Notes under the pieces: model-generated
Seen by the model: the letters and a program-made list of their open reading frames with translations, nothing else
Database searches by the model: none
Told to the model about the DNA's origin: nothing
Assembly (NCBI GenBank): GCA_019058365.1
Contig: JAHPZE010000001.1
Span: 192,001-256,000, forward strand
Length of the DNA: 64,000 bases
Source of the DNA: Promethearchaeota archaeon
Lineage (GTDB): Archaea; Asgardarchaeota; Lokiarchaeia; Sigyniarchaeales; SOKP01
Reading direction: 5' to 3'
Program-made: the position numbers and the translations under genes
In this document: positions 1 to 64,000 of the stretch, piece after piece
How the letters are laid out: every line of letters starts with the position of its first letter
How positions within the stretch are numbered: the stretch's first letter is position 1

Positions 1-10800: not shown

Positions 10801-11053
10801 TAAATGGATTACCTTTATATTTAATTTGAACATCTTCAACTCCATAACCAGTCCTAAAGATGGCTTTTAATAGTTTCGTTACTCGTTTGAAATCATCTTG
10901 ATGAATAAATTCGTTCAATTTTTTCTTTATAGTAAAATCTTCAAAATTAGTATATTCGCATTGATACTTACTATTAAGTATAAATATAAGGTCATCAATA
11001 TTTTCAGAAAAAATCTGACCTATTTTACTGTAACTTCTGAAAGTACTTGTCAT
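7871..11053 (-). CDS. Cytoplasmic multi-PAS sensor histidine kinase
   Basis: About six PAS/PAC units ending in (R/E/Q/N)DI(T/S); H-box AAHELKTPL; N-box NLLSNAIKFT; DNGIG; GTGLGL; no TM segment. Confidence 0.93.
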   Translation of the reverse strand: MTSTFRSYSKIGQIFSENIDDLIFILNSKYQCEYTNFEDFTIKKKLNEFIHQDDFKRVTKLLKAIFRTGYGVEDVQIKYKGNPFKWFEIKGKSFIDNEDNKKKALLICRDITKFKNLEFEIKKSQARFGELAEYVPEIQFWKLLQTREGKNVVEKTREMLELVLDNIPQFIYWKDTNLVYMGCNKNFALLNKIMEPTSIIGSTDEDLIWIKDNVESIKNKESEVMKNDTAEYNTIESLITINGWQNWFEINRIPLHNPKGEVVGILVTYEDITIREMAEQKLKESEEKYRGILENIKEIYFEVDLEGNFTFFNDAFIELIGYSKNELLGINYRNFFDKENKKKIFNVYSNVYQTGQPKSDFQFQFRNKSEGLVICESSVYLRYDSGGNKIGFNGLARDITDKFHLEQKLKESETKYRHLFQRSPYSIILINRKGKIIDCNPVTEKIFNRKIESIINRNFLEVDIKPENILPVFKDRYQSILKDNVPGSLEVQISRSKNGNLMWISIDDSLVEIGDETFFQVIIQDITEKKIAEQKLKKSQEELKILNRELEQKVLERTKDLIESEQQYRTTIDSLNDPLHVVNKELRIILVNKEMKKWLYELDLRADILGLMLSEAFTFLPDQVYEEYREVFETGKPFITIETTILSGLDVITETRKIPIFIEGKVSQIITIIRDISERIKIENQLKESEKNFRNMITDLDEGYYKTDLDGVILYHNPAFNEISGFEYKKNLIEKKITHLWENTNDRENYINQLLKNGFIRNYIVPVKRNNGDHIIVQINAHLIKDDNGKPIAIEGTFNDITEKFRLEQELLESEKKLRRQNIELRKIDKVKNDFITMAAHELKTPLISISGYTDYILMKHRNHLNPEITTDLLTVQRNVNRLEILMDQLLDVLKIDENKLKLQKALINVTNIINDCLDELSYLINEKNLEIILNIDHEIMLNVDQMRIFTVFTNLLSNAIKFTPDYGWIKILSKKEENHYIFEIKDNGIGLAQDEIERLFKKFERIKPPFISDHINIKDSGTGLGLYITKGIIKAHGGKIWANSDGENQGSAFSFTLPF

Positions 11054-11231
11054 CTCTTATAGTTACCCCATTTAACATTTTAGGATTTAATTATCAAACA
11101 AAATAACAGAAAATTAATCTTTTCTTATAAAAAAATTATATAAATTAGAATATATTTTTTATCTATTTAGAATTCATTAAAACTAATATCTACAACGTAA
11201 ATTATTAGGGCTATAATTTTTTCAATTAACA

Positions 11232-12332
11232 TTAGCCTAATTTGCTTGCCCATCCTTTCATGAATTTCCTCATTTTTTCTTGTTTTGAGATTATTTCTTT
11301 TATTTGTTCTTTTGATTTATTTGTTAGATTTACAATCTCTGGTATAAAGTTGTATTTTATGAAGAAATCTTTACATTGCTGTGAGATTAAATCATTTGGG
11401 ATGTTGATAGGATCCTTCTGAAGACTTTTAAAATTGAATTCCCAATGTTCTAAGAAATTTTTTATGCTTTTATTTGCTTGGAAAATTGGTAAAACTCCAA
11501 TACAATTTGATGTGGTAAGAGCTACATTAGCGTGTTCAACACTAAATCTATTTCCATTAAATGATATAGCGATACCACCATCATCACTTAATCTTTGGAG
11601 CATATTAATATCAGTAATTGAATCTCCTAAAGCTATCATTTCTGAAATTGGTATATTTGTTCTTTTAGATATATCTTCAACGGCTAACTCTTTTCTTTTT
11701 CCCCCTCGAACTATCACTTCATTCATAATCCTTATATAATCAGAATCTGGGCTTATCCAAAAAAAATCATTCAAATCATCAATAATACTATTAAGATCTT
11801 TATTATTAGTAAGATATTTTTTAAATATCTCTCTTATCAATACATTTACTGCATCTTCAATATTCGATAAACTCTTTTTCAAATTTTGGATATTCAAATC
11901 TGTACAATATACATGATCTTTTGGAATTTCCAGAGCAGCTGTTACAATATGAGCAAAATGTGTGTAACTGGTAGAAATTACAAATATATCCCAATCTTTT
12001 TTTAAGATTTTCATTAACTCTCTACATCCTGGTAACAAACCTAAGTTACTTTTAGCTAAACTTATTAATTCTTCATCTGTAAAGCAAGAAACGTACAACG
12101 GAGCCATTAATCTAAGAGTGTCTCCTGGTTGATATCCAGGGATATTCAATTTTTCTTTAACTCCTGGTACATCAATAATATAATCATCATAATTAGAAAT
12201 CATCGTAAAAAATTCACCCATATTATATTTGTTTAAATTCAACTCTGACTTATTATTTAATTTTTTTCCTAGCTCAGCAGCAAAATCGATAACACTAATA
12301 GGACCCTCTAGGTCCCAACACGCAACATTCAT
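11232..12332 (-). CDS. HAD-superfamily hydrolase (EhaR/COG4030-like)
   Basis: WDLEGPIS motif I, ISTSY motif II, GDSITD motif IV, FNGN. Confidence 0.75.
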   Translation of the reverse strand: MNVACWDLEGPISVIDFAAELGKKLNNKSELNLNKYNMGEFFTMISNYDDYIIDVPGVKEKLNIPGYQPGDTLRLMAPLYVSCFTDEELISLAKSNLGLLPGCRELMKILKKDWDIFVISTSYTHFAHIVTAALEIPKDHVYCTDLNIQNLKKSLSNIEDAVNVLIREIFKKYLTNNKDLNSIIDDLNDFFWISPDSDYIRIMNEVIVRGGKRKELAVEDISKRTNIPISEMIALGDSITDINMLQRLSDDGGIAISFNGNRFSVEHANVALTTSNCIGVLPIFQANKSIKNFLEHWEFNFKSLQKDPINIPNDLISQQCKDFFIKYNFIPEIVNLTNKSKEQIKEIISKQEKMRKFMKGWASKLG

Positions 12333-12420
12333 ATTATAAAAAGAGGATAATAATCTTAAATAATCTTCTATTAATTAACTACTTATTAAGGATTTATTAT
12401 TTAAGAGAAGTTTATTTGCT

Positions 12421-12903
12421 TTAGTCTTTTATTTTAAAAATTTCTTGAATTGACTTATTTCTTTCTCGTTTAATTATTTCTTTCCAATTTGGTTCTATTA
12501 TATTAAAGGCGTTTAAAGCTAGATTTTTAATATCATCATCAGATGAATCTAATAATGGCCCTAAATATGCTAATGCTCTCTTATCTTTTATCTTAGTTAA
12601 ACTCTCTATAATGTAAATAATTCTATACTTATCTGGTTCGTATTTTTTTTGTTCTTCTTTGAGTTGTTCTATGATCCTTAGTGTCGCTCTTCCATCTCTA
12701 ATTCGTCCTAATGCTTCTATTATTTTATTAATAACAGTATGATCTTTCTCAGATCTAAGAGCTCTGCACATTAGATTTGTAGCTCTTCCATCCTTTAATA
12801 ACCCGAGTTGTCTCGCAGCTTCAGCTCTTTTCTGCCAATCATCTTCATGAAAGAGTTGTTTTATAAAAGCATTGAATTCTGCATTTTTTTCATGCCAGGT
12901 CAT
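12421..12903 (-). CDS. HEAT-repeat (PBS lyase-like) protein
   Basis: Repeats R.EAARQLG..KD.RA, EALGRIRD.RA, ESLTKIKDKRA. Confidence 0.8.
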   Translation of the reverse strand: MTWHEKNAEFNAFIKQLFHEDDWQKRAEAARQLGLLKDGRATNLMCRALRSEKDHTVINKIIEALGRIRDGRATLRIIEQLKEEQKKYEPDKYRIIYIIESLTKIKDKRALAYLGPLLDSSDDDIKNLALNAFNIIEPNWKEIIKRERNKSIQEIFKIKD

Positions 12904-12995
12904 AATTCAAAAAAGATCAAATAGGGGCAATATTATAATTTGATGATTATAGAATATAATACTTTATTTAGATGATAAATTATAAAAAATAGCAT

Positions 12996-14318
12996 TTATT
13001 TTTTATTTAAAATAGAATTCATGTGTACAATTCGTTTTTGTAATAGTTTTCGCGTACCTACATCTTTTCTATGAAAAAGGTTTCCTTTAATACAACTTAC
13101 TCCCGTCTCAGCAATCTTTTCAGCTTCTTCTAGGGATTCTGCGATTCCTAATACTCCCATTGCCCTTGAAGTTGTAGTATATATGTTTTCACCTTCTCGA
13201 TAAACTGAAGCATAGTAATATTTTGCTTTAGATTTAATAATTTCCTCTATATTTATTTTAATGACGACATCCTTCTTAGGATTAACGGGGTATCCTTCAG
13301 GAGCTAGATATTTACATACAGTGGCCTTCTTTTCAAATTCATAATTTTGATGCAAATTTCCATTTATAATTGACCAACAAATATCTATAAAGTTATTTTT
13401 TAGGAGAGGCAATATATTCATTGCCTCTGGATCACCCAAACGAGAATTATATTCTATCAATTTTATACCACTTGCTGTTTTCATAAATTGTCCATATAAA
13501 AATCCTTTATATTCTACACCAGTCTCTTCTTTTACAGCTGCTACAGTCTTTTTCATATCTCTCAGTGCTTCATTGACATCATTTTGATTGAAGAACGGCA
13601 TGAGATGGTCCTCCATACTATATGAACCCATTCCTCCTGTATTTGGACCTCTATCATCCTCAAAAGCTCTTTTATGGTCTTGTACTAAAGGAGACCCTAT
13701 TACATTTTTTCCATCAACGAATGTCTGTAGCGTAAATTCCTCCCCATCACATTTCTCCTCTAATAGGAATCTATTCTTTTTATCTACCAGTTCACTACAA
13801 TAATCCAAAATATCTTTTTTAGAGAAGAGGTGATCACCATAAACTTTCACCCCCTTACCCCCAGTTAGGCCCTCTGGTTTTACAACGATATTTTCTTCCC
13901 CCATATCTTTAATATAACTTTCAACTCCATCAATAGAATCAAATATTTTACTCTTTACATTTGATTGAATTTTATACTTATCAAGTAATTCTCTAGTAAA
14001 AATTTTTGAGCCTTCTAACTGTGCTGCTTCAATTTTTGGCCCTACGCATGGAAATCCTCCTTTTTCTAAAGCATCAACAATTCCCACTATTAAGGGTGCC
14101 TCAGGCCCAATAACAACAAAATCAATATTTTTTTCTTTACAAAATTCAATGATTTTTTTAAAATCACTTTCAGAGTGAATCTTTATATCTTTACTTAGAT
14201 CTTCTAGTCCAGCATTTTTATAACTCATGAATGCAAATAGATTCGCACCTCCATTAACAAGTGTTTCACCAATAACATGTTCTCTTGCACCATGCCCAAT
14301 AATCAAACAATTTACCAT
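12996..14318 (-). CDS. purD: Phosphoribosylamine--glycine ligase
   Basis: G.GAREH, GPEAPL..G, LEGSK, QDHKR...D.GPNTGGMG, EYNSRLGDPE. Confidence 0.96.
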   Translation of the reverse strand: MVNCLIIGHGAREHVIGETLVNGGANLFAFMSYKNAGLEDLSKDIKIHSESDFKKIIEFCKEKNIDFVVIGPEAPLIVGIVDALEKGGFPCVGPKIEAAQLEGSKIFTRELLDKYKIQSNVKSKIFDSIDGVESYIKDMGEENIVVKPEGLTGGKGVKVYGDHLFSKKDILDYCSELVDKKNRFLLEEKCDGEEFTLQTFVDGKNVIGSPLVQDHKRAFEDDRGPNTGGMGSYSMEDHLMPFFNQNDVNEALRDMKKTVAAVKEETGVEYKGFLYGQFMKTASGIKLIEYNSRLGDPEAMNILPLLKNNFIDICWSIINGNLHQNYEFEKKATVCKYLAPEGYPVNPKKDVVIKINIEEIIKSKAKYYYASVYREGENIYTTTSRAMGVLGIAESLEEAEKIAETGVSCIKGNLFHRKDVGTRKLLQKRIVHMNSILNKK

Positions 14319-14466
14319 TTTAAACCAACATAAAGTATCAAGTTTAATTCTTAATATAAACTAATTAGGTTAATATATAATTTTAACATTAATTATTAAC
14401 CAAGTAATTAACAGTAAGAGGAATTTGAGAGGAAATTTTATATTCCTAAGTTAAATTTGAAAAAAA

Positions 14467-15036
14467 TTATATTAATTTTTCCCCACATTTAGCACAAAAC
14501 TTAGCTTCAATAGGCAATTCGTGACCACAATTATAACATGTTTTGGTTATCTTCTTATGATCTTCTTTTTCAGTTAAATTAGACCCACAATTAGAGCAAA
14601 ACTTGGCATCATCATCAATTTTTTCATGGCAAAAGGGGCAATTTATTTGGTTTATTGATTTTTTTACTTCTGGTACAACCTTTTGTATTATTGGTCTAGG
14701 TTGTACTTGGACATTTCCCACTCTGACTTCAATAGGTAATGTTAACATTTCATAATTTCCAGAGTGAAGAAATGCTGTTATTGTAAAAATTCCTTCGGAT
14801 TTAGGAATGAATTTAAAAAGTCGTCTTTTTTTTCCTCCATGGGAAATTCCCCCATACCTTTCTGCTTTAATTAAAAGTTTAATTTCAGGAGGTCCTGATA
14901 AAACTACCCTTACTTGGGGTAGGTATCGAGATTCAAAATTTTGAACTACTAAATAAAATTCCGTTTGTCTGTTTAAAGAAGTGTATATCATTTTTGCATC
15001 ATTTTTTAAAGCAAATTTAATATTTGTAGGACTCAT
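14467..15036 (-). CDS. Double zinc-ribbon protein with an N-terminal beta-sandwich
   Basis: CPFC..AKFCSNCG and CYNCG..AKFCAKCG. Confidence 0.8.
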   Translation of the reverse strand: MSPTNIKFALKNDAKMIYTSLNRQTEFYLVVQNFESRYLPQVRVVLSGPPEIKLLIKAERYGGISHGGKKRRLFKFIPKSEGIFTITAFLHSGNYEMLTLPIEVRVGNVQVQPRPIIQKVVPEVKKSINQINCPFCHEKIDDDAKFCSNCGSNLTEKEDHKKITKTCYNCGHELPIEAKFCAKCGEKLI

Positions 15037-15221
15037 TTTTATAACTCCTTTCTCAAAATCTATTGAAATTCAAATTTAAATTGGTTCTTATAATTTTTTT
15101 CTTATTGATTATAAAATTGAACTATAATTTAAATCATTATTAATTATTTTTTATTATTCCAAAATAGATATGGACATTCTTAGATTGTGTTTTATTCAAA
15201 AAAAAATAAGATTCAGAAAAA

Positions 15222-16364
15222 ATGTCAGAACTAAAATATCAGAAAATAGCAAGAACTATAGTAAAAGCAGGTTTTCTTCCATTTCCTATAAATAATACAA
15301 TGTTAAAACTATTAAAATTATTGATTGATGAAGAGCAATTAGATTTTATCTTGGCTTTTAAAAATAAATCTTCTCAAACAATGGAAGAATTAATAAAAAA
15401 TAGTAAAATGGCTGAGGATGAGATAAAGATTCATATTAAAAAACTAGCTAAGAAAGGATTTTTATTTGATCAACCTAACTCCAAAGGTGTAATGGTGTAT
15501 AGATTAATGCCATTAATTATGGTTGGGGCATTTGAGTATACTTTTATGAAAAAGATCAGTTTTAATGAGGAAGAGAAAGAAATTGCTCAATTATTTGCTC
15601 AATTATTTAATGAGGTAGCCAAATTTATTCAAAAGAATTATGAAACAGTTCTACCTTTATTTCAAAGAATGCCTCCTTTTGATCGGACTGTTCCTTTATT
15701 AGATAAAAACATAAACGGAAAAGAAATTCAGATAATGGTTAATAAAGAGATAGAAGTTCCCGAAGATAAAATAATGACAACCCAAAAAGTCGAGGAAATA
15801 ATAGAAAAGTTTGATGATATTGCTGTAGGGCATTGTTTTTGTCGACATCATCAAGATTTATTATTAAATCCATGTAAACAGACAGATTTAAGAGAAAATT
15901 GCTTTACTTTTGGCAAATCTGCAAGATTTGTCGTTGAACAAGGTTTTGGAAGAATCATATCAAAGGATGAAGCATTATCAATATTAAAACTTTCTGAAAA
16001 TGACGGGTTAGTTCATAAAGCTTGGCATCCACATTCTGATATCTCTAAACATGAAACTAGTATATGTAATTGCTGTAAATGTTGCTGTGGAATATTTGAT
16101 TGGTGGAGAAGGGGTACCACAGCTATGATAAATTCAACTAATTTCATATCTGTAATTGATAAGAGTAAATGTATTGGATGTGGTACTTGTATGGAAAAAT
16201 GCCCTGTAGATGCAATTGAGGGAGATGATAATAATAAAGCAGAGCGGAACGCAGAGTGGTGCATAGGGTGTGGTGTTTGTGCTCATTATTGTCCCGAGAA
16301 TGCAATATCTTTATTAGAAAGCCCAAGAAAAGTATTTATCCCTCCTCCTAGATTAAGAACCTAA
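15222..16364 (+). CDS. 4Fe-4S dicluster protein with an N-terminal wHTH-like region
   Basis: Two CxxCxxCxxxCP motifs at the C-terminus; CFCR, CNCCKCCC. Confidence 0.85.
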   Translation: MSELKYQKIARTIVKAGFLPFPINNTMLKLLKLLIDEEQLDFILAFKNKSSQTMEELIKNSKMAEDEIKIHIKKLAKKGFLFDQPNSKGVMVYRLMPLIMVGAFEYTFMKKISFNEEEKEIAQLFAQLFNEVAKFIQKNYETVLPLFQRMPPFDRTVPLLDKNINGKEIQIMVNKEIEVPEDKIMTTQKVEEIIEKFDDIAVGHCFCRHHQDLLLNPCKQTDLRENCFTFGKSARFVVEQGFGRIISKDEALSILKLSENDGLVHKAWHPHSDISKHETSICNCCKCCCGIFDWWRRGTTAMINSTNFISVIDKSKCIGCGTCMEKCPVDAIEGDDNNKAERNAEWCIGCGVCAHYCPENAISLLESPRKVFIPPPRLRT

Positions 16365-16483
16365 AGCAAATACTAATATTATTCATTTTTTTATATTTAC
16401 ATCTTAAATTTGTAAGGATAATAAATTAATTATTAAATCAATGATTTTTTTGTTTAATAATAACAATTAGATGAAATTAAACC

Positions 16484-17434
16484 ATGAGTAATAATACTTG
16501 CATTGAATTTCGAAAAGTTTCTAAAAGTTATAAAGAACTCCTTGCTTTAGATAATATTTCTCTTAATATTCAAAAAGGAGAGGTTTTTGGGTATATTGGT
16601 CCCAATGGAGCAGGAAAAACAACAACAATTAAGATTCTAGTTGGCCTAATAAGAGATTTTAGTGGAGAAGTTTTTATAAATGGAAATGATATTATTATTA
16701 ATAAAAAAGAATTACACAATATTATTGGATACCATCCACAAGAAGCTGGTTTCCAAGAATGGCGTACTTTAGATCATGCTTTTAAAACATTTGGTCGTCT
16801 ATCGGGACTTAGTTCAGATCAACTTGAAAATAGAATTCAAGAAGTCTTAAATTTACTTAATCTTTCTGAAGAGCGTTATAAAAAAATTATTCATTTATCT
16901 GGAGGTATGTTTCAAAAATTAAGATTAGGTCAAGCCCTTCTTCATAAACCTCAAATCCTAGTTTTGGATGAGCCATTATCTGGGTTAGATCCGCAAATGA
17001 GGTATCAATTTAAGAATATAATTAAAGAATTAGCTAAAAGTGGTATAACAATCTTGTTTTCTTCCCATATTTTAAGTGATGTGCAGGATATTGCTGATAT
17101 AATTGGTATTTTAAATCAAGGTCAAATTAAAGATATTGGTTCTCCTGAAGATCTTCAAAATAAGTTTCATATTGGTAATATCATTGAAGTTGTAGTAGCT
17201 GAAAATACTCCTTTATGCGAAGGTTTAGATGATTTATCAGAAATTGAATACGTTAACAAAATAAAGTCAAACAAACAATTAATTCATCTGAAATCTGAAA
17301 TTAATATAGATTTAGTGATTTATCAAATAATTGAAATGTTGAGAGAACAAAAATGTAAAATACGTAATTTTAATCTAGTAAAACCCAGTTTGGAAGAAGT
17401 ATATTTAAAATATGTCAGAGGTGAAAACAAATGA
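16484..17434 (+). CDS. ABC-2 type transporter ATP-binding protein
   Basis: GPNGAGKTT, LSGG, LDEP, SSH. Confidence 0.93.
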   Translation: MSNNTCIEFRKVSKSYKELLALDNISLNIQKGEVFGYIGPNGAGKTTTIKILVGLIRDFSGEVFINGNDIIINKKELHNIIGYHPQEAGFQEWRTLDHAFKTFGRLSGLSSDQLENRIQEVLNLLNLSEERYKKIIHLSGGMFQKLRLGQALLHKPQILVLDEPLSGLDPQMRYQFKNIIKELAKSGITILFSSHILSDVQDIADIIGILNQGQIKDIGSPEDLQNKFHIGNIIEVVVAENTPLCEGLDDLSEIEYVNKIKSNKQLIHLKSEINIDLVIYQIIEMLREQKCKIRNFNLVKPSLEEVYLKYVRGENK

Positions 17435-18093
17435 GTCTAAGATTGCTCTTTTTAGATGAATTAAAAGGATATGCAAAATCAAAGGTAATGCTTGTTCTTT
17501 GGTTCGGTTTACCTCTATTGTCTTTCTTAATTCAATTTTTTAATCCTGCTGAATTAGAAGGAATGCCCATTTCATTTTTGGTTGCTCTTGTGGTTTCAAG
17601 TATTGGGGGAACGCTTTCTGTAATAATGCTGAGTACTACAATAGTTAGTGAAAAAAATCGACATGTTTATGAATTATTTTTAATCCGACCAGTAAGGAGA
17701 AGTAGCTTAATTTTAGCAAAATTTTTAGCTGTGTATCTCTGTTTAGTTATTGCTGTATCAATTTCTCTTATTATTGGACTTATATTTGATGCTTTTACTG
17801 GTGATTTGATAGAAAACTACCTAAAGATAACATTTGAATCTTTAATTATTGGGATTTCTTCGATGGCAATTACGTGTTCAATAGGCATACTATTTGGTGT
17901 TTTAGTCTCATCTGTACCAGTTGCAGCAATTTTATCAGTTTATTTAGGAAGTCAATTATCTTCCCTTATAATTTTACCTACCTTCTTTATCCCTGGTTTA
18001 GACACTCAAACGTTAGCGTTAACCTTAGGAATAACTCTTACTACTATAATTATGGGAATAAACATAATCTTATTTAACCGAATGCAATTTTAG
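17431..18093 (+). CDS. ABC-2 type permease
   Basis: About six TM helices, EK....ELFLIRP motif; ATGA overlap with the ATPase gene. Confidence 0.85.
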   Translation: MSLRLLFLDELKGYAKSKVMLVLWFGLPLLSFLIQFFNPAELEGMPISFLVALVVSSIGGTLSVIMLSTTIVSEKNRHVYELFLIRPVRRSSLILAKFLAVYLCLVIAVSISLIIGLIFDAFTGDLIENYLKITFESLIIGISSMAITCSIGILFGVLVSSVPVAAILSVYLGSQLSSLIILPTFFIPGLDTQTLALTLGITLTTIIMGINIILFNRMQF

Positions 18094-18138
18094 TATAAAT
18101 GACTTATAGAAAGATATATCTTTATAAATAGGAAAAAA

Positions 18139-18735
18139 TTATTCACTTTTTTGTGTTTCTTTCTTTTTAGAAAACTTACGAAAAGCAAATATAATTCTTT
18201 GAAGTACCGTTATATTAGTTCCAACAGCTAAAACTATCATCGCCCACCATAAAGCAGATGTAAACCAAATTTGAAGTATAGCTCCTAATAACAGAATTGG
18301 GACACGATCAGTCCTTTCTATAAGCCCAACACCATATAAATTTTCTTCACCTAAAGCTTCTATCTTAGCTCTAGTATATGAAGTTAAAAAAGCTCCAATA
18401 AGAACTATTAGCCCGATTTCTATTGATGTATATCCACTAAGAATCACTCCAATAAACAAGAAAAAATCTCCAATTCTATCCAAGGTAGAATCTAAAAATC
18501 CTCCTAATATTGTAGGACCTTGAAGTCGAGCTACAACTCCATCTAATTGATCAAAAAATTCAGTAATAAATAGAAAAACTATTATAATTATTAATAAATT
18601 AAACATAAATCCAAAAAACGTTATAATTGCTGAGATTAAACCAAATAAGGTAAAATAATTAGCTGGGATTTTTACTAACTTTTTCCCCAAAGGAAGTAAT
18701 AGTTTTTCAGAAAATCTTTTTATTTGTAATAGCAT
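18139..18735 (-). CDS. CDP-alcohol phosphatidyltransferase (archaetidylinositol-phosphate synthase-like)
   Basis: DQLDGVVAR....G.FLDSTLDR signature; SYTRAKIE, GLIERTDR. Confidence 0.9.
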   Translation of the reverse strand: MLLQIKRFSEKLLLPLGKKLVKIPANYFTLFGLISAIITFFGFMFNLLIIIIVFLFITEFFDQLDGVVARLQGPTILGGFLDSTLDRIGDFFLFIGVILSGYTSIEIGLIVLIGAFLTSYTRAKIEALGEENLYGVGLIERTDRVPILLLGAILQIWFTSALWWAMIVLAVGTNITVLQRIIFAFRKFSKKKETQKSE

Positions 18736-18827
18736 AAAATAATGATTACAACTTCTTTGTTGTTAGTCTTTTTTTAAAATTAAAATTATATAAAAATAAA
18801 GTTTTACTTATTTGGTAAAAAAAAAAT

Positions 18828-20321
18828 CTAAATTCCATAAATAGGATAGTATTTATCTTCAACATATTTAATAAAATAATCAGGTTCCAAATCTTCTCCA
18901 GTAATCTTTTGAATTAATTCGGGAGCTCTGTAAATTTTACCATATTGATGCACATTTTCCTTTAAGTAATTTAAAAGGTTAGAGAATTCTCCTTTCTCAT
19001 AATCTTGAGGTATATTTGGGTTTTCTTTTAAAGTTTGTTTATATATTTGAGCAGCATAAAGATTTCCTAAAGAATAACTAGGAAAATAACCAAATCCCCC
19101 ACCAGACCAATGTACATCTTGTAATACACCAAGAGCATCATTCGGCGGTATAATTCCTAATAATTCTTCCATTTTTGCATTCCATATTTCTGGCAATTCA
19201 CTTGCTTGAAGTTGATCTTCTATTATCATTTTCTCTAGTTCAAATCGTAGTATAATATGTAATCCATAAGTCACCTCATCAGCATCTACTCGGATAAACG
19301 ATGGTTGTACTACATTTATAGAACGATGAAATTCTTCCATTGGATAATTTTTCAAATTTTCTGGAAAAACTTTTTGAAAGATAGGATACCAATATGTCCA
19401 AAATTCCTTACTACGCCCAACTACATTTTCCCACATTCGAGATTGAGATTCATGAATACCCATAGAACACCCCTCAGCTAATAACGTATCATGAATTTCT
19501 TCTTTAAATCCCATTTGGTAAAGAGCATGTCCACATTCATGGATTGTGGAGAATAAGCAATCAGGAAGAAAATCTTCACGTATTCTAGTTGTTATTCTAG
19601 TATCTATGGATGATAATGAAGTAGTAAAAGGATGTGTTGCTTTGTCTTGCCGTCCGGTATTAAAATCAAAATTAAGTTTTTTAATTATATCAAGACTTAA
19701 TTGCCATTGTTTTTCAGCATCATAATGTTTTTTTAGGATTGATTGATTAGGTTTATCAGAGACATTATTTAGCTTATTGACAATCTTTACTAATTTTGGT
19801 TTTAATCCATTAAAGATTTTTAAAATCCAATCATAAGTTGAACCAGGTTCGTACAAATCTAACAAAGTTGAGTATAAAGTCGGACCTGTATCAAGTTTCT
19901 CGGCAAATTCTATTTTTAATTTAATAATTTTCTCGAGATAAGGCTTGAATATTGAAAAATCACTTTTTTCTCTTGCTTTTTCCCATTCCATATGCCCTAA
20001 TGATGAAGTTTTAGCAATTTCAGATACTAATTCATCAGGAATTTTGATTGCTTGATCATATTCTCTTTTTGCTTCTCGTATCATCGCTAAATCAATTTCA
20101 CTAAGATTGTGTAATTCTTCAGCTTCTTTTATCAATTTACCAGTTTTATCTGATTTTATCCTTGAATGAATTAAATTTTGTATTAATGCCAATTGCTCAG
20201 CTCTTCCTTTCACTGAACCTTTAGGCATATTGACTTGTTGATCCCAGCTTAAAAGAGCTCCAATGTAAGACAGTCTCATTATTTCATTAAAATGTTCCCA
20301 AAGTTCTTTCATTACATTCAT
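18828..20321 (-). CDS. M32 carboxypeptidase (copy 1)
   Basis: HPF, DTRITTR, HECGH, HESQ, IRVDADE, QDVHW, GYFPSY. Confidence 0.95.
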   Translation of the reverse strand: MNVMKELWEHFNEIMRLSYIGALLSWDQQVNMPKGSVKGRAEQLALIQNLIHSRIKSDKTGKLIKEAEELHNLSEIDLAMIREAKREYDQAIKIPDELVSEIAKTSSLGHMEWEKAREKSDFSIFKPYLEKIIKLKIEFAEKLDTGPTLYSTLLDLYEPGSTYDWILKIFNGLKPKLVKIVNKLNNVSDKPNQSILKKHYDAEKQWQLSLDIIKKLNFDFNTGRQDKATHPFTTSLSSIDTRITTRIREDFLPDCLFSTIHECGHALYQMGFKEEIHDTLLAEGCSMGIHESQSRMWENVVGRSKEFWTYWYPIFQKVFPENLKNYPMEEFHRSINVVQPSFIRVDADEVTYGLHIILRFELEKMIIEDQLQASELPEIWNAKMEELLGIIPPNDALGVLQDVHWSGGGFGYFPSYSLGNLYAAQIYKQTLKENPNIPQDYEKGEFSNLLNYLKENVHQYGKIYRAPELIQKITGEDLEPDYFIKYVEDKYYPIYGI

Positions 20322-20450
20322 AATTTACTTATTTTTTAGTAATTATTTTTAAAATTATATGAAAATGTTAGTTAATTTTTAACAAAAAAGTTTTGGTTTT
20401 CCAATTGATAATTTCAGTATATATAAGGTGAAATTAATAAAAAAAAGAAT

Positions 20451-21947
20451 TTAGAGTTTGTAGATTGGATAAAATTTCTTCTCTACATATTTAAAAAAGT
20501 AGTCTGGGTTTAAACTTTCTCCAGTTACCCTTTTGATCAAATCATTAGCTCGATAAACACTTCCGTGCTGATGTATTTTTTCTCGTAAGTATTTCAATAA
20601 ATTAGAAAATTCACCTTTTTTATAATCTTCAGGTAAATTTGGCATCGCTTCCTGCGCTTTTGAATAAATCTGAGCTGAATATAAACTCCCCAGAAAGTAA
20701 GTAGGGAAGTATCCTATGGCTCCACCGCTCCAATGCATATCTTGTAATACTCCTTCTTTATCATTAGGAGGAGTAATTCCTAAGTATTCTTCCATCTTAG
20801 AGTTCCATAATTCTGGTAATTCATTTACTCGGACTTTGCCTTCAATTAAGTCTTTTTCAATCTCAAATCTTAGAATAACATGTAGACCATAAGTTACTTC
20901 ATCAGCATTTACCCTGATAAATGAGGGTTGAACGCAATTTATCGCTCGATAAAATTCTTCCATTGGATAATTCTTTAAATTCTCAGGGAAATATCTTTGG
21001 AAGGTTGGATACCAATAAATCCAAAATTCTTTACTTCGACCAACAATATTTTCCAACAACCTTGATTGAGATTCATGAATTCCCATTGAAGTACCAGTGC
21101 ATAATATTGTATCATGTAATTCTTTTTTAATGCCCATTTCATAAAGGGCATGGCCGCACTCATGTATAGTCCCAAAAATACACTCGTTAAGAAAATCATC
21201 TTTTGTTCTTGTAGTTATGCGAACATCTTCAGAAGCAAGTGAAGTTGTAAAGGGATGAGTTGATCTATCTTGTCGACCGTATCCTAAATCATAATTGAAT
21301 TTTTTAATGATCTCAAAACTAAGTTCAAATTGTTTATCAATATTATAATTTTTATGTACAATAGAATCATCTGGTTTATCTGAGGATGAATTCAACTTCT
21401 TTACAACATTGACAATCTTAGGTTTTATTGGATTGAATATATTGGCAATCCAATCATAAGTGGCACCAGGTTCATATAGATCTATTAAAGTGGAATAAAT
21501 GTCGGAGTGTGTTGCTAACTTATTTGCCTTTTCTTTTTGTAATTCAACTGTTTTTTCCAATATTTCTTTAAAGATTGAAAAATCGCTTTTTGTATAAGCC
21601 TCTCTCCAAACACCCGAAGCTTTTACACTAATTTCTGCTATCTCAGTAACTAATTGCTCAGGTAATTTAGTCGCAAGATCATATTCTCTTTTAATCTCTC
21701 GTAACATAGCACTGTCGATCTCATTAAGGGCAGGAATTTTTTCTGCTTCTTTAATTAGTTTTCCAACTTTTTCCGAAGTAATTCTTTGATGTAATAATTT
21801 TTGGAGGAGAGAAATTTGTTTAGCCTTACCATCCAAAGATTTATAATTCCGCATGTTGACTTCTTGATCCCAATTCAAAGCTGCGGAAATATAGTGTAAT
21901 CTCATTATTTCGGCAAAATATTCACGAAATTCATTAATAGCACTCAT
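20451..21947 (-). CDS. M32 carboxypeptidase (copy 2)
   Basis: HPF, DVRITTR, HECGH, HESQ, IRVNADE, QDMHW, GYFPTY. Confidence 0.95.
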   Translation of the reverse strand: MSAINEFREYFAEIMRLHYISAALNWDQEVNMRNYKSLDGKAKQISLLQKLLHQRITSEKVGKLIKEAEKIPALNEIDSAMLREIKREYDLATKLPEQLVTEIAEISVKASGVWREAYTKSDFSIFKEILEKTVELQKEKANKLATHSDIYSTLIDLYEPGATYDWIANIFNPIKPKIVNVVKKLNSSSDKPDDSIVHKNYNIDKQFELSFEIIKKFNYDLGYGRQDRSTHPFTTSLASEDVRITTRTKDDFLNECIFGTIHECGHALYEMGIKKELHDTILCTGTSMGIHESQSRLLENIVGRSKEFWIYWYPTFQRYFPENLKNYPMEEFYRAINCVQPSFIRVNADEVTYGLHVILRFEIEKDLIEGKVRVNELPELWNSKMEEYLGITPPNDKEGVLQDMHWSGGAIGYFPTYFLGSLYSAQIYSKAQEAMPNLPEDYKKGEFSNLLKYLREKIHQHGSVYRANDLIKRVTGESLNPDYFFKYVEKKFYPIYKL

Positions 21948-22120
21948 TTTTTAGACCTTAGATGTTTCTTTAAATTGTTTTTTGATAAATTTAGTCATGT
22001 TTTAACAAAAAAATTTAATTATCACATAATTGAATATAGAATAATTTTAAAAGAAGTGTGTTGTGAACTATTGAACTAATTATACGAAATAAAAAAAAAA
22101 CAATTTTAAAATTTTTCGGT

Positions 22121-23710
22121 TTAGGTTAATTGTTCTTGTTTAACAAAAAAATCTGCAGCTAATTCCACATCTTGAATTGTTACAGGTCTCCCTAAAGATT
22201 TTTCTAATTCTATTATTAAATTGTTACATAAATTTAAGCTTAAAGAACTACCTTTACTTATAATAATTTTTTGTAATTCCTTAGTAAAATCGATAACTAG
22301 GGGTCTTTCTACCTCTTTTTTGATATCTTCATGAGGGCTGAATATCTCTATTGGCATTTTTGCTTTGGGTTTTACATTACTATCCGTTTTATCGATCTGG
22401 GGTTCTTTACTTATTTCTTGAGGCACAGAAGCTTTTTTTTTTGTTTTTTGCGGTGCTTTTGGAATTTTAAGTGGTTTTATATCAATTTCTTTATCTAATT
22501 TTCGAAAAGAAACTAATCCTTTAGCAGGTTTTGAAGGAACAGCTTGAACTTCTTCTTTTAAGGTCTCTTGATCTTGAGATTGAATTGATGTATCTGTATC
22601 TATGCTAGGAAGTGGTTTTACAGTTACTTTCCTCGAAAACATTAATGGTTTCGAAATTTCAAAATCCATCTTTTTTTCTGATTCCTTTCTTTTCTCAGTT
22701 TGTTCGTGAATTTTTTTGTTAAGTACCTTAATTTTCTGTTCAATTGCTTTTGTAAATATGATATTTTGATATGATTCACTAATAGTAATCAATTCTTTAT
22801 ACTTAGCTAGAGCTTGTACTTTTTTACCCTCTAAAACTAAATTATCTACTTCTCTTATTAATTCTCCAAAATTTTCTGGTATTTTCTGTTTTAGTCCAAG
22901 ACTTTCCATTATAAAATTATGAATTTGAGATTTCGCATCAATATCAGTTAGAGAAATTTCTTTAAAATCAGTAATATTTAATTCATTTTTTATTCTTCGT
23001 ATATCCGCATCCTCTACTAAATCTCTTTTATTTCCAATGATAAGTAATTTGGAATAATTACTTTCCGTTTGATGGAGTTTTATAAAACGGTTGAGCATTT
23101 TTAAATTATAATTTGCTAAGTTAAAAAGGAGAATAACTAAATCTGAACCTTTTATGAATTTTGACCAAAGAAGTGAGAAATTATCCTTTAATTGAAAATC
23201 CCATAAATCAAAAGATATACCATCTATCTCGAAAGATGATGATTTTGCGACTTCCATAATGGTTTTTTCTTCGCCACTTTTTAACATATTATAGAGGGTA
23301 GTCTTGCCCGCATTTGTAGGACCTACGAGCACTATTTTTGAATGAAGCTCTTTTTGGATTTCATCCAAGAAAGTATTAAATTCATTCGTTACTAGACTAG
23401 ATTCATTAATTTCTTGAGGATTAGGAAATAATTCTTTGAATTTTTTAATTGTTTTAATCATTATCGTGTCAATATATTGAAGTGAATCGACTATGTCTGT
23501 AATAAATAGAAAATATAGATTCTCAGAGGCTCTATGAAAAATTTGAAAATTCGAAACTTGTCGTTGAAACGTTTTCCCAGGCATAGGCATATCAATATAT
23601 TTCTGGATTATACTTTTTACATTGGTTAATTCATCAGTACCAAGAGCTATTGCATAATCCTTAACAAATAATAATTCTGATCTTAGAAAAATATGTAGTT
23701 GTCTCAACAT
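22121..23710 (-). CDS. Longin-like domain + Ras-superfamily small GTPase + helical/low-complexity tail
   Basis: G1 GPTNAGKT, G3 region LWDFQL (no Gly), G4 NKRD; the first ~120 aa show a longin-like strand/helix pattern. Confidence 0.8.
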   Translation of the reverse strand: MLRQLHIFLRSELLFVKDYAIALGTDELTNVKSIIQKYIDMPMPGKTFQRQVSNFQIFHRASENLYFLFITDIVDSLQYIDTIMIKTIKKFKELFPNPQEINESSLVTNEFNTFLDEIQKELHSKIVLVGPTNAGKTTLYNMLKSGEEKTIMEVAKSSSFEIDGISFDLWDFQLKDNFSLLWSKFIKGSDLVILLFNLANYNLKMLNRFIKLHQTESNYSKLLIIGNKRDLVEDADIRRIKNELNITDFKEISLTDIDAKSQIHNFIMESLGLKQKIPENFGELIREVDNLVLEGKKVQALAKYKELITISESYQNIIFTKAIEQKIKVLNKKIHEQTEKRKESEKKMDFEISKPLMFSRKVTVKPLPSIDTDTSIQSQDQETLKEEVQAVPSKPAKGLVSFRKLDKEIDIKPLKIPKAPQKTKKKASVPQEISKEPQIDKTDSNVKPKAKMPIEIFSPHEDIKKEVERPLVIDFTKELQKIIISKGSSLSLNLCNNLIIELEKSLGRPVTIQDVELAADFFVKQEQLT

Positions 23711-23908
23711 ATTCTATTGAACCTAATTGGAAATGTTTATATTTATAAAAAAAGAAGCAATCCTAATTAATAATTTTTTATAATTAAACAAAAGTTAATT
23801 TTACTTATCTTTTATACTTGTTTAGTTGAATAAAAAATAATATTAGGTTTTAATTATTTTTATTTCTTAGAATAAGGAAAATAAAATTATAATTTTTAAC
23901 TTCATGAT

Positions 23909-24862
23909 ATGCCCCTCCAACCAGACCACATTCTAAAGTATATAAACAATGAATCAGATACCAAGAATAAATCAGAATTAATTGAACTACTACGGAATAC
24001 TATTGATAAACTTTGTTTTGAGGACTGCCAGCTAGATAGGATTGCATGTACTTTACAACCAAAATGTTCAAGAAGGCATTTATTGAAACTCCGTATAAAA
24101 AGTAGACTTACCATTGATGATTTGCCAAAATTTTGTTATAGTGTCCATAAGGGGGTTGTAGAAAGGTATTTTAGAAATAAAACGGTAATATACCGTCCAT
24201 ACGATAGTTATTTATACTTAATTGATTTTTTAGATATTTTTTTCCATGGAGATTATCGGAAATTAAATAAGTTCATTTCTCTTAATAAATGGGAAGATAC
24301 ATTTAAGATATTTGATGATAGAATACATAATAGGGAAGAAAAATTTGAATATTTAAAAACAGACAATTATTTATTATTCAAATTTGAAGATCGCATTCAT
24401 ATTGTTTTTTTGAATGAAAAATATGTTCTCTGTAATGCTAATCGTGAAAACATTGTCAATCTTGAATTATTAAATGGAATATGTAACCTTTATGCAGACA
24501 TTTATTTTCCTGAAGTAAAAATGAAATATGTTCCCTCAAAACATGTAGAAATAACTCTTAAAGTTCCGTACGAGGTCTTAACAAAAGTTTCGAAAGAACC
24601 TTCTATTAATAATTCTAAAGCAGACACATATTTTTGGAATACTTTCTGGGAAGATCTCAATGCTCTAACGCAATATTGTGATCAAATTAATTTGTATGAA
24701 GATAAAAATCAAAATTTAGAAATTATTTTATATGTAAGTCTCTTATCTAATACTTACACTGAAGAAGGAAATAAATCAGCGCTGAGATTTAGAGATTTAC
24801 GATTAATATTTAATTTTATAACTCGAATTTATACAGAATATTATATAATATGGGTAGAGTAA
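23909..24862 (+). CDS. Hypothetical protein with an N-terminal Cys cluster
   Basis: C-x3-C-x6-C-x5-C plus KFCY; divergent from the GTPase gene. Confidence 0.65.
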   Translation: MPLQPDHILKYINNESDTKNKSELIELLRNTIDKLCFEDCQLDRIACTLQPKCSRRHLLKLRIKSRLTIDDLPKFCYSVHKGVVERYFRNKTVIYRPYDSYLYLIDFLDIFFHGDYRKLNKFISLNKWEDTFKIFDDRIHNREEKFEYLKTDNYLLFKFEDRIHIVFLNEKYVLCNANRENIVNLELLNGICNLYADIYFPEVKMKYVPSKHVEITLKVPYEVLTKVSKEPSINNSKADTYFWNTFWEDLNALTQYCDQINLYEDKNQNLEIILYVSLLSNTYTEEGNKSALRFRDLRLIFNFITRIYTEYYIIWVE

Positions 24863-24890
24863 ATAAAAAATCATAATATGGGCAGTAATT

Positions 24891-26168
24891 ATGAATGATA
24901 CTGAGAAATTTGAAGTAGAAATCAACCAAATCAAAGATTTTGTGAATGATGGAAGATTTGATGATGCTGTGAAGATTATAGCACTTTATATTGGAGATTC
25001 TACTGAAGATGATTATTTAGATAGACTTGAAGAAATAATAGAAACTCTTTTAACCCTACATGGTGGTCAGACAGTACTACGTTTTTTAATTGAGAATCTT
25101 GTTATTGATATTCCATCCTTATTAGAAAATCTCTCAAAGAAAGATTCTGTATTACGTTACACTTTTTTGTTACTATTAAGAACAATCTGTGAGAAGGAAT
25201 GCGAACTTTTTCTTCCATATAGTGAAAATTTAGTGAATTCAGAAGATCCCAATGTTAGAGAAGCTGCTTTACAATTATTAATTTATATGGCTGGTGGGGA
25301 TACTATTATTGAAGATGAATCTCTTATTAAAGCAATATTATTAAAATTATCTGATGAAAAAGATTTTGTGGTCGAAAAAGCTATTCAAACTTTGAAATCA
25401 ATTGGAGAAAAAGCTCCTAAATTGATGACAAGAATTTTAACAGAATACGCTAAAGTAATTTCTGATATCCCTAATAATGAAGAAATTAAAAATTATATCG
25501 ATCAAATCTTGAAATCTATTGTTTCTGTTGATAAAATTGAGGAGATTGTAGAGGAGAAAAAAACGCAAAAAGAACTATTAAAAGATGAAGTTGAGGCTTC
25601 TGAGTCTATAGTCAGTGAGAAAAAGGAAGATTATTTAGGAAAGAAAGAATCAGACATTTTGGATAAAGAATTTGAATTAAAAAAGAAAGAATTAGAAATT
25701 AAACAAAAAAAATTAGAGTTAAAAGAAAAAGAAAGGAATATTGAGGAAAAAGTAATCCAAAAAAAAGAAGAAGTCCTCAAACTTAAAGAAGAAATCTTAG
25801 AAAAGAAAAGTGATCTTGGAGAACCAATTGAAACAAAAATCCCTAAAAAACTTAAGAGAAAGGAAGAAGAAATCATTGATAAAGAAATTCAATTGAAAAA
25901 GAAAGATTTAGAAATCAAGAAAAAAAAGATTGAATTAGAAGAAAAGGAAAAGGAATTAGAGGAAAAAGAGATTTTAGAGAGAGAAAAAGCTTTAAAGATA
26001 AAAGAAAAATTATTAAAAAGAGAAAATGAGTTATCTCAAGTTGAATTAGAATTAAAACAAAAATCCATTGAGCAGAAAGAGCAAAAAATCCAAGAAGAAG
26101 AAATGAAAAGAGTTGAAGAAGAACTTAAAAAGTCTCTACACAAAGAGGAAAAAACTAAAGAAAATTAA
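24891..26168 (+). CDS. HEAT/ARM-repeat protein with a long E/K-rich helical tail
   Basis: EDPNVREAALQLL and SDEKDFVVEKAIQTLKSIG HEAT units; C-terminal ~190 aa dominated by E, K, L and I. Confidence 0.8.
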   Translation: MNDTEKFEVEINQIKDFVNDGRFDDAVKIIALYIGDSTEDDYLDRLEEIIETLLTLHGGQTVLRFLIENLVIDIPSLLENLSKKDSVLRYTFLLLLRTICEKECELFLPYSENLVNSEDPNVREAALQLLIYMAGGDTIIEDESLIKAILLKLSDEKDFVVEKAIQTLKSIGEKAPKLMTRILTEYAKVISDIPNNEEIKNYIDQILKSIVSVDKIEEIVEEKKTQKELLKDEVEASESIVSEKKEDYLGKKESDILDKEFELKKKELEIKQKKLELKEKERNIEEKVIQKKEEVLKLKEEILEKKSDLGEPIETKIPKKLKRKEEEIIDKEIQLKKKDLEIKKKKIELEEKEKELEEKEILEREKALKIKEKLLKRENELSQVELELKQKSIEQKEQKIQEEEMKRVEEELKKSLHKEEKTKEN

Positions 26169-27208
26169 TTACTTTCTTCATCTTCTTCAAATTCCATGCT
26201 TGATTCAGGTTTATTCTCACTTATAGGAGTAATATGTAGCCTTCTAACTATTTTTCTTACTTCTTCAATTTTCATACTCTCTGGAGGCAAATTTAGTTGA
26301 ATTTTTTTAGCTAAATCATAGGCCAGCTCAATATATTTGAGATCCTCTAAGAATTCAATTATTTGGATTTTATAATCAACATCTTCAGATCCTTTGCCGT
26401 ACTCCATTAATTTTTCTTTAAGTAAGATATCAATTTTATCTGATCTTTCCGACCGTTTAACTGCCTTTACAAGCATTTTAAAAGAATTCATAATGTTATA
26501 CATTTCAGATTTAGCATAACTATCTATGTTTTTCAATACATAGAAAATATATATTTCTGCTTTCTCCCACCTTTTAAATTTTAAACTAGTTTCAACCAAT
26601 TCTAACAATGCTAGTTCATAGAGAAATTTACTCTCAATGTTGGGAATTATCTTTTCAAAAATCCAATCCAGTAAATTTGGTTGATCAAATTTATCAATTA
26701 TATCGATTAAGAATTTTTCAACAGCAAAATACAATTTTGCATTTTCAGTTTTAGTTGAGGAAAGAAAAGATACTAAAGCATATTTAACGCGTCCCATAGC
26801 ATCCTCTAAATTAAGAGGTGTTTCTGCAAACTTATAAAATGCAGATTCTAAAATAGGAATTAGTTTGTCTTTAGCATCAAAATCATAAACAAAATATTCT
26901 CCCCACGCGGGACTTGAACCCATAGTTTTTTCAACTATTTTTTTCTCGCCCGGAGCTCGTGGAGGTTTTGTCACTTTAGTTTTTCTCGCTTTTAATTCAT
27001 CAGAAAGCTGTTTAACTTGGTCATCAGATAAAAATTCTAAAATTATTTTATCTTTTTCATTAGGAACAACTAATCTGAAATATACTTCAGCATCTTCTTT
27101 AAATAATAAGTCTCTTAAATCTTTTGGGAATGTGATTCCTGTTTTTGTTTTCTTTACAATCTCTTCAAAAAAAACCTGTTGATCATCAGAATTCTGATTT
27201 TCTTCCAT
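26165..27208 (-). CDS. Hypothetical protein: AbrB-like N-terminus + alpha-helical body
   Basis: KTGITFPKDLRDLL resembles the AbrB/MazE G.I.IPK..R motif; the remainder is helical. Confidence 0.55.
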   Translation of the reverse strand: MEENQNSDDQQVFFEEIVKKTKTGITFPKDLRDLLFKEDAEVYFRLVVPNEKDKIILEFLSDDQVKQLSDELKARKTKVTKPPRAPGEKKIVEKTMGSSPAWGEYFVYDFDAKDKLIPILESAFYKFAETPLNLEDAMGRVKYALVSFLSSTKTENAKLYFAVEKFLIDIIDKFDQPNLLDWIFEKIIPNIESKFLYELALLELVETSLKFKRWEKAEIYIFYVLKNIDSYAKSEMYNIMNSFKMLVKAVKRSERSDKIDILLKEKLMEYGKGSEDVDYKIQIIEFLEDLKYIELAYDLAKKIQLNLPPESMKIEEVRKIVRRLHITPISENKPESSMEFEEDEESN

Positions 27209-27292
27209 ATGTATATTATTTTAATTATACTTTTAAAATATTTTATTGAGGATTTAAGAATAGCTATTTGACAAGATAGGATTGGATTTATA

Positions 27293-27895
27293 TTAACCAG
27301 TAATATTTACTAATTCAATACCTCTGTGTTGGAAATTACGGTCAATAAAACAAAGAATGGCGTGCCCTTTATGGACATACACAATTGGGACAGGATGAGA
27401 CTCTGCATTCTCAATGACACTTCTTTTTACAAATAGTGGGAGAACTTTATTACATACTCTACATTCTACTTGAATTCTTTTAACTAAATCTAAATTTGCA
27501 AAATTTTTTATGATATCTTCTATATTTTGTTTAAATCCATTAAAAAGACCGGGAGAAAAATTGCCATATGATAATATTACATTTACGTCATATACTTCGT
27601 TAAATTTCAAATCTACATATTCTAATAATGCTTCCAGTAATTGATATTGGACCTTTGGACTTGCTCCTACTGTATATATGAGATTATGCTTTCTTATATA
27701 TACAATTTTCATATTCCCCTTATCTTTATGAAAGAAAATGTCACTAATAGGGTTTTCTTTTACAATATTTAAATCTAAATCGAATCTCCTCATAGAACTT
27801 GGGGGTTTCCATTCAAAAAGAGTGAAATTCTCGTTACTAATATTGATAAATTCAAGGAATTCTGCGATATTTTTATATACAGACATATATTCCAT
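27293..27895 (-). CDS. Longin-like protein with a C-terminal CxxC...HxxH putative Zn domain
   Basis: Strand-strand-strand-helix-helix pattern (MKIVYIRK/NLIYTVGA/YQLLEALLEYVDLKF/FKQNIEDII); ECRVC and HKGH. Confidence 0.6.
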   Translation of the reverse strand: MEYMSVYKNIAEFLEFINISNENFTLFEWKPPSSMRRFDLDLNIVKENPISDIFFHKDKGNMKIVYIRKHNLIYTVGASPKVQYQLLEALLEYVDLKFNEVYDVNVILSYGNFSPGLFNGFKQNIEDIIKNFANLDLVKRIQVECRVCNKVLPLFVKRSVIENAESHPVPIVYVHKGHAILCFIDRNFQHRGIELVNITG

Positions 27896-28052
27896 CCAAC
27901 CTAATTTAAGTTCTTAAACTATGAATTTTATTCCATATAAATTAAACTTCTTAAGATAGTAAAAATGTTGCTTTAACTAACTAATGAGACTTCTAATATT
28001 TATATTTTTCATTTAGATTAGCTATTAGAAAGTTAAATAGTAAACAAGATTT

Positions 28053-28274
28053 TTATTGATTGATTGAATATTTCTCCACTGTTTTTGTAGCATGTAAAAT
28101 CAAATAATTTAGGATATCTGTATTTAGATGAAATTCTTGACCAAATAGCGATTTGTAAACATCTAAAATTAAGTCGTATTCATATCTTTTCATTTGATAA
28201 TATGACCTTAGAAATTGATAAATGGCTTGAAAATATCTTAAATATAAAATCAAAACCACCTCTTTTATTTTCAT
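28053..28274 (-). CDS. Small hypothetical protein
   Basis: Only ORF filling this gap; helical composition. Confidence 0.4.
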   Translation of the reverse strand: MKIKEVVLILYLRYFQAIYQFLRSYYQMKRYEYDLILDVYKSLFGQEFHLNTDILNYLILHATKTVEKYSINQ

Positions 28275-28392
28275 CAGGAAGATTTGGATTCATATATTAT
28301 ATTTATGAAAAATTACTTTTTAGAAGAAAACTATCTAATTTTTCGTGAACATCTAGAAAACCTAATTATTCATAACATAATTATATTCTATT

Positions 28393-29223
28393 ATGAGTTT
28401 TGCTTATGTCAATGGAATAAATTTATCTTATGAAGTTAAAGGAACTGGTTTTCCAGTAATATTTATTCATGGTTTTGGCTCGAAACAAGAAATTTGGAAA
28501 CCTCAAATAAAAGAATTAAGTGAAAAATTTAAAACAATTACATTTGACCTAAGGGGAACTGGAAAAACTGACAGACCGAATTATTTCTACTCTATGAAAA
28601 TGTTTGTAGTTGATATAATTAATTTAATGAATTTTCTTCAAATTCAAAAGGCTCACTTAATAGGACGAAGTTTTGGAGGTATGATTGCCCAGCATTTCGC
28701 TTTGTCTTACCCTGAACGTTTAGATAAATTAATATTAATTGCAACAAATTATGGAAAACCTGATACCGAATGGGTTGAAATATTGAAAAATAATCGTCTT
28801 GAAGAGATTAAATTACTTGAAATAAGTCCTGAAAAAGCCTTTTGGAATAAATCGAGATGGGTTTTTCACCAGAATTTTCAGAAAGAATTAAAAAACAATC
28901 CAAAAAAGAAATATTTCAATCTATTTTCTGTTGAAGATTTAATTAAAGAAAGCACCATCAATCCTTCAAGGCCTCAGGATATCATAAATCAAGCTGAAGC
29001 CTTGAAGAAACACTATACTTTAGAAAAGTTAGAGCAAATTAAAAATAAAACATTATTAATTGCTGCTTCTCATGATAGATTAACTCCAAAATCAGTGATG
29101 ATTGAAATGCATAAGAAATTACCAAATTGTACATTAAAGATTATTGAAAATGCAGGACATTTTATGACACTATCAAGAGCTCCCGAAGTTAATAAAATTA
29201 TTTTAGATTTTTTAGAAAATTAA
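28393..29223 (+). CDS. Alpha/beta hydrolase
   Basis: HGFG, DLRG.G, GRSFGG nucleophile elbow, catalytic D and AGH. Confidence 0.9.
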   Translation: MSFAYVNGINLSYEVKGTGFPVIFIHGFGSKQEIWKPQIKELSEKFKTITFDLRGTGKTDRPNYFYSMKMFVVDIINLMNFLQIQKAHLIGRSFGGMIAQHFALSYPERLDKLILIATNYGKPDTEWVEILKNNRLEEIKLLEISPEKAFWNKSRWVFHQNFQKELKNNPKKKYFNLFSVEDLIKESTINPSRPQDIINQAEALKKHYTLEKLEQIKNKTLLIAASHDRLTPKSVMIEMHKKLPNCTLKIIENAGHFMTLSRAPEVNKIILDFLEN

Positions 29224-29229
29224 TGAGGA

Positions 29230-30075
29230 ATGATAAGATTGGATGAAAAAAAGAAAAAAAGAGAACTTGATTCTTTCCAAGAGACTCATAAAATGAAGGA
29301 GTATGAAGATTTATCATTTACCGTGGTTTTAGTCAAACCTGAGCATTCTGGGAATATTGGTTCAATAGCTCGTGTTATGGAAAATTTCGATTTTGAAAAT
29401 CTTGTAATTTTTAATCCAATTGAGAGTGTCGATAAAATTTTAAGTTATAAAACTCAAGGATTTGCCATGCATGGAAAAAATATCCTTTTTAACGCAAAAA
29501 TTATTGAGATAAAGAACCAAGAAGACCATATACCGGAATTTAAACAATTTATGAAAAAATTCGATTATATTATAGCAACTACAGCTCAAGGAAAAAAACA
29601 CTCAAATATTAGGAGATTAGCAATCTTTCCAGAAGATTTGAATTTACCAGTTTCAGAAACACCATTAAAAATTGCGATATTATTTGGAAAGGAATCAAGA
29701 GGTTTGACCAATGAAGAGATTAGTCTTGCTGATATACTCTTGCGAATTCCTACAAGTAATAATTATTCTGCATTAAATTTATCTCATGCTTGCGGAATTA
29801 TTTTATATGAAATATTTAAAAAAATTAACATACTAAACATAGGGAGAGGAATAAGTCCCGTTTTAATTGCTGATAAAGAAGATCGTTCAACATTACTTAA
29901 TATAATAGAAGAAATAATAGAAAAACTGAAAATCAGGTCCCACAAAAAAGAAAATGTATTTTTTGCCTTTAGAAACATTTTTGGACGGAGCTTAATGTCA
30001 AAAAAGGAATTAAGTCTAATTTTAGGTCTCTTTTCTAAAGTTAATAGCATATTGGAAGATATAAATCTATATTAA
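29230..30075 (+). CDS. trmJ: SPOUT RNA methyltransferase, TrmJ/LasT family
   Basis: P...GNIGSIARVM.NF, FGKESRGLTNEE, IPT...Y.ALNLSHA. Confidence 0.85.
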   Translation: MIRLDEKKKKRELDSFQETHKMKEYEDLSFTVVLVKPEHSGNIGSIARVMENFDFENLVIFNPIESVDKILSYKTQGFAMHGKNILFNAKIIEIKNQEDHIPEFKQFMKKFDYIIATTAQGKKHSNIRRLAIFPEDLNLPVSETPLKIAILFGKESRGLTNEEISLADILLRIPTSNNYSALNLSHACGIILYEIFKKINILNIGRGISPVLIADKEDRSTLLNIIEEIIEKLKIRSHKKENVFFAFRNIFGRSLMSKKELSLILGLFSKVNSILEDINLY

Positions 30076-30125
30076 AAAAAATTATAGCTGAATTATTTAA
30101 TATGAACCCTAAGAGCGAACATTTT

Positions 30126-30395
30126 TTATGAATCACTTTTCTTCATTCTTTTTATTAATGTGTAAATCCCAGCAATAATACCCATTAAGGCAAACGCAAT
30201 CAATGAAGGCAGAATCAAAACGCCTATCCAACCAGTTATTATATCTCTTTCTCCTGTATCTGTCTCTATAGCATTATTTAAAATAAATTGAATAACCGGT
30301 TGAAAAAAAACAAACCAAACAACATAAGTCCCTATTATGAATACTATGATAAACAAATTAGACTTGGATATTCCCATTTTTTTTCCCCTCAGCAA
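30126..30395 (-). CDS. Small two-TM membrane protein (likely start 30377)
   Basis: Two hydrophobic helices and a basic C-terminus. Confidence 0.6.
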   Translation of the reverse strand: MLRGKKMGISKSNLFIIVFIIGTYVVWFVFFQPVIQFILNNAIETDTGERDIITGWIGVLILPSLIAFALMGIIAGIYTLIKRMKKSDS

Positions 30396-30486
30396 GTTTA
30401 CTGAGATTACTTTAGTTAAAAATTATCTATAATATTTAACACTTATTAATCAGAAATGGCGGTTTTTCTTTAAAAAAAAGGAGAAT

Positions 30487-31137
30487 TTATATAAAATATT
30501 TTTGTTGCAATTTTACATATTCTTTATAATCCAAGAACTCGTTTTCGACATATTCAAAAGCAATTTCGAATAACTGCCTTAATAATTCCTCAGGAAACGC
30601 ATTTTGCTCAAAAATTACCTCGTTTACTAATTCTTCAGTTAGGATTTGCGAATTAATTGGTTTATGCCACACCAAAAAACTCATCATTGCCTTTTCTACC
30701 TTAGATTTAATTAGATTTTTTATAAATTTTAAACTAATATCTCGCTTTGGATCTATAAAGTAAGGAAAATTCATATCATCTAAGATTCTGATGTAGTTTA
30801 AGGAATTTGTCATTTTTTCTACACAATAATCTAAGGAACTTACTGGAAGACCAAATTTTTGACAAAATCCTTTCTTACTTTCATGGGCAGGAAACGCAAA
30901 TGGATGCCTTGAGATTATATAATATGCTGCTATAAAAAATTTATATAAATTATGAGGTATTTTTCCGTTGTTTCTTAGATATTTATAGATAATTGAAACT
31001 GTGTCTAACAAATATTCATCTTTGATATCAAATTGTTGTAAAAAATCTTGACCATCTTTTATTAAATCGATGGTAATACGTTCTTTGGTGTTAATTACTT
31101 CATAATCAGGAGTATAAAGTTCTAACATTTCACACAC
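30487..31137 (-). CDS. Cyclin-like/TFIIB-repeat fold protein (stand-alone, no Zn ribbon)
   Basis: FFIAAYYIISR ... SKKGFCQKFGLPVSSLDYCVEKM resembles the TFIIB/cyclin repeat AA.lYia.R...t.keia...gv...ti. Confidence 0.55.
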   Translation of the reverse strand: MCEMLELYTPDYEVINTKERITIDLIKDGQDFLQQFDIKDEYLLDTVSIIYKYLRNNGKIPHNLYKFFIAAYYIISRHPFAFPAHESKKGFCQKFGLPVSSLDYCVEKMTNSLNYIRILDDMNFPYFIDPKRDISLKFIKNLIKSKVEKAMMSFLVWHKPINSQILTEELVNEVIFEQNAFPEELLRQLFEIAFEYVENEFLDYKEYVKLQQKYFI

Positions 31138-31144
31138 ACGACCG

Positions 31145-31186
31145 TATAATATTCATATGATATACTAATGGTATATGAATATTATA
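31145..31186. promoter_or_regulatory. Perfect 14-bp inverted repeat (TATAATATTCATAT-N14-ATATGAATATTATA), candidate operator
   Basis: Read directly; lies in the divergent intergenic region just upstream of the cyclin-fold ORF. Confidence 0.55.
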
Positions 31187-31209
31187 TGATCCTCTTCATT
31201 TATAAATCT

Positions 31210-31229
31210 ATGCATCCTCAGTGATGCAT
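31210..31229. promoter_or_regulatory. 7-bp inverted repeat ATGCATC-N6-GATGCAT
   Basis: Read directly; same divergent intergenic region. Confidence 0.35.
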
Positions 31230-31313
31230 TAAATGATCATAAAAGACGAACATTTAAATATGCGAAAAAAAATGTAAATTATAACTAAAAGAATTTTTGG
31301 CGAATAATTTAAA

Positions 31314-31742
31314 ATGCCATCTGAATCTTCTAAATCAACTGGTCTACCAAGAACTACCGTAAGTTTAGATCCATTTGATAATGAGGTTATTCAAAAGATG
31401 GCTGATGAAATAAATAAGTCTAAGTCCGAAATATTACGTAATATTATTAATGAATGGATTATTTCAAATCCGGATACGTTACAAGCGAAATATGGAATTA
31501 ATTTTAAAGATATTAAACGCGAAATTCAAATAAAGAATGATGAGAGAACAATTGAAGATGATATTAATGAAATCGTTGGATTTTTCAAACGCACAAAAAG
31601 CATAGAAATTGACAGATTAGCAGAGAAGCTTGAAATGAGTCCTAAGACATTAACCGATTTACTTGATAAATACGGAGATCAAATTGAAGAGAAAGGTTTA
31701 AATTTTAGATTTGAAGGCGATTTGATTATAAAAATTGATTAA
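31314..31742 (+). CDS. Ribbon-helix-helix (CopG-like) regulator with a C-terminal winged helix
   Basis: RTTVSLD...IQKMADEINKSKSEILRNII fits RHH; SIEIDRLAEKLEMSPKTL..FRFEGDLI fits wHTH. Confidence 0.75.
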   Translation: MPSESSKSTGLPRTTVSLDPFDNEVIQKMADEINKSKSEILRNIINEWIISNPDTLQAKYGINFKDIKREIQIKNDERTIEDDINEIVGFFKRTKSIEIDRLAEKLEMSPKTLTDLLDKYGDQIEEKGLNFRFEGDLIIKID

Positions 31743-31754
31743 ATTAGGATATAA

Positions 31755-32027
31755 ATGAGTACAGAAAAATTAAAACTAAATAAAATGTATTTTAAAAATT
31801 CTTATAAGAGAATCTCTGATAAAGACTTTAATATTTCTCAGTTAGTAATTCCTTTTTCTAAGATGTTTAGTTCCCAAAAATCAATTGATGTTTATTCAGG
31901 AAAAGAGAAAATTCCATTCAAGGAAAGAGATCCTGAATATAAAATGATTTTAAGGGAAGAGTTTGATAATAACTTAAATTGTGAATTTAAAATTTTTAAA
32001 TCAGTTGTAATATTTCCTTCTTTTTAA
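31755..32027 (+). CDS. Small protein, member 1 of a local 45-aa motif family
   Basis: Gapless motif shared with the ORFs at 33924, 34285 and 34697; starts 12 bp after the RHH gene. Confidence 0.75.
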   Translation: MSTEKLKLNKMYFKNSYKRISDKDFNISQLVIPFSKMFSSQKSIDVYSGKEKIPFKERDPEYKMILREEFDNNLNCEFKIFKSVVIFPSF

Positions 32028-32310
32028 TATCTTTTATAATTTATCTATGACAACTATAGAATACGTTGTTACAACTTAAATTATGTCTGTTTTCTTACTA
32101 TTTTAGGAGGGGGTATCATGGGGCAGGAGAAAAGGAGAAAATTTCTAGGAAAATTAGAAATTAATTTAATATAAAAACATAAAAATCAAATATAATTTCC
32201 ATAGTCTATCCTTTTCTGTATAAGAGTAATGACAAAATTCTTTAAACTATACATAAAATTTTTAAGAAAATCAAATTTCACTTATATTTATAAATTAAAT
32301 CTAATATAAA

Positions 32311-33726
32311 GTGATTTTTATGTCAAAAGAAGAAAATGATGTAAAAACTCCTTCTGAAATTCTCAGAAATGAAGAAGTAGAATATGAAACCACAACTTCA
32401 AGACGAAATGTATTCTTTTGGGCAATGTATGATCTCGCAAACACAATTTACTCTATGGTAATTGTGAGCTTAATAATTAATCGTTATATCCTGGTGATAG
32501 GTCAATTAGAATATGGGATGTCTTATGGCGAAGTTAGCTTTCTTTATGGTTTAGTTAGTTTCATAATGCAAATCGGAGTAGCTATTTGTGTGCCTATTTT
32601 AGGAGCATTTAGCGATACTGTCGGAAAAAGAAAACCTTTCATTATAAGTTTAACAGGTATTATTCTTCTCTTTGCGAGTTTGCTTGGATTTTTTCATGAT
32701 CTAACAACAGTTATAATATTTTACGTAATAGCAAATGTTGCTTATCAGTTTAGTTTGGCTTTTTATGATGCAATGCTTCCATTTATTGCTAAGAGAGATG
32801 ACATAGAAAAAGTAGCTGGATTTGGGGTTGCTTGGGGCTACTTGGGTACTATTCTTGCTCTTGCTATAATGTACCCATTAATATATATATTAAAAGATAC
32901 GGTATCAACTCCGCCTGTATTACCTGGAGATAAGCCAGTACAATATGGATTTGCAGGATACTGGTTTACATTTTTTATACCAATGGTTCTATTTTTAGTC
33001 TGTGCTATTCCATTTCTTTATGTTCGTGAAAAGCAAAAAAAAGGCAAGAGACCGTCAATAGGGAATTTAATCAAAAATACTTTTAGACAAATAAGAAGTA
33101 CATTTAAAGATATTAGAAAACATAAATCAATGTTTATTTTCATTATTGGTTATTTTTTCGTCGCTGACATCGCTAATGTTATAGTTCTCTATATGACACC
33201 AATAGTTACTGATGGTTTAATTATTGCGGGTGGAGCAACCTTATTTGCTATCCTTTTTATAATAATTGCTACTATGTCAGCAGTTGCTTTTACTTATTTT
33301 GTAGGAAAGTTTGGTGCAAAATATGGAGCAAAAAAAACATTTTACCTTGTAGGCGCTTTGTGGGGAATTGCATTAAGTATAGGTATAATATTAGTATTTA
33401 CAACGCAATATATCGATATTGGTGCAAATCTTCCCTTTATCTTTAGTCTAATCATGGGTATCGTAGCGGGTCCAGCACTAGGAGGAACATGGACAGCACA
33501 ACGGATTATGATAATAGAACTCGCCCCCAAAGAAAAATTTGGAGAATTTTTCGGGTTTTCTAAGTTGAGTGGAAAATTTTCTTCAGCACTAGGACCTTTT
33601 ATTTGGGGTACAGTCATGTTAACTTACGATATAATAGGTAAGGCTGCATATGGTTGGGCAATGATATCTGTTGGTATTATAATGGGAATCGGAATATTGA
33701 TTATCTCTTTTATAAAAAAAAATTAA
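32311..33726 (+). CDS. MFS transporter, UMF1/Atg22-like (likely start 32320)
   Basis: WAMYDLANT, PILGAFSD..GKRK, FYDAML, GEFFGF; about 12 TM. Confidence 0.85.
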   Translation: MIFMSKEENDVKTPSEILRNEEVEYETTTSRRNVFFWAMYDLANTIYSMVIVSLIINRYILVIGQLEYGMSYGEVSFLYGLVSFIMQIGVAICVPILGAFSDTVGKRKPFIISLTGIILLFASLLGFFHDLTTVIIFYVIANVAYQFSLAFYDAMLPFIAKRDDIEKVAGFGVAWGYLGTILALAIMYPLIYILKDTVSTPPVLPGDKPVQYGFAGYWFTFFIPMVLFLVCAIPFLYVREKQKKGKRPSIGNLIKNTFRQIRSTFKDIRKHKSMFIFIIGYFFVADIANVIVLYMTPIVTDGLIIAGGATLFAILFIIIATMSAVAFTYFVGKFGAKYGAKKTFYLVGALWGIALSIGIILVFTTQYIDIGANLPFIFSLIMGIVAGPALGGTWTAQRIMIIELAPKEKFGEFFGFSKLSGKFSSALGPFIWGTVMLTYDIIGKAAYGWAMISVGIIMGIGILIISFIKKN

Positions 33727-33923
33727 TCTTTAAAATAATTCTTTTTTTTTTTAACATTAAAGTCAAAACGTTTCTTATTTCTATTTATTCATACGAAAAA
33801 TTAGAACTCCAATACTTTTTATATAAAAATCTTTGGTTTCCTCATGGTTTAACGCTATATAATATATAAAATGAACATACTCAAAAAAATAATCTTAAAA
33901 TATTAACTTTAGATATGTAGACA

Positions 33924-34166
33924 ATGGAGATTAAAGATATATATAAAACGATTCAAGATATTTTTCTACCTATAGAACAACCTCATTTCCCTGATATATC
34001 CCGGTTACTTATTTCATTTGAAGATTTAGGTCAAACTAAAAAAAATAGACTTATTTATTTTGGAGATGAGAAAATATCTTTTAAAGAAAGACTTCCTGAG
34101 TATCAAGAAATTCTAATTAATGAGTCCCTAGCAGATAGAATTATTCTCCTTAAAATTTATATGTAA
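33924..34166 (+). CDS. Small protein, member 2 of the 45-aa motif family
   Basis: DISRL...IYFGDEKISFKERLPEYQEILINE. Confidence 0.75.
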   Translation: MEIKDIYKTIQDIFLPIEQPHFPDISRLLISFEDLGQTKKNRLIYFGDEKISFKERLPEYQEILINESLADRIILLKIYM

Positions 34167-34284
34167 AATTCTCTAACTCAACAAGTATAAGATATAATTT
34201 TAAAGATTTACTTAACTTAGATCAAAAATTCAACCTCTTTTTATATTTAAATAAAGATAATCCATAAAAGAGAGTGAATTTTAA

Positions 34285-34602
34285 TTGATTGGGGAATCAC
34301 GTATAATTGAAAAGAAAGTTGAAAATTTTCTGAAACATATTTTCAAACCAGAAAATTCATTTAATAGGAGAAAACTCCAAAAAAGGAAATTTTTCTTATT
34401 ATCCAAATTTGTGGCTGATTTGTTTAACAGTAAGAATTCACGAATTTGTTTTAATAATATTTCAAATTTAATAATTCTAATCCTAAATATCTATAATGAA
34501 AATTTTCCAGTTGATAGTTATTTTAGCATAGACGATAATTCTCTTAAATCTTTCAATTCAGAATATAAACATATTTTGAAAGAAGAATTTCTTAAGAAAT
34601 AA
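34285..34602 (+). CDS. Small protein, member 3 (divergent) of the 45-aa motif family
   Basis: NISNL...DSYF.....LK....EYKHILKEEF at identical spacing. Confidence 0.7.
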   Translation: MIGESRIIEKKVENFLKHIFKPENSFNRRKLQKRKFFLLSKFVADLFNSKNSRICFNNISNLIILILNIYNENFPVDSYFSIDDNSLKSFNSEYKHILKEEFLKK

Positions 34603-34696
34603 AAATCTATGAATTATCACTAAATTTGTCGGGACGCCCAATATTAATTAATGGATTTTTACTGGAGTATTAAGCAATAATCAATGTGAGATAAAA

Positions 34697-34918
34697 ATGG
34701 GTTTAGAATTAATAGATAGTAAAATTCGTTTTAATGATAATGAATTAAAATTCTCTGAAGAATTTCTAGATATTTCAAATCTGGCAACCCCGTTCTCGAT
34801 CATGTTTAAAAAAGGTTCTACACCAGACATCTATTCTGGTGAAGAAATTATACCCTTTAAAAACAAAATCTCAGAATTTCAACTAATTCTAATAAATGAG
34901 TTTATAATGGACTATTAG
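34697..34918 (+). CDS. Small protein, member 4 of the 45-aa motif family
   Basis: DISNLATPFSIMF...DIYSGEEIIPFKNKISEFQLILINEF. Confidence 0.75.
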   Translation: MGLELIDSKIRFNDNELKFSEEFLDISNLATPFSIMFKKGSTPDIYSGEEIIPFKNKISEFQLILINEFIMDY

Positions 34919-35050
34919 ATTTAACTACATTAAAAAAGATAAAGAGAATTTTTAGCTTCATTTCAGACAAGAAATTCAAATTTTATATATTAATAAATAT
35001 AAGATATAATCCATATATCTTTTGCATTCAAATAAAAAAAATGATCAATC

Positions 35051-35683
35051 ATGGAAAAATTAGATAAAATATTCGAAAAAGTTCATGCAAGTTATTTTGG
35101 GTTTATAGGGATTGTTATTTTTCTTGTTGGAGCAATCCCAGCGATGTTGGTTCATAGTGATTTCAGCTTATTGACTACATTTATTAGTGATTTATCCGTA
35201 CCAGGATGGAACGGATTAGCTATTTTCTTTAGTGTCTGTTGGTTTATAACTGGGCTTTTCATGATAATGTTTATCTTAGGTTTTACTAGATATTTACAAG
35301 AGAAGGGGGCATCTATAAAAGCAACTTGGATAGCATGTATTTTAGGTGTCGTTTCAGCCATAGGTATTTTAATGTTGGCACTATTCAATACTAGGGACTT
35401 TGATGCCTTACACGATATCGCACAATATGTTTTCTTTTTCCCAGGTATTTTATACTTATTTAGTTACGCCTATCTTGAATACAAGCTTTCAGAATTTCCC
35501 CTATGGCAAGCATTGATTAATATTATTGTAGCATTTTTCTTCATATTATACTTGGTACTTTTTATTGTTAATAGAGTGGATGAAACGCTACTTGTAGAAG
35601 CTAAAGTTTTAGCTGAGTGGTTATTTCTTTTTTCAAATTTATTCTGGTTTGTAGAAACAGGTGCTTTTATCCTAAAGAAGTAG
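35051..35683 (+). CDS. Membrane protein, DUF998/Frag1-like
   Basis: FISDL after TM1, LH in the loop before TM4, EW in the last TM; six TM. Confidence 0.65.
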   Translation: MEKLDKIFEKVHASYFGFIGIVIFLVGAIPAMLVHSDFSLLTTFISDLSVPGWNGLAIFFSVCWFITGLFMIMFILGFTRYLQEKGASIKATWIACILGVVSAIGILMLALFNTRDFDALHDIAQYVFFFPGILYLFSYAYLEYKLSEFPLWQALINIIVAFFFILYLVLFIVNRVDETLLVEAKVLAEWLFLFSNLFWFVETGAFILKK

Positions 35684-35693
35684 AAAATTCCAA

Positions 35694-35710
35694 TTTTTCT
35701 TTTTTTTTTT
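35694..35710 (+). terminator. Oligo-T tract between convergent genes (archaeal-type terminator candidate)
   Basis: T5-C-T-run shortly after the stop codon of 35051..35683. Confidence 0.4.
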
Positions 35711-36027
35711 TAATTCTTTCCTAAAGCGAAAATCTTATTTGGAAGCACAAAGACATTTTGACACATTGGACATGCATTATATTTTAGCAGCCAAGGTGAA
35801 ACACACGTTGAGTGAAAAATGCTTTCACAATAAGAACATTTGATTGTCTTATGCTTATTAGGATCAACAATTTTGTGGCAAATTGTACATTGAACTTTTT
35901 TTATGAATTTCTCGTTATTCTTTTTTAATTTTTTGCCACAAAAAGAGCAAAAATTTGTCTTATCCTTATCAGATCTAGGTAATCTCTTCCCACAATAAGG
36001 ACAAAAATTATAAATTCTTCCGGGCAA
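35710..36027 (-). CDS. Zinc-ribbon + RING-finger protein (putative E3 ubiquitin ligase)
   Basis: FCPYCG..FCSFCG followed by CTIC...CSYC..FHSTC..PWL....CPMC. Confidence 0.8.
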   Translation of the reverse strand: MPGRIYNFCPYCGKRLPRSDKDKTNFCSFCGKKLKKNNEKFIKKVQCTICHKIVDPNKHKTIKCSYCESIFHSTCVSPWLLKYNACPMCQNVFVLPNKIFALGKN

Positions 36028-36124
36028 ATATTTTTCACAAATTATAATATACTTTTCTATACTTTACTAAAAATAAAAATAGTAATAAAATGATCTTTAG
36101 TCCAATTTTTAAACAATCTTTCTC

Positions 36125-37408
36125 CTATTCATGAAAATATTTCGTTAAGATCCATATTTCAAATAAAATCCCTATGATTGAAATAATAAATGGGGCTAAA
36201 TAACTGACACTTTCAATGAGAAATGCTCCAATAATACCTGTAGGTAAATATCCAATTCCTTGTAGAAAGCCCAAAATACCATAAGATTCAGCTTTTCTGG
36301 TTTCATCTAAATTAGTTATGATCATTTGCTGGGCACCGATAAATGTAGAAGCACTTAGACCACGCAAAATGGCACCAATACTGAGTAGTGGAATTAAAAA
36401 TAAACCAAAACTGTTTGACCAGAGTATAAAAGTTAAAATTAGTATTGAGAAGTATCCTACACCAAAAAGTTCACTTACAATTAAAGTTCGCTTTTTACCA
36501 ATTTTATCTGCAAGATGTCCTCCAGGAATTTGAAAAACAATACTAGATATACTAAAACTAATTGATAAGAGGGCCAACTGTTCATATGTTAAATTGTATT
36601 GAGATCTTAATCCCGCAAAATAAACCGACAGGGAAATGTTATATACTAATACATCTAGTGTGAAAAAAATAATCACTACCTTATTTTTAGGATTAAGAAA
36701 GATATTTCGCCAAAGTTTTTTTCTTTTAGAAGGATTTCTGGGACAAATCTTAGGATTTTTAGCTTCATTATTCAATGGATTAGAGATACCAAAGATTGTA
36801 ATGAGGTAGTTACCTAAATTAAAAATTATATAAATTATGAAATAAATGCGAACGTCTTTTACAATATCAAGCATTACAAAGTATTGACCACAGACTCCTC
36901 CAAGATTTATGCCAAAAAACATTAAGCCAAACATTAAATCTTTTCTCGATTTCCTACTACTTTCAGAAATAAACATAAAATAACTTATTTCTCCTATAAC
37001 TGAGCTCATATAGTAAAAAACTATTCCCACAACCAAAAATATAAGTTTTTTAGCAAAAATTAGAAGAAACAGCCCTAAAATTGCTAAAGGAACATCAAAT
37101 AACCAAATTTTTTTACGATTAAAGCGATCAGATAATTTTCCTACCCATGGTCTTGGAAAAAACATTATTATCCCTCCGATGGTTATAAGAATTCCTGTAA
37201 TAAAGAGTGATCCTGTAACTTCCAATAAGAATGGTTGATAAACTAAAAAAAATGGACTTGAACTAAAACCATAAATTAATGCCATAAAAAATAAAGCCCA
37301 GAGATTCCTACGCTTTAATTTTTCTTCTTCTTGCATATCCTTAACATCATTATAAACTTCTTTAATCTCCTCTAAATCTTCCTGAAAACGTATTTTCATG
37401 CTATTCAC
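36125..37408 (-). CDS. MFS transporter
   Basis: GKLSDRFNRK and GHLADKIGKK motif A; about 12 TM. Confidence 0.88.
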   Translation of the reverse strand: MNSMKIRFQEDLEEIKEVYNDVKDMQEEEKLKRRNLWALFFMALIYGFSSSPFFLVYQPFLLEVTGSLFITGILITIGGIIMFFPRPWVGKLSDRFNRKKIWLFDVPLAILGLFLLIFAKKLIFLVVGIVFYYMSSVIGEISYFMFISESSRKSRKDLMFGLMFFGINLGGVCGQYFVMLDIVKDVRIYFIIYIIFNLGNYLITIFGISNPLNNEAKNPKICPRNPSKRKKLWRNIFLNPKNKVVIIFFTLDVLVYNISLSVYFAGLRSQYNLTYEQLALLSISFSISSIVFQIPGGHLADKIGKKRTLIVSELFGVGYFSILILTFILWSNSFGLFLIPLLSIGAILRGLSASTFIGAQQMIITNLDETRKAESYGILGFLQGIGYLPTGIIGAFLIESVSYLAPFIISIIGILFEIWILTKYFHE

Positions 37409-37799
37409 CCAATTTTTATTAATTATTTTTCAATTCTTACTTTAATTCTCCCAAATTTGATCTTATAGAGCCTATCTACCCTAGCTACTTTAACTGAAGT
37501 TCTTACTTCTCTACTTCAGGAAAATCGGTTTATAACAAATTATCATATACTTTTGAAGTAAGTTAATGTATAAAATAATTGGTAAAGTTCATAGCAATAT
37601 CTATCATTCTATTAGCTAAAATTAGTACTTAGAAGAAAAGTTTATTTCAAATATGATAAACGCTATAAACTTATTCCATTTTTAATCACTATAATTATTA
37701 GCACATCTTAAATATTTAAATTTTTAGGTTTGAATTGGATTTTTTAAAGAAGAAAAAATAATTTATTCGTAATTTTTAACGATAATATTAAGTTAATTA

Positions 37800-38585
37800 T
37801 TATTTATGCTTTTGAATAAATTCTTTTAATGTTGTAGTATATTCCTCTTTAAATGAGAAAATGTTATTATGCCCAGCATCTTCAATTAGAACTAATTTTT
37901 TTTCAACTCCCTCTGGGATGCATTCATAGATCAGTTTTCCTTCATCACACGGAATAACCCAATCTTGAGTTCCATGAATAATTAATACTGGCTTTTGGAA
38001 TTTTCTAAGTCTAGTATCATTTGAATAGTCACTCAATCCATCTGGAGTAATACCTGGCCCACTCACTCTGAATAGTCTCGTCATCATATTGTACATACTA
38101 GCAAATCCACTTTCAAAAATAATACCTTTCAAACTATCTGGGTTATAAGAGCCAATTTCTGAAGCACACACACTACCAAGCGAACGTCCTAACACAAATA
38201 AAGAGTCTTCTAAGTTTTCTTCGATCATCCATTTATGAAATTCATTATAAACGGGTAGTGCATCAGTAATCAAACTACTATATATTGGGTTGCCTGAACT
38301 GAAACCATAACCGCGAAAGTCAACAACTGCCAAATTTACTCCACAATCGAAAAAAAAGTTTAAGAAATATTGGTAATCAGCTGCAATCTCTCCATTTCCA
38401 TGAAATAACAATATTGTTGGGAGGTTCACATCATTTAAATAGAAAAATCCTCCTATCATAATGTTTTTACTTATTTCAAATTTTAAGATTTTTATGTTTG
38501 GACCTAAATTAGTTGGGATAGGAATTCTTCTGGGGTAAAAGACAATATTAGAAACTGTTGGATTATCTATTAATTTTTTCACCAT
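37800..38585 (-). CDS. Alpha/beta hydrolase (ABHD13/17-like)
   Basis: FHGNGE, DFRGYG.S, GRSLGS, HGTQD, AGHN. Confidence 0.88.
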   Translation of the reverse strand: MVKKLIDNPTVSNIVFYPRRIPIPTNLGPNIKILKFEISKNIMIGGFFYLNDVNLPTILLFHGNGEIAADYQYFLNFFFDCGVNLAVVDFRGYGFSSGNPIYSSLITDALPVYNEFHKWMIEENLEDSLFVLGRSLGSVCASEIGSYNPDSLKGIIFESGFASMYNMMTRLFRVSGPGITPDGLSDYSNDTRLRKFQKPVLIIHGTQDWVIPCDEGKLIYECIPEGVEKKLVLIEDAGHNNIFSFKEEYTTTLKEFIQKHK

Positions 38586-38743
38586 AATAGAAAAACCTCA
38601 CTTATGTTTTTAAAAATTGCTCAAATGCTTAAATTATTTTGTTAATAATTTTTGACAAAATTGAAAATCCTTAAATAAAATTGGTATAATTTGTACATAC
38701 CGTAAATCTAATTTTTAAAATTTAAAAGAGTTATATATGAACT

Positions 38744-39055
38744 ATGGGAGTTATAATGATAACTACATGGTATCCTAGCCATAAAAGTATGGATATTGGT
38801 AAAATGTATTTAAAGCAACCAAGAGAGGTACCATATGTTACAAAATGGCGTGTTTTTAATACTCCAGCTGGGAAGGATGGTATGAAACAATACCATTTAA
38901 TATATACAGAAAGAGGAAAATTAGAAGAAGCAGTTATGGAACTATGGAAATATTTTACTCCATTTGCTTTACAGATAGAAGGATATAATATGACAGTTGA
39001 AATGCTAATTGGAGTATCAGATACCTATAAAATGGCAGGAATGAAATGGGAATAA
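38744..39055 (+). CDS. Hypothetical protein
   Basis: Clean ORF with its own intergenic regions and a downstream T-tract. Confidence 0.65.
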   Translation: MGVIMITTWYPSHKSMDIGKMYLKQPREVPYVTKWRVFNTPAGKDGMKQYHLIYTERGKLEEAVMELWKYFTPFALQIEGYNMTVEMLIGVSDTYKMAGMKWE

Positions 39056-39100
39056 GTTCCTAATTAATTTAAATTCTTTTTTTTTATTTTGAGAGAAAAA

Positions 39101-39661
39101 TCACTTTCTAATCCTGAGAAACTTTTTCTTAAAAAACATAATAATAAGTATCATTGTGCTAAGTAGGATTATTGAAAATGTTATCACATTGAAATCAATA
39201 TTTGGTTGACCATCAGTACAAACAATATATCCCTCAGCTATCCAACCATCTATACCGCCCAACATGTTATATATTAAAGTAAAGTTATGATTATCAACAA
39301 GATTCTGGCTTGCTAGAGCACTTCTATAGCCAGACTTACAATACACAATTATTTCAGTATTTTTATATGAGTTTAGTTCGCTGATTCTTGCATCAATTTC
39401 TGAAACAGGTATTAAAATTGCATTACATAGGTGATTTTCATTATACTCCGATTGTTCTCTAACATCAAGTATAACCAAGTTTGGATATTGAGTATTGTTG
39501 TTTATCATATTATAAGCGGTTTGTACAGAAATATTTGTTACAGTCTGAGCTTTGACATTTACTACAGGCATCAAAATAAAGGTCTGTAATAAAAAGAATA
39601 AAATAGAGAATAATATAATATTTTTAGCATTAAATAATTTTAACTCGGTTTTTGAAGTCAT
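39101..39661 (-). CDS. Exported, membrane-anchored rhodanese-domain protein
   Basis: Signal peptide, LDVRE..EY...H, active-site loop YCKSGYRS, LGGI.GW, C-terminal TM with basic tail. Confidence 0.88.
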   Translation of the reverse strand: MTSKTELKLFNAKNIILFSILFFLLQTFILMPVVNVKAQTVTNISVQTAYNMINNNTQYPNLVILDVREQSEYNENHLCNAILIPVSEIDARISELNSYKNTEIIVYCKSGYRSALASQNLVDNHNFTLIYNMLGGIDGWIAEGYIVCTDGQPNIDFNVITFSIILLSTMILIIMFFKKKFLRIRK

Positions 39662-39840
39662 ACTATTACCATTATTGTTATAATTAGATTATTTTAAAAT
39701 TTTACTCAGAAGAAAAACGTATCTAAGTATTTTAATCTTACTATTAAAGTAATTTACTTTTCTAATCTGCTTAATAAAATTCTCTTTATAAATTAGATTT
39801 TAAAATTAAATACTTTTTATGATAGTAAAATTATAAATTA

Positions 39841-40596
39841 TTATTTTGCTTTTCCTTGACTGGCAACAGCCTCAATTGATTTAGCTATTTCTTCTGCATT
39901 GCCAAGATAATAATGTGCAATTGGCTTTAAATTATCATCTAATTCATATATCAATGGAACACCAGTAGGTATATTTAATTCGACTACTTCTTCATCTGGC
40001 ATATTATCAAGATATTTAACAAGTGCTCTTAAACTATTTCCATGAGCTGAAATCAAGACTTTCTTGCCAGATTTTATAGTTGGGATGATTGTATCATACC
40101 AATAAGGTAAGACTCTTGCAACTGTATCTTTCAAACATTCAGTTAAAGGAAGCTCATCAGCAGTTAAACCTTTATATTTCTCCTCATTTCCAGGATATCG
40201 TGGATCGCTTGTTTTAAGGGGAGGGGGTGGCACATCATAACTCCTTCTCCAAATCAGAACTTGTTCTTCACCAACATCTTTTGCCATTTCAGATTTTGAA
40301 TATCCTTGTAAGGCACCATAATGTCTTTCATTTAATCGCCAAGAACGAAACACTGGAATCCACATTAAATCCATCTTATCTAAGACAATCCAAAGAGTTC
40401 TAATTCCTCTTTTAAGTACCGATGTATATGCTATATCAAAAGTGTATCCTTCTTCTTTCAATAATTTGGCTGCTTCTATCGCTTCTTGAACCCCTTTTTC
40501 TGAAAGATCCACATCTGTCCAACCAGTAAACTTGTTTTCTTTATTCCATGTACTTTCTCCATGCCTTAGAAGCACGACTTTATACATTTTAATCAC
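39841..40596 (-). CDS. gpmA: 2,3-bisphosphoglycerate-dependent phosphoglycerate mutase (likely start 40587)
   Basis: [50 protein letters not shown]. Confidence 0.95.
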
Positions 40597-40717
40597 ATTT
40601 TGAACTTGTATTTAATACATTATTTGAATATTTTAAAACTTAATATATAAATTCTTTCTCTAAAAAAGAATGAAAAAAAAAGTAAAATTAAAATTACATA
40701 TTTTCTCTTATGAATGG

Positions 40718-42142
40718 CTATGAGTGATCGATTTTTGAAGATGTTTCTAATTCTTCTAATTTTTTGTGTTTTTCCCCATGTAATATAAGTATATCTTTTT
40801 GAATCTTTTCCCAATATTCTCCTTTTATTGGATATAATTGCAATATTAAAGCTGCTATTATTAATGCAATTCCTGGTATTAATCCAATAAAAAGCCTAAT
40901 TGCAAAAATTGCTGCTTCTGGTTGTGGAAGAACTGGGTCTTCACCAAGAGCGTGAGGAATAAAGTTAGCTAAATCTAATAGTGCAGCGGGAATTATTATA
41001 GCTATACTTTGTGCAGGTTTAGTAAAAAGGGCGTTCATACCAAAGAAAGCAGCTTCTCGTCTCACTCCTGTTTTCAATTCATCTTCATCAGATATTTGAG
41101 CAAATAATACATTAGTAAAAATTAAAGGTCCTACAAAACCAATTGCTGCAATAGCTAAAGCTAAATAGACTAATCCTATTATATCAATAGCAGTAATAAT
41201 AAATAACAGAATTAGTCCAGATCCACCGATTAGTAGTAAGAATTGGTCGCTTCTTACTACTCCCCATTTTTTAATTAATTTCGGAGTCATCCAGATACCG
41301 GCGAGGAGTGGTATAAATATAAACAATAATAAGATTATTGTAGATTGTTGTAGAACATAATCTGCTAAATAGAAGAGAGACCCAACAATTAATGACTGTA
41401 TAAGTATTCCCATAAAATTAGCTGCAGTAACGACAAGAAAGGATTTGTTTTTAATTGTGACTTTAAAAGCCTTTGCAAATCCTAAAGGTTCACCTATTTT
41501 AGTGAATTCTGGCCTCTCTGTGAATTTATAAGAAGTATACAAGATTAATGCCATACCCAAAATTCCAACTAAAACCATTGACATCAGAAGTAAGAAACGT
41601 GATTGATTACGAAATAAATCTGGGATAATGAAACCGAAAATCGTACCAACCATACTAAAAAATTGCCAATACATATTGAGGCCATTTCGCTCTTGTTCAT
41701 CTTCGGTCAGCTCGGGTAGAAGAGCAGAATACACAAGAAATATTATTGTATAAGCTGTATCATAAAGACATGTCGTAATAACCATCCACCAGAATATACT
41801 CCAATTTCCTGCACTCACATTTGGAGCAAACCAGACTAATATAAATGTTAAAGCTAAAAATGGAGCAGTGAATCTTATGAATGGAATTCTCCTTCCTTTT
41901 TTGATTTTTGACTTATCTGAATAAAACCCGAATATTGGATCATTTAAAGCATTAACTATTAAATAGATGATTTGGACATAATAGATAATCACTGCGTTCT
42001 CTACAAGGCCTAAATAATCTATGTAAAAAATTGGTAATAGTGATGCGTAAATACCTCCAATTATTGATCCACCAAGACTTGCCATACCCCATTGTAATTT
42101 ACGTGTTTTTGAAAACTTAGGTGGTGTTCTACCGATTGACAT
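40718..42142 (-). CDS. GPH-family (MelB-like) MFS symporter
   Basis: NDPIFG..SD, GRRIPF, D.DELKTG.RREA.FFG. Confidence 0.88.
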   Translation of the reverse strand: MSIGRTPPKFSKTRKLQWGMASLGGSIIGGIYASLLPIFYIDYLGLVENAVIIYYVQIIYLIVNALNDPIFGFYSDKSKIKKGRRIPFIRFTAPFLALTFILVWFAPNVSAGNWSIFWWMVITTCLYDTAYTIIFLVYSALLPELTEDEQERNGLNMYWQFFSMVGTIFGFIIPDLFRNQSRFLLLMSMVLVGILGMALILYTSYKFTERPEFTKIGEPLGFAKAFKVTIKNKSFLVVTAANFMGILIQSLIVGSLFYLADYVLQQSTIILLLFIFIPLLAGIWMTPKLIKKWGVVRSDQFLLLIGGSGLILLFIITAIDIIGLVYLALAIAAIGFVGPLIFTNVLFAQISDEDELKTGVRREAAFFGMNALFTKPAQSIAIIIPAALLDLANFIPHALGEDPVLPQPEAAIFAIRLFIGLIPGIALIIAALILQLYPIKGEYWEKIQKDILILHGEKHKKLEELETSSKIDHS

Positions 42143-42254
42143 TATTGATCAATTTTATTTTTTTTTTTTATAAGAGTGAATTTTTCTTAATGAAAATATT
42201 TCGACTATTTTCTTTATAAAAATTTATTTTAACAAATTATTAATTTATTTAAAA

Positions 42255-43151
42255 TTAGTTTAGTTTTTGGTTTGAAAATTGATTTATATCAAATTTAATT
42301 CTTTCGCCGGTATCTATCAATCTTCTCATTGGCTGTTTCTTACTATCTTCTATGGCAATCTGAGTTGGTTGATATTTTTGCGCCGGATTTCCAATGTAGA
42401 TCCAATCGGGCTCTATAATTTGATTAATGTATGTGACTGTCCACACTCCTAAAGTTGATCCTTTCCCGATTATCGTACCTGGTGAAACAATCGAATTTGC
42501 TCCTAAAACTACATGATCACCTATAATAACTTTTTTAATTAGAAGATAATCAATATTCTCTATTCTGACAATAGTGCTCGAAAAAATTTGAGCTCCTTGC
42601 CCTATCATAATATTATTCCCATACTCAATAAATTCAACATCGCTCCAACCATCAAACATAGTACTTTTAAAATCGGCATTTATATCACACATTTTAAAAG
42701 CAAAATTATTGACCCATGGAAAACAGAAATTATTCCATATCAGAAAAATGAATTTTTTCACAGTTACTCGTAAGCAGAAACAAAAATAGTCTTTATCGTT
42801 TCTATCAATTTTAAAAAGCCCCTCTTTTGGCTTATGAATTAATTTAAGAATTATTAAACACAATTTACCTAAAAGTAAACTAAGGAGAATATAGGAGCCC
42901 CACCAAGCCAAAATATCAATAAAGAATAATACAATTCTCCAATGAAAAAGATTTGAATCCATTGCAAAACTAAAAAAAGTTAATATCATTACTGAAGGCA
43001 TTACGAATGAAAGAAGATGCAATAATAAATAGAGTAAAGATGACGTAAAGGTCCATTTAAATCCATTTGTTGTTATAGGGATCTTTTTAATATCAATTGA
43101 ATTTTCTCCAGATTTATCAACTGAAATTCCATTATCCTCCATCATATTCAC
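42255..43151 (-). CDS. Membrane protein with one left-handed beta-helix (hexapeptide) module
   Basis: Two TM, HKPKEG.F, IGDHVVLGANSIVSPGTIIGKG, GNPA. Confidence 0.8.
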   Translation of the reverse strand: MNMMEDNGISVDKSGENSIDIKKIPITTNGFKWTFTSSLLYLLLHLLSFVMPSVMILTFFSFAMDSNLFHWRIVLFFIDILAWWGSYILLSLLLGKLCLIILKLIHKPKEGLFKIDRNDKDYFCFCLRVTVKKFIFLIWNNFCFPWVNNFAFKMCDINADFKSTMFDGWSDVEFIEYGNNIMIGQGAQIFSSTIVRIENIDYLLIKKVIIGDHVVLGANSIVSPGTIIGKGSTLGVWTVTYINQIIEPDWIYIGNPAQKYQPTQIAIEDSKKQPMRRLIDTGERIKFDINQFSNQKLN

Positions 43152-44679
43152 CTCCAGTAAATTTCTTTATTTGTTCTCGATTCAATTTTTTTGCAGGAAA
43201 TCGACTATATATATTATTTTTTCCCAACTGATCATATTTTATCGTAGCACACATTGGTAAGACTGTAGAATCATCCTCCATCTTTAAACCAGGTAAAGAA
43301 CCATTTGATAAACTAAAAACACAATTATTACCAATGTCAGCACCAAAAAAAGTTAGATTCTCTTCTCCATAAACACCATCAACTAAATGGTTGGTAATAT
43401 GGGCAAAAGTTCCGATATAGCAATTTCTGCCAAAATCAACATGACTGTGAAAAAAAGTATCTTCAAACACAGTTCCTTTACCAATCTTATTCGAACCTAT
43501 AAATTTTAACTCCCAACTAATAAGCCAAGGGAAGGGAGAACGAATAAAAGCAAAGATTGGATATTTAAATAAAAAGGATCTAAAATGATAATAATCTAAA
43601 GCTTTAGATGTTTCATCTAAATTCCGATCAAATACACCTTGAACATGTCCTCTTTTATCTGTCATTTTATAGAACCATCTAGTAAAAAGAGCTACAAAAA
43701 ATAAATGAATTAGGTATATTGCAATAAAGATTAAAGGAGTAAGGAAAAGAATTGTAATTTTAGTCATATCTAAAAGTAAATTTAAAGAAAAAGTAGTTGA
43801 GAGTAAATTTGGAGTTAGTAATCCAAATAGAAATAAGAAAAATAAAAAACCAGGTAAAATAAAAGAACACCCAATTATTATTATTCCTGCGATTAAGTAG
43901 AACTGAAAAGGAACAGATAATTCCTTTGCATGCGCTCTTAAATTTCCTCTATCATATTCATCAAGAATCTTCCTATTAAAAATAATATTTTGGAGACTAT
44001 TCTCATTTTTAATTGATTCTATTCCCTCTATCTTTTTAGCAGGAGAACCTCGGTAAATTGAATTAGGTTCTAATCGTTGATTGATTGTTGTCATTGTAAT
44101 CGCATCTAATATTGTATTAGATTCTATTATTGTCCCAGGTAATACAATTGAATGAGCACCTACAATTACATTATCTTTTATTGATACTTTTTTCAGAATT
44201 AACTTGTCTTTGATGATGATATTAGATATAATAAAACTTCCTGTCCCAACTTTAACATTTTTTCCCAATTCAATAAATTCACAATCAATCCATCCCTCAT
44301 ATAACGAGTTTGAAAAAGATGTTCTAACCCCGAGCATTTTCAAAACTAAAATTTCAAGAAAGGGTAATGACAATTGCCGTGCTAACCAAGTCGGCCATTT
44401 TCTTACAACCGCTCTTAAACTCCAATAACAGTAGTCTTTATCTCTACTATTTCTTAAGAAAACACCTTCTTTAGGTTTATGTAAGATATTTATAAATATC
44501 AAGAAGATTTTAGCAACAATAGCAGAACTTATTATCATTAATATTATACCTAAGAAGAAAGCTAATGGAAAAAGCGTATAAAATATTAAATCAAGAATAG
44601 GAAAGAATTGCCAAAAATACCATAACCATAATAACGATGGTTGAGCACTTAATATAATTACCAAAAAGTAGATTAGCAA
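43132..44679 (-). CDS. Membrane protein with two TM-pair + left-handed beta-helix modules
   Basis: HKPKEGVF, IKDNVIVGAHSIVLPGT, GSPAK; second module FGRNCYIG..AHITNH, IGNNC, FPAK. Confidence 0.8.
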   Translation of the reverse strand: MLIYFLVIILSAQPSLLWLWYFWQFFPILDLIFYTLFPLAFFLGIILMIISSAIVAKIFLIFINILHKPKEGVFLRNSRDKDYCYWSLRAVVRKWPTWLARQLSLPFLEILVLKMLGVRTSFSNSLYEGWIDCEFIELGKNVKVGTGSFIISNIIIKDKLILKKVSIKDNVIVGAHSIVLPGTIIESNTILDAITMTTINQRLEPNSIYRGSPAKKIEGIESIKNENSLQNIIFNRKILDEYDRGNLRAHAKELSVPFQFYLIAGIIIIGCSFILPGFLFFLFLFGLLTPNLLSTTFSLNLLLDMTKITILFLTPLIFIAIYLIHLFFVALFTRWFYKMTDKRGHVQGVFDRNLDETSKALDYYHFRSFLFKYPIFAFIRSPFPWLISWELKFIGSNKIGKGTVFEDTFFHSHVDFGRNCYIGTFAHITNHLVDGVYGEENLTFFGADIGNNCVFSLSNGSLPGLKMEDDSTVLPMCATIKYDQLGKNNIYSRFPAKKLNREQIKKFTGGEYDGG

Positions 44680-44901
44680 GTACGGTTTTTTAGCAAGAGT
44701 ATTTGTAGTTCTTGGTCCAACTCTTAATGATGACGGAATTGAAATCTTAAAATCACTTTAATTTATCCTTTTTTAAAGCCAGAATATACGGAATTCAACT
44801 ATTAAATTTATATATAGAAGAATAATTATGTCCTATTTATTTATTTTTATCTATATAAAAAAATTAGCTTAAAAAAGACAATTTGGATGACTAAGAGGAT
44901 A

Positions 44902-45261
44902 TTAATCTTCTATTGTAAAATTTTTTATCATTGAAATATTTTTATCAATATCAATAGTAATGGCAATAAGCTTTAATTCTTCTTCATCTACGGTTTCTGG
45001 ATCCATCATCACAAAATAAAACTTATCCCCCTCTGTGTCAAAACCAACTTCCATTTCACCGCAATCCTCTGGAATTATCTCGATAATATTTTCTGGTGCA
45101 TTTTTTTTCAAGATCTCATAGATAGCATCTTCAAGTGTTTTCTGGTTCTCTCTAATTTTTTTAATATTCGAGAAATCAAATTGTCCCATTGATTCTTGAG
45201 CTTTTAAATTCAATTCATTCCATTCTGAAAACATTTCTTTTAAATTTTCTTTTGAAGACAT
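44902..45261 (-). CDS. Acidic hypothetical protein
   Basis: Clean ORF of 119 aa. Confidence 0.65.
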   Translation of the reverse strand: MSSKENLKEMFSEWNELNLKAQESMGQFDFSNIKKIRENQKTLEDAIYEILKKNAPENIIEIIPEDCGEMEVGFDTEGDKFYFVMMDPETVDEEELKLIAITIDIDKNISMIKNFTIED

Positions 45262-45371
45262 AAAATAGCATTATTATTAACTAAATTAAAATTTCTTATT
45301 TTCAGAAAAATAACTAATAAGTAATTAATCTGTACTATATTATAACTATTTAAATTAAATTAGGTGAGATA

Positions 45372-45947
45372 ATGGATCTTCAACTTCCAAAGCCGATATT
45401 AAAAGGTAGTAAAAGTCTGGAAGAATGTATCTACGGACGGGAAAGTGTTAGAAGTTATAAAGAGAAAGTAATTGAGATAAAAGAGATTTCACAGATTTTA
45501 TGGGCAACCCAAGGGAAAAAAGGGAGTAAAAGAACAGTTCCTTCAGCAGGGGCTACCTATCCTTTAGAAATTTATGTTACTATAAAAAATAAGGGTTATT
45601 TTTATTATAATTACAGTAAGCATGTTTTAGAATATATTACAGATAAAGATTTAAGTAATAAGCTTGTTGAAGCTTCATGGAATCAACATTTTATTGCTGA
45701 GGCATATCTTAATGTAATAATTTGTGCTATTTTCGGAAGGACAATTGAAAGATATGGTCAAAGGGGAGTTAGATATGTTTATATTGAAGTAGGTCATTGT
45801 GCTCAAAATGTTCATTTAGAAGCTGTAGCCTTAGGTCTATGCTCAGTTCCTATAGGAGCATTTGAAGACGATAAAGTTAAGGAAGTACTAAAACTCAAAA
45901 AACAAATTGAACCTCTATATATTATTCCAATTGGACATCCAAAATGA
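45372..45947 (+). CDS. SagB/ThcOx-type nitroreductase family protein
   Basis: R.SVRSY, RTVPSAGATYPLE, RYG.RG.RY..IEVGH..QN, IGAF.D. Confidence 0.9.
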   Translation: MDLQLPKPILKGSKSLEECIYGRESVRSYKEKVIEIKEISQILWATQGKKGSKRTVPSAGATYPLEIYVTIKNKGYFYYNYSKHVLEYITDKDLSNKLVEASWNQHFIAEAYLNVIICAIFGRTIERYGQRGVRYVYIEVGHCAQNVHLEAVALGLCSVPIGAFEDDKVKEVLKLKKQIEPLYIIPIGHPK

Positions 45948-45957
45948 AGTAAACTTT

Positions 45958-46506
45958 TTAATATTCTCCTTGAACTTCAAATTCAGCTCTTTCTATAGAA
46001 AAATACATAGTTTTAGATGGAAAATCTTTAATTGGCATATGACCCATATATTTCATTCCTACTCTTTCAGCTACTTTCCACGCTCGTGAGTTTGTAGAAC
46101 GGATAAATGCGATAATTCCTGTTAAAGTTGGCTCTTCAAACGCATATTCTATAAGCTTTTTCATCGCTTCTATAGCAAAACCATGACCTCTATACTCAGG
46201 TCGCACCAAGTAGAAACACTGTGCCGTCTTACCATTTTCTGAAGATAACAACCCACACAATCCAATATAATTTCCACTTTCTTTATTTATGATTATTAAT
46301 GCAATTACAGGATCGATTGAGGTATAAGAATCTATAATAGAATTGAATATTTGCTGTGAGTTATTATCTAATTTCATCTTCAAAATGAATTTCAGGTTAG
46401 TATCCGCAGTAGTATCTTTTATAATATCCGAAAAAACCTCAAAATCATCTCGGTTCATTAGCCTTAGAATAAGTCTTTTACTCACAATTTTTTTAGGAAG
46501 ATTCAT
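45958..46506 (-). CDS. GNAT N-acetyltransferase, RimJ/RimL type
   Basis: SKRLILR, YRGHGFAIEA, N..A.KVAERVGM. Confidence 0.85.
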   Translation of the reverse strand: MNLPKKIVSKRLILRLMNRDDFEVFSDIIKDTTADTNLKFILKMKLDNNSQQIFNSIIDSYTSIDPVIALIIINKESGNYIGLCGLLSSENGKTAQCFYLVRPEYRGHGFAIEAMKKLIEYAFEEPTLTGIIAFIRSTNSRAWKVAERVGMKYMGHMPIKDFPSKTMYFSIERAEFEVQGEY

Positions 46507-46603
46507 CGGACTAATTTACCTTATAAGATATACGTTATTAAGTTCTAAAGTTGTATTATTATTTATAATTTCCATTAAATCACGAACATTCAAGATTACA
46601 TTA

Positions 46604-47401
46604 ATGTCATTCGACGAGAATCTTGTAAAAAAAAGGATAAAAAACAGTTTAATATACAATTCCATAATTCTCTTAATTTTTATATTTTGGTTTTTTTACT
46701 CTTCGTTTGAAAACATTTTAATTGTATTCCTGATATGTCTCCTAATTTTTTTAGTGGTCTTGGTTAAATTTAATACAGAACTAAGATCTGGATTTACCGT
46801 AGAACAAAAAGTTTTTTACATACTGCTTTTTTTAATACCATTTGCTTTATTTGGGGATGCTATCCTATTTTATAACACTTCAGTTACATTTTTTATCCCA
46901 TTTAATAGATTAGTAGGCATAAAGAATAATTATAATCTTCTTCTATTTTTATTCTATTTCTCAATAATAGTGCTAAAATTAGTCGGGATTAAGGTTTATT
47001 TCTCAAGAAATGTTAAATTCCTTGAAGAAGGAAGAGGAGATGAAATATTTCAGTTTTTTACGAAGAATATTACATATAAAAAAGTAATACTTTTGGTGAT
47101 TCTCTTTCCACTTGTAGCGTTCATTGAGGAATTGATTTATAGAACACTTCTAATTAGTATTTTAACGTATTATCTTAATTTGGACTATACACTAAGTATC
47201 ATTTTTATTTCAATTATTTTTGGATTAGTACATTATTCAACTTCGCAAAATTGGGGGCATGTAATTTCCACACTTATATCTTCTATAATTTATTCCCTTG
47301 CTTTAATTCAATTAGGTATTATATATCCATGGATATTCCATTTATCAACTAATCTATTTGTTTTACTGTTTTATTATCAAGGAAAAAAAAATATTCTTTA
47401 G
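46604..47401 (+). CDS. CPBP (CAAX protease/Abi) intramembrane metalloprotease
   Basis: EELIYR, FGLVH, H...N. Start moved to the ATG at 46604 because the ORF-track extension overlaps the divergent GNAT gene. Confidence 0.85.
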   Translation: MSFDENLVKKRIKNSLIYNSIILLIFIFWFFYSSFENILIVFLICLLIFLVVLVKFNTELRSGFTVEQKVFYILLFLIPFALFGDAILFYNTSVTFFIPFNRLVGIKNNYNLLLFLFYFSIIVLKLVGIKVYFSRNVKFLEEGRGDEIFQFFTKNITYKKVILLVILFPLVAFIEELIYRTLLISILTYYLNLDYTLSIIFISIIFGLVHYSTSQNWGHVISTLISSIIYSLALIQLGIIYPWIFHLSTNLFVLLFYYQGKKNIL

Positions 47402-47496
47402 AAATGAAATGATTATTAATTGAAATAATATGATTAGATCTTGAATAACCTTCTGGATTTAAAACAATACCCTAATGAATAATAAAGATTAAAAAA

Positions 47497-48312
47497 ATGA
47501 AAATAGATTTTCGAGAAGCCAAGAGTATCATAACAAAGAGTAATATTCCCTCAATTGATTATGTAATAAATCCATATACTGGATGTCAACATGGTTGCAT
47601 TTATTGTTATGCTGAATTTATGATAAGATTTACAGGTCATAAAGGAGATAAATGGGGACAGTTTTTAGATATAAAAAGTTTCGATTTGAATAAAATTAAA
47701 CCTCAGAAATATAATGGAAAAATAATTTTATTAAGTTCAGTAACAGATCCATACTTACCCTTAGAAAAGAAGTATCAAAATACAAGAAAGATTTTGGAAA
47801 AGCTAGTTGGAACTGAAGCTGAAATTTCAATTCTTACAAAATCGAAATTAGTTGTTCGAGATATTGACCTATTTAAAAAGTTTAAAAATGTTAATGTTGG
47901 TATCTCAATTAGTACTTTAGATGAGAATTTTGCAAGGATTATTGAACGAGCGGCATCAAAACCTTTAGATCGATTAGACGCTATTAAACAAATTTCTGAA
48001 GCTGGTATTGAAACATATACATTTATATCACCCTTTTTTCCAGAAATTACGGATTTTAAAGCAATTATTGAAGAGAGTAGAGAATATTCAAATCGTTTCA
48101 TGTTTGAAAATTTGAATTTTAGACCTCATAATGTGCCTAGAATAATAAAAGTAATAAAAGAATATTATCCAGAATTGGTTTCTAAATATAAAGAAATCCA
48201 AAAAGATCAAGGTTATTGGGATATTCTTGAGAGTGAGATTGAGAATTATTGCGAAAAAAAGAATCTTAATTATGATATTGAATTTCACCATGGAGGCTTT
48301 TCAAAAAGCTAA
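47497..48312 (+). CDS. Radical SAM protein, SplB/spore photoproduct lyase-like
   Basis: INPYTGCQHGCIYCYA (CxxxCxxC), SSVTDPY.P.E, ILTKS.LV.RD. Confidence 0.88.
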   Translation: MKIDFREAKSIITKSNIPSIDYVINPYTGCQHGCIYCYAEFMIRFTGHKGDKWGQFLDIKSFDLNKIKPQKYNGKIILLSSVTDPYLPLEKKYQNTRKILEKLVGTEAEISILTKSKLVVRDIDLFKKFKNVNVGISISTLDENFARIIERAASKPLDRLDAIKQISEAGIETYTFISPFFPEITDFKAIIEESREYSNRFMFENLNFRPHNVPRIIKVIKEYYPELVSKYKEIQKDQGYWDILESEIENYCEKKNLNYDIEFHHGGFSKS

Positions 48313-48375
48313 AATTGTTCGTTATAATATATTTAATTAAGAATCATATATCTTAAAGATAGATATAATCCAAAA

Positions 48376-49683
48376 ATGCCCGAAGATTACCAGATTGCTT
48401 TAAACAAATTAAAAAGAATTTTACCCTTTGTTAATTCAGTTGCATTAATGGATGAAAGAGGCGAATTAGTTTATTCAACAGATAATTGGGATATAAAAGA
48501 AGATATGGTTAATCTAATATCTCTCTGGTCATCTATGAAACGTCAACCTATTGTAATTTCAGGAAAGGAATATTTAGTACGCACTTGTACAAGCGATAGA
48601 TTTGTAGCAAGCTCACCTAAAGGAGAAGGCCATATTGTAGGTGCTAAAGATGATGAGAGGACAATCATTACTCTTATTGAACCAGATGGGATTATTCCTT
48701 TTACTACTATGGAGATAGCTAGAATTTTAGCTTCATTAAAAGAAAAAGAACCTTACTTGGATAAGAGTATACAATTAGGAAAGAAAATCAAATTAATACG
48801 AGATGGATCCTCTAATAGTGAAAAAGTAAAGCAAAATAAACTTAATATTGATGTATTGCCTTTACAAAAACAAGATAAACCAGAATTAGATTTACCTTTC
48901 ACGGCTCGCCTTATGGCTTATTATCGAGCTCAAGAAGCTAAACACGATGATCCGTTAATTTTTGATCCTTTCGCAGAACGCCTCTCGGGTGATTTGAGTC
49001 CGTACTTGAATGATCATATACGGTTCTCTGAAATGGATTATCCGATCGTACGTTCATATTATATTGAAGAAGAGTTATTAACACCTTGGTGTAAAACAAA
49101 AGGAGAATCACAAATAGTAATGTTAGGAGCGGGGTTAGACACACGCGCGTATCGATTCAAACTCCTTCATAAAAATAAGCATACTCTTTTTGAAATCGAT
49201 TTTCCAAAAGTGATTCAATATAAAAATAAAATTTTAAAAGATGAAAAACCCTATTGCGACGTTGTACACTTATCTACTGATCTTTCCAAATCTAAATGGA
49301 TATCAATTTTGTTAAAAAGCGGATTTTCTAAAAATATTCCGACTTTTTGGATATTGGAGGGTCTCGCCTATTATATAGAAAAGCAAGATTTTACCTCTTT
49401 ACTCTTAAAAATAGCGGAGATAAGTATTGAAACCAGTCAGATTTTCACAGACATCATGCAATTATCAAGATGGTACTCTTTTCCATATACTTCAAATGGA
49501 ATTGTAGGTGATCCTTTTTCTAGGCATTTTAAATGGGGTATTGATATGAAAGTAGTTCAATCATTCTTTTCTGAATTTGGTTGGAATGTATCATGTTCTT
49601 TCGCTGACGATCATGATCAAGGTAGAAATGTGGGGCAGAAGGCGATGATTTTTATTCGTGGAGAAAGGGCTTCTAATATGTAG
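48376..49683 (+). CDS. Profilin-like domain fused to an LCM-family SAM-dependent methyltransferase
   Basis: aa ~1-125: VALMDERGELVYSTDNWDI..IVISGKEYLV..CTSDRFVA...GEGHIVGA. aa ~172-435: TARLMAYYRA.E, DPFAE, QIVMLGAGLDTRAYR, FEID, EGL.YY. Confidence 0.8.
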   Translation: MPEDYQIALNKLKRILPFVNSVALMDERGELVYSTDNWDIKEDMVNLISLWSSMKRQPIVISGKEYLVRTCTSDRFVASSPKGEGHIVGAKDDERTIITLIEPDGIIPFTTMEIARILASLKEKEPYLDKSIQLGKKIKLIRDGSSNSEKVKQNKLNIDVLPLQKQDKPELDLPFTARLMAYYRAQEAKHDDPLIFDPFAERLSGDLSPYLNDHIRFSEMDYPIVRSYYIEEELLTPWCKTKGESQIVMLGAGLDTRAYRFKLLHKNKHTLFEIDFPKVIQYKNKILKDEKPYCDVVHLSTDLSKSKWISILLKSGFSKNIPTFWILEGLAYYIEKQDFTSLLLKIAEISIETSQIFTDIMQLSRWYSFPYTSNGIVGDPFSRHFKWGIDMKVVQSFFSEFGWNVSCSFADDHDQGRNVGQKAMIFIRGERASNM

Positions 49684-49785
49684 GTTTAGGCAACTTAAGG
49701 ATTTATTTTGAAATAAAACAATAAGATATAATTCATTTAAACTATTAAATAAAAATCATAAATTTAAAAAGAAAAATTTACATAG

Positions 49786-50433
49786 ATGCCAAGCGGAGTA
49801 ATTTCTCACCAAGCACCAGGATTATTAATTAAAATTAAATATCCAAGTAAGTTTGATGGAACAGCTCTATGTCTCAGTACATTAGTTCCCGATTTAAATG
49901 TACTCATTGACCCCTTTTTATCATTTTCATTTAGAAATTTAACTCATAGCTTATTAGGATTAATAATTTATACGATACCTTTAACGATAATATTAGCAAT
50001 TATTTTTTGCAGAAATATTAGTCCATTTATGGCTAAGATTGCGAAAAGAGATAATGTAATATATAAGCCATTGAAATATTTTGGCGTAGATGAATGGGAT
50101 AATTTAAAAAAAAAAAAATACAATAAGAGATTCTTTATTATTTCGTCTTACTCTGCACTTATCGGGGGATTAACACATCTTTTACTAGATCTTCCAGCAC
50201 ATGAATATGTAGAATTGTTTTATCCAATAATATTACAAAATCCTGACTTTTTATTATACTCTATTATAGATTTTGGCCCTATTACTATTGGTTCAATGCA
50301 AATTGAACGTAATTTAACAGTCTATCAACTTATATGGATGATCGAAACCTTAATTACATTTGTTATAGCTCTTTATCTTCTTAGATACATTAAAAAGCGT
50401 AATTTAATTAGCAAATGGTATGAAGATAGGTGA
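49786..50433 (+). CDS. Membrane-bound metal-dependent hydrolase, DUF4184-like
   Basis: SH, PD, THS, THLLLD motifs. Confidence 0.75.
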   Translation: MPSGVISHQAPGLLIKIKYPSKFDGTALCLSTLVPDLNVLIDPFLSFSFRNLTHSLLGLIIYTIPLTIILAIIFCRNISPFMAKIAKRDNVIYKPLKYFGVDEWDNLKKKKYNKRFFIISSYSALIGGLTHLLLDLPAHEYVELFYPIILQNPDFLLYSIIDFGPITIGSMQIERNLTVYQLIWMIETLITFVIALYLLRYIKKRNLISKWYEDR

Positions 50434-50440
50434 ATCATCA

Positions 50441-51424
50441 ATGAATTCAACCTTAAAAATAGTTCGAAAGCAGGAAATCATTGCATATATATTATTAATC
50501 ATAACTATGGTCATTTGGGGAGGCACATGGCCATTAGGTCGATGGTTAGTTTCTGAAGAAGTAGGAGGCGCAACAATCCCACCATTCATGATAGCAGCGA
50601 TCCGATATTTTTTAGCTATAATTTGTTTTTTTCTCATTCTTAAATTTAAAGAAGGAACGTTAAATTGGCAATTTGCAAAGAAAAATTGGAAGATCTTAGC
50701 CATGATGGGGTTTTTATCTGTTACAATTTATCAAGCAGGTTATCTTTTAGGTGAAATCTTCACGGCTGCGAGTGATGCAAGTATAATGGTCGCAACAAAT
50801 GCTATTTGGGTTGTAATTCTTTCCAGCATTTTCTTAAAAACAGAATTTTTTAACTGGAAAAAAGCAGCTGGATCTTTGTTAGCATTTCTAGCGGTTATCC
50901 TTGTTGTAGGGTTTTCTCCAAATGTAGAGGTTTTGAATCGATTTCTTGGAGATATTTTAATATTGGGAGCGGCATTTGCTTATGCTACATATACTATCAT
51001 TTCGCGTTATTTTTTGAACAAGACTAAAAGCGAAGCTGAATCCCATCAACCGAGCTCTATATGGATAATGACATGGGTATCATTTTTTGGATTTTTAACA
51101 ACCACTCCAATAGCTTTAATTATCAGCCCGGAATACCTTAACCCTCTTTGTTACATTTCAATTCCTCCCCGAGTATGGATAGGAATTGCATATTTAGCAT
51201 TTTTATCAACAATAGGCGCATATACATTTTATTTAGAGGGAGTAAAACGTTTAGATGCCAGCAGAGCAGCAATTTTTCAAGCATTAGTTCCTTTATTTGG
51301 TGTATTATTTTCTGCGATATTCCTTCAAGAAAACTTCGATATTTTCATTTATCCCTTCTCTTTATTATTGGTTGTTTTAGGAATAATTCTTGTAAATATT
51401 AAAAAAAATAAGAAAGTGGATTAA
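50441..51424 (+). CDS. EamA/DMT family transporter
   Basis: IWGGTW, AAIRY, about ten TM, two EamA halves; ATG at 50441 preferred over 50420. Confidence 0.9.
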   Translation: MNSTLKIVRKQEIIAYILLIITMVIWGGTWPLGRWLVSEEVGGATIPPFMIAAIRYFLAIICFFLILKFKEGTLNWQFAKKNWKILAMMGFLSVTIYQAGYLLGEIFTAASDASIMVATNAIWVVILSSIFLKTEFFNWKKAAGSLLAFLAVILVVGFSPNVEVLNRFLGDILILGAAFAYATYTIISRYFLNKTKSEAESHQPSSIWIMTWVSFFGFLTTTPIALIISPEYLNPLCYISIPPRVWIGIAYLAFLSTIGAYTFYLEGVKRLDASRAAIFQALVPLFGVLFSAIFLQENFDIFIYPFSLLLVVLGIILVNIKKNKKVD

Positions 51425-51542
51425 TTTTCAATCCCTGAGACAAATTCTATTATTGATCGGCAACTACAAAAAAAAATTCATAATTTCAATATAACATTAA
51501 CTATATGTTTTTATATCAGAATTTATTTCTAACAAGTAGAAA

Positions 51543-51890
51543 ATGAATGAGAATAAGGATTATTATGAACTTTTAGGGATTGAAAAAGATTCTACAGAAG
51601 AGGAAATCAAGTTAGCATATAGAAAATTAGCTAAAAAATATCATCCCGATGTAAATAAAACTGATCCTAAAGCGAAAGAGAAATTTATCGAAATAAAAGA
51701 AGCTTATGAAACCTTAACTGATCCTATAAAACGTAGAATCTATAATCAACCAAAAAATAATCCTCAAAACCCAGATTGGAGTGATCTATTTAGAATTTCT
51801 GATTTTAGGACTTTTATCGAAATAATGAGACGAATGAATAGAAATTCAGCTCTATATTATAAACCTCCTCCTGAAGGGATGTACATCTAA
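51543..51890 (+). CDS. Small J-domain protein
   Basis: [29 protein letters not shown]. Confidence 0.92.
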
Positions 51891-52033
51891 TAAGGTGATT
51901 TTCTATTTGTTTGCCTAATATCTTAAGGAAATATTAGAATTTTTTTTAATAAAAATAATATAAATTTATAAGTTCATTATTTCATTTAGAATAGATCTGA
52001 TAATGTTGATTTAATTTTAATTCAGGTTATAAT

Positions 52034-52303
52034 ATGGTTGATTCCTCAAAATCTGACTTAGTGAATAAGATTAAAACTGAATATAATAAAAAATTGAAAG
52101 AATTAGAATCAAGGTTAGCATTAAAACATAAAGAATTGAAACAAATTGAAAATGAGCTTATTCATGACACAAAAAAGATTGATCATTCAAATGTTGGTAA
52201 ATTAAAATCACAAAAAGCAGAAATAAACGCAGCTATATTATTGTTAAAAAAAGAAATTAAAAAAGTCAGTAAGGAAAGGACTAAAAAACTTAAAAAATTG
52301 TGA
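52034..52303 (+). CDS. Small basic coiled-coil protein
   Basis: Two heptad-patterned K/E-rich helices. Confidence 0.6.
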   Translation: MVDSSKSDLVNKIKTEYNKKLKELESRLALKHKELKQIENELIHDTKKIDHSNVGKLKSQKAEINAAILLLKKEIKKVSKERTKKLKKL

Positions 52304-52446
52304 AGATTCCTTTTTGTTTAATTTTTTATTCTCATGGAATGTTTCTTGATTTTTCAATAAGACTTATAGATTTTAATAATTAAAATATTAATAGATCTTG
52401 AATAGACAAAAAAAAATAAATTAAACTAAAAAATTTTAAAATACCT

Positions 52447-52572
52447 ATGGCTGAAGTTAATCAAGAAATGGGAAATTGCGAAGAATGTGGGACGGCGATT
52501 AATCTAGCTGAAGCATGGAGAGTAAACGAAAAATTTTATTGTCAAAATTGCTTTGAGAAATTGAACCTCTAA
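52447..52572 (+). CDS. 41-aa Cys4 zinc-finger microprotein (LIM-like half finger)
   Basis: Manual translation MAEVNQEMGNCEECGTAINLAEAWRVNEKFYCQNCFEKLNL*; shorter than any ORF in the track. Confidence 0.7.
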   Translation: MAEVNQEMGNCEECGTAINLAEAWRVNEKFYCQNCFEKLNL

Positions 52573-53267
52573 TTTTACCGCCTTAAATTTTAAAGTCTTT
52601 TCATAACTAGTTTTTTTATGAAATTATCTTAAGATAACTCTATTTTGAGCTAACTGATGGACAATGGATATAATATTTAGATACTCTTTATAAATAAATA
52701 AAAAAATAAGAAAATTGTATTTAAGAATTATTCTGGTGTCGCTCGTTTTTTCATAAAGATATATACACGAGCACTTATAATTAAGTATTAAATTATAAAA
52801 TTCGAATATCATGAATTAATCTTTCTAACTGAATTTATTCTGCAATAATCCAAGAAATAAGACTATAATTTATTAAAATTAATTCTCTAATACTAGGGTC
52901 ATCATTAATAGTATTTTAAAAAGGGTAAAAACCCGAAAAATATCCCTAACATTGGAAAGGATATTATTGTTATTAATTGAATCTATTCTTTTAAAAAACT
53001 TAATCATGTACTACGTCAGTTAGTCTAACTTTCTTTAAGTTTTAAATTCCCTTTTTTGCAAGGATTATTTAAATTAATGCTTTTCAGTAAAACATCGATT
53101 TTCAGTTTTATTAAGAATATTAATTAATCTTTTTCACAGATATTACCTAAATAATAAGGATATTCAGTTAGAGTTCTTACTACGTTTATGAGAGGGAGAT
53201 TTATAATTTTTACGCCATATTATTATAAAAGTGATTAGCTTACATTCTAATAATATATAATTAAAAT

Positions 53268-54662
53268 ATGAGAAAAATAATCGCTAAGATGTTAATTCAC
53301 AAATCTGGGAATAATACGTTTATTTATGTTATTGCGATGGTATCAGGACTAAGCGGAATGTTATTTGGTTATGATACTGGTGTCATTTCTGGGGCTATTC
53401 TGTTTATCAAGCAAGAATATACTCTTTTACCATTTATACAGGGATTAGTTATTAGTGCTGTATTAATTGGAGCAATAATCGGAGCATTTATTGGTGGAAC
53501 GTTAGCAGATCGTTATGGACGAAGAAAAATGATTATTGTAGCAGCAATTATATTTACTGGGGGTGCCATTGGAACCTCATTAACACTAAATATAATTTTC
53601 TTGATCATTGGAAGAATAATTGTAGGAATTGCTATAGGGATGGCATCCTTTATTGCTCCACTCTATATTTCTGAAATGTCTCCACCAAGGATTAGAGGAT
53701 CATTAGTGTCCTTAAATCAATTATTTATTACTATAGGAATTGTTATATCTTACTTGGTGGATTATGCTTTTACTCCTATAAGTGGTTGGCGTTATATGCT
53801 TGGTTTAGCGGCTATTCCCTCACTTATATTATTAATTGCAATGACCTTTATGCCAAATAGCCCACGATGGCTAGTTAATAATAGAAAGATGGATAAAGCA
53901 CGTTCTACCTTGATTGAGATTCGAAGGACTAATAATATCAATAATGAACTCAATGAAATAATGACTAGCCTAGATAAGCAAAAAGGAGGGAGAAAAGAAC
54001 TGTTTAGTCCTTTAATAAAACCTGCAATGATTGTGGGTATATCATTAGCAATTTTCCAACAAGTTACTGGAATTAATACCGTGATATATTATGCTCCGAC
54101 GATTTTTGAATTTGCAGGATTTCAATCAGCTGCAGCTGCTATCTTTGCTACAATCATAGTTGGAATTGTGAATGTAGGCTTTACTCTTGTTGCGATATTT
54201 TTGTTGGATCGCGTCGGTCGGCGTAAATTATTGTTACTCGGTTTAGCTGGTATGAGTGGGATGCTCATAATGTTAGGGATAGTATTCTTTTTACCAAGTT
54301 TATTAAATCAATTAGGAACATTAGCTGCAATTGGTTTAATTTCTTATGTTGCCTTTTTTGCTATAGGGTTAGGACCAGTCTTTTGGTTATTAATCTCCGA
54401 AATATATCCTCTAAAAGTTAGAGGTCTTGCGATGAGCATTGTAACAGAGGCTAATTGGGGATCTAATTTAATCATTGCGTTAACCTTTTTAACTCTGATT
54501 CAATTATTGGGACGTGCAGGTACATTTTGGCTTTATGCTGTTGTAGGAATATTGGCATTAATCTTTACGTATGTTTATGTTCCAGAAACTAAGGGAAGAA
54601 CCTTAGAAGAAATTGAAGAACATTGGCGTGGTGGAAAACATCCACGAGAATTGGGGAGATGA
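53268..54662 (+). CDS. Sugar porter family MFS transporter (GalP/XylE-like)
   Basis: FGYDTGVISGA, DRYGRR, YISE..P..RG, QQVTGIN...YY, PETKG. Confidence 0.93.
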   Translation: MRKIIAKMLIHKSGNNTFIYVIAMVSGLSGMLFGYDTGVISGAILFIKQEYTLLPFIQGLVISAVLIGAIIGAFIGGTLADRYGRRKMIIVAAIIFTGGAIGTSLTLNIIFLIIGRIIVGIAIGMASFIAPLYISEMSPPRIRGSLVSLNQLFITIGIVISYLVDYAFTPISGWRYMLGLAAIPSLILLIAMTFMPNSPRWLVNNRKMDKARSTLIEIRRTNNINNELNEIMTSLDKQKGGRKELFSPLIKPAMIVGISLAIFQQVTGINTVIYYAPTIFEFAGFQSAAAAIFATIIVGIVNVGFTLVAIFLLDRVGRRKLLLLGLAGMSGMLIMLGIVFFLPSLLNQLGTLAAIGLISYVAFFAIGLGPVFWLLISEIYPLKVRGLAMSIVTEANWGSNLIIALTFLTLIQLLGRAGTFWLYAVVGILALIFTYVYVPETKGRTLEEIEEHWRGGKHPRELGR

Positions 54663-54668
54663 TATTTT

Positions 54669-57089
54669 ATGAATCAAAAAGAAGTATTGTATGATGGTGA
54701 GGCACCAGGACATCCTGGAAAAGATCCCAGTTGGACATCAAGTGCAAAAGATGGAATAGGAACATCTATATCTCGTGAAAGCTTAGTTTGGTTTACATTA
54801 TCTAATGGTATCGTTGATGAAGTATATTATCCTCGTATTGATCAAGCAAATATTCGAGATCTTCAATTTCTTATTTCTAATGGCATTGATCTTTTCGAAG
54901 AAGAGAAAATTGACTGTGATCATAAGATTTCAACGTTAGATGAAGGAGTTCCTGCATATAAGATTACAAATACATCACATAAAAGAAGATATACAATAGA
55001 AAAAACAATTCTAACTGATCCTAGAAGGGATGTACTCTTGTTAAAAGTAAAATTTACACCTTTAAAAGGAAATTTTGATGATTACCATCTTTATACAATT
55101 TTGAATCCTCATGTCAAAAACTTTGGTTATGGCAACGATAGCTGGGTGGGTGATTATAAAGGCATTCCCATGCTTTTTGCTCAGAGAGAAGATGTTGTTT
55201 TAGCATTAGCATGTTCTACACCATTTATTAAAATGAGCTGTGGATTTTATGGTATAAGTGATGGTTGGCAAGATATTAATAAAAATCATACCTTATCACA
55301 TCAATATTCCCGTGCTTCAAATGGAAATGTTGTTATAACAGGAGAAATTGATTTAAAAGCAAGTAATGGAAACTTTATTTTAGTCGTTGCATTCGGAAAT
55401 AATCCGGCAGAAGCAGGTCAACTTGCCCGTAGTACTTTGTTTAATGATATTGATCAAATAATTGAGGCTTATACCCTATCTTGGTTAGAATTTCAGCAAA
55501 AATGTATGAATTTAGGCCAAGTTGGAAAAAAAGGATTCAATATTTACCGGTTGAGTATTGTAGTCTTAAAGACTCATATGGATAAACGTCTTTCAGATGG
55601 CACAATAGCGAGTTTATCAATTCCTTGGGGATTCGCTAAAGGGGACGATGATTTAGGAGGGTATCACTTAGTGTGGCCTAGGGATCTTGTTGAAACTGCA
55701 GGTGGACTTCTTGCAGTGGGAGCTAATATAGAAGCTTTACATATTATGATTTATTTAATGAGTACTCAAAATGAAGATGGACATTGGCCTCAAAATATGT
55801 GGTTAGATGGAACTGAATATTGGCATGGAATACAAATGGACGAAACTGCTTTTCCAATATTACTTGCGTATGCTCTAAAAAAAAATGGGCAGCTTAAAAA
55901 GATCAATATTTGGCCTACTATAAAAAAGGCTGTGAGCTTTTTAGCATGTAATGGTCCAGTCTCTCAAGAAGACCGATGGGAAGAAGATCCAGGTTATTCT
56001 CCCTTCACTTTAGCAGTAGAAATTGTTGCTCTGCTCATTGCATCAGAATTTGCTAAAGAAGCAGGGGAATCGTTAATTGCTAAATATTTAACAGAAGTAG
56101 CGGACTATTGGAATTCTAATATCGAAAAATGGACTTATGTTAAATATTCACATCTCACCGAGAGACTGTATGTTGAAGGTTATTATGTTCGAATAAGTCC
56201 TCCTGATTTTTCAGATGCACCCTCTCCCAAGGATGGTTATGTCCCTATTAAAAATAGACCTCCTGGTGAAAATAGAGCTCTTTTTGAATATATTGTTAGT
56301 CCTGATGCATTAGCTTTGGTACGATTTGGATTACGTGCTGCTGATGACCCAAGAATCGTCAATACAGTAAAAGTTGTTGATTCTATGTTAAAAACAGAAA
56401 CTTCAACTGGTCCTGTATGGCATCGTTATAATAAAGATGGATATGGAGAACATTTAAATGGAGATCCTTTCGATGGTACTGGAATTGGTAGGGGGTGGCC
56501 TCTTTTAGCAGGTGAACGTGCCCATTATGAACTAGCGAAAGGAAATATTGATCGAGCAGAAAAGCTTTTAAAAGTAATGGAAATGCAAGTTGGTTCGGGA
56601 GGACTCATTCCCGAACAAATTTGGGATGCAGAAGATATACCTCATAAGAATTTATTTAACGGGCATCCTTCAGGTTCTGCTATGCCCTTAGTCTGGGCGC
56701 ATTCTGAATATGTAAAATTAGTGCGATCATTAGAAGACAACAATATTTTTGATATGCCGTTTCTAACCAAACAGAGATATGTAAAAGAAAATCATCCTTC
56801 AAATCTAAAAATATGGAAATATAATCATAAATGTTCTCAAATGGATGTAGGAAAGATCTTGAGAATTGAATTAAGAGTTCCAGCCAGAGTTAGATGGTCC
56901 ATTGATGATTGGAAGACAATTCAAGAATCCGAAACAATTGATACAGGTTTAGGTATCTATTATGTAGATTTACCGACTAAAGATTTGAGTGAACAAGTAA
57001 AGTTGAGTTTTACATTCCATTGGTTAGCTCAAGATAAATGGGAAAATATTAATTATGAAATCGAATTGACCAATAAGAGTTCTGATTAA
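54669..57089 (+). CDS. GH15 glucan 1,4-alpha-glucosidase (glucoamylase/glucodextranase type)
   Basis: EVYYP, ASLSIPWG, YHLVWPRD, QMDETA, WEE, GRGWPLL.GER, PEQIWD, SAMPLVWAH. Confidence 0.93.
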   Translation: MNQKEVLYDGEAPGHPGKDPSWTSSAKDGIGTSISRESLVWFTLSNGIVDEVYYPRIDQANIRDLQFLISNGIDLFEEEKIDCDHKISTLDEGVPAYKITNTSHKRRYTIEKTILTDPRRDVLLLKVKFTPLKGNFDDYHLYTILNPHVKNFGYGNDSWVGDYKGIPMLFAQREDVVLALACSTPFIKMSCGFYGISDGWQDINKNHTLSHQYSRASNGNVVITGEIDLKASNGNFILVVAFGNNPAEAGQLARSTLFNDIDQIIEAYTLSWLEFQQKCMNLGQVGKKGFNIYRLSIVVLKTHMDKRLSDGTIASLSIPWGFAKGDDDLGGYHLVWPRDLVETAGGLLAVGANIEALHIMIYLMSTQNEDGHWPQNMWLDGTEYWHGIQMDETAFPILLAYALKKNGQLKKINIWPTIKKAVSFLACNGPVSQEDRWEEDPGYSPFTLAVEIVALLIASEFAKEAGESLIAKYLTEVADYWNSNIEKWTYVKYSHLTERLYVEGYYVRISPPDFSDAPSPKDGYVPIKNRPPGENRALFEYIVSPDALALVRFGLRAADDPRIVNTVKVVDSMLKTETSTGPVWHRYNKDGYGEHLNGDPFDGTGIGRGWPLLAGERAHYELAKGNIDRAEKLLKVMEMQVGSGGLIPEQIWDAEDIPHKNLFNGHPSGSAMPLVWAHSEYVKLVRSLEDNNIFDMPFLTKQRYVKENHPSNLKIWKYNHKCSQMDVGKILRIELRVPARVRWSIDDWKTIQESETIDTGLGIYYVDLPTKDLSEQVKLSFTFHWLAQDKWENINYEIELTNKSSD

Positions 57090-57204
57090 TTGATAATTCA
57101 ATTTAATCTTATGAACATTTGAGTTAAGTCTATTTGGTCTCTATTATTGTACAGGCAAAAATGTATAAAAAAATTTTTATTCGAATAGTTTGAATATGGC
57201 GTAA

Positions 57205-57318
57205 CTATTCAGGAATAATAATTGAATGATCTTCTTTTATTCGGTCTAAGACAATTTCAGTTTTAACCTCTTCAACTCCAGGAAGGTTGCGAAGGATTTC
57301 AATAAGACACTTAGAATC
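57205..57318 (-). pseudogene. Orphan 3' fragment of an Lrp/AsnC gene
   Basis: Translates as DSKCLIEILRNLPGVEEVKTEIVLDRIKEDHSIIIPE*, versus DSMGLIETLRNLPGVEEVKTEIVLDRIKEDHTIIIPE* at 59600. Confidence 0.9.
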
Positions 57319-57421
57319 TCGCAATAATTGTAAAAATGTAGTAATAGTGAAGTAAATCAATTTTTCAGGATAAACTCAGGATGAATTATATAAAAAAAAG
57401 AAGAATTAAGGAAATTAGGAA

Positions 57422-59398
57422 TTATACTAGTGTTGCTCGTTTTTTCATAAAGATATAGACAACGGCGATTACTGCGACTCCTCCGACTATAGACACAACG
57501 ACTACAACTATAATAACGGTTGGATCTATTCCACCAGCAGGGATACTTTTAGTAATCGTTACTTCTTCAAACGTGAGATTTCCTAAAGTATCATTAGCGT
57601 AGAATGTAATAGTAACTGATCCTTCAGATAGAGCAGCCCATGCGGCTTGATCAATAGTACCATTCGTAATAATATCAAATGTTGTTAAACCTCCATCAAG
57701 AGAATACCACATGGAGTCCAAGTGGTCATCTGTAACTGTAATTACGAAATTGGGGGCAGTAGTACCAAATTCGCTTCCAGCAGAAGGTGAATTGATTGTA
57801 ATAGTTGGAGCTTGAGTGTCTTTTTCTATGCTTAACTCAGCAGATCCAATATTTCCTACTAGATCTGAAGCATAAACTGTGAAAGTAATACTACCGTCAG
57901 ATAAGGCATCCCACGCTAATTGTTCAATAGTTCCAGTAGATCCAATAAATGTAAAGTTATGCATCCCTCCGTCAATTGTGTACCAAGTTTCATCAAGAAA
58001 ATCGTCTGTAATAGTAACACTAAAATCTGGGGCGTTAGTTCCAAAAACATCATCCTCAGAAGGACTATTAATGATTATTGATGGAGGTCCATCTTCCGCT
58101 ATTGGGAAGTAATCTATACTATTCGCTGAACCTTTAATGTAAGTGTATGGAGTATCTACAATTCCATCAGGTTCTGAATCTGGACCTGTCCAATTATCCC
58201 AGTAATTACCAATTGACGTGCTATTCCAAGTGTTATCAGTTCCATCATCAATCGCATGTATTCCATTTTCCAGAAAGAAATTTTTATAAATTGAGTTGTT
58301 ATCACACCCTGAAGCAATACGTATTCCCTGAGTATTATTATAGAAGATATTTTCAATTATGTCATTGTAATCGCAATTATTTTCTAGATATATCCCTGTA
58401 TCATCATTGTAGTTTGCGGTGTTTCCCGTGATGTTAGTGTAATGGGATTGATGTAAATATATCCCGAATTTAGTATTATTGTTAGCTGTGTTATCCGAGA
58501 TCGTGTTATCATAGCAATTAATAGCTAAATAAATCCCTCTTAAATTTTTATTTACGGTGTTTCCCGAGATGGTGTTATTATCGCAATCAAGATATAATGC
58601 TATCCCATAATAATTGGTATTTTCACTTGCGGTGTTTCCCGAGAGCGTGTTTCTAGAGCAATAAGAATCTAAAGTTATCCCATAATTGTTGAGGCTTGCG
58701 TTGTTTCCCGAGATCGTGTTATCATCGCAAGAATAGAAATATATCCCTGTATCATCATTATTACTTGCGGTGTTTCCCGAGAGGGTGTTATTATCGCAAT
58801 CAAGATTTAATCCTATCCCAAAATCGTTGAGGCTTGCAGTGTTTCCCGTGATGTTATTATCATCACAATTCATGGATAAATAAATCCCGTATCCAATGTT
58901 ATTATTTACGGTATTTCCCATAATTATGTTATCATCACTTTCATATAGGTATATTCCATAAGAATTATTATATGCTCGATTATCTACTATTTGTCCATTT
59001 GTGACATTATTTAATTTAAGTCCAGCGAAGCTAGCAACAGGGATATCTTTAAATGTAGAATTCTGAACTATAAAATACTTTCTTGAATTTTGAATTAGTA
59101 GGCAATCACTTGGACCTGCTGAGAGAAAGATCGAATCTTCTATTACGTAGGGAGTTCCCTTCGTTCCATCGCCTTTAGTACACCATGGTTGAGTTCTTGC
59201 CCATGTCCAATTCCCCCAACTCGTTCCGTTATTCGTAAGTGTATCGTCAATAAATATACCATTATAAGTACCTGAAATCTTTGGATTCTCAATTATAGGC
59301 TTATAATTACTACTGAAATTAAAATTATAATTAAGAATTAACGGAAAAATTAGTCCGATTACTAATAAAATAGCTAAATTTTTTGTTTTAGATTTCAA
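57422..59398 (-). CDS. Cell-surface protein: NosD/CASH parallel beta-helix + two Ig-like domains + C-terminal TM anchor
   Basis: Signal peptide; ~23-aa repeats GI.L...C.NNTISGNTA; GNYW; two P.I.INSP...YA.D..GN domains; TM followed by KKR. Confidence 0.88.
   Translation of the reverse strand: MKSKTKNLAILLVIGLIFPLILNYNFNFSSNYKPIIENPKISGTYNGIFIDDTLTNNGTSWGNWTWARTQPWCTKGDGTKGTPYVIEDSIFLSAGPSDCLLIQNSRKYFIVQNSTFKDIPVASFAGLKLNNVTNGQIVDNRAYNNSYGIYLYESDDNIIMGNTVNNNIGYGIYLSMNCDDNNITGNTASLNDFGIGLNLDCDNNTLSGNTASNNDDTGIYFYSCDDNTISGNNASLNNYGITLDSYCSRNTLSGNTASENTNYYGIALYLDCDNNTISGNTVNKNLRGIYLAINCYDNTISDNTANNNTKFGIYLHQSHYTNITGNTANYNDDTGIYLENNCDYNDIIENIFYNNTQGIRIASGCDNNSIYKNFFLENGIHAIDDGTDNTWNSTSIGNYWDNWTGPDSEPDGIVDTPYTYIKGSANSIDYFPIAEDGPPSIIINSPSEDDVFGTNAPDFSVTITDDFLDETWYTIDGGMHNFTFIGSTGTIEQLAWDALSDGSITFTVYASDLVGNIGSAELSIEKDTQAPTITINSPSAGSEFGTTAPNFVITVTDDHLDSMWYSLDGGLTTFDIITNGTIDQAAWAALSEGSVTITFYANDTLGNLTFEEVTITKSIPAGGIDPTVIIVVVVVSIVGGVAVIAVVYIFMKKRATLV
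58300..58960 (-). repeat. Coding tandem repeats of about 69 nt (beta-helix rungs)
   Basis: GTGTTTCCCG(A/T)GA and GTTAT(T/C)ATC(G/A)CAA recur at regular spacing. Confidence 0.75.
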
Positions 59399-59599
59399 AT
59401 TGTTGCACCTAAATTTTGTTTAGATGTGTATGTTAAGATAAACCAATATATAACGATATATATTTTCTTTTTATCAATACTCTTTGCGTATAAAAACAAT
59501 ATAATATGATTTGACACTAATGTTCGAATTTGATCGTTGAGATCTTTAAAGTATTTGTGTTTAATTTTAAAAGTCAAAAACACTTTTAGATTTGTTTAA

Positions 59600-60067
59600 C
59601 TACTCAGGAATAATAATCGTATGATCTTCCTTAATTCGATCTAAGACAATTTCAGTTTTAACTTCCTCAACTCCTGGAAGATTACGAAGTGTTTCTATAA
59701 GCCCCATAGAGTCTGAATGATCTAAACATTTTGCCATGATAAATAAAGGATACTCTCCTGTGACAACATAGGCATATTTTATTTTTTCCATCTTCTCAAT
59801 TTCGTTTTTAACATCCTCTAAAGGATTTGTTGCATTTACTCTCAGTGATGCCATTACCATTTCACGATATCCTAATTGGCGACAATCGATTAATGCGACA
59901 TACTTTTTAATTAATTCCTTTTCAAGTCGTTGAATACGGGCTCTTATAGCAGTAGCACTTTTATTTGTTTGATGAGCAATTTCTTTAATAGTTATTTTTG
60001 CGTCATCTTGTAATAACTCAAGAATTTGTCGATCTATATCATCAAGAGTTCCAATTGTTGATACCAT
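59600..60067 (-). CDS. Lrp/AsnC family transcriptional regulator
   Basis: LDDIDRQILELLQDDAK HTH, RIQRLE, VTGEY; divergent from the tusA operon. Confidence 0.92.
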   Translation of the reverse strand: MVSTIGTLDDIDRQILELLQDDAKITIKEIAHQTNKSATAIRARIQRLEKELIKKYVALIDCRQLGYREMVMASLRVNATNPLEDVKNEIEKMEKIKYAYVVTGEYPLFIMAKCLDHSDSMGLIETLRNLPGVEEVKTEIVLDRIKEDHTIIIPE

Positions 60068-60360
60068 AAAATTAATCCCTTTGATAATTTTTCAAGTTTT
60101 GTTATAACTGTTTATAGTTTATTAGTTTCTTACTTTCATTAGAAAGTAATATGTTCTATTTTTAATATAGAAGTTTTGATTTATAATTTTTTTTACTACA
60201 AACTTATGATCATATAGTTTTATTTATTAATAAATAATATGTTTATAGAAAAAAAAACTATACTTTAAATATGTAATTATATTTTTAATCTATAATGAGT
60301 ATCAAATTTAAATTAATATGATACCCAAAGTGAAAAAAATAAAAAAAAAAACTAAAAAAA

Positions 60361-60594
60361 GTGAAAAAAATGGCTGTTAAAACATATAATTATACGGGCT
60401 TAAAATGTCCGATGCCAGTTTTGAAAACAAAAAAGGAGTTAAGAAATTTAGCTTCTGGAGAGGTTATGGAAGTAATCGCTGATGATGTAGGGGCTAAAAA
60501 AGATATTCCAGCACTTCTCAATAAAAGTGGTGACGAGTTAGTAGAACTTCGAGAAGACAACGGTAATTTAATTTTTGTCATTAAAAAAGCTTAA
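60361..60594 (+). CDS. tusA: Sulfur carrier TusA (likely start 60370)
   Basis: GLKCPMPV (CPxP), ADD.GA..DIP. Confidence 0.9.
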   Translation: MKKMAVKTYNYTGLKCPMPVLKTKKELRNLASGEVMEVIADDVGAKKDIPALLNKSGDELVELREDNGNLIFVIKKA

Positions 60595-60623
60595 ATCGCA
60601 TTAAACGGAGTAAGGATATTACT

Positions 60624-60992
60624 ATGTCTAAATATGTTTTCTTTATTAGCACGGAACCTTATAAATATCAAGCTGTAGATACTCTTATAGAAATAGGCAA
60701 AGCTGCAATAAGAAAAGGACATGAGATAACGGGTATTTTTTTCTTTGGGACTGGTGTTTATAATCTTAAAAAGGAGATTAGTTGCGGAACTTCATTAAGA
60801 AATATCCCAGAGAAAATTGAAAAATTTTCCAATGAGAACAAAATTCCAATATCAGGGTGTAGTACATGGGTCAGTATAACGGGGCTTAAAGAATCAGATT
60901 TTATTGAAGGTGCTACTGAAGAGGGTTTAGGAGATTTTTCAGATTGGGTAATTAACGCAGATAAATTAATTGTATTTGGAGCTGGAGGTTAA
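60624..60992 (+). CDS. dsrE: DsrE/TusD-like sulfurtransferase
   Basis: PY, GHEI.GIFF.G.GV, conserved Cys (SGCST), GLG. Confidence 0.8.
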   Translation: MSKYVFFISTEPYKYQAVDTLIEIGKAAIRKGHEITGIFFFGTGVYNLKKEISCGTSLRNIPEKIEKFSNENKIPISGCSTWVSITGLKESDFIEGATEEGLGDFSDWVINADKLIVFGAGG

Positions 60993-60997
60993 GAATT

Positions 60998-61366
60998 ATG
61001 GTAGAATCTGTGGTAATAATAAGTGATCAATCTCCAATTGGTAGAAATTCTACTGTTGAGAGTATTAGAATTGGTTCAGGATTTACGGCTCTTGGAGAAT
61101 TTGTTGACTGCAAAATTGTATTTATGGGAGATGCTGTGTATTTATTTAATAAGAATAGCGATCCTGAAGCTGTGGGAATGGATTCTTTGGCAGAAGTATT
61201 AGAGATGGCTGATTTATCTGATTTAGAGGTATATATTCTTGAATCTGCTTTAATTGATGCAGGCTTAACTAAAGCTGATATGATTGACTATGAAAATTTG
61301 AAAATTATTGGATACGATGAACTAACAGATTTAATTGCTAATGCAGATACATGTTTTAGATATTAA
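60998..61366 (+). CDS. dsrF: DsrF/TusC-like protein
   Basis: SPIG, FMGDAVY; lies between the dsrE-like and dsrH-like genes. Confidence 0.75.
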   Translation: MVESVVIISDQSPIGRNSTVESIRIGSGFTALGEFVDCKIVFMGDAVYLFNKNSDPEAVGMDSLAEVLEMADLSDLEVYILESALIDAGLTKADMIDYENLKIIGYDELTDLIANADTCFRY

Positions 61367-61382
61367 GAGGGGATAGAAAAAG

Positions 61383-61724
61383 ATGACAGAAAATCTTGAT
61401 ATGGTGTATTTGTTTGGATATAGTGGATTAACAGGGAATCAATTACAGAGATTATTACCTATTTTGAAAAGTCAAATTAAAAAAAATGCAAAGCTTGGAT
61501 TAGTTTTAATTCATGATGGCGTAATAGGCATAACAACAAAGGGAAAGATACAAAAAGAATTGGAAGAACTCCTCAGTTTGAATGTAGCTGTATTTGCTAT
61601 GAGATCAGACATGAAAGCTCGAGGTATAGCTCCAGAATACATTCATGACAAAATTAAATCTATAGATTATGATGATCTAATAGATGTTATTGATGCTACG
61701 CCAAAAGTAGTATCTTGGATGTAG
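61383..61724 (+). CDS. dsrH: DsrH/TusB-like protein
   Basis: LIHDGV, DMKARGI, IDYDDL, terminal SW. Confidence 0.8.
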   Translation: MTENLDMVYLFGYSGLTGNQLQRLLPILKSQIKKNAKLGLVLIHDGVIGITTKGKIQKELEELLSLNVAVFAMRSDMKARGIAPEYIHDKIKSIDYDDLIDVIDATPKVVSWM

Positions 61725-61834
61725 TAAGACGAGAAAATCAAAATCAAAAAATTTTTTGATAATTTCTGGGTAAAACCAGAAAATTTATAATATTAAACAA
61801 AAAAAAGGAAATTTCCAAAAAAAAACAAAAAAAG

Positions 61835-62266
61835 GTGGTATATATGGCTGAAAACGGAACAATAAATTTTATTGTAAAGGACAAATCATTCGAAAAGTTC
61901 GCAATGATGATGATCCTTGGAACAACAGGTGATGCTATGGATACAAAAATGAATTTTTTCTTTACTTTTTGGGGTTTGAATCTTCTAATGAAGAAGTTTA
62001 AACCAAAAGTTGCAGGAATGCCTACTCCTATGAAAGGTATGGGAGCTAAGATATTCTTAAAAAGAATGAAGAAATTCGGAATTGAAGATCCATGGGCAAT
62101 GATTAAAGAAGCGGTTGATAACGGAAATATGAAATTATATCCATGTCAAATGACAATGGAGTTAATGGGGATTAAGAGAGAAGATTTGCTTGATTGGGTC
62201 GAAGAACCTGTTGGTGCTGCCTCATTTTTAGAAATGAGTAATGGTGGCCAAATAGTTTCATTATAA
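61835..62266 (+). CDS. DsrE2/DrsE-like (peroxiredoxin-family) sulfurtransferase
   Basis: FFTFWGL, YPCQMTMELMG, VGAASFL. Confidence 0.85.
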   Translation: MVYMAENGTINFIVKDKSFEKFAMMMILGTTGDAMDTKMNFFFTFWGLNLLMKKFKPKVAGMPTPMKGMGAKIFLKRMKKFGIEDPWAMIKEAVDNGNMKLYPCQMTMELMGIKREDLLDWVEEPVGAASFLEMSNGGQIVSL

Positions 62267-62317
62267 TAAATATTAAATTATTTTTTTTTATTTTTAACAA
62301 AAAAAAAGTGATGATTA

Positions 62318-62875
62318 ATGTCAGATATAAAAGAAGAACACCGTGAGTATAAAACGGATGAAGATTTTGATCAAGAATTTTTTAAAAATATAGAAAGAAA
62401 ATCAAATATATGGCAGTGCATCCAATGTGGAACTTGCACGGCAAGCTGTGAAAGTGGAAGATGGACTGCTTTAAAAACTCGTTCAATTATAAGAAAAGTT
62501 GTATTAGGAGATTTATCGGTATTAAAAGATCCAGATATATGGCTTTGTACGACATGTTATCAGTGTTATGAGCGATGTCCACGTGATGTAAGACCTACCG
62601 ATGTAATTATGGAGTTAAGAAATTATGCTACAAAACTAGGAAATATTTCTCCTAATCATAGAGCTGTTGTAGGTTATCTAAAAAACTTTGGACATGCTGT
62701 ACCAATAAATGATGAGGTAAGAAAACGACGAGTCGAATTAGGATTAGAAGAATTACCCCCTACTGCATTTAAATTTAAACAAGAGGGGGATAATAAAGAT
62801 TTAAAGAATATTGAAGAAAATATGTTTGAATTACCTCCAGTTAAGGAGGATAAAAAAGAAGAGGAGGAGGCATAA
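62318..62875 (+). CDS. hdrC: Heterodisulfide reductase subunit C
   Basis: CIQCGTCTASC.SG, IWLCTTCYQCYERCPR. Confidence 0.92.
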   Translation: MSDIKEEHREYKTDEDFDQEFFKNIERKSNIWQCIQCGTCTASCESGRWTALKTRSIIRKVVLGDLSVLKDPDIWLCTTCYQCYERCPRDVRPTDVIMELRNYATKLGNISPNHRAVVGYLKNFGHAVPINDEVRKRRVELGLEELPPTAFKFKQEGDNKDLKNIEENMFELPPVKEDKKEEEEA

Positions 62876-62877
62876 AA

Positions 62878-63795
62878 ATGGTTAAAGAAAACACTTTCGC
62901 TTTTTTTTTAGGGTGTATCATGCCTAATCGATACCCTGCTATTGAAAAATCAACGAAATTTGTAATGGAAAAATTAGGATATGAACTTTTGGACATGGAA
63001 AGAGCAACTTGTTGTCCTGCTCCAGGAGTTTTCCGTTCTTTCAATAAATTCGATTGGATGGTAGCTGCTGCGCGAAATTTATGCATAGCTGAGAAATTGG
63101 ATGCTGACATTCTAACAGTATGTAATGGTTGTTTTGGAACACTTCAGGAAGTAAATAAACATCTTAAACAAAACGAAGAACACCGTGAAATGGTAAATGA
63201 GAAACTCAAATTACTGGGAGATTATGAATATAAAGGAACTATTAATGTACGTCATATAGCTGAAGTTTTAGGTTATGAAATTGGACCATGGGGAATTGAA
63301 GATCATATTATAAGAAAAGTAAATGTTAAAGCTGCTATTCATTATGGTTGTCATTTTTTAAAACCAACAAGAATTAGAGAAATTGAAAGTTCTGAAGGTC
63401 CAACAATTATTGAAGATTTTATTGAAGTATTAGGAGTTGAATCCGTACGGTTCAAAGAGCAACTTACTTGCTGTGGTGCGGGTGGAGGTGTAAAAGCATA
63501 TTCTGGTGATGCGAGTATGACAATTTTCGGAGAAAAAATGAAAAATATCGATGAAGTAAAACCAGATATAATATTAGATATCTGTCCATTTTGTCATTTA
63601 CAATTTGAGACAGGGCAAGATTATTTAAATAAAAATAAAAGCTGTAATTATGATTATCCTGTAATTCATATCTCCCAACTTGTAGCCTATTGTATGGGAA
63701 TGGACCAAGAATTTGTTGGCCTTCAATATCAGTTAATGGGGCGAGAGTTTATTTTTGGGGGAGAACAAATTACTGAAAAAGAGGAGGCTGCTTAA
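62878..63795 (+). CDS. hdrB: Heterodisulfide reductase subunit B
   Basis: FLGC, TCCPAPG, CNGC, HYGCH, CCGAGGG, CPFCH. Confidence 0.95.
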   Translation: MVKENTFAFFLGCIMPNRYPAIEKSTKFVMEKLGYELLDMERATCCPAPGVFRSFNKFDWMVAAARNLCIAEKLDADILTVCNGCFGTLQEVNKHLKQNEEHREMVNEKLKLLGDYEYKGTINVRHIAEVLGYEIGPWGIEDHIIRKVNVKAAIHYGCHFLKPTRIREIESSEGPTIIEDFIEVLGVESVRFKEQLTCCGAGGGVKAYSGDASMTIFGEKMKNIDEVKPDIILDICPFCHLQFETGQDYLNKNKSCNYDYPVIHISQLVAYCMGMDQEFVGLQYQLMGREFIFGGEQITEKEEAA

Positions 63796-64000
63796 ATGAC
63801 CGTAAAAGAGGAAAAAATAACGGAATCAAAAAATATTAGTAAAACAGATAAAGATAAACAAGAAGAAGAACCTAGAATAGGAGTTTTTATATGTCATTGT
63901 GGTCATAATATTGCTGATACTGTCGATGTTGCTAAAGTAGCAGATTATGCCAAAGATTTGCCCAACGTGGTTAAAGCTGAGCATTATATGTTTATGTGTT
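63796..64000 (+). CDS. hdrA: Heterodisulfide reductase subunit A, N-terminus (truncated by the window edge)
   Basis: Manual translation MTVKEEK...EPRIGVFICHCGHNIADTVDV.KV..YAK.LPNVV.AEHYMFMC; the ATG directly follows the hdrB stop. Confidence 0.9.
   Translation, partial: MTVKEEKITESKNISKTDKDKQEEEPRIGVFICHCGHNIADTVDVAKVADYAKDLPNVVKAEHYMFMC

Follow-up and report, generated by a model that had tools for sequence, protein, structure and literature searches.

The window analysed here is a stretch of 64,000 nucleotides from a Promethearchaeota archaeon (contig JAHPZE010000001.1, positions 192,001 to 256,000), and within 3.2 kb of it four small open reading frames of 73–105 aa are found on the plus strand. 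Gene A (31755–32027, 90 aa, core at nt 31830–31964), gene B (33924–34166, 80 aa, core at nt 33993–34127) and gene D (34697–34918, 73 aa, core at nt 34769–34903) match the family profile with E-values of 2e-26, 3e-21 and 9e-20, respectively. Gene C (34285–34602, 105 aa, core at nt 34456–34590) has a TTG start and a long helical N-terminal extension, and is a divergent "C-type" member. A preliminary description of this DNA had placed the four genes correctly, and its positions hold as gene starts but not as motif starts. It had also aligned by hand a gapless motif of 45 residues. MAFFT gives the same gapless alignment, in which I-S-x-L, Y, K, E, I-L and E are invariant in A–D. The N-terminus is type-specific, while the 45-residue core is common to all types and includes the conserved pieces IPFS, IYxGxExIPF and PEY[KQ]xILxxEF. 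In gene A the variable N-terminus and the core are followed by a conserved hydrophobic tail with FPSF at its end.

Pairwise BLASTP supports the motif with E-values of 1.6e-14 (A–D), 1.1e-10 (A–B), 3e-9 (B–D) and 1.7e-6 (A–C); B–C and C–D do not reach significance by pairwise BLASTP alone. When the hand alignment is scored ungapped with BLOSUM62 and compared with 1000 shuffles, taking their best window as reference, z is 13.7 for A–D, 11.7 for A–B, 9.3 for B–D, 7.7 for A–C, 3.2 for C–D and 2.6 for B–C. C is counted as a family member because a profile without any C-type row still detects it (E = 3e-6) and finds C orthologues with E-values down to 2e-10. Seven aromatic, Gly or Glu core positions are 92–98% conserved, and the pI ranges from 4.4 to 9.6. 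Constant positions combined with a varying charge fit a contact surface common to the types, the rest of each protein being specific to its type.

Gene A follows, as the preliminary description had noted for one of its four genes, a 142 aa RHH-wHTH regulator gene on the plus strand (31314–31742; PF01402 RHH_1 E = 8.5e-6, HTH_10 E = 2e-3). The stop of the regulator gene lies 12 nt before A, and the two genes are probably co-transcribed. In a set of 59 loci with both the RHH gene and the 216 aa gene described below, A starts normally in 55, and in all 55, from genera g1, g2, g4 and g5, it lies 1–59 nt behind the regulator; in two genomes ACG replaces its ATG. Natural 238 aa fusions of the regulator with A (P0283 and P0288) are present in two assemblies, and P0124 shows a second junction type. 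RHH genes of the genus belong to two allele classes that are separated by a deep split. The divergence of A does not co-vary with these classes (Spearman −0.08), which argues against a tight co-evolution of A and those parts of the regulator that vary. Between the source genome and G177, dS of the regulator plus A is 0.02–0.06 versus 0.27–0.43 in the flanks. The spacer between the regulator gene and the divergent 216 aa gene holds an inverted repeat (31140–31191) with 19-nt arms 14 nt apart. Its exact 12+12 palindrome occurs nowhere else in the window (chance expectation 0), and the repeat is a candidate operator for the RHH protein. No operator common to the paralogues was found; the regions upstream of B, C and D lack the half-site of the palindrome.

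The divergent gene (30487–31137, minus strand) encodes a conserved protein of 216 aa, which the preliminary description had taken for a cyclin-fold protein and a possible common partner of the small proteins. This is not borne out. The protein has no match in Pfam (E ≤ 0.01), NCBIfam or PDB, and in the source genome a scan with PF00382 picks out 11 TFB genes with 22 repeats but not the 216 aa gene. An hhalign comparison with five TFBs from that genome gives a probability of 0.4%, and a relationship with TFB is rejected at the sequence level. The gene is single-copy in 102 of 201 Asgard genomes, a range far wider than that of the small family, which is missing from most of the 102. The 216 aa gene is a conserved neighbour whose tie to the family is not supported, and the RHH-wHTH regulator itself is the better-supported partner of A.

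Between A and B lies an MFS/ATG22-like transporter gene on the plus strand (32311–33726; PF11700 E = 3e-25, PF07690 E = 2e-23), which by synteny is a conserved neighbour in two genera. The run B-C-D is flanked by this gene and by a gene for a Frag1/DUF998 membrane protein. A RING-finger gene lies 0.8 kb past D and is a conserved neighbour only; it and the three-gene run after the MFS gene had both been described correctly.

The source genome carries seven family copies, A–D and three elsewhere. A search of 5.8 billion proteins gives 245 clusters at E ≤ 0.01 and 212 representatives at E ≤ 1e-3, with lengths nearly all 55–120 aa. The family is present in 32 of the 40 genomes of the source genome's own taxonomic family and in none of 160 genomes from 26 other Asgard families; it is confined to a single family of Lokiarchaeia-type Asgard archaea. 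All carriers found are metagenome-assembled genomes, and no relative encoded on viral contigs was found. There are 4–8 copies per genome in the source genus and 1–2 in genus g2, the latter always including the regulator-linked copy A. In genus g3 and in G186 the RHH gene is followed by open reading frames of 76 aa that match the profile with E-values of 0.13 and 0.006 and look similar (FSKQY, or IPYS and a helix ending in ILKREI); they are only possible diverged members. The 827 aa P0136 was rejected as a false positive due to TPR repeats.

The family genes show dN/dS values of 0.12–0.47, compared with 0.06–0.14 in neighbouring genes: 0.18 for A (against G171), 0.47 for B, 0.12–0.26 for C and, at informative distances, 0.25–0.38 for D. 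Values of about 0.1–0.5 indicate that A–D are genes. Each type holds its own position throughout a genus. B has an orthologue in G177 and B-type relatives in P0111 and P0119, C keeps a length of 103–107 aa throughout the genus, and orthologues of D are found in seven genomes of the genus. Copy A and the C-D pair are seen again in a second genus. This stability and the purifying selection agree with the old paralogous set proposed in the preliminary description. That the frames are chance or decaying relics in AT-rich DNA, as a GC content of only 27–30%, the TTG start of C and the ACG codon of A in two genomes might suggest, is refuted by amino acids conserved despite synonymous saturation, by hundreds of intact homologues of equal length, by the genome range and by positions stable across genera.

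The family had not been recognised from its sequence, and no known relative was found. Pfam gives no family at E ≤ 10 for A–D, and PADLOC gives no match. NCBIfam has no match for A and D and a chance-level match (0.11) for one paralogue; the best PHROGs hit (0.008) is to a family of unknown function, and the best PDB hits by sequence (EGFR, Rns; E = 0.4) are at chance level. A literature search found no description of the family, which is previously undescribed. An AlphaFold2 model of A from 150 sequences (pLDDT 75) shows two helices and an extended conserved stretch, with no strands and no compact fold; its pTM is 0.36, a low monomer value that may also stem from a shallow or noisy alignment. 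With this model Foldseek finds no match and VIA a best Z of 2.6; an ESM Atlas search reaches an uninformative best score of 0.76. The model of a 324 aa fusion protein gives a best Foldseek E-value of 0.3 and a best VIA Z of 4.6, to fragments only. Resemblances of the C-terminus to a PIP box and of a three-strand-plus-helix unit to a chromo domain were dropped, as no tool supports them.

The family copies are dispersed over at least seven conserved contexts of mixed content (helicases, MFS transporters, PhzF, PEPCK); of the two most widespread, one is defined by a regulator and one by helicases. In five loci an Lrp/AsnC gene precedes a family copy. Five of the seven copies in the source genome have no adjoining regulator gene (B, C, D, C16:422019–422222 and the inner C54 copy). 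Tandem arrays are formed by B-C-D, by F-G and by a pair of 58 and 74 aa, and one conserved protein bears two cores in a single chain. C-type and canonical-type members stand side by side as a pair in three genera. A second small family, here called c4, is co-distributed with the first; some copies adjoin c4 and others are fused to it, and residues 38–77 of C recur in a C-type::c4 fusion open reading frame of the source genome. With an hhalign probability of 0.2%, c4 was rejected as a remote family member. Other members are fused with an EVE domain or with a 165 aa domain of unknown kind. The C-domain of the fusion proteins was not found as a separate gene in the source genome (E = 0.41).

Because the non-globular model, the tandem arrays, the two-core protein and the several fusions all point in this direction, it is plausible that A–D are interaction modules. 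The founding copy, A, is always behind the regulator gene and sometimes fused to it, and is therefore most likely a small docking partner. We tentatively propose that the family consists of partner-dependent docking modules of regulators. The proteins, small (about 55–120 aa) and cytosolic, would have a core without a compact fold of its own that gains structure upon binding a second core or a partner protein. Copy A would be made together with the RHH-wHTH regulator and would most likely bind it, modulating its DNA binding or oligomeric state; the physical binding and any regulatory effect are what we infer, while the family itself, its range, selection, synteny and fusions are what we observe. 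Later copies (B, C, D and the three elsewhere) would carry the module into new contexts, behind Lrp/AsnC regulators, beside c4 and beside transporters. The five copies with no adjoining regulator gene, the missing half-site upstream of B, C and D, the mixed contexts and the lack of co-variation between A and the RHH alleles weigh against this proposal. A larger scheme, speculative and rather improbable, would make the family core and the c4 core the two halves of a lineage-specific pairing system. In it the variable N-termini would serve as addresses, and small proteins that fold upon binding would wire together regulators (RHH-wHTH, Lrp/AsnC), an EVE nucleic-acid reader, helicase-linked genes and transporters.

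The arrays and the two-core protein are also what would be expected if the copies were subunits of one homo- or hetero-oligomer, or competing ligands of a shared partner, with no special tie to a regulator, as first suggested for this locus. Seven near-invariant core positions in all types and 4–8 copies per genome in the genus fit as well. However, genus g2 manages with one or two copies, and a hetero-oligomer is therefore not obligatory; the 216 aa protein, as proposed shared partner, has a much wider range than the family and no cyclin signal in its sequence, and the copies are spread over at least seven conserved contexts. This reading is considered unlikely.

More doubtful still is a type II toxin-antitoxin-like role for the regulator and A. 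The RHH protein would then be the antitoxin and A, encoded downstream of it, the small toxin, and the remaining copies would be orphan toxin relatives. The RHH gene directly 5′ of A across a 12-nt gap, its hypervariability in two allele classes, and a weak match to RelB antitoxins in NCBIfam (E = 0.02, well short of the cut-off) are consistent with it, and the low dS gives the regulator and A the look of a unit swapped between the source genome and G177. Fused toxin-antitoxin proteins are also known. But no copy matches toxin families in Pfam, NCBIfam or PADLOC, and comparison with type II toxins (RelE/ParE, CcdB, MazF, VapC, HicA and others) gives no profile or Foldseek match. The model is not globular, six of the seven copies lack an antitoxin-like neighbour, and the divergence of A does not track the RHH allele class. 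The pair is fixed at one chromosomal position over four genera rather than patchy or mobile, with no copy on viral contigs.

Equally hard to credit is that these small cytosolic proteins regulate membrane proteins such as MFS transporters. Three independent contexts, all conserved, have an MFS gene at most two genes away from a copy of the family, where about 4% would be expected per context given the roughly 45–50 MFS genes in the genome; B-C-D sit between two membrane-protein genes, and the A-type tail is hydrophobic. The MFS enrichment was spotted post hoc in three contexts, however, and none of the family proteins contains a transmembrane segment. A regulator marks one of the two commonest contexts and helicases the other, and no fusion with a transporter was found.

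Asgard genomes have been mined mostly for eukaryote-like proteins, and lineage-specific "dark matter" has been largely ignored. Here one such family gains clear boundaries and fixed gene partners. Its natural fusions point to candidate interactors, namely the RHH-wHTH regulator, c4, the EVE domain and the 165 aa domain, and the family becomes open to tests with a few recombinant proteins. If modulation of the regulator is true, this would be small-protein control of archaeal transcription factors that has recently arisen and diversified; if it is false, the cyclin-fold link is still removed at the sequence level and a second unknown family, c4, is recorded. If the pairing of core and c4 were true, a single family of Asgard archaea would have invented a modular adaptor network of a new kind.

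Among known systems, type II toxin-antitoxin loci with RelB/ParD/CopG-type antitoxins share with the present locus an RHH gene followed by a small co-directional gene, a fast-evolving RHH partner and the occurrence of fused forms. They differ in that the RHH protein here is 142 aa long with an additional wHTH, the downstream protein has neither a toxin match nor a globular model, the pair keeps one syntenic position over four genera, and paralogues exist that have no RHH gene. Stand-alone RAM-domain proteins ("demi-FFRP") of about 75 aa pair with Lrp/AsnC regulators; they are encoded near regulators of that type and are thought to dock there. Some family members likewise come after an Lrp/AsnC gene. 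However, the family gives no AsnC_trans_reg (PF01037) match at E ≤ 10, its model shows helices and an extended segment rather than a beta-alpha-beta-beta-alpha-beta fold, and RHH-wHTH, rather than Lrp, is its main partner gene. MicroProteins and small anti- or co-regulators act by docking onto transcription factors. The present family resembles these in that its proteins are short, have little beyond a conserved motif of the interaction type, are co-encoded with a DNA-binding protein or fused to one, and have multiplied into paralogues. It differs in that its core is not derived from a domain of the accompanying regulator.

The four small genes of the window that share a gapless 45-residue core, noted from sequence in a preliminary description, belong to a family that is real, selected, lineage-restricted and undescribed. 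All four lie on the + strand of an AT-rich window (GC 27–35%), exactly where they had been placed: gene A at 31755–32027 (90 aa, core at nt 31830–31964), B at 33924–34166 (80 aa, core 33993–34127), C at 34285–34602 (105 aa, TTG start, core 34456–34590) and D at 34697–34918 (73 aa, core 34769–34903). MAFFT recovers the same ungapped alignment, and in a shuffle control the ungapped scores among A, B and D are 9–14 sd over the best window of 1000 shuffles. With BLASTP E-values of 1e-14 to 3e-9, the similarity of these three is far beyond chance. A and C are also significantly similar (BLASTP E = 1.7e-6, z = 7.7 against shuffles); C compared with B or D alone does not reach significance. A profile from which C-type sequences are absent recovers both C (E = 3e-6) and C orthologues (E as low as 2e-10), and gene C is therefore a divergent member of the family.

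This genome, of 4.74 Mb in 54 contigs, contains three further copies: a gene of 67 aa on the same contig as the window, and a tandem pair of 75 and 74 aa on contig C54. Searched with a profile, 5.8 billion proteins yield 245 clusters at E ≤ 0.01, none with a Pfam domain; among the matches listed, the clusters are of 67–105 aa, all annotated as hypothetical and all from Asgard MAGs. HMMER run in full on 1.84 billion representatives yields 212 hits at E ≤ 1e-3, nearly all of 55–120 aa. In a sample of 200 genomes from across the phylum, 32 of the 40 that belong to the window's own family carry it, and it was not found in the 160 from 26 other families. Genomes of the window's genus have 4–8 copies and those of genus g2 have 1–2. 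Named carrier records are all Promethearchaeota/Promethearchaeia (Lokiarchaeia-type) MAGs, with no cultured strain among them, and a search of viral contigs found no copy. Between orthologues at informative distances, dN/dS is 0.12–0.47 for A–D versus 0.06–0.14 for flanking genes; A–D are fast-evolving but selected protein genes.

The curated libraries Pfam, NCBIfam, PADLOC and PHROGs do not recognise the family, and it has no match among PDB sequences. AlphaFold2 with a 150-sequence alignment (mean pLDDT 75, pTM 0.36) predicts helices at the N- and C-terminal ends, the latter beginning at the PEY motif, with an extended conserved stretch between them; the model has no strands and no compact fold. 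Foldseek finds no match to it, and VIA scores no higher than Z = 2.6. Residues F34, Y47, G49, E51, F55, E69 and F70 (P0001 numbering) are 92–98% conserved in 150 diverse members, while the pI of this genome's paralogues spans 4.4 to 9.6 and the N-termini are conserved within a type and different between types. This profile may be that of a module that requires a partner or a second copy for folding.

Several natural fusions contain the core. A 238-aa protein encoded in two assemblies joins A to the RHH-wHTH protein, the RHH stop being replaced by CAG; P0124 joins the wHTH end to A at a different junction. A G049 locus almost identical to that of the 238-aa fusion has TAG at the junction and ACG replacing the ATG of A. 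Two genomes display this ACG, G049 (L049:3680–3710) and G132 (L051:10404–10425, minus strand), whereas every other genome has ATG; it is positioned 7–8 nt after a GGAAGG-type ribosome-binding motif and in the same reading frame as the RHH stop codon (TAG or TAA). The ACG alleles could represent decay, use of a near-cognate start or read-through. In P0269, which comes from the original sediment record of Loki's Castle, the core lies behind an EVE domain (PF01878, 3e-12). In genera g6 and g7, eleven proteins of 241–338 aa and one open frame lacking an ATG show one or two cores and then a conserved 165-aa alpha/beta domain, which has no known relative and is absent from this genome.

A g7 protein fuses a complete C-type core (family profile 6e-9) to c4 (c4 profile 3e-16), and in this genome C33:73150–73551 joins c4 to the N-terminal half of a C-type protein that shares 42% identity with residues 38–77 of gene C (E = 1e-6). 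The c4 sequence is itself a multi-copy small family whose range nearly coincides with that of the A–D family: it is present in 34 of 40 own-family genomes, in the same genera, and in 1 of 160 elsewhere. This genome has four copies, the C33 fusion and C54:7521–7796, C34:207723–208064 and C7:55713–56204 (alignment A9). The c4 family has a conserved C-terminal motif around KQKxDYCxSQRYFMKLYLK, and no match in Pfam or PDB. hhalign detects no relationship between c4 and the A–D family; c4 repeatedly adjoins or is fused to it, and is a second recurrent associate of the family.

The best-supported mechanism, itself tentative, is a docking or pairing module. The core would fold upon binding, the founding copy would act together with the RHH-wHTH regulator, and paralogues would bring the same module to other partners.

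Gene neighbourhoods were collected for 79 family open reading frames in 50 loci, with ~5 kb of flank each. The most widespread arrangement (Context I; genera g1, g2, g4 and g5) consists of a divergent 216-aa gene (30487–31137, − strand in the window), the RHH-wHTH gene (31314–31742, +) and then a family gene. The latter follows in 59/59 loci carrying both other genes, at a gap of 1–59 nt in the 55 with a normal start; the other four, from two genomes, have the ACG start. One of the 1–2 copies in g2 is always the Context I copy. The preliminary description had named the 216-aa product, as a cyclin-fold protein, as an example of a possible common partner. It displays no TFIIB/cyclin sequence signal: there is no match in Pfam, NCBIfam or PDB, it escapes a PF00382 search that finds every one of this genome's 11 TFB genes, and hhalign against five of these TFBs gives a probability of 0.4%. 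The 11 TFB (TFIIB-type) paralogues, on several contigs (L095–L100), have two cyclin repeats each. The 216-aa gene is single-copy in 102 of the 201 Asgard genomes, among them entire families without the small family, in which its neighbours are different and an RHH gene is absent; thus it is an older gene that RHH-A came to adjoin, and is not likely to encode a dedicated partner. Outside the window's family its neighbours are a gene whose product has 174–205 aa and a zinc-ribbon gene of DUF5817 type, the latter resembling the one facing the F/G gene pair of the small family on contig C54. A rather doubtful alternative is that the copies serve a single common partner, as its subunits or ligands; the docking or pairing module is preferred.

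Context II (g1, g2 and g4) consists, in this order, of a Hel308-like helicase, c4 (91–105 aa) and 1–3 family genes, which face two further genes, one for a DUF5817/DUF1922 zinc ribbon and one for a second SF2 helicase. In Context III (g4) a family gene follows an Lrp/AsnC regulator gene. The B-C-D run between MFS and Frag1/DUF998 genes is kept throughout the window's genus, and the order C-type then canonical-type is also found in g4 and g6. A small RING/PHD-type zinc-finger gene (35710–36027, −; zf-RING_2 E = 2e-6), whose product varies between 102 and 189 aa, is retained behind the Frag1/DUF998 gene in two genera. Remaining copies adjoin MFS, PhzF or PEPCK genes. As a post hoc observation, three independent conserved contexts place an MFS gene no more than two genes away from a family member (32311–33726 and 36125–37408 in the window; L070, L073, L083 and L085); chance expectation is about 4% per context, with roughly 45–50 MFS genes in the genome. 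Family proteins are improbable as regulators of transporters, and the remaining probability falls to some explanation outside those named here.

In genome pairs with 216-aa proteins of ≥80% identity, the RHH proteins show either 28–50% or 70–100% identity, and intermediate values are almost absent. Two deeply diverged RHH-wHTH allele classes are present in one genus, while neighbours stay >80% identical (L045–L139). The identity of A is unimodal, at 45–70%, and independent of RHH class (Spearman −0.08). If A binds the regulator, it would therefore do so through conserved parts. The window's RHH-wHTH allele is common only to G177; dS between the two is 0.06 for RHH and 0.02 for A versus 0.27–0.43 for the flanks, which suggests that RHH and A were recently exchanged as a unit between these genomes. 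In the spacer that precedes the RHH gene lies a unique inverted repeat (31140–31191), whose half-site was not found upstream of B, C or D. The docking or pairing module, with its founding copy beside the RHH-wHTH regulator, is the reading best supported; that RHH-wHTH and A form a toxin-antitoxin-like pair is improbable.

What the first reader, a model, noticed from the sequence alone, without database searches (positions are those of the whole stretch)
48376..49683. Profilin-like domain fused to an LCM-type methyltransferase: a possible actin-directed modifying enzyme
Seen: one uninterrupted ORF. The first ~125 aa carry the pattern I recall for Lokiarchaeal profilins (A.....G..V..T.NWDI; I.I.G..Y.V...T..R.VA....G.GHI). 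A ~45-aa linker follows, then a complete leucine-carboxyl-methyltransferase-like domain (TA....RA.E, DPFA, LGAGLDTRAYR, EGL..Y). Known: Asgard profilins bind actin; eukaryotic actin is post-translationally modified (His73 by SETD3; N-terminus by NAA80, which works on profilin-actin); LCMT1 methylates a protein C-terminal carboxylate. Inference: the profilin domain may deliver actin or a lipid surface to the methyltransferase, or act as a regulatory sensor. I know of no description of this fusion. The actin-related protein in this window ends in Leu (PPNLL), which is suggestive only.
Basis: partly seen in the sequence, partly recalled or inferred. Interest (0 to 1): 0.85.

Follow-up and report, generated by a model that had tools for sequence, protein, structure and literature searches.

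The report
Repurposed profilin fused to carboxyl methyltransferase
A Loki-type Asgard archaeon has a real, recurrent gene that joins a profilin domain (normally an actin binder) to an enzyme that methylates carboxyl groups, but the profilin's actin-gripping face looks rebuilt and the enzyme belongs to a bacterial small-acid-methylating branch, so it is probably an actin tool reused as an enzyme accessory rather than an actin-modifying enzyme.

Summary
Observation confirmed. The 435-aa ORF joins a true profilin-fold domain (aa 1-122; Z 18.3 to Loki profilin-1, 17.8 to Odin profilin) through a disordered linker to an intact TIGR00027/LCM carboxyl methyltransferase. About 66 full-length homologs (44-90% identity) exist in Lokiarchaeia and Helarchaeota, and the fused profilin domains form one clade, so it is no artefact. 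It is patchy: 16 of 400 Asgard genomes.

The actin-modifying reading is weakly supported. The enzyme is closest to mycobacterial small-molecule carboxyl methyltransferases, not LCMT1. Its Asgard relatives work alone or with an unrelated helical domain. No actin gene lies near any fusion locus, the true Lokiactins end in Phe, and the inferred actin-C-terminus-binding site is rebuilt (Arg69 in 59/66 fusions, 0/145 other Asgard profilin domains). A pocket-side insert (SRW) tracks the fusion, and AlphaFold's pTM implies the domains pack together.

Best reading (0.55): a profilin domain co-opted as a docking or regulatory module of a non-actin carboxyl methyltransferase. I found no paper on it; this scan reported the fusion before in other genomes. 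New variant; interest 0.5.

The parts
48376..49683 (+). Whole ORF, 435 aa: profilin domain, linker, LCM/TIGR00027 carboxyl methyltransferase
48376..48741 (+). Profilin-fold domain, aa 1-122, from the Lokiarchaeial group of fused profilin domains
48580..48582 (+). Arg69, fusion-specific; inferred equivalent of human profilin Ile73, which contacts actin Phe375
   Evidence: 59/66 against 0/145; mapping by motif is inference
48685..48714 (+). Fusion-specific DG[IV]IPF..E113 motif at the start of the last profilin helix, a region that contacts actin in canonical profilins
48742..48891 (+). Variable, disordered linker, aa 123-172
   Evidence: pLDDT under 50 for 124-171
48892..49674 (+). SAM-dependent carboxyl methyltransferase domain, aa 173-433
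   Evidence: Z 27.4 to ML2640c, 23.4 to LCMT1
48901..48903 (+). Thr176, equivalent of ML2640c Thr20 (holds the substrate carboxylate)
   Evidence: alignment; PMC10193983
49051..49053 (+). Arg226, invariant; equivalent of ML2640c Arg90 and LCMT1 Arg73
49126..49134 (+). G251-A252-G253, SAM-binding motif I
49372..49374 (+). Tyr333, invariant; equivalent of ML2640c Tyr194 and LCMT1 Tyr203
49465..49473 (+). S364-R365-W366, core of an insert of about 8 aa after strand beta5, found only in the profilin-fused clade

Best explanation
The protein is a SAM-dependent carboxyl methyltransferase: Thr176, Arg226 and Tyr333 hold a substrate carboxylate next to the SAM methyl group and a methyl ester forms (residues shown by alignment; chemistry inferred from tested relatives). 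Once, in a Lokiarchaeia ancestor, a member of an Asgard clade of these enzymes captured a profilin domain from a pool of paralogs that Lokiarchaeia also fuse to TrmB regulators, Rab-like GTPases, a sirtuin and short helical tails (shown). The captured domain kept its fold but swapped the residues that grip actin's C-terminus for a new conserved patch (L16, F18, R69, E102, I106-F109, E113), while the enzyme gained a pocket-side insert (residue changes shown; their position on the actin face is inferred). Most likely the domain folds back on the enzyme as a lid, docking or regulatory module (inferred), and the substrate is not actin, most probably a small carboxylic acid (inferred).
For: Enzyme type: TIGR00027 above cut-off; nearest structures ML2640c and Rv0731c, Z 26-27 and 25-28% identity, against LCMT1/PPM1 at Z 20-23 and 14-17%; both methylate small acids in vitro (PMC10193983); all landmark residues are kept. 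Swappable accessory: the enzyme clade occurs alone, or with an unrelated 150-aa helical domain at either end. One origin: fused profilin domains form one clade, SH-aLRT 99, quick tree. Mobile module. Rebuilt face: position 69 is L/V/I/F in 145/145 other Asgard profilin domains and R in 59/66 here. Relaxed but purifying selection: dN/dS 0.29-0.47, against 0.08-0.14 for the stand-alone Loki profilin. SRW insert in 70/70 fused and 0/29 helical-fused enzymes; four of five apparent exceptions are split or cut-off genes. AlphaFold2 pTM is 0.79, where independent domains would give about 0.57-0.65. No actin gene nearby; patchy spread, 16/400 genomes.
Against: No coordinates or error matrix were returned, so the in-cis packing rests on one pTM value and the surface used is unknown. 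The patch and the insert arose once, so their co-occurrence is a single event and could reflect a new external partner instead. The carboxylate-binding residues are shared with the protein enzyme LCMT1 and do not fix substrate size. Identity to ML2640c (28%) is below the 30% that Lin et al. used to collect the family. The invariant R216, R365 and W366 suggest one specific substrate, which could be a peptide. The profilin domain of the actin-linked TrmB fusion also evolves fast (dN/dS 0.23-0.50), so rate alone does not exclude actin binding. The mapping to human contact residues is by motif.
Confidence: 0.55

Rival explanations
1. One reading: the profilin domain binds monomeric actin and delivers it to the enzyme, which methylates a carboxyl group of an actin (C-terminus or side chain).
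For: True profilin fold closest to actin-binding Loki and Odin profilins; a 48-aa flexible linker could reach; the LCMT1 Arg/Tyr dyad is present; the genome has six actin-family genes, some divergent, and one could have co-evolved with a changed face.
Against: Inferred actin-contact positions are rebuilt; profilin grips actin's last residue; Lokiactins end in Phe; no actin neighbour in 16 loci at 1.5 kb or 14 loci at up to 6 kb, against 30/30 for the profilin-TrmB fusion; the enzyme clade does without profilin elsewhere; the fusion was found in only 4 of 53 other genomes of the genus.
Confidence: 0.08
2. The domain still binds an actin or a membrane lipid, as a signal or anchor that switches or places a small-molecule methyltransferase; actin is not the substrate.
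For: Sister profilin domains sit on regulators, and the TrmB fusion lies beside an actin gene in 30/30 loci examined; K65, R75 and D104-G105 are largely kept; Asgard profilins bind PIP2 (PMC8410842).
Against: The fusion-specific patch lies where actin's C-terminus is inferred to bind; no genomic link to actin.
Confidence: 0.15
3. It is a protein carboxyl methyltransferase for a non-actin target: the old Phe375 site, now with Arg69 and a hydrophobic patch, captures another protein, whose C-terminal carboxylate enters the private pocket (R216, R365, W366, K422).
For: Near-invariant clade-specific residues on both domains across 44% identity; LCM-fold relatives LCMT1/PPM1 do this chemistry; a sister domain is fused to a sirtuin-family enzyme.
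Against: The tested nearest relatives act on small acids; no conserved neighbour names a target.
Confidence: 0.15
4. The profilin domain is a tolerated passenger that adds solubility or nothing.
For: Higher dN/dS than the stand-alone profilin; a few split or truncated copies.
Against: Still under purifying selection; kept in about 66 divergent homologs, with new near-invariant residues.
Confidence: 0.07

Closest known systems
Stand-alone Asgard profilins: Loki profilin-1 (5YED/5YEE), Loki profilin-2 (5ZZB), Odin (5ZZA), Thor (7PBH), Heimdall (6YRR)
   Same: Same fold (Z 17.8-18.3, rmsd about 2), seven strands with the three-strand insert, NWD and G.GH motifs.
   Different: Fused to an enzyme; no Loki loop; Arg at position 69 and IIPF at the start of the last helix instead of the canonical residues; evolves faster; belongs with the fused paralogs in the tree.
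OPCMT-like small-molecule carboxyl methyltransferases, ML2640c and Rv0731c (TIGR00027; Lin et al. 2023, PMC10193983)
   Same: Nearest structures; Thr20/Tyr194 landmarks and all listed SAM residues kept; N-terminal helical subdomain present.
   Different: 25-28% identity; Asgard-restricted clade; extra profilin domain; private pocket residues and SRW insert; substrate untested.
LCMT1/PPM1 (PP2A C-terminal leucine methyltransferase) and TYW4
   Same: LCM fold and the Arg/Tyr carboxylate dyad.
   Different: 10-17% identity and lower Z; no profilin domain; no PP2A-like partner near the gene.
NAA80 acting on profilin-actin, and SETD3 (own knowledge; SETD3 also PMC6400499)
   Same: Concept only: an enzyme that modifies actin, in one case with profilin's help.
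   Different: Unrelated folds and chemistry; there profilin is a separate protein.
ProGel (profilin-gelsolin) of Thorarchaeota (own knowledge) and the general domain shuffling of Asgard signature proteins (bioRxiv 10.1101/2020.10.19.343400)
   Same: Asgard signature domains fused in lineage-restricted, patchy architectures, often with prokaryotic domains.
   Different: This pairing was not found described; the partner is an enzyme of bacterial type, not a cytoskeletal domain.

Membership tests
Profilin (Asgard type) | Profilin fold with three-strand insert, distinct from roadblock, longin and GAF | tested here: met
   Z 18.3 and 17.8 to Asgard profilins, roadblock at most 13.2
Profilin (Asgard type) | Sequence homology to characterised Asgard profilins | tested here: met
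   Pfam PF00235 only weakly, in 11/66 members, best E 1.7e-5
Profilin (Asgard type) | Conserved actin-contact residues (hydrophobic Ile73 equivalent; start of last helix) | tested here: not met
   R69 in 59/66 against hydrophobic in 145/145; IIPF at 106-109; mapping to human residues is by motif
Profilin (Asgard type) | Binds G-actin and slows polymerisation | not testable with these tools
   needs biochemistry; no profilin-actin prediction was run
Profilin (Asgard type) | PIP2 or polyproline binding | not tested
   known for some Asgard profilins
LCM superfamily carboxyl methyltransferases (PF04072) | Profile above cut-off, class I fold, intact SAM motif | tested here: met
   (116.7 bits against 22.3)
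LCM superfamily carboxyl methyltransferases (PF04072) | Carboxylate-orienting Arg/Tyr and Thr | tested here: met
   R226 and Y333 invariant, T176 at least 90%
TIGR00027 / OPCMT-like | TIGR00027 cut-off; Thr20 and Tyr/Phe194 landmarks; N-terminal helical subdomain | tested here: met
TIGR00027 / OPCMT-like | Over 30% identity to ML2640c (the paper's working limit) | tested here: not met
   28% over 243 aligned residues
TIGR00027 / OPCMT-like | Methyl-esterifies small rigid carboxylic acids | not testable with these tools
   enzyme assay needed
LCMT1/PPM1 orthologs | Closer to LCMT1/PPM1 than to bacterial LCM proteins | tested here: not met
   Z 23.4 and 16% against Z 27.4 and 28%; nearest Atlas clusters bacterial
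LCMT1/PPM1 orthologs | Methylates a protein C-terminal leucine | not testable with these tools
   no candidate target from gene context

The most novel reading that the evidence does not exclude
The profilin domain still captures an actin, or another specific protein, and hands it to the methyltransferase, giving Asgard archaea a profilin-guided protein carboxyl methylation, possibly of the cytoskeleton. Probability is for the actin version (0.08) plus part of the actin-as-switch version.
Probability: 0.12. Interest if true: 0.9.

Novelty: new variant of a known kind. Interest (0 to 1): 0.5.

Why it matters
Asgard profilins are described as small stand-alone actin regulators. This gene belongs to a wider pattern: Lokiarchaeia reuse profilin domains as modules on enzymes, GTPases and transcription regulators. 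That cautions against reading every profilin hit as cytoskeletal, and it gives a testable case of a eukaryotic-signature domain changing job, with named residues on both domains. If the actin reading were true, it would be an actin-directed modifying enzyme in a prokaryote; I know of none described. Both readings can be tested with one purified protein.

Tried and rejected
Complex prediction (one job): profilin domain plus methyltransferase domain plus SAM as separate chains gave 'no answer'; it is no evidence either way. I ran no further search on profilin plus actin, because solved look-alikes would make a pass uninformative. Inter-domain covariation on 66 sequences gave only noise. Expression: no RNA holder listed. 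Gene context: conserved only among four genomes of the same genus (radical SAM, DUF4184, EamA, Rce1-like genes); no recurrent partner beyond that. The sigma-70 scan found fewer sites than shuffles and does not suit archaea. The helical partner domain of sister enzymes found no family by Pfam, Atlas or homolog search. Literature: ten full-text searches found no description of the fusion (among them); Akil and Robinson 2018 was not read and Ponlachantra 2023 is not held, so a mention there is not excluded. Rejected: assembly artefact; roadblock or GAF identity for the N-domain; the Leu-ending actin as a clue; LCMT1 orthology. The enzyme tree is the quick tree (the careful search did not finish) and is midpoint-rooted, so no order of events between fused and unfused forms is claimed.

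Full report
Verdict. The fusion is real, recurrent and was not found in print, but the evidence points away from an actin-modifying enzyme. I rate it a new variant of a known kind, interest 0.5.

1. Observation. Window 48376-49683 (+) is one ORF of 435 aa. Residues 18-113 match Odin, Loki and Thor profilins in the PDB by sequence (profile search). The model of aa 1-125 (pLDDT 92) aligns best to Loki profilin-1 (Z 18.3) and Odin profilin (Z 17.8), then to eukaryotic profilins, above roadblock and GAF folds. Residues 124-171 are disordered. The rest is a complete LCM domain above the TIGR00027 cut-off. About 66 full-length homologs at 44-90% identity exist. Named records are Promethearchaeia (Lokiarchaeia) and Helarchaeota. 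A salt-marsh sample of another study carries the whole stretch in one gap-free contig. The fusion is patchy: 16 of 400 genomes of the phylum, and 4 of 53 other genomes of the genus (many of these genomes are incomplete).

2. The enzyme. The nearest solved structures are ML2640c and Rv0731c (Z 26-27, 25-28% identity), ahead of LCMT1, PPM1 and TYW4 (Z 20-23, 10-17%). Lin et al. 2023 (PMC10193983) showed that both methylate small carboxylic acids, using Thr20 and Tyr194. Through the alignment, their landmark residues map to T176, R184, R226, G251-G253, D275, D302-L303, E328-G329 and Y333, all conserved in at least 90% of the family. So the enzyme is intact and very likely methylates a carboxylate. 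The Arg/Tyr pair is shared with LCMT1 (PMC4678810), so it does not tell the size of the substrate. The same Asgard clade also occurs alone, or fused at either end to an unrelated helical domain of about 150 aa in Hod-, Thor-, Odin-, Heimdall- and Hermodarchaea. Bacterial LCM enzymes likewise carry TetR or glyoxalase domains. The accessory domain is therefore exchangeable.

3. The profilin domain. A profile search found the same domain fused to TrmB regulators, Rab-like GTPases, a sirtuin, LRR and coiled-coil proteins, and to a short helical tail. The helical-tail paralog of about 210 aa is present in 86 of 98 near-complete genomes of the class. This genome alone has four fused and at least two stand-alone profilin domains. 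The enzyme-fused domains form one clade (SH-aLRT 99) among the fused paralogs, apart from the stand-alone profilins (quick tree). They are under purifying but relaxed selection: dN/dS 0.29-0.47, against 0.08-0.14 for the stand-alone Loki profilin in the same genome pairs.

4. The actin face. In the eukaryotic complex, actin Phe375 contacts profilin I73, R74, H119, G121 and N124 (PMC5423778), and K69, S71 and K125 also bind actin (PMC1964790). The three-strand insert carries actin contacts in Loki profilin (PMC10933270). The human run K69-x-S-V-I73-R74 lines up with K-Y-S-V-I-D of Odin profilin; this mapping is my inference from the motif. The Ile73 position is L, V, I or F in all 145 other Asgard profilin domains I aligned, but Arg in 59 of 66 fusions. 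The start of the last helix reads DG[IV]IPF instead of GPRD or DGDAR. L16, F18, E102 and E113 are also fusion-specific. The site that holds actin's C-terminus thus appears to have been rebuilt for a different, constant partner.

5. A matching change in the enzyme. All 70 fused enzymes carry an insert with invariant R365-W366 and an invariant R216; none of 29 helical-fused relatives has the insert. Of five apparent exceptions, two have the profilin domain as the ORF just upstream, two are cut by contig ends, and one is N-truncated. By alignment these elements lie where ML2640c lines its substrate pocket (inference). AlphaFold2 gives the whole chain pTM 0.79; independent domains would give about 0.57-0.65, so the model places the profilin domain firmly on the enzyme. 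I could not see which surfaces touch. This co-occurrence is one evolutionary event, not many.

6. Context. No actin gene lies within 1.5 kb of 16 fusion loci or within up to 6 kb of 14. By contrast, the profilin-TrmB fusion has an actin gene beside it in 30 of 30 loci. The two Lokiactins of this genome end in Phe; the Leu-ending protein at 3655 is a divergent paralog, and Leu ends about 11% of long ORFs here.

7. Mechanism. Shown: fold, fusion, intact catalytic residues, single origin of the fused domain, rebuilt positions. Inferred: carboxyl methyl ester formation; folding back of the profilin domain as a lid, docking or regulatory module; a non-actin substrate, most likely a small acid (0.55). 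Rivals: actin or lipid as switch or anchor (0.15); a non-actin protein substrate (0.15); actin as substrate (0.08); passenger domain (0.07).

8. Novelty. Ten searches found no paper on the fusion. A survey of 256 Asgard profilins discusses only short N-terminal extensions in the passages I read (PMC8410842), and domain shuffling of Asgard signature proteins is known in general. This scan noted the same fusion in several other genomes. As far as the short notes show, what is added here is the rebuilt actin face, the clade-specific pocket insert, the exchangeable accessory domain and the sign of in-cis packing.

Noticed in passing
L002:646-1896 (-) and L103-L132; own genome C34:310346-311596: Profilin-TrmB fusion directly downstream of a Lokiactin gene; actin is adjacent in 30/30 loci, and the gene was matched in 47/161 genomes of the class. 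Candidate actin-sensing transcription regulator; already noted by this scan.
   Followed up: partly
L188:3001-4227 (+), protein P0135: Profilin domain fused to a Sir2-family deacylase, in one locus two genes from a second sirtuin: another profilin-enzyme fusion.
   Followed up: partly
proteins P0137, P0143, P0195, P0214: Rab/Ras-like small GTPases with a C-terminal profilin domain; the four domains form one clade.
   Followed up: partly
L003:1498-2133 (+) and L004:1210-1875 (-): Two paralogs of about 210-220 aa: profilin plus a conserved helical tail of about 55 aa of unknown function; near-universal in the family and the likely source pool of the fused domains.
   Followed up: partly
L028:946-2295 (+), protein P0086:3-152: Unnamed helical domain of about 150 aa, matched in 38/400 Asgard genomes, nearly always fused N- or C-terminally to the same methyltransferase clade; no Pfam or Atlas match.
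   Followed up: partly
window 3655-4776 (+): Divergent actin paralog (one of six actin-family genes), ending PPNLL, downstream of a PIG-L deacetylase gene.
   Followed up: partly
L191:1082-2391 and L192:1029-2352: Copies in which the profilin domain and the enzyme are two adjacent ORFs: true fission or assembly frameshift, not resolved.
   Followed up: partly
proteins P0231, P0243, P0247: Multi-winged-helix proteins (two with a weak GATOR1 NPRL3-like HTH hit) with a C-terminal profilin-like domain.
   Followed up: no
window 53268-57089 (+): Sugar-porter-like transporter followed by a glucoamylase-like gene, read from the sequence only.
   Followed up: no
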